In this document: positions 1 to 64,000 of the stretch, one piece after another
Layout: the number at the start of each line of letters is the position of its first letter
Numbering within the stretch: position 1 is the first letter of the stretch
Assembly: GCA_028534125.1 (NCBI GenBank)
Contig: CM052850.1
Coordinates: forward strand, 22,878,001-22,942,000
Length of the DNA stretch: 64,000 bases
Reading direction: 5' to 3'
DNA from: Lama glama
Taxonomy: Eukaryota
Program-made: the position numbers and the translations under genes
The notes under the pieces: model-generated
The model's database searches: none
Seen by the model: the letters and a program-made list of their open reading frames with translations, nothing else
Told to the model about the DNA's origin: nothing

Positions 1-1409
1 AATGCCAGTCTATTTAAGGAAAAATAAGAACCAAAAATAGTGTGGGGGCTATTTGCAAATGTTAAAAATTATGAGTACTAAAATATTGAACTAGAAAAAT
101 TTCTTGCCTACAGGGTAAGTTCCAAAATCCTTAGCATGGCATACAGTTTGACCCTAAACTATACTTCCAGCTTTATTTCCTAGTTATAGAGCATCAGGAA
201 TACAGAGTTTCTTGCCATTCGGACAATAAACAATAAACAAGTCAAAATAGACAATAAACAAGTCAGAAAATAAGCAAGGTAATTAAAGCTTTGAGTTTAA
301 ATCCTGTGAAGGAAATAAGAGTGAAGACCCCAATAGCTGGAGTGAGAGGATCAGGGACAGAGAGTTGCAAAAGTCCTTAGATGGGAAGGAGTACAACATA
401 GTTGAGAGAAAGTATAGGGAGAGTTTAATGGGTGAGAGGGAAGAATGGTGGTGGAAGAGGTGGGAGAGAGGCAGAGCAGGCTGTGTGAGCCTGAACTTTT
501 TCATTCTAAGTGCAAAAATAAGTCAAGGGAGGATTTTCAGTAGAGATGTGACCAACTCATTTTTCCAAAGACCACAGTACCTACTGCAGAGAATAGATGT
601 ATCTAAGTCTCAGTACAACTGCTTTCCCTGTAAAACTACCCAACCTTAAAGTCCTAGTTCAAATGGAGGGCCCCCCTTACATGCACTCTCCTTACTTCTA
701 GTCCTATTAGAAATTTTCTTTGTTCCGCCATAGCACTTTGTGCTATGGCAATGATCACTTTCCTAATGTAATTATAAAGTGACTGTTGACAACACAGGAC
801 TTTCCCCCTGTTCTGCCAGCACCTCTTAAAATATTAGACACACATATCGACATGCATAACTGTTCGACTTTAACATTAATGAATAAACCCACAGTCCACT
901 ATTGTTTAAGGTCTATGTAGATTCCAGAATGTGGGGGCAATATGGGTTTTGCCTCAACTCCTAGGTTTTTAAACGTTAAATATTTGTACCATCCTCAGAG
1001 AAGCTAAGGCTCCTATTTTGTTTAAAGCCGTGATTTTTCTTTTTTAATTTCCATAAGTGGAGGAAAGAATTTGAGTGAGTTTTCTTTTTCTTTAAAGTTG
1101 ATATTTGTCTCCCCAATCGTATTTCACCGGACAACCAGGTCTGCTAGGGTTTTTTTAGGAGAGAAAAATCCATGCTGCAGTACGTTCCAGAAGCAGCTTT
1201 TTGAAGCAGAACTGCTGACTGAACTATATATATATATTTTTTTAATGCTTCCATCATAGATCAGGCTGCTCCTCGGCACAGTATAGGTCTGGAAGTTTTT
1301 AGAGAAAAAATCTTCCTTCAACTTCCATTCCCTAGTATGGAGTGAAAGGAGACGCGAAGCAAGCCTTCAACAAAAAAAAATTAGGCTGGGCTTCTCCGTC
1401 AGCTACCCT

Positions 1410-3192
<1,783 letters not shown>

Positions 3193-3333
3193 CCCATCTT
3201 CTGTTGTTCTGATGTTCTCTCCAGAGGTTCCATTTGACCATGCAGCTTTGGGGAAATAGGGCTGGGGTGGAACTCACTGTGTTTTATATTTAATCTCTTA
3301 CCCTTTCCTGCTTAGTGTTTCTTTTGAGTTATG

Positions 3334-3339
3334 AATAAA
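3334..3339 (+). terminator. Proximal poly(A) signal of RBM8A (AATAAA)
   Basis: AATAAA 142 nt after the stop codon, followed by U/GU-rich sequence. Confidence 0.7.
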
Positions 3340-3636
3340 TGTCCCAGTTTTGTTTTCTACATTTAAAATTACTTTCCTGTTCTGACATTGCAAGCTCTGA
3401 AGCACTATTTACAGTAAGGTAGTGTGGGTCACTGTGAAGATACTTCTCCCAGGGACTGAATTCTGTGAGTTTCTACAGTAGACATAGTCTCAAGTCTCAG
3501 CTGGGGTCAAAGTAGAGACTGTGCTCAGTATTTCTTTTTCTTGGAAGCTAAGAGAGCAGGGTAGAAGTCAGATATTCCTGTGATACGAAAGAATAATCAT
3601 TCTGTTCCTGTGTACTCTGTCCTGAACAAATGGATG

Positions 3637-6600
3637 TTATAGGGATGTCTCTTTTGTTTCTCCTGCCTCTTTTGCTGCCACATTTGCTTGTATTTCCATC
3701 TGTCTAAGGGCTTGAATCTCCTGCTGGGGCTTTCTTCCAGATCCTCCTTCTCTGGAGGAGTCTATACTAAGTTCTTGATGCGCTCTTCGGCAGCCAAGGG
3801 TGAAGGCCCCATAGAGGAGAGGATCCAGAGGAGCATTGAGGAGGCCAAAGAGGAAAAGGATGTGGCTGAGGCTGGGAGGCACTTCATTTAGCATGGTGGG
3901 AGAGAACCAGTACCAGAGACCTAGCAGGTAATAAGGTGTCCAGCAGAGGATGAAGGTCAGCAAGACAAGCAGGGCCAGTCGCAGGGCCCGAAGACGAACA
4001 CGGGGACGATTGTCTAAGGAGCGGCGGAGGGTAAATTCACCGGCAGAGGCTGGGAATTTAGAAAACACACTCAAATTCAGAACCACTCAGCTCCTGAATT
4101 GATGAATGGGCATAAATAGAGCTCTCCCCCTCTACAAGGAAGAAAACGCTGCACGCCGCCTTTCCCTTCCCAGCCTAGGACTATATACTCTCCTCCCCCC
4201 AGGGATTATGACAGACATGCTGGGCAAAAAAGGTTTCGATTAAGATGCTGTGTTACATGAAGCTGCCAAGTCTATTTGAAGACTTGTTGGTGTCTAACAG
4301 AAGAATACTGATCCCTTTTCTCCTTATTCTTGCCCAGCTAACTCAACTTCAGAGAATGAAGTTAGAATTGAAGGCATTCAATAACATTATGTGTAGCATC
4401 AGGTGCTAGAGATATGGGTAGTATTTCACTTTTGGTTTGATAGATCACTATCAAATAAATGAGGTTAGAAGCAGTAGGGTATGGGTTAGGGCCTGGGGTC
4501 TGGGGTCTCACCATGGTTCCCCTNNNNNNNNNNNNNNNNNNNNNNNNNNNNNNNNNNNNNNNNNNNNNNNNNNNNNNNNNNNNNNNNNNNNNNNNNNNNN
4601 NNNNNNNNNNNNNNNNNNNNNNNNNNNNNNNNNNNNNNNNNNNNNNNNNNNNNNNNNNNNNNNNNNNNNNNNNNNNNNNNNNNNNNNNNNNNNNCTCGGC
4701 GGACAGTATGGAACAGGAATAGCTAGAATGGAGTTGGGGACTGTTAGAGCTGGTTCCCCTTACCCTCCCCACCAGCCTACCCACCAGTTCAGCAGTATCT
4801 CCTTCCAGTTCATTCTTAATTCTCTGCAGTGCTGAGTAATTGTACATCCATGGTGCCATATTTAAAAGCGTAGAAATGTATCTTGAAAATCCCTCTTCCC
4901 CTTAGGCTATGTTTGTTAAATCTGGAATTTAAAGAATCTTGTCTTCTCAAGGGGTGGGTACAGCTCAGAGGTAGCACATGTGCTTACCGTGCCGAGGTCC
5001 TGGGTTCAATCCCCAGTACCTACATTTAGAACAAAAAGGAAGAAAAACCTTGCCTTTTCAAATACTATTCTAACATTGAACTTCATAAAAGGGTATCTAC
5101 CACCTCACCAACCTTTTGAGCTGAAATGATTTTCATGATGTGAGTGAGTGATTCTGTGAAAACAAGAAATCTTGTATAAAACAGGTGCTGCTAAAATTTC
5201 AGGCCATTTTGCAGCCACTCTGTAAAGTGACCTTTAGTAATAGTCATATGTACAGTAACTATGATGGTGAAACAATGTTAAATAAAATTTAACATTTTCC
5301 AAATGCTGTCGGCTACCCCTTCCCCTTTTTGGCAAACTGCTGGGGTTTTGCTTCGAGTCAGTAGAGAGTATTTTTCAGTTGAGAGCTTCAGGTTGACTAC
5401 CTCGGTTCAGGTAAGGTGGATTGAGTCACTATTAGTTTGATAGAAGGCAAGCTTTGTAGGTATCAGATTCTTAGATATAAGGCATTTTGGAAAGTGATTT
5501 CAGCAAACATGAGGGACTTTTAGGAAAGGTAAATAGTGTCAGTCACAGACATGCAATTAAATGAACTGCTTGGACTTAGGATCAGGCGATTCTAAGTCAG
5601 TTGGGGAGTGGTTTTTCCTCTTCCCCTATCTTGAGTCCATATATTTCGAGGGTTTTGTTTGTTTTGGTGGGGGGGGTGCAGGTTATAGTACACCTAGAAA
5701 TACTTGACACCTTGTGAGAAGGAGTTTAAAATAGGCAGGGGCTCCTGGACTTACATTTTGGTCCATGGCCCCACTTCTGCTTCTTTTCTTATCTGATACG
5801 CAATTTACCATCGACTGTGGAAACCTTTTCAGCTACTTCTGATAACTTGGAAACTCGAGTCTATAAAAATAGTTTCTAACTACAACAATGTTCCCTTCAC
5901 CACACTAACAAAAGAGTTTTTTTACTGACACTAATATTTTAAGTGCAACATGAGGGCAGTGCAGAATTTACATAGGAGGATGCTAATGTGGAACCCAAAA
6001 TAGCACCTTTTGAACCTCAATCATGATGTTACCAGGTTGCTGTTGAAGCAAATGGAGGTTGCACTGTTGTCAGGTTTTCAGACTGTAAGAAAGGATGAAA
6101 TTCATTTGCTATTCCATTATCTTGTGGCCTGTGTATTTCAAGGGATTTAGCCAGTCATACAATTAGTTGTGGTAGAGCCTAGACTCAAAAAGCAAAAGTA
6201 AAACAAGCAAACATCAAAAACAGGCTTCTTCCTAACTCCCAGCCCACATCTAAAATTCGCTTCATATAAATTCAACTGTAACTCCTTTTGCACGGAGGCA
6301 ACAGGCTGCTTTTTAAAACTTGGGGTAGCAGAGGTCCTGTCTGCAACATTCTGTTGGAAGCAATACTTCCTACTTTAGAACTACGGTCAGACTAACTGGT
6401 AGTTAATTTATAATATTTAAGGATTTAAGGGTCAAATCTTAAATCTGGCTCTAGAATGTATTATTCCAGAGGCTGAAATTATAGACTCCGTCCTGACATA
6501 ACCCTAATCCTTGTCTCAGAGATGCTGCTTTACTCCCTCCTCCCGGATAGTGGTAGTGGTTTTGGTTTTGAAAGAATTGCTTTTTTCTAGATTTCTAGTT

Positions 6601-7999
6601 CATTTTCAGTATTGAGATTTGATTAACTGGTCCTCAAGTTCAGGTGCTCCCCCTTTCCCCCGGTTCTGACACCCACCATAAAGTTAGAGTAAAAAATGGC
6701 AAATCTAATTGTCACTCTCTACCTTTTACTTTAGTGTCTCCACTGCCCTCAGGATAAACTACTAGCCTAATATTTGTGATCTGGTTCTTCATTCCCCCCA
6801 GGGCTCATTTTTCACCATTTTCTAGCCCTCATCTTGAGCTGCAACCACTGTGAGATTGTCTACCCTCTACCCTCCCCAGCAGTCCTGCTTTAACTTGTCT
6901 GACTTCCAAGAATCAACTTTCAACGTCTCTGGGAAGTCAGGAAGCTTTCCCTAACAGTCCAAGAGTGGGTCAGACATCTCCATTGTTCTTTAAAAGCTCC
7001 TTATGCTTAGATTAACGCTCGACTACACACTGTGTTCTAATTGCATATTAATTTGACTCTGCACTAGTTTAAAAATTTCTTGGAGGCAAGACTTTGTCGC
7101 TCTATCCTTGATAGAACTTTTGATTGTACCTAGGGGATGCACATTATTTTTTGGATTGATGAATGAATGTACCACAAAGTTTTGTCCAAAGTCACTGACT
7201 TAACTGTCTTCTTCCCATATATGTTTCCTCCCTGCCCTAGAGTTCTGCATCTGAAGAAGGTTGGGAGGGAGGATGCAAAAAGGTGGAAGTCAAGTGTAGT
7301 AAAATCAAAGGCTCTTTACAAAAATACAAATTAACACTCGATGATGGTAACTTGCAAAAGAGATAGCAGAGGCTCCCCCGCTGAGGATTTATGGTGACCG
7401 CGGCCACGCACACCCCTTGAAACCGAAGGCTCATGTTGTATACCCAAATTCTTGTTGAGTCTAGCCGTAAGTGCCGGCAAGTCACTCACCTGGGGCAAGG
7501 CAAGCAGGAAACTAAGTCCCCAGGCTGCCCCCAGAAGTTTCCCTCCAGTTGAGCGGGGTCCAAGCGGGTGGAGTACGGCTGCCTGGCGGTCGAGCCCAAT
7601 GACCACAGGCAGGAAAGCTGCGGCATACATAGCCATTAGTTTCAGGAACATGAGTGTCCGACATGCGATATCCCCGGCCAGCCACTGAACAGTGATATTC
7701 CAGGTGGCATCTAGAGGCATAACCACGAAAGTGACCAGTAAGTCGGCAGCTGCTAAATGAGCAAAGAGTCGTCGTACCGGAGAGGGGCGGAGCTGGCTAG
7801 GTTGCGGCCGTGTCACTGACCACAGCACAGCCAGGTTGCCTCCAGCCGAAGAAATAAACAGCACAACGGTCACTCCCACTCGGACCTTGGCTGCAACTGA
7901 GAAGGTGGGCAGCTCTGAGCCCTCCACTTCTACTCCTGACCCCGCCCAGACCTCCTCCCCTGCTGCTGACCCCAAAGGGGTGCCGTTTCCTGCAGACAT
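3637..7999 (-). CDS. GNRHR2: Type II gonadotropin-releasing hormone receptor, apparently intact, 377 aa predicted, 3 exons
   Basis: Exon 1 7999-7490 (Kozak gtcaccATG; MSAGNGTP...GNLAVL...ADLLVTF...CRTLMFLKL...GLDRQAAV...ALPQ). Exon 2 4722-4512 (LFLFHTVRR...[N 4694-4524]...GNH). Exon 3 4049-3637 (SAGEFTLRR...CWTPYY...EVPPSLSH...DPLLY plus a cytoplasmic tail). 510+211+413=1134 nt, in frame. 171 nt of exon 2 are unreadable. Confidence 0.9.
4951..5042 (+). mobile_element. tRNA-derived SINE (camelid Vic-1-like)
   Basis: A-box/B-box head GGGTACAGCTCAGAGGTAG...GGTTCAATCCCC and an A-rich tail. Flanked by a degenerate target-site duplication: aaagaatcttgtcttctcaa / aaaaaccttgccttttcaa. Confidence 0.8.
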
Positions 8000-9150
8000 G
8001 GTGACCTGGAAAGCCAAGGGATGAGGGGATAAAGTGTGCGTTTGAAGAGATTAGCTGCGTCCGCTGATTCTTCTCCCTCCCTTTTAGGATCTGAAGTTGG
8101 TTATTTAGCGAATTTCGTCCACTAAAGCGTCTGTCTCTGGAGACTCCATCCGTATTCTGGAAGTCACCTGTCCAACCGTCAGGGTCCTGCAGGGAACAGG
8201 AATCTGGTGTAGGCTTCTGCTTCCATTGACTTCTTTAGCGCCCAGAGTCCTGGATTCGGCTGGAGCGTGCGAGTGAGTCAGTGTGTGAACTGGGGGTGTT
8301 CTGCTGAACGCGCTCCAGGGTGGAGGGAACGCTATCCTAGCGGCCCCGGCGAGAGCACTGCGGCACCTTCTGGCCCCGCCCGCATCCTGCAAGCCCCGCC
8401 CTTGGTCCGGACTATTTAAAGGAAAATGTGCCTCTGCAGGCGGGCTTAAGAAATAGAGATAATCTGAAAAAAGGACGCGCTGATGGAGACGCGCGCAAAA
8501 ACACGCAGGTGTAGGCCCAGAGACAAGTGCTGCTCGTTCTGAAATGCCGCTTCAGGGGCCGGCTGCAGGCGCTTTCTGTCCTGATGATGTTTGTCCCTCG
8601 CGCGGCACCGTCGGATCGTCCGGGAGGCGTGACTAGGGGCGGGAAGTGGGGCGGGAGCGGATCTGCGGAGCCGGGGCCGCCGCTGTCATGGACGCCTGGG
8701 TCCGCTTCAGCGCTCAGAGCCAGGCCCGGGAGCGGCTGTGTAGGTGCGGCCCGAAGAGAAGTGGGGGGAGGGCGGGCAGGGGAAGAGCCTCGTGAGGCGA
8801 AGTCAGGTCCCACTACGGGGGTCAGAAAGGGTCAACTCGGGGTACGGGGGCCTGGACGGAACGCGAGGCTCTCTGTTGAGCCGGCTGTGAGGCCATGATT
8901 CGTTTCTGCCCGCGGGAAAGATGGGAAAACTGAGGCACGAGTGGGCCAGCGGGGAGGCCGCTCAGGGTTGCGTGTTGACATGAGACCGACAGTTTCCTCA
9001 CTGGGCGCTGGTGGAACGAGGAGCGTTCGCCCCGTGGCGGATAGCGACCTGGACTCTGTCCCCAGGGCTGACGAGGCGCTCCAAAGTTTCCCTGTCCCCT
9101 CAGCCTTCTGTCACCCGCGAACTCCTCTGTCTCCCCGCCCTGGCTTTTAG
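8000..9150. promoter_or_regulatory. CpG island; shared head-to-head promoter region of GNRHR2 and PEX11B
   Basis: CpG-dense region with GC boxes. The two start codons (7999 minus, 8688 plus) are about 690 bp apart and divergent. Confidence 0.75.
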
Positions 9151-11759
9151 TCTCCATTCATCTCAAGGGCCTTGAAAATCTTAGTCGACCTATTCTGAAG
9201 AATAATCTGCCCTCCAGCTATCCCCCACTCCCTCACATATCACAAAGATGCTCACACTGATGTGCTTTGATGGACCCCCTGCCGCCTTCAATATCCCCTT
9301 CAGTCCTCGTCATTGTCAAATCTCTCGTTTCCTCAGTTCTACAGAGTGCTCCGCACCCCCTTCTAGGCTCCTTTTTTTTATCCTTACGTCTTTCTCTTCC
9401 CCTGGCCTGGAGGAGAAACGGTGAGATGTGGGCATGAAGAGGAGGAGAGGGAAATGTCTCAAACGGGGAAAAGGAGGGGTCCAGGGAGGACTCGCCTTTT
9501 GGAGGACACTTTTGAGAGGGAGGTTAGGGAGGCCTCCACCTTACCTTACCTGTCCTCTCTCCTCCAGGGCTGCCCAGTATGCTTGCTCCCTTCTTGGCCA
9601 TGCACTACAGAAACATGGGGCCAGTCCTGAGTTACAGAAACAGATTCGACAACTGGAGGGTCATCTGAGCCTAGGAAGAAAGCGTAAGTAACTGTGCCTT
9701 TCCTTTTATTAATCCAACACTTCCTCCATCCCCAGCTTTTCTTCCTTAGTCCCTCCTTCCTGCTTTTGACTTCTGCCAGTTCTTCTCCCTCATTTCCTCT
9801 GCACTTATACTCTCTGCATGCCTCCTGACCGGGACAAGAGAGCAGGGGTAAGAGTAATGAAGGATTAGAAAGAATGGGGCAAATTTGAGAAAACTAACCT
9901 GGGACACAAATTGATTAAATCTTGAAGTAAAAAAGAATGATCTCTTTCTGCACTTAAAATTGTTTGTTATTGTTTTTTATCACTTGCTCGACTTTCACCT
10001 TCTTGCGCTCTCTCTTTCTCTGTGTCTTGCTCTCTATTTGCCTCTCTGCTTTCCCAAATCCTTGCTTTTCTTTGCTAACCTCCGCAAGTCCTACGCCTCG
10101 GTAACTCGGCAGATGCCCTTGAGTCAGCNNNNNNNNNNNNNNNNNNNNNNNNNNNNNNNNNNNNNNNNNNNNNNNNNNNNNNNNNNNNNNNNNNNNNNNN
10201 NNNNNNNNNNNNNNNNNNNNNNNNNNNNNNNNNNNNNNNNNNNNNNNNNNNNNNNNNNNNNNNNNNNNNNNNNNNNNNNNNNNNNNNNNNNNNNNNNNNN
10301 NNNNNNNNNNNNNNNNCCTTTTGTATTCTCCATACTGCATAGCTGGCCTTTTATGAAAGAACAGTCTCTCAGGGGCTTCTCTGAGAATATACACATCTTA
10401 ATCACTTGGCTTCCAATCTTCATTTAGATCTTAAACTATCAGAGAATAATGAATAGGGGAAGATGGAAGACAGATGCTCTTCCATGATGAATGACTAAGA
10501 TCGGGCAAGATTAGATATTAATTCTATTTCTTTAATTCTGCGTCTGTCTGTACCACAGGTCATGCCCCTCATTGCCTGCTCATTCATTCATTCTAAAAAT
10601 ATTTAGTAGGTTCTTGCTGTGAGCCAGGGAATACAGCAAAGGGCCAAACAGTTATGGTTCCTGCTCTCATGAAGCTTCTAGTCTAGTGGAGGAGTCAGGG
10701 ATTAAGACAAATAATCACCAAACCAAATATTTGTGGGGAAGTACACGATGTTATGAGATATATAACACGGGGAGCTAATTTAGATTGAAAAGTCAAGGAA
10801 GAATTCTTTGAGAAAATTAAATTTGTTTCAGACTTGAAGTCTGAGTAGAAGTTATACAAAGCAAACAGTAGCAGAGAAGATCTTCCCAAACAGAAAAATA
10901 GCACACTTTAAGGACTGAACCAAGAAAGACTTCATGGAATTAGAGAAATAGAAAGAAAACCAGTGTGATGGATTTAAGGCTATAAGTTCAAACTGGAGAG
11001 GCAGACAGGGTCCAGGTCATTCATGCAAAGCCTTGTAGGCAATGGTAAGGGGTTTTTTTGTTTAAATTTTATCCTAAGTACAGTGGGTTCTGAGCAGAGA
11101 TGTGACATAATTCAAATTGTGTTCAAAAAAGATCTCTCATGCTGTAGTGTGGAAAATGGATTGCTGTAAGGCAAAAGAGGAGGAGATGCCCTAATGTGGT
11201 CAAGAGATGATGTTGGCTTGGACTGAGGAGCAGGCTGGTGTTGAAAGTGGAAAGAATCATGATCTGGGAGTTAAATGATCTGTATACATATCATCTGTAT
11301 TGGTTTTTTGTTCTCCAATGATTCTTTGTCATTGTACATTAGCATCTTTCCTTCTACATTTATGTCTTGCTTTTCTCTTCATCTTTATCATTTATATTTA
11401 TATCCTATTCATTTAGGATGTATGAGGGGTGGGAGTGGAAGCATGGCTGGAGTGGTATGGAAAAACAACTCCCCAGAAGGGTTTATATGCCATGTTTATT
11501 CATTTTATTCAATAAATATTTATAGAGCTCTTAGTATGTGCCGAGCACTGGTCTAGACACAGTGGTAAAGACAAACAAGATCCCTGCTCCAGTGGTGCTT
11601 ACATTGTAACAAGAAGAGCAAAGAAACAATAAATGAGAAAAATGACAGAGAGTGGTAAATGCAATGCAGGAAATTAAAATAAGGTCATGTGGTAGACAGT
11701 AAATGGCTCGCTACTTTAGAATTGGGAGGTCGGAGAATACATCCCTAAAGAGATAATAT

Positions 11760-11812
<53 letters not shown>

Positions 11813-13700
11813 TTGAAATATAGTTGATTTACAATGTTGTGTTAGTTTCTGGTGTATAACAAAGTGATTCAGAGATATATATATATAAATTTTTTTTTCT
11901 TTTTCATGTTCTTTTCCATTATGGTATATTACAAGATATTGAATATAGTTCCCTGTGCTATACAGTAGGACCTCGTTGTTTATTTTATATACAGTAGTTT
12001 ATATCTGCTAATCTCATACTCCTAATATGGCCCTCCTCCACACTCCTCTCCTTTGGTAACTATCAGTTTGTTTTCTGTGAATCTATTTCTGTTTTGTAAA
12101 TAAGTTCATTTGTGTCATATTTTAGATCCCACATATAAGTGATATCATATGATACTTGTCTTTCTCTGGCTTATTTCGCTTAGTGTGATAATCTCTCTAG
12201 GTTCATCATGTTGCTGCAGATGACATTATTTTATTCTTTTTTATGGCTGAGTAGTTGTGTGTGTGTGTGTGTGTGTATATCACGTTGAAGTGTGACATTT
12301 AAGCTCAAACTTGAAGTGCAAGGAAGAACCAGCCATGAGAAGATTTTGGAGGGAGAATATTTCAGGCTGAGGGAGTATGTGGTATAAAGTTTCTAAAATA
12401 GAAACGAGCTTAATAGGATCAAAATATAGAAAGAACCTAATGTGTTTGGAGCATAGCAATTAAGGGAAAGCATGGTACAAGATGAAGTTAGAGAGACAAG
12501 AGTCAGATGTTGAGTTCTATATGCCTGCCTAAAGTAGTTTATTCTAAATGTGATAGGGAGGAAACCATGGAGAGTTTTAAGAAAGGGAATAATGATGTCA
12601 TTTATGTTTATGCCAGCTACTGTATGAGATTAGATTGTTGGGAGTGGGGAGCAAGAGTGGCTGTGGAGAAACCAGTTAAAAGACTAAAGTAGTAGTTCAA
12701 GGAAGAGATGATGGTGGCTCAGACTGTGGTGGTGGAGTATAAAAGATAGATGTGGTTAAAGTCAGGATACGTTTTAGAGTTAGGACAATTATATTGAATA
12801 CAGACCACTGTTGTCAGAATGGATTAAAAATAAAAAAGACATAGACTGTTCTTAAGGAATTTATAATCCAACTCATTTGGCAAGGTGGGCTTAGCTTTGT
12901 TTTTTTTTTTAATGGAAGGATTGGATTTAAATGGTCTATACATCTGAGTCTTTGAAACAACTGAAGCTGTTCTTTTAAAATAAATTTGCATTGTTATAGT
13001 TCAAGTTGAATGTGTGTGCACTAATGGGTTGCCAAGTGGAAAAGTGAAATTTGAGGTTGATCTTGGAATATTTCATGACTCATGAATTTTAAGCGAGGAT
13101 CTTAAGGTGCACATAAATCCCATTCGTTACAGAAAGGTGGAAGGCCATTTGTGAGAGTGGGTAATAACATTCCCTTCTGGTATTCTAATGTGTAATCCTT
13201 TTGCACTATGGAGGGAAAAAAGAAGTGTAAGTGTTCTGTTGGATGTAAATAGGTATACATACCCTTACTGACTCTTCTGCCCTGTGTATCCCAGGTATTA
13301 TCTGTTTTCCCTCATCATGAATTTGAGCCGTGATGCTTATGAGATTCGCCTCCTGATGGAACAAGAGTCTTCAGCTTGTAGCCGGCGACTGAAGGGCTCT
13401 GGAGGAGGAGTCCCAGGAGGAATTGAAACTGGGGGAGCTGGGAGTCCAGGAACTCCAGGAGGAAGCCTGCCCCAAGTAGCTCTGAAGCTTCAACTCCAAG
13501 TCCTGCTCCTGGCTCGGGTCCTTCGAGGTCATCCCCCTCTTCTGCTCGATGTGGTCAGAAATGCCTGCGATCTCTTCATTCCACTGGACAAGCTAGGCCT
13601 CTGGCGCTGTGGCCCTGGGATTGTGGGGTTTTGTGGCCTTGTGTCCTCCATCCTGTCTATTCTCACCCTAATCTGCCCTTGGCTACGACTCAAGCCTTGA
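8688..13700 (+). CDS. PEX11B: Peroxisomal biogenesis factor 11 beta, 259 aa expected, 4 coding exons
   Basis: Exons 8688-8743 ([19 protein letters not shown]), 9568-9683 ([13 protein letters not shown]...LSLGRK), 10089 to about 10290 ([13 protein letters not shown]...; 3' end lies in N-run 10129-10316 and is inferred from the orthologue), 13295-13700 ([17 protein letters not shown]...Gly-rich segment...CPWLRLKP*). Confidence 0.96.
11758..12280 (-). mobile_element. LINE-1 3' end fragment with (TATT)n tail and adjacent (GT)n, within older L2-like sequence in PEX11B intron 3
   Basis: (TATT)n at about 11758-11812 followed by TTTATTGAAATATAGTTGATTTACAATGTTGTGTTAGTTTCTGGTGTA..., a typical antisense L1 3' terminus. 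Confidence 0.75.
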
Positions 13701-14537
13701 TGTTCTGGTGGTACAGGATAAGGAGGGGCCTGAATTGGTGGGATGGAATTTTAGGTTGTCCCCATGTAGCAGCCCCATTCTAACTCTACTCCTTGGTTAA
13801 AGTTGAAATCCAGAGATTCAGGGGTAGAGGGGGAAGCTTTGGGGAAGACGAGGGGAGGAAAGCTGACTTGCGAAGTCGGTGGGATGATTCTGATGTTCAT
13901 ATCTGCTGATTTCTTGTTCTTTTCCTCTTTCATTGTATTGTCTTGACTCTTTTTCCTGTGTCTCTTTCAAGTCTATTTAAGATTCTGTGTCTGCATCTCT
14001 TTTACCTTCTCAGTACCCTATCCTAGGAATTTAATCCACAGCAGAATTACTTTTTGATGTGGGAGGTAGAAGGTATGGTCTGTAAAGTTCTTTTTTAAAT
14101 TATTATTGTTTTTATTGAAGTATAGTCAGAAAGAGAAGTCCCATGTGGTCTGTGAAGTTCTAACTGCCTTCTTTTTTCTCACAAGGGTGACCTGTGGTAG
14201 TTACTCCTCCCTTCATACTCCACATCATAAATTTAAGGGCTTTACGTTCCAGTGAACCCTTCCCACAGGCCCCAGAGCTGGCTTCACGCTTCTTCTTCCT
14301 CTCCCGTGTCGGCCTCACTGACCTTCCTCATGACTTGCCCTTACCCTTCCCTCTATGTACACCTGCAGATTTCTGCTTACACTTTGATTTCATGGCTTGA
14401 TCTGGCGTTTTCTTACCCCTTCTTTGCCTATCCAGTGATGCTGTGTCTGGCATCTTGCTGTAAATACTGTACAATGATTCTGTGTAAATAGCTGAGGCCC
14501 TTGCCCATGATGGAGAGCAAGCCTTCCAGGTTAGCAG

Positions 14538-14543
14538 ATTAAA
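14538..14543 (+). terminator. Probable PEX11B poly(A) signal (ATTAAA)
   Basis: ATTAAA preceded by a cluster of TGTA motifs and followed by GU-rich sequence. Confidence 0.55.
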
Positions 14544-15407
14544 GATCAATTCACTCACTGAAGTTTGGTCTGGTCCCATGTGTTCTGGTCCTCTGAGGCT
14601 CCTATTTCTGTCACTGTGGTTTGGGTTTTCCATGGGATTAGCCACTGGCATCATTGTCCGCAGACTTTTATTGAGCACCTACAGTGTGCAGGGCATAATA
14701 CTAAATGGTAGAGACACAAAAAGCTGACAGGCACCATGGCCCCCACTTCAGAAGTTTAGAGCCCAGCTGAGGAGCTGGGGGCCTTGTGGCAAAGTAGTCA
14801 CACTGGTTCCACAAGGCGCGTCTCACACCAGGTTCCTAGTTTATAGCTCCTCCAAAAACTATGGTGTCATAGGCAGCATAGGCGAAGAGTCACAAACAAA
14901 ACCAAGTGGAGCGGGGATGGTAAGTCGTGGTTTGTGGGCCTGCTCTGTCTTCACACGTTGGGACTCCCTTGGGTAGGTGGGAAATGTATCACTGTTGTCA
15001 GCTCTTTCATCTTCCATATCCCAGGTTGAGATTAATAAGGTTAGGAAGCAAAAAGAGTCTATCTGCCGCTCCTGCCTTCTATTCCAAACTCGAGGAAAGC
15101 ATTGCCTGGAACCACAAAGATAGACTAAAAGGAAGGGAAAGAAACGACAGAAAGTCAAGAACTGTGTTCTCTTTGGATGCTAAGACGACGCCTCCAGGGG
15201 GCAGCACCAAGGCAGAGAAATACACTAAAATCGGTCAGTCCTCCTTTCCTTGGTCTGGGGCTCCCCACCATTACTCCTCCCATTCCTCCCAACTTTATTT
15301 TTAGCTGCCAGTGGGAGGGGGCAGGATGGGAGGGAAAGTAAAGAAAACAGAGAAGGAGAGGGACAGAGGCACAGAGGACTTCTCACACGGACAGGGAACG
15401 ACCAGGC

Positions 15408-18400
15408 ATGGAGCTCCCCCTCATCCCTCACCTGTCCTTGCCCTTGGTGCTCCTGACAGGTGAGGGAGGTTAAGTTCTTGGTTTCTGGTGAGAATGGAAG
15501 AGGTAGAGATTGTTTAGCATTGGGACCTTTATGGTTAAAATTCTTTGGGAGTTAGGTTGAGGGGTTAACTGATTTCTACATTCCTCGTCTGTGTGTGCGC
15601 GTGTGTGCGTGTGTGTGCGCGCGTGCACACACGTTTGCATTCTTATGCCCACACAGATGACTGCCTGGCAGGGGCTGAAGCTGTCCAGTGCCTTGTGTAA
15701 TATTTGTGTGCAATTATCTAAAACTTTCTCCTAAGCCCTGGGGGAGTGAAGGGACCAAAAGGAAACATGATCTGACCTTCCTCGTGGCTAGTCTGATTAC
15801 TATTACCCGCCTCCCTATTTCTGCCTATTCTTGGTGGTCTTTGGGGTCTAGGCATAACTGATTGACTATGGTCAGAGCTCTGGGTTTACCTAACCAATGA
15901 GATACAGTTCCTGCTCATACAGTCCTGCCAGTTTCCTAGATGTGAAAAGGCTCACATACACCTTTCTGAAACTGAGCATGCTTTAAGACAGAACTGTGAC
16001 CATTGGTGTAAGTGGTGGTAGGGTGGCCTGAGAGGGGGTTGCTTGAAAGGAAGGAACAAGACACAGTTAGGGAAAGAACCATGGAGGGACAAGAGGCCTG
16101 GAATTTTTCCTCATCAGTGCCCTGTAATCTTCGTTTCCTAAAATACCAGCTCTGCTTTTAAAGGGGTAGGGGTTGGGAGGGAAGAATCGGCCAGTACAGA
16201 TGGAGGGGTTGTCTTAGTGTGGGCTGAGAGTTAAGGAAGAAATGCAGGTAGGTAGGGGCAGCTGGCTGGGGGATGAGTTAGAAAGGAAGCGGGTTGTGAG
16301 AAATTGGGGGTGATGCGACACTTGGAAAGGGTGGATGGCAAACCATGTGTGTGGGCAGGCAAGTGGCTCCACCCAGTTAATTACTGCTGAGGTTTTCAGG
16401 GCTGGAATCAACCAGAGACCTAGACATTGGAGAAAGAAGTGAGGATGTAACGATGCTTGTAGTCAAGAAGAGAGAGGAAGGAAAGGAGAGACCTGGATTG
16501 CAGTGTTCCTTAACCTCTTGTCTCCCTGTGGTCCTGGGTTTGGGGAGACTTTGGTAGGAACAGTTGTTCTGGGGCTGCAGAAAGGCCTCCCTCTTTTGAC
16601 CTTCATAGCTTGGAGAGGAGGATGTGTAGGAGGAATGATGTAGAAAAGAGGAACTTGACCCTTTCAGACATGTCTGTAAATGAGATTTCGGGGGTGGGAA
16701 TGGAAATACAGCCGTGCAACAGCATGGCAGAGGGCCACACGTTAGACGTCTGACCCAAACACAGGAAAGAGCTCATCCTTGCTTGGAGCTCTGGGTGCGT
16801 GACATTGACAGAGGCCAGGAGAGCTTATGAGTAAGAAGAAGGGAGAGAGACTGAGATCAAAACATGCCCTTTACGGCATCTCTCTTGTTGCACCTCTGGG
16901 CATTCATTAGCCTCACCAACTGAATCCTGCTAACTTTATGATCCTGGCCCCCAGGTTTCTGCTGCCCCTTTAACCTGGATGTGCATCGCCCACGCCTATT
17001 TCCAGGGCCACCTGAGGCTGAATTTGGATACAGTGTCTTGCAACATGTTGGGGGTGGACGGCGATGGTGAGGAGGAAACCAGAGAGCCATGGGACTGGGA
17101 CTGTGCTAGAGCTGTTAAAGGGGAGGTGAAGTAGATGGATATGTAAACTTGTCTGGTTCTTTGGAAGTGGCTGGAGCTCTAGACTTGCTATCCCCATGCC
17201 CTTTCCCTCTGGTCTATCTCAAGTGTCATATTCACACTATGCTTGTATTCATGTCCTCCTCCCAGGATGCTGGTAGGTGCCCCCTGGGATGGGCCTTCAG
17301 GTGACCGAAGAGGGGACGTTTATCGCTGCCCTGTAGGGGGCTCTCACAATGCCCCATGTGCCAAGGGCCACTTGGGTAAGAAGATTCCTCATGCTTCCAC
17401 TCCTAAACTCTAACCTTGATGAGTAGCTTTGACCCCTTACACCTCACCACTTCACCTCCATATCCCACATACTCCCCGCTCATGACTCACCCTGATGTCA
17501 CCCTCTTCCCAAATCACCCTGAACTCTAGCACCCCATCTGTGACCCCCATGATCTCTTCCACTCCCCTCCAGGTGACTACCCACTAGGAAATTCATCTCG
17601 TCCTGCTGTGAATATGCACCTGGGGATGTCGCTACTAGAGACAGATGGTGACGGGGGATTCATGGTAAGCTAAGGAAAGGGTGGTGGCAGGGTTTCTGAA
17701 AGTTCGTGGCAGAGAAGAGGGTGGCATGATAAGGGAAACTGGTCTATGTGTAGCCGTCAAGGAGTTAAACCTAGACCGCAAGGAGGGGACTCTCGGGGAG
17801 TGGACGCAATGGCTCTTTGACGAGGAGCATGTTCTGAGGGCGCCCGCCCAAGCCTGGGAGTGACTGTCTCCCCCCCCCCATCCCCAGGCTTGTGCCCCTC
17901 TCTGGTCGCGTGCTTGCGGCTCCTCTGTCTTCAGTTCTGGGATCTGCACCCGTGTAGATGCTTCGTTTCAGCCCCAGGGAAGTCTGGCACCCACCGCGCA
18001 ACGTGAGCCAGGAGCAGGGCCTGAGGACTCGGTTCCCAGAACAGGGTGCAGGGCGGGGAAAAGATGGGGCTGCAGGGTGTGATGCTTGGCTGGGGGCCTG
18101 CATGGCTGTCCTCATTGCTACCTAATGTGCCTGCAAAAGCTCCATGTTTCCTAACAGATTAGAATTCAGGCTCTTTACGAGGGTATCAAGACTCCACGAA
18201 CTGATTTAACCAACTCCACCTGTGTCCCTCCGTACCCTGCACCTCGGCTGTAGCCTTCACCTCGCCATTCTCCTGTGTGTCATCTATCTTTATACCTCTA
18301 CCTCCCTTTGTTTAAAGTGTTCTCCACCCAGATGCCTTTCCTCATACTCCCCGCTCCTCCAGCACCTCCAGTCTTCAATGTCTTCTCAGTTGCTGCCTCC

Positions 18401-21400
18401 TTTGCTTCCCCACCAGCAGAACTGACCCTCTTTTGTTCTCCAGCAGCAGAGTGGTGCTATGTTTCTACCTAGCACTTAATTCCTTCTTCTCTGTTTTTTA
18501 GTAAATTGTACGTATGCTCATCTTCTCTTTTACCTATTTCTGTATTTACCCAGGACCTGGCACACTACCTTCCTTGCATGTAAGAGGTGCCTAATAAATG
18601 TTTGAATTGAACGTGCCTTCCTGTGACCTCTTCCCCTGTCACCCCCATGCCCAGTATCCCCTACCCCTCTGTTCCTCATCACCACGCCCCTCCTCCTAGG
18701 CTGCCCTACCTATATGGATGTCGTCATTGTCTTGGATGGCTCCAACAGCATCTATCCCTGGTCTGAAGTTCAGACCTTCCTACGAAGACTGGTAGGGAGA
18801 TTGTTTATTGACCCGGAGCAGATACAGGTAAGAGAAGGCAATACAGATGGACTTGGAGGGGGGAGAGACAGGGAGAGAGGAGGAAGATGTGGACAGTAGC
18901 TTCAGTAGTATCCAGGTGCCCATCTCCCCTCCCTCACATACCTTCTTCTGCCACCCCACCCCCCTGTGCACCCCGCACATCCCATTCCAACGTGCACGCT
19001 GCATTCTCAGGTCGGGCTGGTACAGTATGGAGAGAGCTCTGTACACGAGTGGTCCCTGGGGGATTTCCGAACCAAAGAAGAAGTGGTGAGAGCAGCAAGG
19101 AACCTGAGCCGACGAGAGGGGCGAGAAACAAAGACTGCTCAAGCAATCACGGTGGCCTGGTGAGGCACTGGGAGGGGGAGCGTGGAAGGCGAGTGGGAGG
19201 GTCTAGAAGGGTTAGAGGCGGGTTTGGAGTGCAGTGTGTATTCCCAAGGTGTCCTGCAAGCTTATCTTTGTCTGCGCCGGGACGGTGGGTGGGAGAGGCG
19301 AGGCGGGCTGCCCCTGCGCTCCTTCTCCCTGCGTTTCCACAGCGTCTGTGTCTGTGTCTGTCCACGTTTCCACTTCTGGCTCTCTGCAGACGGAATTCTC
19401 TCTGTCTGTACACCCCCATCCCACTTTGACCTTGGCCCTTAGGTTCTCCACCACTCATGTCCTAGATCGTTCTCCAAACGTGACAAAACTCATCTCCCAG
19501 AAGACTTCCCTGGCCTGGCCATTCTTCTCTATTCTACGTTCCCTTAATATTTGTCCTTTCAAATACAATATTTGCCGATTGAATCTATGAATGTGTGATT
19601 TTAATCTTCTTTGGATTGATGATACGCTGCTCCACATGTTCTATGATGTTCAGACATTTGAGCTCGCACTCCGTGCCTTTCTCTGCGCTAGACAGTTGGG
19701 GAGATGGGCTACAGGCAAGAGGCCTGACCTCGGTGGACGGCTGGCAGTGTTAAGTACTGTGTGGGCGTGTATCTGTCTGCATACATCTCATTGCACCTCA
19801 GTCCTCTCTCTTCTTAGCACAGAAGGATTCAGTCAGTCCCGTGGGGGCCGACCAGAGGCTGCCAGGCTACTGGTGGTTGTCACTGATGGAGAATCACATG
19901 ATGGAGAGGAGCTCCCCGCAGCACTGAAGGCCTGTGAGGCTGGAAGAGTGACACGCTACGGGATAGCTGTGAGAATCAGCTCCGGATCTGAAAGGACGGC
20001 AGCGGGTGGGGGTAGCGACACTGAGGACTGGGAGCCTGAGGAACACGGGCATTAGCCACTTCCCAGACATCAGCCGTGTTTCCCTTTCTTCTCTTCAGTT
20101 GGCTGGGACCTGTACCAGCTCTGACACTCACTCCTCACAGCCAACAGACCCCATGTTGATCTCTGACCCCAGGTCCTTGGTCACTACCTCCGGCGGCAGC
20201 GAGACCCCAGCGCTTTCCTGCGAGAAATCAGAGCTATTGCCAGTGATCCAGACGAGAGGTTCTTCTTCAACGTCACAGACGAAGCTGCGCTGACTGATAT
20301 CGTGGATGCATTAGGGGACCGAATTTTTGGCCTTGAGGGTAATGGTTACCTTGGAGAGGTGGAGGACAGGGTAGGAGAAGCGCTGGGATAAAGGTGGGGT
20401 TCTCGAAGGAGTTTGGTAGGTCAGGGAGGGAATTGTCTTCTCTTGTATTGCCTCTGTATTTTCTCACGCTCAGGGTCCCATGGAGAAAATGAAAGCTCCT
20501 TTGGGCTGGAAATGTCTCAGATTGGTTTCTCTACTCATCGGCTAAAGGTTGGACAGACTCTGGCCTCTCCACGACCCCTCTCAACATCTGACCCCTTCCA
20601 ACCTCTAATTCAGACAACTTCAACCCCAGGGTTCTTCTAGCTTCCTCCCTTAACCAGTGTCCACGCTGACCTTCCCGTGCTTTTCTAACTGACCAAAGCA
20701 TGCCCTCAGTGACCCTCTCACTCCCGGAAAGTGTGTTTCTTCTCATTCTCTACTGTCTTTTCAGCAAACCCATCTGTTCTGCCCTACAGGATGGGATTCT
20801 CTTTGGGATGGTAGGGGCTTATGACTGGGGGGGCTCAGTGTTATGGCTTGAAGAAGGTCACTGCCTCTTCCCGCCACGGACAGCCCTAGAAGATGAGTTC
20901 CCCCCTGCATTACAGAACCATGCAGCCTACCTGGGTGAGTAGCAGAGAACTGCAAAGGACTAGAGGGTGGAGGGGAGGGAGAAAAATGCTGCCTCGGTGC
21001 TGGGTGTAAGGTTCTCACTTTTAACTTGTGCAGGTCCTCGCTGACCTGCTACTTTCCTTGGGACCCCTTGTATACCTTTAGGGAGCCCTCCTACTCTGGC
21101 CCCGTCTTCTTTTCCTTTCACCCTGATTCCTTGTCCGCTTCCAGGTTACTCTGTTTCCTCCATGCTTTTGCGGGGTGGACGCCGCCTCTTTCTCTCAGGG
21201 GCTCCTCGGTTTAGACATCGAGGAAAGGTCATCGCCTTCCAGCTTAAGAAAGATGGGGCTGTGAGGGTCGCCCAGAGCCTCCAGGGGGAGCAGGTAGGGC
21301 ATCCAAGGGAGGGTGGGACCCTCGGATCCTAAGGGATCTCCAGGCTGGGGGTGGGGGGCGGGAAGTGAAGGGGCCTGAAAAGTCTGCATTGAATTCTAGT

Positions 21401-24400
21401 TGGCAGAGTCTGTCAAGGGGTTGAGGCCCAGGTTGGAAGGTGCTTCCCATTGTTATAATCTTCCCTTCTCCTTCCTCTGGGGTCACGACTACCCACCACT
21501 CCCCAGATTGGCTCGTACTTTGGCAGTGAGCTCTGCCCATTGGATACGGATGGAGATGGAACAACTGATGTCTTACTTGTGGCCGCCCCCATGTTCCTGG
21601 GGCCCCAGAACAAGGAGACGGGACGCGTCTATGTGTATCTGGTGGGCCAGGTGAGACTTGCTGGACCTCCTAGAACTTGTTTGTCGGGGGGAGGGGGAGG
21701 GAAGAAGGGAAGGCGCGCGCATCTGAGGGCTGGCTGAGAGGCTGGGACTGTCAAATCAGCATCGTCCGTCTTCTCACCTCCACCAGCAGTCCTTGCTGAC
21801 ACTCCAGGGAACACTTCAGCCAGAACCCCCCCAGGATGCTCGGTTTGGCTTTGCCATGGGTGCCCTTCCTGATCTGAACCAGGATGGTTTTGCTGATGTG
21901 GCTGTGGGGGCGCCCCTGGAGGATGGGCACCGTGGAGCACTGTACATATACCATGGGAGCCGGAGTGGAGTTAGGCCCCGTCCTGCCCAGGTCAGGAGTG
22001 CCCAGATAAAGCTGGGGTGTGGTGGGAGGATGGGTGGGGGAGGGAGGTGCACTCTTTGCTGATCATTGCTCCCCTGGGCTTGAAACCCAAACTGAACCAG
22101 TGCTTTTTTTATCAGTAGTCGAAAAGGTAAGTGGTAGGGTAGGAAACGTGTTGCTGTACCAGGGGCTCTTGAACGCAGGGAAGTTCCTCCTATTCCGCCT
22201 CATGCCTGGGGGGAGAGTTAGAAAGAGCCAGGTGGGAGACCTGGGGAACCCGGTGTGTGAGCCCCTGCTCAGTCCCTCCTCTCTCCCTCTCAGCGGGTTG
22301 CTGCTGTCTCCATGCCACAGGCCCTCAGCTACTTTGGCCGGAGTGTGGATGGCCGGCTAGATCTGGATGGAGATGACCTGGTAGATGTGGCTGTGGGTGC
22401 CCAAGGGGCAGCCGTCCTGCTCAGGTGAGCGGTCCCAGCTCGGGTAGCAGTGGATGGCATCGCACAGCTGTTAAAAGCAAGGGCTTTGGGGTCACAAACT
22501 TGGATTTGGATTTCTTGATCAGCTTACTCTGTGCCTCCATTTCCTAGTTTATAAAATGAGAATAATAATAGTACCTGCCTTGTAGGCTTGTTGTGAGGAT
22601 TAAATACAATAATCCATGTAAAGACCATAAGACTGGGCCTAGCACGTGCAAAGTGCTTGCTAAATGTTGGCTGTTATCTTACTTCTGTCAGAAGGTTCCA
22701 GGGTGGAGACACATGTGTCACCTGTCACCTAGCCCCGTATTCTTTCCTTTGACCTCAGGGAGGGAATCACTGGAGACTGCCTTTCTCAAAGGGCTTTCCT
22801 TCCACTGGTAGAATTTCTTTCCCTCCCTGTTCCCAGCTCCCGGCCCATTGTCCACCTGGCCCCTTCACTGGAAGTGACCCCGCCAGCCATCAGTGTGGTT
22901 CAGAGGGACTGCAGGCGGCGAGGCCAGGAGGCAGCCTGCCTATCCGCAGCCCTTTGCTTCCAAGTGACCTCCCGCACTCCTGGCCACTGGGATCGCCGAT
23001 TCTGTGAGTGACTAGATTGCATCCCAGGCAACTCTGAACCCCAGCCTGCCATGGTCTCTGGACCTTTCTCCACCTCCACTCTTGCCTGCCTCATTCAGAT
23101 GTGCGGTTCACAGCATCACTGGATGAGTGGACAGCTGGAGCCCGTGCAGCGTTTGACAGCTCTGGCCAGAGACTGTCCTCTTGGCGGCTCCGGCTCAGTG
23201 TGGGCAATGTCACTTGTGAGCAGCTTCACTTCCACGTGCAGGTGAGGAGTGGGCAGGAACTGCTTTGCATCAGGGCCTGGGGGTGAGAGGAAGGCTGGAT
23301 CAGAGGGGAAGTTTCTGCTGGACTGGCAAGAAAGCCAAAGCCAGGAAAGTGAGAAAGTCCAAACCTGGGAGTCAGGCTAGTCCGGGTTTGAAGCCCAGCT
23401 CTGCCATTTACTACCTGTGAATTCCGGCAAGCCACATAACCTGCAAGCCTTAGTTTCCCTGCTGGAAAGGGGGGATAGTGATGATGACTGTGTCACAGGA
23501 GGTGTCTTAGAATTAAATGTCATAGTCTTTTGGGGGGAGGTAATTAGTGTTATTTATTTATTTGTTTATTTATTTATTTAAGTGGAATTACTGAGGATTG
23601 AACCCAAGACCTCATGCATGCTAAGTGTGCACTCTACTACGGAGCTATACCCTCCCCGCAAATGTAATAGTCTTCTTAAAACCTGAGGACAGTGCCAAGC
23701 ACACAGAAAATGCTCAGTAAATGATCCCCCTCATGATCGCATTCCGCCGGGGGCCTGGGTTGTATCCCTAACCGCGGCTTCGCATGATCCTTGACTCTGG
23801 TTTCTCTCAGGACACATCAGATTACCTCCGGCCAGTCGTCTTGACTGTGACCTTTGCTTTGGACAACACCACAAAGCCAGGACCTGTGCTGGAAGAGGGC
23901 TCGCCCACCTTCATACGAAAGCTGGTCAGCAGTGCCAAGCCCTGCCCTGCCCCTGGGTCCCAACGCTGCCCTTCTCAGTGCATTCAAGCATAAAGGGGGA
24001 GGAGACATGGGACGACAGCAGAAGCTGACCTGGGCACCCCCCTCTTGTCTTTCCACTTCTCCTCCAGTCCCGTTCCTTCTCCTTGTCTTCCTCTCAGCCC
24101 TCAGCCCTTCTCTCCCCTCTAGGTCCCCTTCTCAAAGGACTGCGGCCCCGACAATGAATGTGTCACAGATCTGGCACTTCGAGCCAGTATGAACATCAGA
24201 GGCTCCAGGTGGGATGGGCATGACCTGGCCAAACCAGGGTGACCTGAGACAGACCAGAGGGGCCCTGAAGCGAGACGGAGGGTTGATTCTCACCCAGGAA
24301 AAGAGAAGTGAGGCTTCTGGCACCCCTCAAGTCTGGGCCCTCCTTTACCCGCCCCTCCTAGGAAGGAGCCCTTTGTGGTTCGGGGTGGTCGGCGGAAGGT

Positions 24401-27400
24401 GCTCGTGTCAGCAGCTCTGGAGAACAGGGAGGAAAACGCCTACAACACGAGCCTGAGCCTCAGCTTTTCTAGAAACCTCCATCTGTCCAGCTTCACTCCT
24501 CAGGTGCCCTTGCGGGAGGGAGCTGGGGAGGAGTCGGGGAAGGAGGAGGAAGAAGACTAGGGTGTTGGCTGTGAGGGGCTCTGGGGAAGGGCTGCATTTA
24601 GAAGCTGCAGGCAGGAGAGCAGTGGCAGCCCCAGCTCCAGCCTCCACCCTCGGTGCTCTGCTCTCAGAGGGACAGCGCAGTAAAGGTGGAATGTGCAGCC
24701 CCTTCCCCTCACGCCCGACTCTGCAGCGTGGGGCATCCTGTCTTCCGGTCTGGAGGCAAGGTGAGCTGGGGCCCGGGATGAGAAAGGGGCTCTGACAGGG
24801 GAAGCAAATTTATGGTTACCAGGGGAAAAGGGAGGTGGAAGGGATAAATTAGGAGTTGGAGATATGCAGATGCTAACTACTATGTATAAAATAGATAAGT
24901 GACAAGTTTCTACTGTATAGCCCAGGGGACTATTTCAAGAAGAAAGAAAGAAAGAAAGAGAGGGAGGAAGGAAGGAAGGGAGGGAGGGAGGAAGGAAGGG
25001 AAGGAAGGAAGGAAGGAAGGAAGGAAGGGCTCTGAGAGAGCAGGGGCTGGAATCTGTGGGGCCTGGCAGTTTAGGGGAAGAGGCACACAATGACTCCTTT
25101 TCCTCTGCAGCTGCCCCATGAAAAGAAACCTCCTGTGACCCCATGTCCCTTGCCCTCAGGTGACTTTTCTTCTAGAGTTTGAGTTTAGCTGCTCCTTCCT
25201 CCTGAGCCAGGTCCTTGTGAGGCTAACTGCTGCCAGGTGAGGACAAGGAGAATTTCTCCCCGGCCCTCTCCTGCTGGGTCTTGGCAGTGGGGAGGTAGGG
25301 GGTGGGGGGTGGAAACAGCACTGGCTCCTCTACTCCAGAGAGGGGTGCCTGAGACAGGGCTGGGACGTGAGCCTCTCCCCCTGACCCTACAGCAACAGCC
25401 TGGAGAGAAACGGAACCCTTCAAGACAACACAGTCCAGACCTCAGCCTACATCCAATATGAGCCTCACCTCCTATTCGCTAGGTACAGCCTAGCTTCCCG
25501 CTGGGACTCCATCCTGACCTCAGATTCATACTCCGTTTCCTCCCTTTCCCTCCATGTGCTTCAGCGTTCCTGAACACCAAACCCCTGGGGCTCCTCCATC
25601 TTTTTGCCCTCAGTCCCACTCATGCTGAAATTTCTCTTTTAAACATCTTACTTCCCTGGGCATGGGTATATCTACACCTCCTAGGCGTAGGGCTTTGCTG
25701 GGCCCTAGGGATAGGAGCTCGGGTGAGGGAAAATGGGATGTGGTCATGAAGTATATGTCAAGTCTATGTCATGTCCTGTTTCTGTCTTCTCTATGTACCC
25801 CCATCTCTGTATCCATGTGCTGGCCTTGCCTCCCCTGAATCCATGTCTGTGTGCTGATCATGTGCCCCTGCGTCTGTGTCATGGCTGTGACCATGTACTT
25901 CCTGACTTGGTGTCCATGCAGTGAGTCCACTCTGCACCGCTATGAGGTTCACCCATATGGGACCCTCCCAGTGGGCCCTGGCCCCGAATTCAAAACCACT
26001 CTTAGGGTGAGAAGCTGGAGGGGCCTTGGCATGAGCAGGGGGAGGGGGAGAGTCCTGGGGAAGTGATGGAAGCGTTTCTTGTAGATTTCAGTGGTATCCA
26101 GGGTAAAGGGAACAGATGAGAAGGGTCCTTCTCTATCTCCCACCTCTTCTCATTTCCAATCCTCCTTTTAGGTTCAGAACCTTGGCTGCTATGTGGTCAG
26201 TGGCCTCATCATCTCAGCCCTCCTTCCAGCTGTGGCCCATGGGGGCCATTACTTCCTGTCCCTGTCTCAAGTCATCACTAACAACGTGAGTCTGGGCCAG
26301 GGGTGTATGGAACCCTGCCACCTCGATCTGGTAGACTCACCCAGCTCCCTGTCTGCTGGGTCATTGCTCTCAGGGCTCCTCCTTCCCCAGGAGACCTTTC
26401 TTTTACGCACGTAGCTGCTTTGAGAAGATAGAACGGGATGACCCAGGGAAGAACTACAGGAGTGTGGGTGGTATGCTCCTGCTCAGCCTGGAGTGGCTGG
26501 CCCTCACCATCTGAGGGCTGAGGGCCCCTCAAGTTGGATCTTCCTCTAGGCAAGCTGCACAGTGCAGAACCTGACTGAGCCCCCAGGCGCCCCCGTGCAT
26601 CCAGAGGAGCTTCAGGACACAAGCAGGCTGGTGCGAGTCACAGAGGGTGAAGAGGGCTTCCAGCATGGGAATGCAGGGGGGAGCTGTGGGGCGGAGGGGG
26701 GTCTCTCTACTCCAAGGTCCTGATCTGTCTCTCTCTTCTGGTAGAACGGGAGCAATGCTCGGTGTCAGGTCGTGAGGTGCCACCTTGGGCGACTGGCAAA
26801 GGGGACTGAGGTGTCTGTCGGGCTACTGAGGCTGGTTCACAATGAATTTTTCCGGAGGGTAAACTCTTCCTTTCTTACTGCTCTCCCCTTCTGCTCCTAT
26901 CTGGGACTTTAGCACAGGCTTTTCGGGTAGACCGACTCTGTTCAAGTTCTAGCTTTGTCTCCTTCTATCACAGTTATTTAATTTTTTTAAGCTTCTTTCT
27001 CCTTATCTCTAAGATAATACCTACTTCATGGGGTTTTTGTAAAGAATAAGTTAGTAGGGAGGGGATGGGTATAGCTCAGTGGTAGAGGGCTTGCTTTGCA
27101 TGTGCGAGGTCCTGGGTTCAACCCCAGCACCTCTATTAACCAACCAACCAAACAAACAAACCTAATGACACCCCCCCCCAAAAAAAGAATTTAAAGAAGA
27201 GTGAAAAAATGATGAACAATGAGATGGACTCACTAGAAGCTAGTTACTGTCCTCGTGTTTCTATTTCCCTCCGTTTATCATCTCTTAGTGCTGTATCAAT
27301 AATCAGTCAACATTTACAGGACACCTAAATTCAATCGACCCATCAAGTACCCACTGTATAAAAGGCCCTGACTTAGGTAGACACTGAGGAGAATATGGCC

Positions 27401-29095
27401 AACATTTAGCACCATGCCTAACTTCCTGTGCTGATTTAATACATTGTTGTTAAATGAATGAATAAATAGTTGACATCACAGGCAGGGAGCTGCTGGGAAG
27501 TGACATAGCATAGCTGAAAGGGATCTAGAATATGAAAGCTCTTTAAAGCTAGGGAGATGAAATTGAACTTAACAGGACAGGCAGTCAGGAGTCGGTGTGA
27601 TTTCCTGAGCATGGAGATGAAATCTTAGTTGTAACAGCTCTTTAGTGCCAGGGGTTTATATCGTGCTTTCCCACGTGCCATCTACTTTGAATAACACAAG
27701 ATCCCTGGGGTGTAGGTATGTCTCAGGGAAGTTAGGTCTGACAGACCATCCCTCTCTAAGTCTGGTTCTCTCTTTATCTCCCTTTGGTATCCTTTTAAAA
27801 ATTCATTTATTTATTCTTTCAACAAAGATTTGTTGAGAAACTGTGCTAGGTACTTGGGACACGTAAATTACTAAGGTACTACCCTTGACCTCAAAAATCT
27901 TATAGCTCCCTGCTGAAAGAGAAGTAAAGAGAATGTTCTAACCCAGCCCAGGGTGGTGGAGGTTTGGAAAAGACACCTTCCTGCTTCCCAGAGGGGAGGA
28001 CATCTAAACTTCAGCCTGAAGGAAGGGTAGGAGTTGAATGAATTTCAAGCTGAGCAAACACAGTACAGGAAGGGTCAGAGGCTTTCCATCTATAACCCTT
28101 CCTCTCTTTCCCCATTGTTCTCCAGTCTTTTCCTCTGGTCTGAAGTGTCCTGGGAGCTGCACCTCTCAGCCTCACCCTTGCTATAGGGGTTCTGAGAGCC
28201 ATATTCCGTGATGATGGCTCACTTTAAATGTCTTCTCATCCACAGGCCAAATTCAAGTCTCTAACAGTGGTCAGCACCTTTGAGCTGGGAACTGAGGAGG
28301 GGAGTGTCCTGCGGCTGACTGAAGCCTCCCGTTGGAGTGAGGTAGATTGGAGATTGAGTTTGAGAGCCGTGAAACTTGTGAGGGTGGGGATGAGATAAGG
28401 GCACCTGTGAGCTTTCTCAGAACAGAGGCATCTTCATTAGGCAGCAGTCAGGGGGTCCGAAGGGAAAAATCAGAATGGTGGGGGTCCCACTGCCTCCCTT
28501 CCTACCTCAGTTTCTTTCCTTTTATTCTCCTGTGTTAAGGTTGGCTTTGCTACAGTATGGGGCGAGGCTAGCTGGCCCAAAGTGTGCAAGTTAAAAACAA
28601 CTCTCCTCCCTGTACAGAGCCTCCTGGAGGTGATTCAGACCCGCCCCGTGCTCCTCTCCCTGTGGGTCCTCGTTGGCAGCATCCTGGGAGGGCTGCTCCT
28701 GCTCGCGCTCCTTGTCTTCTGCCTCTGGAAGGTAAGCCCTGCTCCGGTGGGGAGTACTGGGCACGGCGCCCACGCGGTAAGGGATCCCTGATTATAGCAC
28801 CGGAGAACTGGATTTGTGCTGGGCAGCTAAGCAGGCTGTGGGTGTCATGCCCAGATCGCCTTCACTCTCTTCCGCAAATGTTGGTTGAATTAAGCTAAGC
28901 CAAATACAATAAATTTGAACCTCATTTTTGGAAGCAGAACAAAATGGAAGACTTCAGATACATCTCAGGGCTGTTGGCAAGGCCCCTAGGCAGGGCATTT
29001 GGCAATGACTCTTATCTCTTCCTCTATAGCTTGGCTTCTTTACCCGTAAGAAAATCCCCGAGGGAGAAAAAAGAGAAGAGAAACTGGAACAGTGA
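15408..29095 (+). CDS. ITGA10: Integrin alpha-10 (collagen-binding, I-domain), 1167 aa, 30 exons
   Basis: Exons 15408-15459, 16955-17066, 17266-17375, 17573-17664, 17888-18002, 18700-18827, 19011-19159, 19818-19968, 20173-20338, 20474-20547, 20790-20934, 21145-21293, 21507-21650, 21787-21990, 22294-22424, 22837-23003, 23099-23241, 23811-23924, 24123-24208, 24362-24503, 24668-24760, 25160-25236, 25393-25482, 25922-26006, 26172-26285, 26550-26630, 26745-26858, 28246-28341, 28618-28731, 29030-29095 (sum 3504 nt). Signal peptide, FNLD start, FG-GAP repeats, MIDAS DGSNS, DxDxDG Ca sites, TM helix, KLGFFTRKK tail. Confidence 0.97.
15589..15633. repeat. Alternating purine-pyrimidine (TG/CG/CA) microsatellite in ITGA10 intron 1
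   Basis: tgtgtgtgcgcgtgtgtgcgtgtgtgtgcgcgcgtgcacacacg. Confidence 0.85.
23531..23658 (-). mobile_element. tRNA-derived SINE (Vic-1-like) inserted in a MIR-like remnant
   Basis: Reverse complement reads GGGGAGGGTATAGCTCCGTAGTAGAGTGCACACTTAGCATGCATGAGGTCTTGGGTTCAATCC...(TAAA)n...CTAATTACCTCCCCCC. TSD aaatgtcatagtctt / aaatgtaatagtctt. Confidence 0.85.
24812..25030 (+). mobile_element. LINE-1 3'UTR fragment followed by a (GAAG)n/(GAAA)n purine repeat
   Basis: ATGGTTACCAGGGGAAAAGGG...GGGATAAATTAGGAG...TATAAAATAGATAA...CTACTGTATAGC is L1 3'UTR-like. Pure-purine tract at about 24938-25029. Confidence 0.65.
27061..27190 (+). mobile_element. tRNA-derived SINE (Vic-1-like)
   Basis: GGGGATGGGTATAGCTCAGTGGTAGAGGGCTTGCTTTGCATGTGCGAGGTCCTGGGTTCAACCCCAG...(CAAA)n CCTAATGACACCCCCC plus A-tail; same family as the copies at 4951 and 23531. 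Confidence 0.85.
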
Positions 29096-30621
29096 ATGTG
29101 GAATAAACTCTAGAAAGTCCTCCTGGCAGCTTCTCCAAAAGACTTGCATAAGAGCGGAGTTTGGGGGCCTCAGATGGGACAAGAAGAAGCCTCTGATCTC
29201 CCCAGACCTGCAGCCTGACTTTTGAGTCACGAGGATGCTGCTGGCAAGAGATGAGGCCTTACCTCAGACAAGAAGGGCTGGCACCAAAACCAGGAACACC
29301 CCCACCTTGTGCTTCCCTCCTCATGATCCTGGTTCCAGAGCCAACACTGGGGCTTTGGTGTAGGGCCCTTTGTCCCCAACCCCCAGGAATCTAAAATTTT
29401 TTGCTTTGTTCCGTGACTTCCTTCAGGTTCCCTCTATGTCCTCGCTCACAATTTGGAATGGATGGGGGTCGTCTTCCTCCATTTCCCGCTTCTCACCTTC
29501 CTGCCTGCTCCCCACTCCACAGGAGAGAGCTGACGTTGGCTTGAAAAAGTAAAGTCAACATCTGCTGCTTTCCTGTGGAGTCTGGTGATTCAGAGAGCCA
29601 GATGGGGAGCGTCAACAGGAAAAAAGGAGGGAGGAGGAGAAGCCACAAGAGACATTCTGTACAATTCCAAGGAACAGAGAAGCCTTTAGACAGGCAACTG
29701 CCATCCCACTGAAACCTGAGACTTTAGTGGTGCGCTCGCCCGCCCTCAGGTGCTGGCGAAAGGGAGCTGCCCCAGGCCTGCTGGGCAAGGGTTTCCCAAC
29801 TCCGCAGCCTTCCCTGGGAGCAGAGCCAGGGCTGGGTGCCCAATTCTCTGGAGCCAGAGGCCCCCACGTGGCTAGAGCAGGAATAACAGAAGACTGAATG
29901 CCCCAGGCAGTTTTCTCCTCTCTCAGGCCTCACCAGCTCCTGAGCCCTCCTTGGAGCCTCGTCATAGAAAGAGAGAAGGGAGAGGATTGCTGCTTGATGG
30001 TGGGAAACCCTTTCAGCTTACCAGCTTTGGGAAGCTGCAGCCCTATGGGGTCTGAACACATGGGGTCCATGTTAGGGAAGCAGCTGAAGTAGGTGCAGGA
30101 GATCTCTGGGGAGCAAGACCTTACTTGCTTGGCACTGGTTGTGTAGCACAGATAGCTCCTAGGAAATGCTTCTGGAGGATCTCCAGTCATATCTTGTGGG
30201 GCTTCTCTGGTGGAATCAGTTTGCCAGCCCTTGCGTGATGTTTACTGGAAAACCCCAAGTTAATTTCTGGACCATTCCACCCCCTGACTCCCATTTTTTG
30301 GTCATGGCCAGTAAAGAGAGTTGGATTCTCATTGACAACTAGGTAACTTATATTTTTTTGTAATCAAGACTTTGGGTACCAAAGTCAGTTATTGGTCTCC
30401 AGAGGGCAGCTCTGACAGCCATTCAAAGAATTAGCACCCATTTAGAGCTGAAAAGAGAGGGGACCTGATTGGGCAGTTTGACTAGCAGCCACAGACCCTG
30501 TCCTCCAAGGCTGTTCTTGAGCTCTGGTTACAGTGTTTATTTTGATGTGTCTCTGGCCTTTTACAGACGGCATTGTCTCTGTTTCCTTGCAGGGTGGACA
30601 GTGTATCAGATGGTCAGAACA

Positions 30622-30627
30622 AATAAA
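30622..30627 (+). terminator. Probable ITGA10 poly(A) signal
   Basis: AATAAA about 1.5 kb after the stop, at the end of unique 3'UTR-like sequence and before the repeat-rich intergenic DNA. Confidence 0.65.
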
Positions 30628-32789
30628 GTTCAGTGTCAAATGACTTCTGGCTCTATGTGAGTTCCCTGGGATGTATGCAGACTGTTCGCAATTGTTAAGG
30701 GGTGGAGTCTTGGTTCACCCGCGACCTTATACAGTTGGTCCCTGGAAGGCAAAGTTATGAAGTATTTGAAATGTTTTCTGGGACTCTTCCATTGGAGGTG
30801 TTCTCTAGCCTCCTGAAACCCTCACCTGCTTAGGTGAGCACAGGGTGTAAACGTGTGGGTTTGGTTAGCACTTACACTTAGATTGAAATCCCAGGTCTGC
30901 CATTTATTAGCTGTGTGGCCTTGGGCAAGTCATAACTACCCGAGGCTCAAATAGCAATAAGAGGCTGTGTAGTACAGTGGTTAAGAATGAAGCCAGACTT
31001 GGGTTTAAACCTAAGCTATACCACTTAAACCCTATTTGACCCTGAACAGACTTAACATCTCTAAGTCTTGGCTTTCTTGACTTTAAAGTTATTAGAGTGT
31101 GAGGACTAAATGAGATGACTCAAGTAAAGTGAGCATATAGTAAGTACTCAATGAATGGTAACTATTGTTACAGAAATATTTTTTAATAAAATAATCTACC
31201 CCACCTACTGTGTGTTGTGCGGACTAAGAGAGAAGGTGCATTGAAGCACCAGGTGGTGCGTCTGATCTGGTGACTCACCTGCCCTTCACAGACCCTGAAG
31301 ATTTGTTTCTTCGGTGTTATTATCTCCTCCCACTAACTCTTAGCCTTTCTATGCCTCATTCCCTTTGAAATAAGCCCTCTAAACCCTCCGTGCCCACTAA
31401 GGTGATACTTGGATGATTAACTTAAGGTTCTAATGGCAGAAATCAAATTATTCAATTTCTTCATACACCCAGGGTTCTTCCAGTACCCTCAAGGAACATG
31501 TGCACTTCAACAATGGCCTTCTAGAGACCATGTCTCTGCCTTTGTTGCCTAACCCTGAGAATAGGCCTGTTTTGCCTATTAGGCAGGGACAACCATTCTG
31601 TGGCAAGCTGGTGAGTTATTTTGTGGCAAGAGGAGTCCATGATGGCCTTCAATACACTTCATATAAGCTATGGATTGATCAACCTTTATGGAGCATACTG
31701 CTTCTGGGGTGGGGACTGAAGCTATGGATATGTTGACAGATCTCCCCTCTTTATCACAACCTCTTCTTCAATAAGCCTATTACCTCTTCTTTGAAGCCCA
31801 GCCGGTTTGCGAAGCAACTGTAGAAACAACAGGCTGTCCCCAGACACACAAGTGTTGCTTTCTTCTCATTGTTGCTCCTTTGTTCTTTCCTTCATTCCTT
31901 CATTCATTCATCAGAAATTAAGCACCAACTATGTTCTAGGCAATGGGAATAATATAAAATACAACTCCTACCATCAAAGAGCCCAGTCTAGTTGGGGAAG
32001 CAAACATATAAACAAATAATGGCAAATACAGAAAGCCGGTTGCTGGACAACATAGCAGGAGGTATTAAAAAGTGTGTCACACACAAGAGGCACACCTTTT
32101 TGGGTGGGGGTGGGAGGGTTATAAGGGAAAACTTTGAGGGACCACCAAGTGTGAGAGGAGGCATTCCAGGAGGATTAACCACCGGTCAGAAAGGGAGCTG
32201 TCGTAGATTGTAAGAGCCTGAGCATTCGGCTATTTGTGAAAGTAGTGAGAGATGAGACTTGAGAAGGCAGCGTGCAACTCCTGACGAGCCTTGCAAACCA
32301 CGTTAAGAACTTTGAACTTCATCCGGTAGGCTTCCATATGCATTGGAGTGGACTCTGGCTGCAGGCAAGAGAAGGGAGAGACTAGTAGACCAGTTGGCTG
32401 CGACATACCAAGCACGAATTGCTGAGAATCTTAATTTAAAGGGCAGTGGAAATAGTGAAGACAGTTTTGTGAGTTTTTTGCGGAAGGAGATGCTTAAAAT
32501 GAAAAAAAATTCTCTCCGCTCCCTCTACCCTTTCCTATCTTAGAGGTTCCTTAGGATATTAAGCCTGATCCGGTTTCCCCACGTTGTGGTGGGTCATGCA
32601 TCACCTGCGCTCAGCCTTTGGCTCTGCACTACAATCTCCTCCTGTTTCCAAATTGCACTGTTCAAATCCGATTTTGTGCCTATGTTTTTGGCCGCGGAAT
32701 AGGGGCAGGAAGTAGAGGTTGGAAAAAGTCTCTGGATATAATCAAAACACCGTCACCAGTAGTTAAAAGCGACAGTTGGTAAGACTGGA

Positions 32790-33330
32790 GCGCACCGGGA
32801 GAATCCGAGGCCCACTTGCCTCCCGCGGCGGCGCTCGGGGGCGGGGTTGAGGCGGGGTTTAGGGCGGAGCAGCAGCCTGGAACAGCAGCCTGGAACAGCG
32901 CGGAGAGGCGGGGCTGGGGGTGTGTTTTAGCCGGAGCCCGTAGGCTCCCTTTTGCTATAGGGCAGGTCGGAGCTGGGGGCGGACTCGGTTTGGGAGAGCG
33001 AGGCTGAAGCCAAGACTACGTCGTTACGAAGACTGCAGGCTTTTTGCCTCCGCAACAGCGGAGTGGGGCGGGATCAGGGGCGGAGTTTGAAGCCCAGCCC
33101 TCGGGTTCTTGTCTCTGATTGAACGGAGTGGTCTGGGGCGGGTCCTGGGGCGGGTCCTGGGGCCGGCCCCGCTCTGCTTTTGACAGCTCCCGTGCACAGC
33201 CGCAGCTGAGTCCGGTGGGTTCGGGAAACTGTGGCCCCTCTCTCCTCGCGTCCCCGTCCCCCCGTCGCCTTGGCCTCAGCCATGAAGCGCATCTTCTCCT
33301 GCTCCAGTTCACAGGTGGCGGTAGGTGCTA
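32790..33330 (+). promoter_or_regulatory. CpG-island promoter of ANKRD35
   Basis: CpG-rich, multiple GC boxes including tandem CTGGGGCGGGTC x2 (33133-33156), immediately upstream of the ATG at 33282. Confidence 0.7.
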
Positions 33331-36300
33331 AAATGTCTGGCAGACTGAGCATGGGATTGGGGTCCAAGCCCTATGGTGACAGAAGTCCTGAGTCCCATCT
33401 CCATGCCTTTTCTCTTTACCGGTTTTTCTAGCTCTTCCGCTCCCGCAGTGCTGCCCGCCAGCCCTGCCTTCCTTAAGACCCTGTCACCCAACCTCTGACT
33501 TGCCTTCCCAACCTCTGCCCTCTCCAAGGTCCTTTCCCTTAGTGCTTTCTGGTCTTCCTATCATCTACACCCCCAACTTCTGATATGTTTCCTGCATCCC
33601 CTGCCCCATCCTAAGGCTCTGTTTTCTACTTCTGCTCTGTTTCCCAGTACTGACTGAAGTATCTGTCCTATTCCCCAGCCCATGCTCATCCCCAAGCTCT
33701 TCTCTGTCTTCCAAGTGCCCCATGGCCCCATTTTCCAGCCCTGCCCTGTCCTCACAACTCAACCCTCCCATATGGCCCTACCTTTCCTGTTTCCTCTCAG
33801 CCTAATAAGTACTCCCAGCCCTGTGCCCTTCTCTAGCCCTTCTTCATAGAGTCTTCTCTGTCCTTGCCCCCACCTCACCCATGGCACTTCCACTCCCATT
33901 CTCCCATCACCACCGCTGGCTCTCAGGCATCACTCCAAACCTCTTTGCAGTTGGTGCTCCCACTGCAGCAGCCTTCTCCTGTTCTCCCCTTCAAACTCTG
34001 CCCCTCTCTGTCCAGTGGTTGTTCAATTCCACTTTCCCCCCTTTTGCCCCGATCTCCTCCTGCCTGCTCTCTGTGAGTTAATCTTGCAGTATGGCCTGGC
34101 CAGCCTGACAGGCAGTGTCAGAGGAGGCACAGTTGCCTGGCTGCTCCCCAAGGAATGGGTAAATTGTCTGCAGAATCCACCCTGGCCAGTTCACTGCAGT
34201 TCTGGTCATCAGACTGGTTCTTGGGCCAGTCAAGGCCTTCTGCCTGCTTCTCCCCAGAATCTCTCTTCATTCTAAACCCTCACCCAGCTGTTTAGGGCTT
34301 GGACACTCTGCTCCCTTGGACTGAGCTGGGGAACGGTGACAGTGAGAGAAGGAGAGGACAAAGTGGATTCACTCTGAGCGCTCCCAGCAGCAGTCATTCT
34401 CCTTCCACTGTTCTCTCAGAACACTACACAGGGAAGAAGCTACAGAAGGTAGTGGCTAAGGGAGGCTATCTCTTCTCCTTCCGTGAAGGTCTTTTACAGA
34501 GAGACCCCTTATCTGGGGATGAAATTTCCTGTGCAGACTGGGATTATGGCTCATTTAGAAGTGAGGTAGCTGACTACCTATAGTGATATTGCTTAACTCG
34601 ACTTGACTCGTGGTTTCTCTCATCAAGCAAACATGAGAAATGCTCAGCTCACTCTGCATGGGTGGGCCACGGAAGCCTGGAAGTGAGCTATGAGGCAAGA
34701 GTAGGAACTCTGTTGAGGCCTGTTCTCGGCCTACTTACATTTGCTTCCTCACTTAGTTTCCACACATTAATCAACCAATCAAAAGCCATTTACTGAATGA
34801 CTGACAGCTACAGGTACCAGAAACTGAGGCTGCCCAACTCTGCTTACCTCATAATGATTTTCTTACTCACATGGACTCTTCCTTGGTTACTGAAAGTCCT
34901 CCACAGTGCCCTCCCCTTCAGGTCTGTGGAGTCTACCTGCTCTTTAGGGACGGGGAAACTATTTCGTACTTCCTGTGGCTCCAGCTGTCGGTCAGTGGCT
35001 CCTTTCTGGGATGCTGGGCGAACAACGGGCTGAATGTTGGAGTTTGAAAATTGCTCGAGGGCACAATCACCAAATTGACTTGTCCTTCACTGCGGCTCTA
35101 CAGAGGTTTGACCATGCAGAATTTCTACCCGTTTTAAACTCTTCTTAGTATAACAAGATTATAGGTAGTAAATTGGGTGGAGTCAGGACTTTCTAGCTGG
35201 GAAAAAAAAAACAAACCTGTTTCCTCAGTCAGGGTAGGGATTCAACAAGCTTGACGACGGACCAGTTTCAGCTACGAATTGTTTCCTCATGAAATGTCCC
35301 CACACGTCTCATGATAAATTCCTCCACTCCCTGGGTGGCGAACCACTCTGGACCAGTTTGTCAGAGAAATAGTGTGACAACCTTCCTGACCACTCCCAAA
35401 GCCTAGCTTCCCGGTCGTAGCAGAAGATCACCTCTTTCTATCCCCTCTCCCATCCCTGTGTCCAGATCACACCCTCAGATTGCGATAAGCACTGAAAGAT
35501 CAGTGATCAGTTAAATATTAATCTAAATTTTCCAGAATATAGGAAGTTCAACAAACAAACAAATAAAAGCCAACTCCTATAATCTCATTTTGTTTTATTC
35601 AAGTAGAGGATGACCTTAAAGGTGTCTTGCATATTAGCTTACTGTGCCTTTGTAGGAAGTAAACCAGAAAACAGCTTTAAACCACTGGCACTGGATCAGC
35701 TTAGAGGAATGGCAGTTGCATTTTAAAACTTGAGAGTCAGTTCCTGGTTCCTCCTGGGCAGCCTTTCTATTTCCATTCACCTGTCCTACAGCGGTAGCTG
35801 CTCTTTCTCTCTCTCCTGTTGGCATGTTCCATCTTGATGGGGTTCTCATAGGCACACAGCCAGAGATAAGGAGAGGCTGCAATTACTTCTACAAAGAGCC
35901 CCCAATCCTGGCTACAGAAATGCAAAGCTTATCCTTGCTTCTGAGTCTGCTGATTAATTTGGTGATTGTGCCCTTGAGGCTGTGATGGTAACCCACTGCC
36001 TCTTTTCCAAGGTGATGTGGTGAGCAATAGACTGGATCTTGGAATTTGGGAGAATACTTCTGTTCTTCTTTACCTTAGCTCTGCAGAAGTTTGTCCAGGA
36101 AGAATTTCCACCTATTCTAAATTCTTCTTGGTATAACAAGATTATAGGAAGTAAACTGGCTGGATTTCAAACTATTGAGCGGGAAAGAGAAGTACCCACA
36201 TTGCTAGGAAACACCATTACCATCTATACAGCTTGGCTGGCTGATATGAGCAAGATCCCCTTCCTCCCACTCCTCTGGATGGAGAATTTTGAGCCCGAGA

Positions 36301-39300
36301 ATATCCAAAATGTGCCCGGCAAGGCTAGGAAGGATGGGGATTGGGACTAACACTTACTGTGTACTTACTACATGACGGACAGTGCTAGGCACTTTGTGTA
36401 GTGTTATATCACTAGGAAACAGAGGTTCAGAGAAGTTGCTACTTGCCTAAAGTCACGAGGATAGAAGGTGTTAGAATCAGGATTTTTAAACAGAGAACTT
36501 CAGACAGATGGCAGTGCCCTGTGGCAGAGTGGAGTTCCAGCTTTCTGCTTTTTCTGAGGGTGGCCTGGCCCCCAGGGGACCTTGGATACTGTAATATTAC
36601 GTCTCAGTCGCTTGGTATGTGGAGGAGGCATTTTGCTTATTTTGTCCTTTGAGAATTAACCTGTTTGGAGACTCTTCTTCTTGCAGGGAGTAGTGTCTGA
36701 AGGTGGGTGGCTTTGCCCTGGAGGTGGTCATGGACTGTTCCTTTGAAAACAAGTGAACCTTCTTCTACAACTCTTTGGCAGTGTGGTCCAGCGTCGAGAA
36801 CTAGGACTGGCATCGGCTGGCCGGGGCTGTAATCTCAATTTCACCACTATTTTGTGGTGTGGCCCTGGACAGTTATCTAACCACGGTGTGCTTCCATTTC
36901 TTTTCTGTCAACTAGGTAAAATCCTGTCAGCCCTCGCTACCTTCCAGAGATGCCGAGATGCTAACTGAAATGGCACTTGAAAGGGCTCTGAGGAGTTACA
37001 AGCGCTGTGCAGGGGCATCACCTCAGAATCCATCTACCCTAGATAATTTTATGACTTGGGCATTTAACATCTTTCCTGTTCTTGATGACTGTGTAAACAG
37101 TGTTTGAAAATGAGTTATTTGGCCTCATCTGTAGACTCTGTTTCTCCCGACCTCCTCCCATAGCCTCTTTCTTGTCGGGATTACACCTCATAAAGTCCAG
37201 TGTGCCCCCACCAATCCCCCACCACTTCCTGTTTTTTTAATAAGAATGCCGTGCCCTTGTATAGCTCTTTACAGTTTACAGAAATATTTTATATGCATGA
37301 GCTCATTTACTACAACACGATGAGGTAATTACTACTTTTCACAGTTTACAGGTGGGGACACAGGTTGGAGGTGTTCCATGGCTTACCTAGGTCATGTAGC
37401 TGAGCAAGTAGCTGAACCCCAGACTCAGGCCTGCTGACAGACATTCATCTAGGGCCCTTTTCACCAGTCCTCAAATTTTTGCGTCCCTTCTTCCTTTCCT
37501 CTCCCCTCCGTGGATCAAACCAGGCTTTTCTGTGCTTTCAGCTCTGGGTGTTTTTAAGCGGTCCTCTCCTGTCCCGTAATACATGTCTCATGTCAGTTAT
37601 TGTAATTACCCCGCCGCCTGCAAAAGTCAAGCTGGAAGGGTGGAACAATGCGTGCCCAGGTGCAGCTGTTGTCTGGGCAGCTGCTCCCCGCCAGGAAAAT
37701 GATGAGGGAGGGGAGGGGTGGGGAGCGAGCGGCTGCTCGCTGCCCCCTCAGGCCTAGCTGGAGCCCGGCCTTCACCTTCGGTTGTTGTTGCCATGGAAGG
37801 GGAAGAGTGACTGACTAGCCAAAGGGCATAGGTATGAGGATGCAAGACAGAAACTCTGCGTCTCCTCCTACTTCGGGGCCCCAAAGCCAATGGGTAGAGA
37901 TAGTATGGCTGGTGTTTGGACTCCTAGCTGTGACCTGAGGCCAGGCGCCTTGACTTCTCGAATATATGAGAACAACAGCAACAAAAACCCAGAGCAGCCT
38001 GGGGAGTAGAGAGGCGATGTAAACCCAGCCCAGAGGGGTCAGCTGGGTTCCGTCTGCTCCAGTAAGACCTAAAGAACAAGAGGGAAAGGAGTCCTGGCTA
38101 GGGTTGCTCGGGGTTGTGCGCCTACCAACAATAATCTCAATGATAATTAAACAGACATTTGGAACACTACGGGCAGGCAGTACTCAAAAATGATTTTTAA
38201 TTCAGTAGTCCAAGCACTTTTTGGTTCAGGGCTGGCAATCACCGGCCATAGTCCTCAGTGGCAAATGAGTTGGTGACTATTTAACTGGCCCACCTAAGAA
38301 GGACTAACTGATCTAGAAAGAGTGACTCGTGGGACACTGAAAGGCTCTCAGGGGTGTCCCTTTTCCCTTGCCTGGCATCCTAACCATCTCTTCCTTTGCT
38401 TTCTCCACTCCTTTCTCACCACCTATATTTACACAATTTGTGGTTCTGGGTCAGGTGGAGAGATGGAACCGCCGTGATCAGAAGCTGCTGGAGGCAGTGC
38501 ACCGGGGGGACGTGGGACGCGTGGCTGCCCTGGCCTCCAGGAAATCTGCCCGACCCACCAAGCTAGACTCGAACGGTCAGTCCCCGTAAGTAAGTCCTCT
38601 TGACCCCATCCTTGGCATGTGGTTCCCTTTGAAAACCCCAAACCCCAATAGGATGTAAGGCCAGGGAATACCTTCAACTTCAGAGCCCTTTTTGTCTTAA
38701 TTACAAGCATACCCACACGTCTCTGCGTACCACGTGTTGCACAGAGTGGGGTAGAAGGCACTGTCCCTGAGCTCATACACCTCACAGCCCACATCAACAA
38801 AACTGACCAAAAAGGCCAGAAAGACCATGAAACAAACGGAAAAGTGAAACAACACTAAATAGAGTATTTTTCCGTCGCACAAGGAGGAAGGGGTGTATGC
38901 GTGGGAAATTGGGAGTGCACAGCAGCCATGGCATGTGGCTGGAAGGGGTGCTCAGACAAGAGGGGTGTCATCCCTTGTCTCTGCCCTCAAATGTCCAGCC
39001 CTCTGCTCTGCTCTGGCTGACTCTTCCTGCGACACTTCCAGTTTGCTAAGTTTCCTGTCCTCAGAGCAACGGTATTTATGTGTTCCCTGGGTACCCCTGC
39101 GATACTCTGAGATTGCTTGAGACCCATAGCTATAAGAATTTCTATCTTTGCTTCCAGCTTCCCCTGATGTTCTGACAGTACGCCACGTATATAGGCATCT
39201 CTTCTCAGAAAGTCAGGCTAGGGGAGCGTCCCTCTCTGCCTTTGGGGTTGGCTTTGGGGTGAGGGAGCGTGGCAGGCAGTGCTCATTAAGATTCTCCCGT

Positions 39301-41442
39301 TCCTCGACCCCCGGGCCCTTCATCCTTCTGCCTCTCGGCTTTGATTCTGGCAGGTTTCACCTGGCAGCCTCCAAAGGTCTGACAGAATGTCTGACTATAC
39401 TGCTTGCAAACGGGGCTGACATCAACAGCAAGAATGAGGACGGTGAGTGAGGCTAAGGCCTGGGTCAGCGGCTTGCTTTTCGCTTTATAGCAGCAGGGGG
39501 GCCAGTGCTGGGCCCTGCTGGAGGTTCCAACTGTAGCGCCCCCACCTTCTTTCCTCATAAGTTCCGGCCAGCATCCTTCCAGGGGTTTCCCTCCCTGCAA
39601 GCTGGGCATACCTCACCCCTACTCCCACCTCCACCGCAGGTACCAGGCACTCGGGGAACAGGAATTTCTGGCCCCAACTGGCTGAGAGCTTCTCTCTCTA
39701 ATCTCCCGCCTATTATCTGTGTGTCTCTTGCCTTCCCTCCCTGTGAGTCATCCGCATGCATGGGGCCACCCACTCTCCTTCTCCACTTCTTTCTCTTTCA
39801 GGAAGCACCGCCCTGCACTTGGCCACCATTTCCTGCCAGCCACAGTGTGTCAAGGTCCTGCTGCAGGTAAGAGCAACCCTCGATACTACTCCTGGGAAAG
39901 AAAGGAGTGGATCAGAGACTCCTAACGTTGTCTGGTACTCACCAGCCATATTTGGCCAAGTGTTGCCCTCTTGTCCTCATAAGAGAGCTGGTAACCACTT
40001 ACACATTAATTCGCAAACATTTACTTAACACCTACCGTGTGCAGGGACCCTGCTTAATGCTGCCCCTGGGGGCACATCATAAAGCGGAGTTGCCAGGGAC
40101 GGACTGCCAGTCAGTCAACATGCATGCACTGCGCCCGGCCTTTGGCAGAGACTAACCGCTGTGACGATGGGCAGGTGGAAGGGTGACAGAGGTGTTCACG
40201 CTAAACCCAAAGCCTACCGTCTGTTTATGAGGAGTTTGTCGTCTAGGAGTACAGAGAGAAACGTACGCGTGAAATGACACGTGAACAGTTCATACATTAG
40301 TCCCCAAAAGTTCAAAAGGCACAGTGCGATAGGCCATTGTGCAAATGGCTGCTCCGCTTTTGTTCTTCCTGGCCCTGTCCAAGTTTCCCAGTTATGATCC
40401 TAAAGTACCAAACATAGACACAGGTGTCATTTTCCCTAACATGTTTATTCACCAGTAATCTGATTTTTCTTAGGCCCTAGGTTTACGAACCAGGGCTACT
40501 ATTCAAGGCTGCCTATCCCCTGCCAGGACTGGACTGGGCTTGCCTAGTCGTCCGCCAAAGCCGTGGTCCTCCTGCCCCTCCCCATAGCACCGTGAAAGTC
40601 AGTGACCCCACAGCGGGTATGGGATGAGGGTGTTAACACCATGCTCCAGGCTGCTTCCCTTTGTGGCTGTTTGCAGCATGGTGCCAACGAAGACGCCGTC
40701 GATGCGGAAAATCGTAGTCCGTTGCACTGGGCAGGTAGGTGTGTGCTGAGGGACTGGTGGGAAACAGGGCTGCAGGGGGCAGACAGCGAGAACGGAGGGG
40801 AGGATCACATCTGGTGGGAAGGGCAGGTCAGGGCTGACTGCTGAGATGCTCGGAGGGGATGCTGCATCATGGTCTGACTGGGTGTCTTCCCGCTTCCCCT
40901 TAACCCGATCACCCCTCCGCCCTCCACAGCCTCCTCTGGCTGTGCCTCAAGTGTGCTCCTCCTGTGTGACCACGAGGCCTTCCTGGACGTCCTGGATAAT
41001 GTGAGTGTCAGCCGGGCAGCTGGGCAGGGCCCTACCCGGGGAGGCTGCAGTTCTCTCTGAACTTAATCAGCCAAGTTCCATGACCAGGGGTTGCGCAGTA
41101 CCACCTCCTCTTCCTCAGAGCTCCTAACCCTCTGAGAAGGAGTACTGAGCCCCCTGGGGCTTTTTTTCTGGAGCGGTGAGGGGAGGAGGGGGCTAGTAGG
41201 AGTGTGTCAAAGCCCCGTCTCCCCTGGCTCCTCATGAACCCTTCCCACAATCTGTGCAGGATGGACGCACACCCCTGATGATTGCATCCCTGGGTGGTCA
41301 CACAGCTATCTGCTCACAGCTACTGCAGAGAGGCGCCCGGGTTAATGTCACTGACAAGAATGACAAGTGAGCCTTCTCCGTCTTTCCACCCCAAATCTAG
41401 ATCCTGACCAATCTAGAAAGGAGCCACTGGGCAAAGCGTGTA

Positions 41443-41478
<36 letters not shown>

Positions 41479-44400
41479 GGGGAAGAAAGCAGGTTAGTCC
41501 CTGTTTTCTTGGGAAGCTCCCTCCTTCCCAGCAGTGGTTCAGAAGAGCTCTGCCGCTGCCTCCCTATTCTCCTCTTGGGAAGTTGAGAACGTTGTCCTCA
41601 TACGTCCCTACTCTGCTGTTGCCATCACCATCTTCCCAGCACAGAAGACTCTGCGAGTAGAATCAGTTCCTCTGGATCCACTAGTTTAATTTACTGGTTT
41701 CCAAACTATCTTCTAAACAGTGGAATCCTTTTTTCCCAATAAAGAATTTATGCAGAACCTCAGCATATAAAGCAGATGAAAATGGAGCCCATCCAATTGG
41801 GCCTCTGCTTTCTGATGCTGCAGCTGCAAGGAATAACATTTGAAAAGTTCTGGTCTAGTCTAGTGCTTTGTCACTGGCCGGCATTGGTCTGCAGTTCCCC
41901 TGAGCACACTGTGTGAGAGATGACCTTGTGAGTGACTTTCTGAAACCAGGACTCCTGGATTCCATGGGAAAAGCCTATGCTCAGATTTGTCCCAACCCAC
42001 AGATCGGCTCTGATTCTGGCCTGTGAAAAGGGCAGCGCCGAAGTGGCTGAGCTGCTTCTGAGCCACGGAGCAGATGTGGGGGCTGTGGACAGCATGGGCC
42101 ACGATGCTTTGCATTACGCTCTGCGTACGCAGGACGGGACGCTGTGGAGGCTGCTGCGGCAGGCCCTGAGCCGGCAGGGGCGTGGAGGTAAAGCGGATAC
42201 ACTTTTGTAACTTCAAGATGCTCCACTATCGACTTAGAATCAAAGAAACTTCTTAAAACACCATTTGTTCCCATGGAAATAATCCACGTGACAAATATTG
42301 GTCACTTTAGTTGAGTGTTTACTTATTTATTGCTGCTGCTGGGAGATGACTCCAAATTCCCCAAATTCTTTGCTGCAGCCTTGTCTCTCCCTGAAGGCAT
42401 CTCTGACCAGTGCTGTCACTGGCATCTGGAGTTGTAGTTGTATGTGTGTGGCTCGATGGTCAGTCTCTCTCTCCCCTACTAGACCGTAACCCCCTCAGAT
42501 GACAGGCCATCTCTGTTTTGCTCACCACTGAGGTCCTGGTTCCTATAACGGTGCCAGGCACAGTGTCCAATGAATAAGTGAGTGAAAAAAATGAATGAGC
42601 TGGCATATCTGAGACAGGGAACCAAGGTTGCCAGATAGTTAGGGACCCATCGGATAGGCGTGGCTTCTGGCACCAGAAAGACATGTGTGGTAAGGTCATC
42701 AGCACTGAGGGCCCACTCCTCTCAGATAAGGGCTGAAGACAGAGTGTGGGCTAGAAACACAGGGACCCCATCTCTTCTCTCATTTCCCCCATGTCTTTTC
42801 ATGTAGGTCACCAGCTAGTTCAACACCCAGATCCTGCATCCCAGGTAAGACCCTAAGTGCCTGCCCCTTTTGCTCCTGATCCACCCCAGGCTTTCCCACT
42901 GGGATATCTCCCAGGCAGTGACCACTGGGGCATCGAGACAGTCTAAGGGAAGAAAGGCCCTCCTGGGTCAGCTGCCTGGATTTACTTCACTCTTCCTTTT
43001 TCTTCATAGGCCTCTCCAGCTGAGCCTCAGGTGGGTTCTCCACCTAAGAGCCCATGGAGAGCAGAGCCTGAGGAGGAGCCGGAGGAAGAGGAGGAGGAAG
43101 ACCCATGCTCAGAAGAGTGGAAATGGAAGTATGAAGAGGAGCAGAGGAAAGTTTCTCAGTTGGAGCAGGAGCTGGTGCGGAAGACAGAAGAGTGTAAGGC
43201 TCAAGCCGCAGCTTACCTGGACCTGAAGAACCAGATTCACGAGCAGGTGCAGGAGCTGGGGCTCCTCCTCTCCCAAGAGCCCGCAGGTCCAGAAGGCCAG
43301 AGCTCTAGTCTCCGGCCTGGAGGAGACGGCATGGAGCAGGGCTGTCCCCTGGACCTGCTGGCTAAGCGTGTACGAGAGCTAAAGCAACAGCAGGCAGCAG
43401 GCGCAGCAAACCCAGTATTCGCTTCCAACAAGGCTGAGGATTCGGCCCCAGGGGAGATCCAGTATGAAGCTCATGGACAGTCCCAACCAGAAGAACAGGG
43501 GCCACCCCAGAGCCCAAAGTCTGAGACCATGGGGAAAGCCACTGGACAGCAACTGACCACCAGTAGTGGGCAGGCCCTCGGCCCCGATCACACCCACCAG
43601 TTGTGTGCCGGCCAGAAAGAGAGGCGCCAGGCCCCAGGGGCAGAACTAACAGGTACAGTGGCTGAACCAGTGGGCACAGTAGCCATGAACCAACTCCTGT
43701 TACAACTGAGGGAGGATCTGGCTGCGGTGTGGCGAGAAAAGGATGCTGCCTGGGGAGCTTTGTCAAGACCAGTCCTGGAGGGAGCTCTGGGGACGCCCCG
43801 GGCTGAGGCAGCAGCAGCTGCCTGGGAGAAGATGGAGGCCAGGTTGGAGCGGGTGCTGGTGAGGCTGGATCGAGCAAAGGCAGGACTGCAGATAAAACCT
43901 GAGGCCCCCTCCCAGGAGCCCAGAGAGGGAGCCCCAAAGGCAGGCCGGAGGGCCATCACCAAAGAGGATGAAGGGAGAGAAAAAAGGGCTCCTGGGGTCT
44001 GGGGAGAGCCTCTAGGGGCCCCTGGAGGGGAACAGATGCCAGGAGGAGGCCTGGCAAAGGGGCAGCTGGAGAAGGAGGTGTCAGCACTGAGACTGAGCAA
44101 CAGTAACTTGCTGGAGGAGTTGGGGGAACTGGGGCGGGAGCGGCAGCGGTTGCAGGGGGAGCTGCAGTCCCTGAGCCAGCGACTCCTGCGGGAGTTTGTG
44201 CCCAAGCCAGAGGCGCAGGTCCAGCTACAGCAGTTGCGTCGGAGCGTGGGGCTGCTGACAGATGAACTGGCCATGGAGAAGCAGGCCACCGAGACGCTGC
44301 GGAAGCGCCTGGCCTCCCAGAGCAGTGGCCTCCAAGGGCTGTGGGACCGCCTGCCCCCAGACCTGGTGGGCAAGGCGAGTGCCTGGAGGACAGTGGCCGA

Positions 44401-47400
44401 GCCCCTGGAGGAGCTGCAGGCCTGCATCAGCGCCCTGGTGGACAGGCATCGCGAGGCCCAGCAGGCGCTGGCTCGGCTGGAAGAGGAAAACCAGCGGCTT
44501 CGAAGTTCCCCTGCCCCACGTGGGGAGCAGGGGGCCTCCTGCAAGGTCTCAGCACCCCCCCAAGTGGCCGCTCTGGAGCAAGACCTGGGGAAGCTGGAGG
44601 AAGAGCTGCGGGCGGTCCAGGCCACGATGAGCGGGAAAAGCCAGGAGATCGGGAAGCTGAAGCAGCTGCTCTACCAAGCCACGGAGGAGGTGGCCGCGCT
44701 GAGGGCCCGGGAGGCCGCCAGTCTGCGGCAGCACGAGAGGACTCGCGGCTCGCTGGTGGCCCAGGCCCAGGCGTGGGGCCAGGAGCTGAAGGCTCTGCTG
44801 GAAAAGTATAACACCGCCTGCCGAGAGACGGGCCGGCTGCGGGAGGCCGTGGCCGAGGAGCGCCGCAGGAGCGGGGACCTGGCGGCGCGCGCCGCGGAGC
44901 AGGAGCGCCAGGCCAGCGAGATGCGCGGGCGCTCGGAGCAGTTCGAGAAAACGGCGGAGCTGCTGAAAGACAAGGTGGAGCATCTGATTGGCGCTTGCCG
45001 GGACAAGGAGGCCAAGGTGAGCAGGCGAAGGAGCTTCAGGGAAGGTTTCTGTGTGTTCAGGGGTCTGCTAACCTGAATTTTCCTTCGGTTCATCAGAGTA
45101 ATCCCCCAAATAGAACACCAGTCATCTGCAAGGACCACGCTCTGTTCTCCTGAGTTTGGGGGGCTTGGGGTTGAGACTGTAGGTGAGGTAAGTCATAAAT
45201 AGAAGAGAGAAGGGGGCTTAGGTATTAAAATTTGGGACTCAGGGTTCAGCAGCAGTGTGCTTAGGGCTACCACCATTGGTTTATTAGGATTTTGACTTAA
45301 ATAGTGTATTTAAGACATCTGATAATACAGCGAGTAGCTATGGTTTTGCTAGGGTTCTGAGGAGGTGACTCCGGGGGCTGAGAGGTTAAGAAAAGTAAAC
45401 TGAGCTATAGCCCCCTTTTCCCCTCCCACTTCAGAGTAGATTCTGCACAAGATTTCCATTGACAAAGAGGGTGCCAATGCAAAGAAAAAAAGCTTGAGAA
45501 CTGTTGTTAGATACCTGAGTTTCCTAATGATTGCTCTAAAATTAAGTGTAAGTCTACATGTTTCTAAGAGACATGTTTTATGAATTCTAAAAAATCAGTT
45601 TACTAATGAATTTAGTAATTCTAGAACTATCTGTGAAAGGAATGAATTTAGACTCATTAAAATGTGTGCACGTGACCAAAGTTAGAATGCTTAAAAATAT
45701 AGGGAGTATACATTTTACATAAGATAAAGTACAGAAAAATAGAAGGGATGTTATACAGAATAGGGATCAGTGTGGCGTGAGGCTAGTTAAAGCAAGGAAT
45801 GTTGTGTTGGTGTTGAAGGAGAAGGTAAAAGTAGAAAAATGGTCAAAAATAAGTAGTGCCGTCAGCTCTGAACTGAGATTATCTGCATTTGAATTTCAGT
45901 TGCAAAACTTACTGTTTGATCTTGGATGAGTTATCGAAGCCTCTAAGCCTCAGTTTCCTCATCATAATTTTCTCATCACCATAAAATGGGGATAATAATA
46001 GAATCATTGTGAGGATTACATTAAATGAGGTATTCTATTAAAAAATACTCAGAAGAATTTTTGTCAAATGGCTAGTACTCAATAAAAGTTAGCTATTTTC
46101 ATTATTCCCATTACCACCATTCCTAATCCTGCTGGTTATCATTCACCGAATTCGTGCCTCAGCCTCACAAGCCATAAAAACTCATCTCCATTTCCCTCAG
46201 TGGTCAGTAGCCAGAAGAAGGCTGGGATCCAGTTCAGAGTTAAGAGCATAGACCATGAATTCAAAGAGATCTTGCTTCACATCTTGATTTTGTCATTTAT
46301 TAGCTGTATGATTTTGACAAATTACTTAACTCACGCTCCTTACCTACAAAATGTGACCAATATGTCCCTCTGAGAAATATTATTCTTGTTGGAACAGAAG
46401 AAGAGCCGTTTTGAGTATGAAGTGAGACAATGAGTGTAAACGTATCTGGCAGATATTGAATACCCAGTAAAATGAAACTGACTTGACTCTGGGTGGGAAA
46501 TGACGGGGCCCTCGTGGGTTCCCTTTCTCTTCTTGTGGCCTCAGATCAAGGAATTGCTGAAGAAGCTGGAGCAGCTCTCAGAGGAGGTGCTAGCAGCTCG
46601 GGGAGAAAGTGCTCGCCTCACCCTACAGCTGCAGGTGTGTTTTGGCCCTCAGGGAGATGTACACTGCTAGAGAAGGGGGTGCACAGTGGAAGTGATATGT
46701 CCATGGGAGAGATTCTGGGGATTCCAGGGGCCCGGCCAGGCAGGCAGTGGTCTAGGCTGAGTCAGGGATGGGCCAGGGGAGCCTACCTGGCACAGCTGAC
46801 CACCTCACCCCATTGTTCCTCATGTTGAGTGTGGGAGGCGGGGCACATGACCTCCCACTGATGCTCACTCCCAGGATTCCCAGAAGAACCATGAAGAGAT
46901 CATCTCCACCTATAGGAATCATCTGCTGAATGCCGCTCAGGTGAGCATCAGAGGAAGCAGAGGTAGAGAGATGGGCAGGCGCACTGCATTTGGGGTCCCT
47001 TCTCTTACCTGCACATTCTTGTCAACTCTCAGAAGGCTGGACTTTAGATATTCCAGTGCCAGGTCTCTGGATCTCAGAGGTAGATCAAGAGAGTTTGTGC
47101 ATGAATGTGAGGGGGAGAGGTGCTTGCCCCTCCTTTTCAAGTCCCTGGTCCACTGTAAGGCTTTTTCCTGAAAAAGAGGTGGGTGGCTTGCTCCTTTATT
47201 AGGAAAAATAATAAACTACAAAGAATCAAACGCTTATTATGCACTAGGTGCTTTGTAACTCCCACAGCCATCTGGAAAAGTAGACATGGTTATCTTCCTT
47301 GTAAAGATTAGGAAACAGCCATTGAGAAGTTAAGTACCATAAGCGAGGGCACATAGTTGGTAAGCACCATTCTACTACACCACAGAAACTCTCCCACTTT

Positions 47401-47498
47401 CTGTTCTCCTTTTGTTTCTTTCCTGCCACCTACAGGGCTACATGGAACAGGATGTGTACAATATCCTACTGCGAATCCTCAGCATGCAGGAGGAGTGA
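33282..47498 (+). CDS. ANKRD35: Ankyrin repeat domain protein 35 (UACA/RAI14/ANKRD24 family: ankyrin repeats plus long coiled coil), 1002 aa, 13 coding exons
   Basis: Exons 33282-33320, 38455-38585, 39354-39442, 39802-39866, 40677-40734, 40930-41000, 41260-41366, 42003-42187, 42807-42844, 43010-45016, 46545-46634, 46875-46940, 47436-47498 (sum 3009 nt). MKRIFSCSSSQVAVERWNRRDQKLLEAV..., ANK motifs (STALHLA, RSPLHWAA, GRTPLMIA), C-terminus ...HEEIISTYRNHLLNAAQGYMEQDVYNILLRILSMQEE*. Confidence 0.96.
41448..41477. repeat. (TG)n microsatellite
   Basis: About 15 uninterrupted GT units in ANKRD35 intron 7. Confidence 0.9.
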
Positions 47499-48053
47499 GG
47501 CAGCCTGTGCCCTGAAGAACATGCTGTGAGTCGTGGGTTGGGAGAAAGGGCTTGGGAGACGAAGCAGAGGGATGGATGGAAACTGGAGTCTCCTTTTGCC
47601 CCATGTGGTAGCTGACACTAGGGGGTCCTGTGGGGCATAGAGCATTCGAGGTGAGGTCAATTGAGAAACCCTGATATGGGGAATCACTGGGTGGAGTCAG
47701 GAGTCAGTGAGGAGATGGACTGAAGGGGTCTGACTTATGCAATGGAGGCTGAAAAGAGGAGTTGAGTGACTCTCCTAAAGTCTGGGGTATAGACACCAGT
47801 GAAAGATGAGTAATGGTGGGACAGTGGTGCCCAGTTGTTTCCCAGTGTGGTACTCTACAAATTCCGGAATCCCTCCCTCACTCCCTCACCACTCATTCAG
47901 TGTGGTCATCCTCCATTCTCCTCCCTGCTTCCATGCAGTTGGCTGTCTTCTCCAGTCCAAAGAGATGAGGATCATCTTTAGCATCTCGGTGTGGGTGGAG
48001 GAGACTGAGGGTATGGAATTATGTGCATTTCACCCTTGAATTTCTTCTTTCAG

Positions 48054-48260
48054 GGAACAGAGCATCCTTGGTTGCCAAAGGCTCCATCAGGCTGTGGTGG
48101 GTGGTGGGTTGGCCACTGAGGGTAGTGTGTGTGGGGCTTCACCTGATGATTTGAACCCCAGACCTGAGAATCTGAACCCTGGAACCAGCATGGATGAAAC
48201 CGGAGAAGGTGTGGTTGGAAGGCAGCACTAAGGAAAATAAAGCAGCAGGCAGGATGATGT
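48054..48260 (+). other. Non-coding terminal exon of ANKRD35
   Basis: Donor GCT|gtgagt at 47526, acceptor tttcttctttcag at 48053, AATAAA at 48236-48241. Confidence 0.7.
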
Positions 48261-48318
48261 TGGGTGTCTGGTTTTTTTCCTCTCTAAAAGGGAGTTGGGG
48301 AAGCGGCCTCATAAGTTA

Positions 48319-48491
48319 GCTGCTTTCAGACTTTGATTATGATCCATAGTAAGAAATACATTTTACATCCTGTGTGTACATACCTGAAATAATATTTACC
48401 CTTACTATTTCTATTCTATTCTGTATTCCATCAAAAAAATATTGGTTACAACACCTCCACTGAAGGGTCAAGACTCAGTCTGAAAAACAGC
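48319..48491. mobile_element. Short non-autonomous DNA-transposon remnant (MER/hAT-like)
   Basis: Imperfect terminal inverted repeats gctgctttcagact ... agtctgaaaaacagc around an AT-rich core. Confidence 0.45.
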
Positions 48492-49392
48492 AAAAATGAG
48501 GTTTGACACACTTCCTTTCTCCTTCTCAAGTCTGTCTTTACTGACTGACACAGCTCTGGTCTTTTTTCTCTACCTTTGGACTCCTGAGTCCACTAGCATT
48601 TTTAATAAAGAGCAATTGAGAGACCTGGATTTTCTTCAAGACGTACAGTCTTAAATATTCTCTCGTGTGTTAAACCAAGTATCTAGATTTGAGGTACAAG
48701 GTCTCTTGTGGTCAGTGTTCTTTGTTCTTGGGTGCAAAGAGGGATGAAAAGTCTTGATTCCTAGAAAAGGGATAAAGGGATACTCAGAGCTGGCTTCTTC
48801 CCTCCAGTTCTGTTCTCAGGCTGAAAAAATGTATCTCTCTCGGCCACTTCCCCTGGGTCTCCTCCCCTTCCTGCCTCTCCGCCAGCGGTCCAGACTGTTA
48901 GGTGGGAGTGAGGCAGCGAGCTCCTCCAAAATCTGGAATTGCCGTTTGGTGGCCCCCACACTGATCCCCCCATCCCTCTCTCAGCCCGCCCCCTTCTGGG
49001 TTCTGCTGGGCCAGCCCGCGGATTTGGGGTTTGGCAGTACAGAAACTGACTGGGCCGAGAGAAGAGTGGGAGGAGCGGCCAAGGAAGACTGGGGCCCCGG
49101 CGGGGTGGGGGCAGGGGGATGGGGGCGGGGGCAGGGAGCGGAGTTGGGGGGCGGGGGGGCAGGGAGGGGAGCGGGGGCGGGACAGTGGCGCGGGGAGTGG
49201 GTGGAAGCTGCAGAGCCTGGCTCCAAGGTTTGGCCAGGAAGAGAGCAGCTATGTAGATGAGTTGCTAGAGAAGATGAGAGTCAGCTCTGGTGTTTGTGTG
49301 AATGGGTCTGGGAGAATGCAGAGAGGACAGACTGATGGAGAAAAAGAAGGGTGCAGCTGCCAAAAGAGCATCAAAAGGTCCAAGCCATTTCT

Positions 49393-49497
49393 TTCTTTCT
49401 TTCTTTTTTTAATTGAAGTATAGTCAGTTTACAATGTTGTGTCAATTTCTGGTGTACAGCCTAGTGTTTCAGTCATACATATACATGCATACATACC
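49393..49497 (-). mobile_element. Heavily 5'-truncated LINE-1 3' end with TSD
   Basis: Poly(T) then AATTGAAGTATAGTCAGTTTACAATGTTGTGTCAATTTCTGGTGTACAG. Flanks caagccatttct / caagccatgtct. Confidence 0.75.
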
Positions 49498-50313
49498 CAA
49501 GCCATGTCTATTAAGGGGAACAGAACCTCTCTTTTCCTTCCTGCTCTTAGAGTTACCAAATAATAGAAAAGGATTTACTTTCCATATAATATATGTGGTG
49601 TGGTGTCGGAAGAATGAAGAAACTGCGGAGAACAGGGTCCAGAGAGGGGCGGATCATTTTGTGCAGTTCAAGTACGAATCAGGAAACAACTTTGGTAATG
49701 GAAGTCAGGGCTTTGGCTTCCTCTGCGGCTCCTGAAGCCGATCCCAGGATGGCTGAGCTGTGGGAATGGTTAATGTTAATGTTAATGTTAACACAGAAAT
49801 GGAACTTTCTCCAGCTCCTGGTCTTCCTAAGCAGCCTTTCTCTAGACACCCCCATAAATTGTTACCTCAATAACTCCAAGCCCTGACAGTTTCCTTGATT
49901 TCATAAATAAATCTTTCTTTCCCAAAGTAACTGTAGTCTTTATGTTCCCCTCTTTCCTCTTGGGCTGTCTGTTTACTGGGACTTCAGCAGGGACTAATTA
50001 CTCCTGTTTTCACTCCTCTTCGTTCTCCCGGCTTTAGATGTAGGAGTGTATGCAGGAGAGTAGGTGAAGCCTGGTGAGCCATGATGGGGTTCAGACTATG
50101 TTTTTGAATGCCCTCCATCTGAAACGTGGTCCTGATTTGCAGCTTCTATCCTTTGTCTGGTAACAGTAATTTATTAAACGGAGATTTAAAGGGTCTACTA
50201 TGTGCCCGGCACTGGGGATAGAGCGAGCTTGCATGCAGGATCAGATTCAGGTACCCTGGTTCCTAGTTTTACGTTATACTGTAGGGATGCTAGAACTTAT
50301 AATCTCAATTAAC

Positions 50314-50538
50314 TTTTTTTTCTTCTTGTGAATTGTTTTTATTAGGATAGAGGGGATGGGTTGGGAAATATCTCTGTGGATTGTGCTGCATCAGGGAAAT
50401 GTCCTTTCCAATCTTCCTGGGATAGCTTTTGGAACTTTTTCTTTTTCTTGGAGCTGTTGCTCTTGCTGCCAGCAGCCTCTTCAGGTCCACTGCTGAGCAG
50501 CTCCTCCTTGGAAGAGAATTTCCTCTTTTTCTTGGGGA
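50314..50538 (-). pseudogene. 5'-truncated processed (retrotransposed) pseudogene fragment of NOP56
   Basis: Minus strand translates PKKKRKFSSKEELLSSGPEEAAGSKSNSSKKKKKFQKLSQED, which I recognise as the NOP56 C-terminus. It is followed by a short 3'UTR, AATAAA (50343-50338), an A-rich tail and a degenerate TSD (ctcaattaa 50304-50312 / ctcaaattaa 50539-50548). Confidence 0.85.
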
Positions 50539-50609
50539 CTCAAATTAATTATTAAAGGAGATTCCCGCCCCCCCCATGAAATCATTAGAAATCAAGGTGA
50601 TGTTGACTT

Positions 50610-50790
50610 TCTTTTTTTCTTTTACATTTTACAGCTTTATTGAGGTATAATTGACATACAATAAACCACATGTAAAGTGTGTAGTTTGATAAATTTTGAC
50701 ATATGTATGGGCCCATAGAACCATCACACCATCAAGGTAATGAACATATCCGTCACTCCCAAAGAGTTACCCCATCTCTCTCCCTGAAAC
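50610..50790 (-). mobile_element. Old LINE-1 (L1M-like) 3' end fragment
   Basis: TTTTACAGCTTTATTGAGGTATAATTGACATACAATAAAC... after a T-rich tract. Confidence 0.65.
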
Positions 50791-51839
50791 CACTGAAAAT
50801 TCTAGAAGATACAAACTAGTCCATAGTAACTTTTGATCTAGTGGACTTAAGAGAACAGAAAAATAAGCTCAGGGCCTGAGGCAGACTCAAGTGTTGGAGG
50901 GAGCAGTTGGGATTTAGAACCAAATACTTGAACTTGAGTTCCCACCATTGCTGGCAGCAGAGCAGCAAGGTGAGGACTTGAGTGTCAGGAGAGGGTGGAT
51001 ATCCTCCTTAGGGATAAAATCTGCAATGTAGATGGGCACGATCTAGTTCAACAGGTACCTGGGGATATTGTCCTATAGCTGTGAGGTCTCATGGGAAAGA
51101 TTATACTGAAGGTTTAAGCTAAATGTGAGGATTATTCATATTGTTTACTAAAGCACTCTTTGTTTGCTAGTTATTGGTTTAACCATCTTGTCACTGATGC
51201 TAGACTGAGAACTCTTGCAAGGATTTTATGTCCTCAGCACCTAACATTCTCTGAACAGCATTCAAATATTAATTGAACAAGACAGTTATCACTTAGGTCC
51301 CAGCCAACTAATGTGAAATTCTGTGAGTTTTCAACTACCTATTTTGGGTAAACTGCTCTAAAGTTGGTACTTTCAAGGGATCTGCCTGTGAATGATGAGC
51401 TTAGTTGAGACTGGGGCCTCTGGAAAGTCTAAGGCTTTGGAGGAAGGATAGTAAAAGCAGTTCAGACTGTCAGAAAGATGCCTTTTTTGGGTGAGAAAAC
51501 TTCCCTTCTGTTTGCCTTCAGCTACAGCAAAAGTGTGTGGTCTCTGGTAAGTCTTTGTATTTGAGGTAGAGGGTAGGAGACCACAGGTAGAGTTAAGGTT
51601 TAGGTACACTTTGGATTTTAGTAGCCCAGGTTTTCTTTCCCTTAGGGAGAGTGCCTCATTCTAAGTAGGCACCTCTGTATGCTATCAGATTCCCGATCCA
51701 CAGTCTTCTTTGCACCTTGCCTCCACCCCAAGCGCATACAGCAGCACAAGGGTCAGAGCAGTAGTGAGAATGAATAAGATCCAAGAACGACTCTCTCGAT
51801 CCACTCACTAGAGGAGTTAATCTTTCCAGGGCCTGCCTC

Positions 51840-53120
51840 TGAGTCCTTCCCTCTCCCGCCTCAGACTCCGCCCCTCCCCACTGCTCCGCGGTCCTGGCGG
51901 GCTTACCCGGGAGAGGGCGGCCCCAGCCCCAGCCCCAGCGCTGGGCCGGGCGGAGCTCCCGCCCAGGAGGAGCTGCGGCTGCAGCGTCCAGCTGCCGGAC
52001 TGACCTCGAGCCGTGCTGACCGCGGGAGCGGCGCCGGGCCCCCTCCCCCCCACCGTCCCAGCCCACCCTCTGAGCCGTCTGAGCCCCCTCCCTGCTCCCT
52101 GCCACTGCACTGGTAAGTCCCGCGCTCCGCACCAAACTTTTTTGCTGCGGAGTTCTACCGCCAGACCACGAGCTACACTGTGGGGGGGGGGAGGGGAAGG
52201 GGTGAAGAATTGAGACAAGCCTTCTTGAAATGATCTATTCACGACTCCATAGCTTCCCGAAAATGGATCAGATCTCCCCGTTTCCCGAGTTGGTATAACT
52301 CTTGATTTTAGCTGGTTAAACTTGTAGTGAGGGAGATGAGGGTATCTGTTCCAACTTCGCTACACCCTCTCCCATTTCTCTGAGATGTAGCACTTCTCGA
52401 TACTTTCCCTCCACATTTCAAGTACCTTTGGCTCCCTAAAAGCTCATCCCCTCCCCATTCTGCCGTGGCAAAGCCCCCTCTCCCAGGTACTTCGGGTCCA
52501 CCTTCTCCGCATTTTCCTGGAGACCCCGCGATCCTTCGGGCTGTTCACTCCCTCCGGGTCTACCGGTCTTGCACACCGGCCAAAGACGTGCAGGGGCTGG
52601 GTCCGGCTGTGGAGGGAGGGGCTGAAGCTGGGGCTNNNNNNNNNNNNNNNNNNNNNNNNNNNNNNNNNNNNNNNNNNNNNNNNNNNNNNNNNNNNNNNNN
52701 NNNNNNNNNNNNNNNNNNNNNNNNNNNNNNNNNNNNNNNNNNNNNNNNNNNNNNNNNNNNNNNNNNNGCTCGGGCGCCTGCGATGTCTCAAGATGGCGGA
52801 GCTGGGCGAATTAAAGGTACCGGCCCCCTCCCCCATCCCCATCTGCACTGAACCCGGCAGAGCGCCGAGTCAGGGAAGCGACCGAGACGGGGTGCCGAGG
52901 GCTCGGTGGGGGCTGGAGACGTGGCGGGGACTCTCTGCTGGGGATGGGAGAAGTGGCTACGGGCGAGGTAGGGGCTGCGGCGGGACTCCGGGGGCGGGGC
53001 CGCGGGGCAGATGCAGGGGTGGGGCCGAGGGAATTGCAGCTGTTGGGGGCCGAGGCGCAGGGGGCGGGGACGCGGGGTAGAAGTTGGATTTGGTGGTAGG
53101 GGCAGATGCTGGGGTAGGGT
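51840..53120. promoter_or_regulatory. Bipartite CpG island at the PIAS3 5' end
   Basis: Two CpG-dense blocks (about 51840-52200 and about 52480-53120). YY1-like CAAGATGGCGG over the PIAS3 ATG. N-run 52636-52767 hides part of the 5'UTR. Confidence 0.75.
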
Positions 53121-56100
53121 CAGGAGGAAAAGCTGCTTCAGAGGCACTGGGCGCGAGTCGATCAAGGCCCAGAGATTCGACAGTAGGGGGCACATGTTGG
53201 GATGGGACTGTGGGGCAGAGGTACGGAAGGCTCCAGGGGGAAATGCGCTGAGAGGATAGAGGCTTTGGGGCTGCTGTTGGGATCTGAGCCTTGGGAAGTA
53301 CCAGTAGGCGGCTGAGATCTAGGGGGCGGGGCTGTGCGGGCGGATAGATCGAGGGGTGGGGCAGAAGCATCCTGGAGGCTGAGAGGGAGGTCCTGCCTTA
53401 GTGAGTCGGGATCTTTGGGCAGAGACAGAGGAGTGTGAAACTACGGGATAGGAAGGGAGAAGTTCTTGACAAAACTAATGGAGAAATAAAGACAGAACAG
53501 AGGAAATAAGGATGGGGAGAGAGGCAGAGGAGCAAGTTTTTAATCACATTCCTCAGGAGGAGCCCAAAGCCATAACACCGCCGGAGGTGAAGAGCCGTGG
53601 AGGGCTAGCAAGGCCTGCCCGAGGCCGGGCCTCCTAGAGACTCGCAGAAGGGAATCCTTTAAAGAGAGAGCTTGCCACGACCACACAGACTCTTGAGAAT
53701 AACTATCCAAGGACAACATGACAGAACCTTTAAGAAGCACTGGGTTCATTTCCCTGCTTCTTGGCTTTATGCTGCCCTTTGAAATGGAGCCACAGCCTTG
53801 GGCAGGCTTGAGGTCTAGTCACTGGGCCCAGTGTGAGATTCTGCACCTTGGCTTAGGGGCCCCATGCCTGCTCCTCATTCTCCAGGGCCTCTGTTGAGAG
53901 CTTTGCCCTTTCTTCTCCCGCCCCTCTGGCGGAGGGGGAGGATCACTTCTCTCTGTGCAGGAGAGAAGCAGAATATTGGTTCCTGGCAGATGGAGTAAAC
54001 AGGTAGACAGGAAGGGTAGATACCTAGATGCCCCATTTTGCTGTGAACACCCTCACTCCAAGTTTTGGTCCTGCCTCCCTCCCAGAAAAATAGGGCTGAG
54101 GGAAGGGTAGTTATGTTAATGACAGTGAGAAAGGATCTGGGGGCGTTCTGAGCATTGAACCCTGACCTGAAAACCCTGGTTACAAAAGCTTCAGAGGCTT
54201 GGGGAAAAGAGCTGAGGTGGATTGAGGTGTTGGGAGGGGTGGGCTGAGTGGCACAATCCTCCAGCCACCTGGCCCCTTTCTCCCCTGTGGAGCTATCTGG
54301 CCTGAATCCTCTTCTCCCCCTCCTTCTCCCTGTCTCCTGTCCTCTTCCCAAGAGGCTGGGATGGGTCTGAGAGTCTGAGAAAGGGCAGGAGAGGAGATAA
54401 GCAGCTTAACGGAGAGTCCAGGCTCAAGGCAGGAATGGAGGTGGGCCGCGGAAGTGGACTCAGAGGTGTGCTTTAGGATGGCCTGCTGTCTGCACCCTGT
54501 CCTCACCTGGTCGACTTCCAGGCTGGGGGAGATGGCGTTGCTCAGGCTCTGGGGGTAATGGTGAGGCTGGCCTGAGGGTTGCTAAAATGGGACGTAGAGG
54601 TCCTTTTGGTCATATTTGCAGTCATCCACTGGCTGCAAAGCACCTCTCTGATTAGTGCTGGATGCGTAGAGGCACTGCCCACCTAGCAGCTCAGCCCAGT
54701 GTCCTTGCCAGGACAGGCCTGTGCAAGGTAGGGTTCTCAAGCTTCTCTGCTCTCCACAGCACATGGTGATGAGTTTCCGGGTGTCTGAGCTCCAGGTGCT
54801 CCTCGGCTTTGCTGGCCGGAACAAGAGTGGACGGAAGCACGAGCTCTTGGCCAAGGCCCTGCACCTCCTCAAGTCCAGCTGTGCCCCCAGCGTCCAGATG
54901 AAGATCAAAGAGCTTTACCGGCGACGCTTTCCCCGGAAGACCCTGGGGCCCTCTGATCTTTCCCTGCTGTCTCTGCCCCCTGGCACCCCTCCTGTAGGCT
55001 CTCCTGGCCCTTTAGCTCCCATCCCCCCGGCCCTCTTGGCCCCTGGCACCCTACTGGGCCCCAAGCGTGAAGTGGACATGCACCCCTCTCTGCCCCAGCC
55101 TGTGCACCCTGATGTAACCATGAAACCGTTGCCCTTCTATGAAATCTACGGGGAGCTGATCCGGCCCACCACCCTCGGTATGGCTGTTTGTGATCCCTCA
55201 GTCTTCCCGGATCCCATGCCTCTTCCACAGGCCTTTCTTAGGCTTTAGTCCTGTGGGCTCAGCAGCCCAGGATAAGGGCAACTTCTGTGGCTGCCTGTGC
55301 ATGGGCTTGGGAATAACTGCTCCTTTGTGTTCTCAGCATCCACTTCTAGCCAGCGGTTTGAGGAAGCTCACTTCACCTTTGCCCTCACCCCCCAGCAAGT
55401 GCAGCAGATTCTTACATCCAGGTACATCGCTTTCAGTCCTCCTGCTTCCTCCTTGGGTAGTTACCCTTAGACTCTTAGACTCCGCTCTCTGACTGTCTTC
55501 TCTTCTGCCCTGCTCCTTCCTCTCCATCTTCCTGCCCCTGCTTTGCCTCTGATTCTCTCGTATGCCTCTTCTCTGTCCCTGGTGTCTCTGTCTGTTCACC
55601 CCTCCCCTCCGGGGAACACATACTGACATCTTTTCTCTCCCTGTTCCAGAGAGGTTCTACCAGGAGCCAAATGCGATTATACCATACAGGTGCAGCTAAG
55701 GTGAGTCGATCCTTCCTCTCTGCTGGGCTCCCATGGAGGGTGGGAATGAAATAAGGGTATGACAGGTCCTACTAGGAGATATCCCTGCTCTTCCACACCC
55801 ACCCCCGCCCTGGGACTCTTTTCTGGAAACTGAAGACTACAGATATCCATCACTGATTTACTGAGGTTCCCTGCCTCTCTCTGAGATTCAGTTCAAGAAA
55901 CTGCCTCCCACCCTTTCATCTTCTCTCATCTCTTACCAGGTTCTGTCTCTGTGAGACCAGCTGTCCCCAGGAGGATTATTTCCCCCCCAACCTCTTTGTC
56001 AAGGTCAACGGGAAACTGTGCCCTTTGCCGGTAAGTGCTCTTCCCTTCTTCTGGCAGTAACCCCTTCCCTGTTTCAGTTCCTAGATGTTAATTACAAACC

Positions 56101-59100
56101 TATTATGAAAGAGACATGCCTGGCACAGTGCCTGGGACATAGTAGGTGCTCAGTTTACTGACTGAATCAGTATAATCTAGTGAGTCCTAAGACAGGGCTG
56201 GACGAGCGTTCTGTTTGAATCCAGAGGAGGAGGGACATTGGTTTAACCCAGAGGTTGAGGGAAGATTCTCGGAAGTGATGCGCCCAGAGCTGAGAGTTGG
56301 AAGAAGTGGGGTCTCCTTACTCTTACCCATGCTCCTCAAGAGCTCAGTGAGCAGCTTCCTATTTCTTTGGCCATTGAATAAGCTCTCTCCTTTTCCGCCG
56401 GGATTGAACCCTAGGTAGTGCCCCAGCTTTGTGAGTCACTGAATGGGCCCCCATCTCCTTGGTCAGTGGGTGAGCTGACCGCCCCAGGGAGCAAGGAGCC
56501 TAAGGCAGGATGTCTTGACCAGGCCCTCCCTTCTCCAGGGCTACCTTCCCCCTACCAAGAATGGGGCTGAGCCCAAGAGGCCCAGCCGCCCCATCAACAT
56601 CACGCCCTTGGCTCGACTCTCAGCCACTGTTCCCAACACCATCGTGGTCAACTGGTCATCTGAGTTTGGACGGGTGAGCGTGGTGGAGGCAGGGAGCCTG
56701 GGAAAGCCTGCAGGGGGCGAGAGGGAGTCACCCAGTGTCTTGGGCTGCAGAAATACCTTTCTCTTTATGGGTCTCTCTGCCTTAGCTTGCTGTCTCTGGC
56801 CCTCTTGTGACAAAGGAGGGGGTGTTGGTGGGGTGGTGGTGGTGTGCAAAGCAGAGGCTAATTGTTTCTCCCCACCTCCAAGTAGAATTACTCCTTGTCT
56901 GTGTACCTGGTGAGGCAGTTGACTGCAGGGACCCTTCTACAAAAACTCAGAGCCAAGGGCATCCGGAACCCAGACCACTCCCGGGCACTGAGTGAGTAGC
57001 AGCCTGTCCCTCTTCTCCTCTCTGCCCTGGAGCCAATTCTTCCTGGCCCTCCAGCCTTCATAATTAAACTCACACCCGCCTTGTGACACCTGCCTCACCT
57101 CTCACATGAACCCCAACCCTCCCCCTGTGTCCCTTACTGATCTCTGTGGTTGCAGAGTCGGACCATTCCCAGGCACTGAGTGACACCCCTGCATTCCCAG
57201 TTACACATCGGCTTTGCACCGCACAGACCCTGACTCCAGCCCCGGCTGGAACATGGGTTCTTCAGACTAGAAAGAGTCTTAAGTATCATCTAATCTAACC
57301 CTCTTGGGATGTTTCAGTTCCCTCTAGGTCATCTCTACCAAAGCGTCACCTAGCTGTATTTAAGCATCTTCAGGGGCTTAGTGGGGGGGTTGAAGGGAAT
57401 CCCTTCCTCCCACGTAGCCTTCATAATCCAGATCACAGACTGCCCCCACGTGACATCCCATTGGCTCCCAAAGGGCTTCTTCCCACTTGTCTCTCAGCCA
57501 GAGTCATCTGTTTCTTCCCACCCTTGGGCTTCTATCCAGCCTTGCTGACCCCATGGCTCTGGCCCTACTCTTGTTACAGTCAAGGAGAAACTGACTGCTG
57601 ATCCGGACAGTGAGGTGGCCACCACAAGTCTCCGGGTGTCACTTATGTGCCCGGTGGGTACAAGGGAGAAGAGAAAGGGTGGAGGGTTGGGTTAAGCCTC
57701 TGGACTCAGATGTGGGTTCCTCAGGCTGTTAGAGTGAGGCTCCCTGGGACGTGGGGACTCTGACCTCTGAACTCATCTCTCCTCAGCTAGGGAAGATGCG
57801 CTTGACTGTCCCTTGNNNNNNNNNNNNNNNNNNNNNNNNNNNNNNNNNNNNNNNNNNNNNNNNNNNNNNNNNNNNNNNNNNNNNNNNNNNNNNNNNNNNN
57901 NNNNNNNNNNNNNNNNNNNNNNNNNNNNNNNNNNNNNNNNNNNNNNNNNNNNNNNNNNNNNNNNNNNNNNNCCTTTTGCCTTGGACAGTCCACTAGGACT
58001 CTCTCTCTCTCTATGGCTATATACGTTTACATATAGCTTATTTCTCCTCCCATGAATCCCAACTCGTAACCTATTTGTCTCCTTTATATAAATATAATGT
58101 ATATATGTATATAAAATCTGTCCCCTTTATTATATGGATGTATCTCCAACACTGAGGACTACTCCATACCAGGCACCCTGCTGAGCGCTTTGCATATCTT
58201 ATCTCACTGAATCTTGTGAGATGCCGGTAACCCTGTGAGATGGGTACTGGCATTATTGGTGAGAAAACTAAGGCCTGGAGAGACTAAGTATCTCTTCTTT
58301 CTTTCTTTTTTTTTTTTGAGATTGAGTATCTTGCTCAAAGTTATATTGTTAGTAAGTGGCAGAGCCAATGTATCGAATGCATTTCCTGTAACAACCACCT
58401 GACCTCTCACTGAGCGCAGCAATCTAGTTCTTTGAGGGCCTGGATGTGCTGTCTTGCTGTTCCTAATCCGCCTCCAGAGCCTACATTATGATTCGTATTC
58501 CCAGTGCCTTTTTGAGGTGGTTTACAGAGTTCTGTATCCCCGCTCCTTCTGTCTTGTCCTTAGTACTACACGGAACAGGTGCTTAGAATGTATTTATTTT
58601 AAAACTTAGCACTCAAAGTTTTCGAAGCTCTTTTACACACCTTACTTTATTTGATTCCAACAACAACTCAGAGAGGTCATTAGGGTGGATACTATCCCTG
58701 ATTTACAGATGAGGAAGCTGAGGTTCAGGAAGGTGAGTCCCAGAGCTCCCTGGCTGCTATTCTAGCCATCTCCCGGCCACATGAGTTCCCATCTCTCCTT
58801 TCCCCCAGTTTATTCATGGAGATTCTTAATTCCTGCTCGGATTGTGATGAGATCCAGTTCATGGAAGACGGATCCTGGTGCCCAATGAAACCCAAGAAGG
58901 AGGCATCTGAGGTTTGCCCCCCGCCAGGGTATGGGCTGGATGGTGAGTGACCCCCTGTCTCCCAGTTGAGCTGAGTCTGGGGTGGCCTCTTCTCTGAGAC
59001 ATAGTCTTCTTACTACCCACAGCTGTCCAGTATAGCCCAGTCCAAGAGGGCAATCCATCAGAGAATAAGAAGAAGGTTGAAGTGATTGACTTGACAATAG

Positions 59101-60530
59101 AAAGCTCATCAGATGAGGAGGACCTGCCCCCGACCAAAAAGCACTGTCCTGTCACCTCAGCTGCTATCCCAGCTCTACCTGGAAGCAAAGGGTACGAGGA
59201 AGTAGGCTGAATCTACAGCAGAAGGGGCAGGGAAGACGTCGGGGGTGCTTTCTGATCACTGGGCAAACCCTGGGGCACAGAGGGGACTTGGGAGGCAGAG
59301 CTGCGTGAGGGCATCTGTGTTTCCTTCTCTCCTCACAGAGTCCTGACGTCTGATCACCAGCCATCCTCGGTGCTGCGGAGCCCTGCTGTGGGCACGATGG
59401 GCGGCGATTTCCTGTCCGGTCTCCCGCTACACGAGTACCCACCTGCCTTCCCACTGGGGGCTGATATCCAAGGTATGACGCTGATCACAGGGTGGGGCCC
59501 TGCACCGCCACAGCCTCCCCAGAACCGGCTCAGAGCCCTTGCTCCTTTTCAGAGCTTTCTGGCCGTCTCGCAAAGGGCCACAGTCCACGGAACTTGTTTG
59601 AGTGTTTTGTTTGCTTGTTTTTGGTGGTGAAGGGGCCAGATAGGAAGTTAATTTTAATTTTTCTTTTCTTACCAGGTTTAGATTTATTTTCTTTCCTTCA
59701 GCCTGAGAGTCAGGTAAGTAGCCCCTTCTCCTCCCATGAACATCTCAGATCTCTGAAGCTTCCTTTCTAGGCACTGAGGGCTCCCCCCTATTTTCCCCAG
59801 GGGACCTAAATCTGCCTATTTGTGGAGGAGAGGGGGCAGTACAGGCAGTTTATTTCCCTCCTAGGCCCCACTGGGACTGCCTCGGATTCTCACCCGTGTC
59901 CTCCTCTGTCCTCTATTACTTACTGTTCTGTCTCCAGAGTTCTTGGCGCAGTTCTGCTCCTGTCTGCTCACCCCTCAAAGCCATATGCACTTGAGCACCA
60001 CGACTGCCCCAGCCGGACATTCCACACATTTCACACGCCCACAGGGCCAAGAACCTAGCAGGCTGGTGGGGCTGGGAAGGCAGGGAATAGGGGTAGGGTG
60101 CGGGGAAGTGGGGAAAGAGTCAGGGAGAGGCGCTCCTGCTTCTCAGAGAATACCTTGGGATCCCAAGGGGTTGATTCATCCCATATGATATTTCTGAGAC
60201 AAGGGATTGGGAGGCGGGGACAGCCCAGATGATCTCTTAAACCATGCTCTTGATTCCTCCCAGCACTACGGTCCCTCTGTCATCACCTCACTAGACGAAC
60301 AGGATGCCCTTGGCCACTTCTTCCAGTACCGAGGGACCCCTTCCCACTTTCTGGGCCCGCTAGCCCCCACGCTGGGGAGCTCTCACCGTAGCACCACTCC
60401 AGCACCCCCTCCTGGCCGCGTCAGTAGCATCGTGGCCCCTGGGGGGACCTTAAGGGAGGGGCACGGAGGACCTCTGCCCTCAGGTCCTTCTTTGACCGGC
60501 TGTCGGTCAGACATCATTTCCCTGGACTGA
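52793..60530 (+). CDS. PIAS3: E3 SUMO-protein ligase PIAS3, 628 aa expected, 14 exons
   Basis: Exons 52793-52816, 54760-55177, 55337-55421, 55650-55700, 55940-56030, 56539-56673, 56886-56991, 57580-57653, 57787 to about 57947 (3' part in N-run 57816-57971, end inferred), 58809-58942, 59023-59191, 59339-59472, 59676-59713, 60264-60530. SAP domain (RVSELQVLLG), PINIT motif, SP-RING start (SLMCPLGKMRLTVPC), SIM VEVIDLT, C-terminus RSDIISLD*. Confidence 0.97.
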
Positions 60531-61419
60531 GTTCCTGGCTTTGGGAACCTTCACTGCCTCCTGACAGCTGAGCAAGTATGCTGTGGAGTCTGAACCCCTG
60601 GCCACCCTGACCCCTCGGGGGCTTTGGTCAAAGGCCAGAGAGACCTTCATGGACACCTGTTTTTGGCCTTATCTCTGCCTGACAAGTCCAGCACCCAAAG
60701 GGTTAATATTTAACCTCTTTTGAAGGAAACTCGGGGTGCCTGTTTTTGGACGTATTCTTTGAGGGCCGGGCCGCACATTCCTTTGGGTATGCTAACCTAG
60801 GCAGTAGCAGGCAAATGGGGTGGGATGTGAGTTGGGGAAAGGGCTGAATCCTCAGCCTTGACTGTGTAGAGCCTCGTGGGGAAGGGGGCCTTCTCGTGTC
60901 CCCTAGGTGCCCTCTCTTCTCATTCCCCAGAGCCGGCTCTGTTCCTTCCCCATGTCCATTGTCTCTTCATGTCCATTCCGTTCTCTTTGGCCAAACAGAC
61001 AGATGGAGTAACTGAGACGGGCAGACACATGGACAGAGAACTCTATTTTGGGTTGCAGATTTTTTGTGCATAAACAAGAAAAAACAAAATACTCCAAAGA
61101 TGACTTTCCCTGCCTCCTACTTCCCAGTAATGACTGAGAAGCGGATAAGGCCTTAGCCCTGATCCCCAGGGGTTTGGGAGAAGGGCCTGGCCAATCGCCT
61201 GGGTCTCTATTTATATATTTAAGTTCACAATGTTTCTCACGCTGACCAGCCTGAGGCCTGAGCTTCTAAAGGCCCACGGGCCTGTGGTCAGGGTGGATCA
61301 TTCTGCACCTTTCCTGGGAGGTGTGAGCACCCACGCTCTCCCCCAACTCCTTTTTCAGGCTCCTCTAGGGCCTAGGACCTATGTTGTATTCCCACAGTTG
61401 TAACAAAGTTCTCACCCAT

Positions 61420-61425
61420 AATAAA
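61420..61425 (+). terminator. PIAS3 poly(A) signal
   Basis: AATAAA about 890 nt after the stop codon, followed by GU-rich sequence. Confidence 0.75.
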
Positions 61426-61473
61426 GGTTGTGAATGTTCAGAGTGTCACGGAGGTGGGCTGGGGAGGGGGTTA

Positions 61474-63992
61474 TCAGATTCCTGGTCCGGGGGGGAGAGG
61501 GTCAACATTCTGTTCTTCCTTTGCTGGCCCCGGGTCCGAGGGAGCTCCACTTCCACGTGATAGGGGTGTCACACTGAGGATTTTCAAGAGCAGTTATTCC
61601 TTCGTCCTTCCTCTCCCCCATGCCCATAAAAACACCAGACCATTCTGCCCAACACTGTGGAATCCTTAGGGCCTCATCCTTACCTGCCCAGGTGTTGCAG
61701 CCAGAGCCTGAGGGCAAACTTGGTCCCTGTGCTGACCCTCTCTTGGCTGTCGGCCACGGCTGGGGTGGTCCGCAGCAGGGTGGACGTGGGCAAGGCCAGA
61801 GGTCGAGCTCCTCCGTCCTCTCTTAGTTCCACCGCACTGCAGAATGACAGCTCCTGTCTGTGCTGTGCCTTGTGGCTTCACCCACTTCATCTGATCCTCC
61901 CAACCACCAAAGGGAGGAGAGGTGGATGGGTGTTAATGCCCTTTTACAGAGAGGAGGGTTAAATGACTTGCCCCTATGAGAGAGTGGGCTGAAGCCCAGG
62001 TCTTCGGTGCTGGCTAGTTGGAGCAGGAACCCTTGGAGTATGATGGGCAGTATCTTTGATCTCATGTTCTCTCTCACTGTCAGTTAACCAACTCCCTAAA
62101 TCTCCCCCACAAAACAAAATTCTCTCCTGAGGAGGAGACAGAAGCTGAACTTCTCAATGTGTATGTGTTGGTGTGTTGGAGGGTTAGGGAGAAGCTCCTA
62201 CTTACGGGACAGAGGGTGGTAGGTCCTGGGGAAGATGTCTGGGTGTCTCTGCCCCATCCTCTGAGGCAGCCACTGCAGCTGCTACATCTGGTCCCAGCCA
62301 CATAAAGGCGCTCACCTCTCCTGGGTTTGGTTGGATCCGGGCCTGGGGCCAGACATGTTGATCCCTTAGTCACGGGCTTTCTCAGGAGACCTGTTTCTGA
62401 TCACAGCCTACCCACAGGTGGAGTGGAGAGACTTGGGGCAGGGGCCGGGGAGAGGCTATTGGATTTCTTGCTTATCTCTGACCTTCCCCTCCCCCACCCT
62501 AGCCATAGTGAGAACCAGTCCGCTTGGGTCTCCTAAGCCCCATTTCCTTCCTCTACTGCCAGCCCTACCTGCAGCTGCTGCTGTGACTCCTGGGAGATGA
62601 CAAGTAGATAGAGAACGATGTGATGGTATCTGGGGAGACCCCAGCTCAGCCTAGGAGGGTAGGCAGACTAAGAGAGAAGAAAATGGCGAAAGTAAGAACT
62701 TTCTGTCCCTTGAGACTTTGTAAATGCAGCCAAGGAAGTGGAGAGTAGAAACAATGCAAGAGGGACACGGGTAAGGGCTGTGGGGTTGGGGACTTCAGAC
62801 ACCCACACACCATCATTTCCCCTGTGGTCAAAGCAGCTAGGCCAGTTCTGTGGGCTTCGGTGGGTTAGAAGTTGTCGAGGGTTCTTGTTTAAGTAGGAAG
62901 AAACCTCTCCCAGGTCCTTGTCTCACCTCCCATAGCCCCAGAGGGACCCAAGAGAACTGGCCCCGGGGCAGCTGTAGTCCACTCTCCTCCCAAAGCTCTC
63001 GAAGCCCTCCGTCCAACAGCTGGGAGAGAGGGGGCAGGAGGTCAGAGAGGCCAGCACCTGACTCCTCCAAGTCCTGTGTTTGCCCTTCCCCTGGCCCCCA
63101 CCCAAGGTGATCCCAGACACAGTCCTTCCTTCAGGGCAGGGTGCAGGCTGGGTAAGGTGATCGGTTACCTCTTCATCAAGTTCCACATGCCCACCTGCAA
63201 CAACAGTGGGGCCAGTAGGTGAATGATGGTGTCCTTGGCCAGGGACCCCATGCAGTATTTACACCGCCCCCTCCTCCAGGGGGCACAGACGCTGTTGCAG
63301 CCCCTTGTGATTTTGGGACCTACTACATTTCTGGGCCTGCTTCTCTGTCATTCTCAGACTGGGGATAGCACTGTTGGGTGAAGGGAAAGTTTCTTTCCTG
63401 GACAGGGCCTTGTCCTCAGGGCGCTCACCTGGGGGTACCCAGAGGTTGGGTGAAACGTTGAGGGTGCGTGTCCTTCGGGTCAACAAGACGGTCTGATCGC
63501 TGGACTGCAGAATGACCGCCACACCCAGATCCACACCTCGATTCGTGGGCAGCTCGGCCCCAGGAGCCCCGGGCTGCTGGTCCAGGGCCGCAAAAGGGCA
63601 GAAAGGGGGTCGCTGGCGGGAGGGAACCACTTGGGTTATCGCTTCAGAAGCCGGGCGGGGCTTTCAAAAACTGGGTAGCATCGCACGACGGGGGGATGGG
63701 GGAGGAGGCCGAGCCGGGGCGATGGGCTCGGCCCGCAAGCCCCCGCCTCCCTCCCGATCCCAGTCGCGCCCTTCGGCCCTTCACTGCCCGCTGCGAAGCC
63801 CCTTCTCCCGACCTGGAGCGGAAGCCTGGCCGACGCGCCTGGGAATGGCCTGTCCGAGAGGACGAGCTGTCCCCGCTTCAGGCCGCAGTGCGTGGGCCCC
63901 GGCCTAGCGCCCAGGAGGCCACACACGCTCTGCGAGAAGCTCAGGGGCTCGGGGCGCCCGGAGCGGAGCAGCAGCAACCGCGCCGCGGCCAT
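61474..63992 (-). CDS. NUDT17: Nudix hydrolase 17, about 323 aa, 8 exons
   Basis: Exons 63992-63813, 63612-63429, 63194-63169, 63019-62927, 62667-62569, 62342-62206, 61836-61684, 61573-61474 (972 nt). Complete Nudix box [23 protein letters not shown] split across exons 3 and 4. Confidence 0.93.
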
Positions 63993-64000
63993 AGCGCGCC

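Follow-up and report, generated by a model that had tools for sequence, protein, structure and literature searches.

The DNA between ANKRD35 and PIAS3 in the window, namely the 64,000 nucleotides of Lama glama contig CM052850.1 analyzed here, is most likely ordinary non-coding and regulatory DNA, with no need for the five-exon hidden gene supposed to lie there; at most, an antisense RNA would probably initiate at the PIAS3 promoter. The minus-strand 'exons' of that supposed gene are probably chance pseudo-exons lying between the 3' end of ANKRD35 and the probably bidirectional PIAS3 promoter, in single-copy non-coding DNA containing three retro-insertions, since their splice scores are weak and occur at background density, exon is not conserved above intron and the insertions are present. 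The landmarks of the original prediction were all in place, including the acceptors before 51521, 51072, 49757, and 49264, the donors after 51907, 50946, and 49579, and the quoted peptides and stops. The signals of the chain, however, did not rise above chance. The features concerned are as follows:

51850..52150, no strand: upstream CpG-rich sub-island in the PIAS3 promoter region; GC 0.70-0.71, CpG o/e 0.56-0.63
51371..51521, minus: segment 2, probable pseudo-exon; weak acceptor, no good donor; quoted frame stops at 51375-51373
50946..51072, minus: segment 3, probable pseudo-exon, more coding-like than the other pieces; a single TAG at 51045-51043, GC3 0.67
49579..49757, minus: segment 4, probable pseudo-exon; TGA at 49681-49679, ATG at 49657
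48761..49264, minus: terminal segment; open frame over a small CpG-rich GC-box patch (~49000-49200)
48601..48609, no strand: two hexamers that overlap, namely a minus-strand ATTAAA (48606-48601) and a canonical plus-strand AATAAA (48604-48609)

Splice signals and the CpG sub-island

Splice sites were scored with a matrix trained on the PIAS3 and ANKRD35 sites of the window (18 donors and 19 acceptors only), with 1812 GT and 3435 AG serving as background. A score like that of a real site was obtained only for the donor after 51907, earlier called strong and indeed reaching 9.0 bits, as do 0.7% of the background GT. The other six of the seven proposed sites were weak, as were both candidate donors of segment 2 (1.7 and 2.4 bits). 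Donors 50946 and 49579 scored 4.4 and 5.6 bits (reached by 10.4 and 6.6% of background GT, respectively), while acceptors 51521, 51072, 49757, and 49264 scored 0.7, -1.5, 1.4, and 5.9 bits (15.6, 22.6, 13.0, and 4.6% of background AG, respectively). An alternative segment 3 acceptor at 51078 gave 5.3 bits, and stronger minus-strand acceptors at 49331, 49049, 48760, and 49622 were left unused by the proposed chain. Nor did the chain stand out by its density of exon-like pairs, these being found at 12.4 per kb (41 in 3.3 kb), as compared to 12.5 per kb for the control strand (39 kb). Under a stricter cut, the values were 0.91 per kb here and 1.85 per kb in the control, with the three pairs that passed including none of the proposed exons. 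A spliced divergent lncRNA should have internal exons whose splice signals exceed background, and this was not seen. The phase compatibility of segment 2 with the 51907 donor proved uninformative because segment 1 has no start codon to set its frame, and the tandem TTAAC branch-like motifs before the 49757 acceptor belong to a 6-bp microsatellite of 3.8 copies. Pseudo-exons are a familiar concept for mammalian non-coding DNA, and the proposed segments are like them in being exon-size acceptor-donor pairs of weak score at the density of control DNA; the sole distinguishing item found was the strong 51907 donor.

That donor is one of an outward-pointing pair (minus strand, exon end 51907, 9.0; plus strand, exon end 52112, 9.2), with 0.25% of 2000 dinucleotide shuffles of a region picked after the fact attaining both scores. 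The CpG sub-island, with its presumed promoter role, is likely bidirectional, and divergent RNA from the CpG island is plausible because the two strong donors face outward only 205 bp apart. Judged from sequence only, a shared CpG promoter and an outward first-exon donor, both expected of a spliced divergent lncRNA, are present. A first exon at the border of the CpG island is the one plausible part of the divergent lncRNA that had been offered as one interpretation, the downstream chain being at chance level; the other interpretation, a unitary pseudogene with its intact form in other mammals, was not supported.

In the scenario proposed here, RNA polymerase II would initiate in both directions within the CpG sub-island (51850-52150), and in the plus-strand RNA the donor at 52112 would serve an exon of PIAS3 lying upstream. 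RNA made from the minus strand would encounter a single U1 site (51907) before reaching the poly(A) hexamers at 50641, 50343, 50175, and 49413, and would therefore be mostly cut short and degraded. Alternatively, it might undergo low-level splicing to any cryptic acceptor available. Promoter direction is under U1/PAS control, and this axis governs the PROMPT/uaRNA and divergent lncRNAs of bidirectional CpG promoters (PMC6172195, citing Almada 2013 and Wu and Sharp 2013). The present locus is like these in its CpG island, outward U1-type site and poly(A) hexamers beyond. By contrast, the first hexamer here lies ~1.3 kb past the donor, and any transcript would be a putative one.

Open frames and comparison with another mammal

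The terminal frame of 168 codons exists as described (167 residues plus stop at 49264-48761) but is apparently a by-product of a GC-box-rich patch with GC of 0.73, CpG o/e of 0.68 and 3 GC boxes in 200 bases. On the opposite, plus strand an open frame extends for 170 codons, scores are similar in all six frames, and a frame of at least 168 codons arises in 5-10% of 1000 composition-keeping shuffles. The Pro-rich frame would be the complement of this G-rich, CpG-retaining patch, which is likely a cis-regulatory element. The terminal segment is single copy, and the window has 6 one-mismatch matches to a CTCF-like motif (1.7 expected), one of them at 48986-48999. The ATTAAA at 48606-48601 is likewise present, although it overlaps the plus-strand AATAAA, possibly a distal poly(A) signal of ANKRD35, and is preceded by the four minus-strand hexamers given above.

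Segment 2 was found to be single copy in a DNA search, with no paralogue below E 1.5. The codon score of segment 3 is frame-specific and falls in the top 1.5% of 132 unselected windows, and was equalled 8 times across 12 control stretches (~42 kb of control strand). In segments 2 and 3 and in the alternative terminal frame, the quoted frame scores best of the three each time, which counts against the pseudo-exon reading, as does a CpG o/e of 0.58 in the segment 4 bin. Once spliced, each frame contains 8-11 stops after exon 1 in 8/8 splice variants tested, and a continuous spliced frame from a start codon was found in none of the eight models. The longest ATG frame, overlooked earlier, comprises 120 codons from 49657 in segment 4, runs across the last two segments and occurs in all eight.

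The sole relative found was a gene-caller frame from matching genomic DNA of another mammal. The comparison, made via translation, covers segment 4 (56 exon residues) and its flanks in one other lineage. Residue identity was 37/56 in segment 4 and 81/112 in the flanking 'introns' (exon above flanks: Fisher one-sided p 0.84), and simulation showed that both fit about 15-17% neutral DNA difference. Conservation of exon above intron, as expected of a unitary pseudogene, was not observed for segment 4 in this one other mammal. Moreover, the matching frame shifts within segment 4 and once more near the segment 4 donor. Because 5/11 members of the cluster to which the frame belongs end one residue before the TGA of the window and 6/11 read W there in the protein records, the data suggest that this in-frame TGA is common to both mammals. 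A selenocysteine reading of the shared TGA was set aside because a triplet is often retained by chance at ~85% identity and a frame shift lies nearby. Certain details count against the pseudo-exon reading, namely, that residues over acceptor 49757 and a Met matching 49657 are apparently kept in the other mammal, which also has a frame whose final three residues and stop are those found at acceptor 49264. Within segment 4, mismatches are also slightly more conservative than in the flanks (mean BLOSUM -0.28, n = 18 versus -0.58, n = 31). Back-translation (Glu-Cys-Tyr versus Glu-Ser-Lys) suggests a weakened or missing 49579 donor in the other mammal. A unitary pseudogene is not supported, given the lack of exon-over-intron conservation, the frameshifts inside segment 4, the apparently shared stop and the failure of the searches made to find a parent or paralogue.

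Retro-insertions and searches for relatives

Three minus-oriented retro-insertions carry earlier poly(A) hexamers into the proposed 'introns':

50600..50790, minus: old interspersed-repeat end, presumably L1-type; AATAAA (50641) and A-rich tail
50314..50539, minus: 5'-truncated retro-copy of an mRNA 3' end, presumably of NOP56; AATAAA (50343) and short A tail
49389..49496, minus: young retro-insertion, presumably L1-type; ATTAAA (49413), A-rich tail, 9-bp target-site duplication at 49505 and 49388

The old repeat end at 50600..50790 gave 39 non-self matches 74-82% identical (40 scored of 645 candidates), while that at 49389..49496 gave 39 non-self matches 90-97% identical (40 scored of 1624 candidates) and is absent from the other mammal, where the alignment shows a 39-residue gap. 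For the insertion at 50314..50539, a 216-base match at 76% identity was found to the final exon and 3' UTR of a gene that we take to be NOP56; this gene is spliced, contains Nop domain exons and serves as host to SNORD56, 57, 86, 110 and SNORA51. The insertion behaves as a processed pseudogene fragment, with parent and tail shown and a weak duplication of 8 bases with 1 mismatch. It is like a 5'-truncated processed pseudogene in its mRNA 3' end, poly(A) signal, A tail and parent elsewhere; at only ~225 bases, it accounts for one insert and not for the proposed segments. Eleven RNA or guessed-RNA sequencing runs share 5-12% of words with the region; the repeats or the NOP56 fragment may account for these words, and the runs do not constitute evidence.

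Protein searches with the peptides yielded no coding relative, parent or paralogue in the collections searched. With the segment 4 peptide, a complete HMMER search against 1.84 billion representatives had a single match, the genomic frame of the other mammal. Word-based protein searches confirmed 0/64 candidates for the segment 4 peptide, 0/61 for terminal frame residues 58-167 and 0/1 for the segment 3 peptide, negatives that are weak because the segment 4 search missed P0003, a true 56-66% relative within the length range. In the ESM Atlas, P0003 has a pLDDT of 0.34 and no match of 0.9 or more, and the segment 3 frame is absent. Pfam gave a credible family for 0/8 peptides, PDB sequences gave no match for segment 3, and Rfam gave one match, far below cut-off, across 45000-54000. 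In metagenome contigs scanned for orthologous loci, 0/56 and 0/201 pattern matches were confirmed. As a control, the single-exon ankyrin gene adjoining the window was looked up and was itself absent from the protein collection searched. Within the same genome, only self matches were seen at E below 0.8, such that no functional paralogue was found, as holds for any unique DNA. Literature on ANKRD35 and PIAS3, judged by title and abstract start, held nothing on the interval.

Competing explanations

Were a stable spliced divergent lncRNA to start in the CpG sub-island, it would use the 51907 donor together with some of the proposed acceptors or with other, stronger ones. Although unlikely, this is the strongest of the rivals, given the outward donor pair and the unused acceptors at hand, and lncRNA exons require neither conservation nor a coding signal. 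Against it stand proposed exons no better than background, the four poly(A) hexamers upstream of the proposed end, and the fact that no PIAS3 antisense or promoter RNA was named in the literature searched, with relevance judged by title. PIAS3 is a STAT3-pathway regulator, and confirmation of the divergent RNA would add another promoter-associated lncRNA at such a gene. With chance pseudo-exons remaining the preferred reading, the locus as it stands is of minor importance, serving as a worked example of intergenic mammalian sequence in which a chain of exons can be seen.

It is improbable that the segments are what remains of a protein gene arranged head-to-head with PIAS3 and already dead when Lama glama and the other mammal split. 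Early death predicts just such an apparently shared TGA and equal divergence of exon and flank, and segment 3 offers its GC3 and frame-specific codon score; that score, however, recurs in control DNA, and HMMER returned only a genomic frame for the segment 4 peptide. As defined by GENCODE, a unitary pseudogene requires that some other species have a coding orthologue at the syntenic position (PMC3491395), as do lncRNAs from genes with lost coding potential (PMC5577775). The locus resembles both in its exon-like pieces, scattered stops and position beside the promoter of a conserved gene, yet no coding orthologue was found and the single orthologous stretch seen is non-coding. The latter source favors a dead gene in that similarity to the lost gene is seldom still detectable in fossil lncRNAs, one example being divergent to its neighbor (PMC5577775). 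Conversely, PIAS3 and ANKRD35 are absent from the searched supplements of gene-loss and PhyloCSF papers (PMC5577775, PMC6886504, PMC10195156), a weak negative, as loci may be tabled there by identifier or coordinate. A still more speculative version, and a rather improbable one, holds that early placental evolution saw the death of an unnamed PIAS3 head-to-head protein gene, which would persist as a spliced divergent RNA with a last exon doubling as a CpG-rich regulatory element; marsupials or reptiles would then carry an intact copy in the ANKRD35-PIAS3 interval. An intact syntenic gene outside placental mammals would mean that this well-studied gene cluster had undergone a loss not yet catalogued.

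Least probable is a spliced divergent transcript carrying a young, lineage-specific ORF, that is, the 120-codon frame across the 49579>49264 junction. Its presence in every splice model and the matched Met speak for it. Against it, most of its length falls in the low-complexity GC patch, with its long frames throughout, and the donor that it crosses is suggested by back-translation to be weakened or missing in the other mammal.

Splice signals and reading frames

The five-exon, minus-strand structure proposed at 48601..52135, between ANKRD35 and PIAS3, most likely does not correspond to a real gene. Each landmark of the original prediction was found at its coordinates, and the splice sites were scored using a position matrix derived from 18 donors and 19 acceptors of PIAS3 and ANKRD35, the exons of which were outlined by hand within the window. 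True sites were scored leave-one-out; the matrix being small, single scores are rough. As a check of the delineation, PIAS3 exons 1-8 joined to give 328 codons with zero stops, and each of the remaining two hand-delineated exon sets, read in the right frame, held a single stop. The donor following 51907 (-) proved strong, as predicted, and was the sole strong site among those proposed. Every acceptor chosen in the prediction was outscored by four sites left unused, listed here together with a strong donor on the other strand.

Splice-like sites outside the proposed chain
49331, 49049, 48760, 49622, minus strand: unused acceptor-like sites, 9.2-13.6 bits by the matrix
52112-52113, plus strand: strong donor, ~680 bases before the PIAS3 start codon

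Background came from 39 kb of minus strand (16000-47500 together with 53000-60500), a strand which, partly on the original prediction, we take to be antisense to plus-strand genes all along, presumably also at 16-42 kb. Exon-like acceptor-donor pairs occurred at 12.4 per kb in the structure versus 12.5 per kb in the background and, at a stricter cut, at 0.91 versus 1.85 per kb. None of the proposed exons was among the pairs passing the stricter cut; with pair density at the background level, the exons do not stand out as an above-chance structure.

In all eight splice variants tested, each frame contained 8-11 stops after exon 1. The 168-codon frame of the terminal segment overlies a 200-base patch (GC 0.73; CpG o/e 0.68; three GC boxes) in which a codon model gives all six frames similar scores. 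On the opposite strand an open frame extends for 170 codons, and 168 codons were reached in 5-10% of 1000 local shuffles. Because a coding exon long dead is expected to lose CpG, the patch may be better read as a regulatory element, a reading weakly backed by a one-mismatch match to a CTCF consensus (six such matches in the window versus 1.7 expected). Segment 3 (51072-50946) was the most coding-like piece, with a GC3 of 0.67 and a codon score in the top 1.5% of 132 unselected windows, these including coding DNA too. When best-frame choice was allowed for, a scan of 12 control stretches (~42 kb) returned eight clusters of this grade, at least one in 6/12, the controls being imperfect in that several are antisense to real exons and one holds a real minus-strand exon near 3637-4086.

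Comparison with another mammal

The segments are single copy in the Lama glama genome, where no paralogue was found. With the peptide of segment 4 (49757-49579) as query, a full HMMER pass returned one match, P0003, among 1.84 billion representatives of a collection that may not cover vertebrate proteins. A word-based search overlooked P0003, such that negatives from searches of that type are limited. Because the alignment runs unspliced over 49866-49309, through both flanking 'introns', P0003 is evidently a gene-caller frame on another mammal's genomic DNA; its cluster comprises 11 members, all ENA or Logan records. Leaving out a final poorly aligned block (10 aligned residues), identity was 81/112 residues in the flanks and 37/56 in segment 4 (one-sided Fisher test for higher identity in the exon, p 0.84), and in simulation both fit ~15-17% neutral DNA difference. 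In this cross-species comparison, which covers one segment and one other mammal, the exon is no more conserved than its flanks. Acceptor-like site 49331 (-) sits within the block most conserved relative to the other mammal (23/28 residues).

The window frame matching P0003 switches within segment 4, and again near the segment 4 donor. At the window's TGA in segment 4, five cluster members end one residue before and six read W, suggesting a TGA common to both lineages in protein records read under two genetic codes; a polymorphism is possible. Some points count against the non-gene reading: the residues spanning acceptor 49757 appear to be kept, as do the Met at 49657 and the frame end at acceptor 49264, and segment 4 mismatches are slightly more conservative. 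None of these exceeds expectation at 85% identity.

Promoter, insertions and alternative readings

The CpG sub-island at 51850-52150 contains one strong donor per strand, the two facing outward with 205 bp between them. Of 2000 dinucleotide shuffles, 2.0% yielded a plus donor at 9.0 bits, 6.6% a minus donor and 0.25% both, values to be read knowing that the actual minus donor scores 8.96 bits and that the window was picked after the sites were seen. The pair would fit a promoter that fires in both directions, giving PIAS3 an upstream exon and a divergent RNA its first exon, the plus-strand donor probably marking an upstream non-coding first exon of PIAS3. Three insertions, all minus-strand with A-rich tails, lie within the 'introns'.

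Insertions within the 'introns'
50600-50790, minus strand: end of an old repeat, with A-rich tail and poly(A) hexamer
50314-50539, minus strand: truncated retro-fragment, the 3' piece of a NOP56-type gene with a spliced parent elsewhere in the genome
49389-49496, minus strand: young insert flanked by a 9-bp target duplication and not present in the other mammal

The two repeats are presumably L1. Together with its target duplication, the young insert equals the length of a 39-residue gap in the P0003 alignment. The parent of the retro-fragment contains Nop-domain exons and hosts SNORD56, 57, 86, 110 and SNORA51, the host gene of which we take to be NOP56. At least five additional loci (L007-L011) hold copies or the parent; L011/L016 correspond to the spliced parent, and L010/L017 to an end that is near-identical but lacks the last intron.

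A spliced divergent lncRNA, the other reading originally offered, would agree with the strong minus-strand donor but is considered unlikely. According to PMC6172195, RNAs from such promoters are stabilised by U1 sites and destabilised by poly(A) signals. Each insertion supplies a poly(A) hexamer and, with a fourth at 50175, all precede the proposed transcript end. The ATTAAA at that end (48606-48601) shares bases with a plus-strand hexamer of canonical form, AATAAA at 48604, which lies 0.55 kb beyond an acceptor at 48054 taken as beginning the last ANKRD35 exon.

An ancient fossil gene is less probable still; some room is left for a much older gene loss because such fossils seldom retain similarity, as stated in PMC5577775. 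The flanking genes went unnamed in the searched supplements of three gene-loss papers, a weak negative. A young small ORF is very improbable; the longest ATG frame in the eight splice variants begins at 49657, runs on into the terminal segment and spans 120 codons. A unitary pseudogene, as defined in PMC3491395, was also originally proposed; a recent one is not supported by the features tested. On the preferred reading, that of no real gene, 48601..52135 behaves as ordinary DNA upstream of a promoter in which pseudo-exons occur.

Elsewhere in the window, a short near-duplicate of a PIAS3 exon end (~56965-56995) was seen by eye in the next intron, at 57156-57183 (+). Beside the window, locus L019 contains a single-exon ankyrin-repeat gene (6437-7927, +) with a 496-codon frame, which we take to be ANKRD34A-like, the human counterpart presumably being longer, at roughly 535 residues. 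Two open frames, at 7331-8050 (-) and 3637-4086 (-), are uninterrupted in the window and resemble coding exons of GNRHR2, the type II GnRH receptor gene, presumably its first and its last; this gene is disabled in many mammals.
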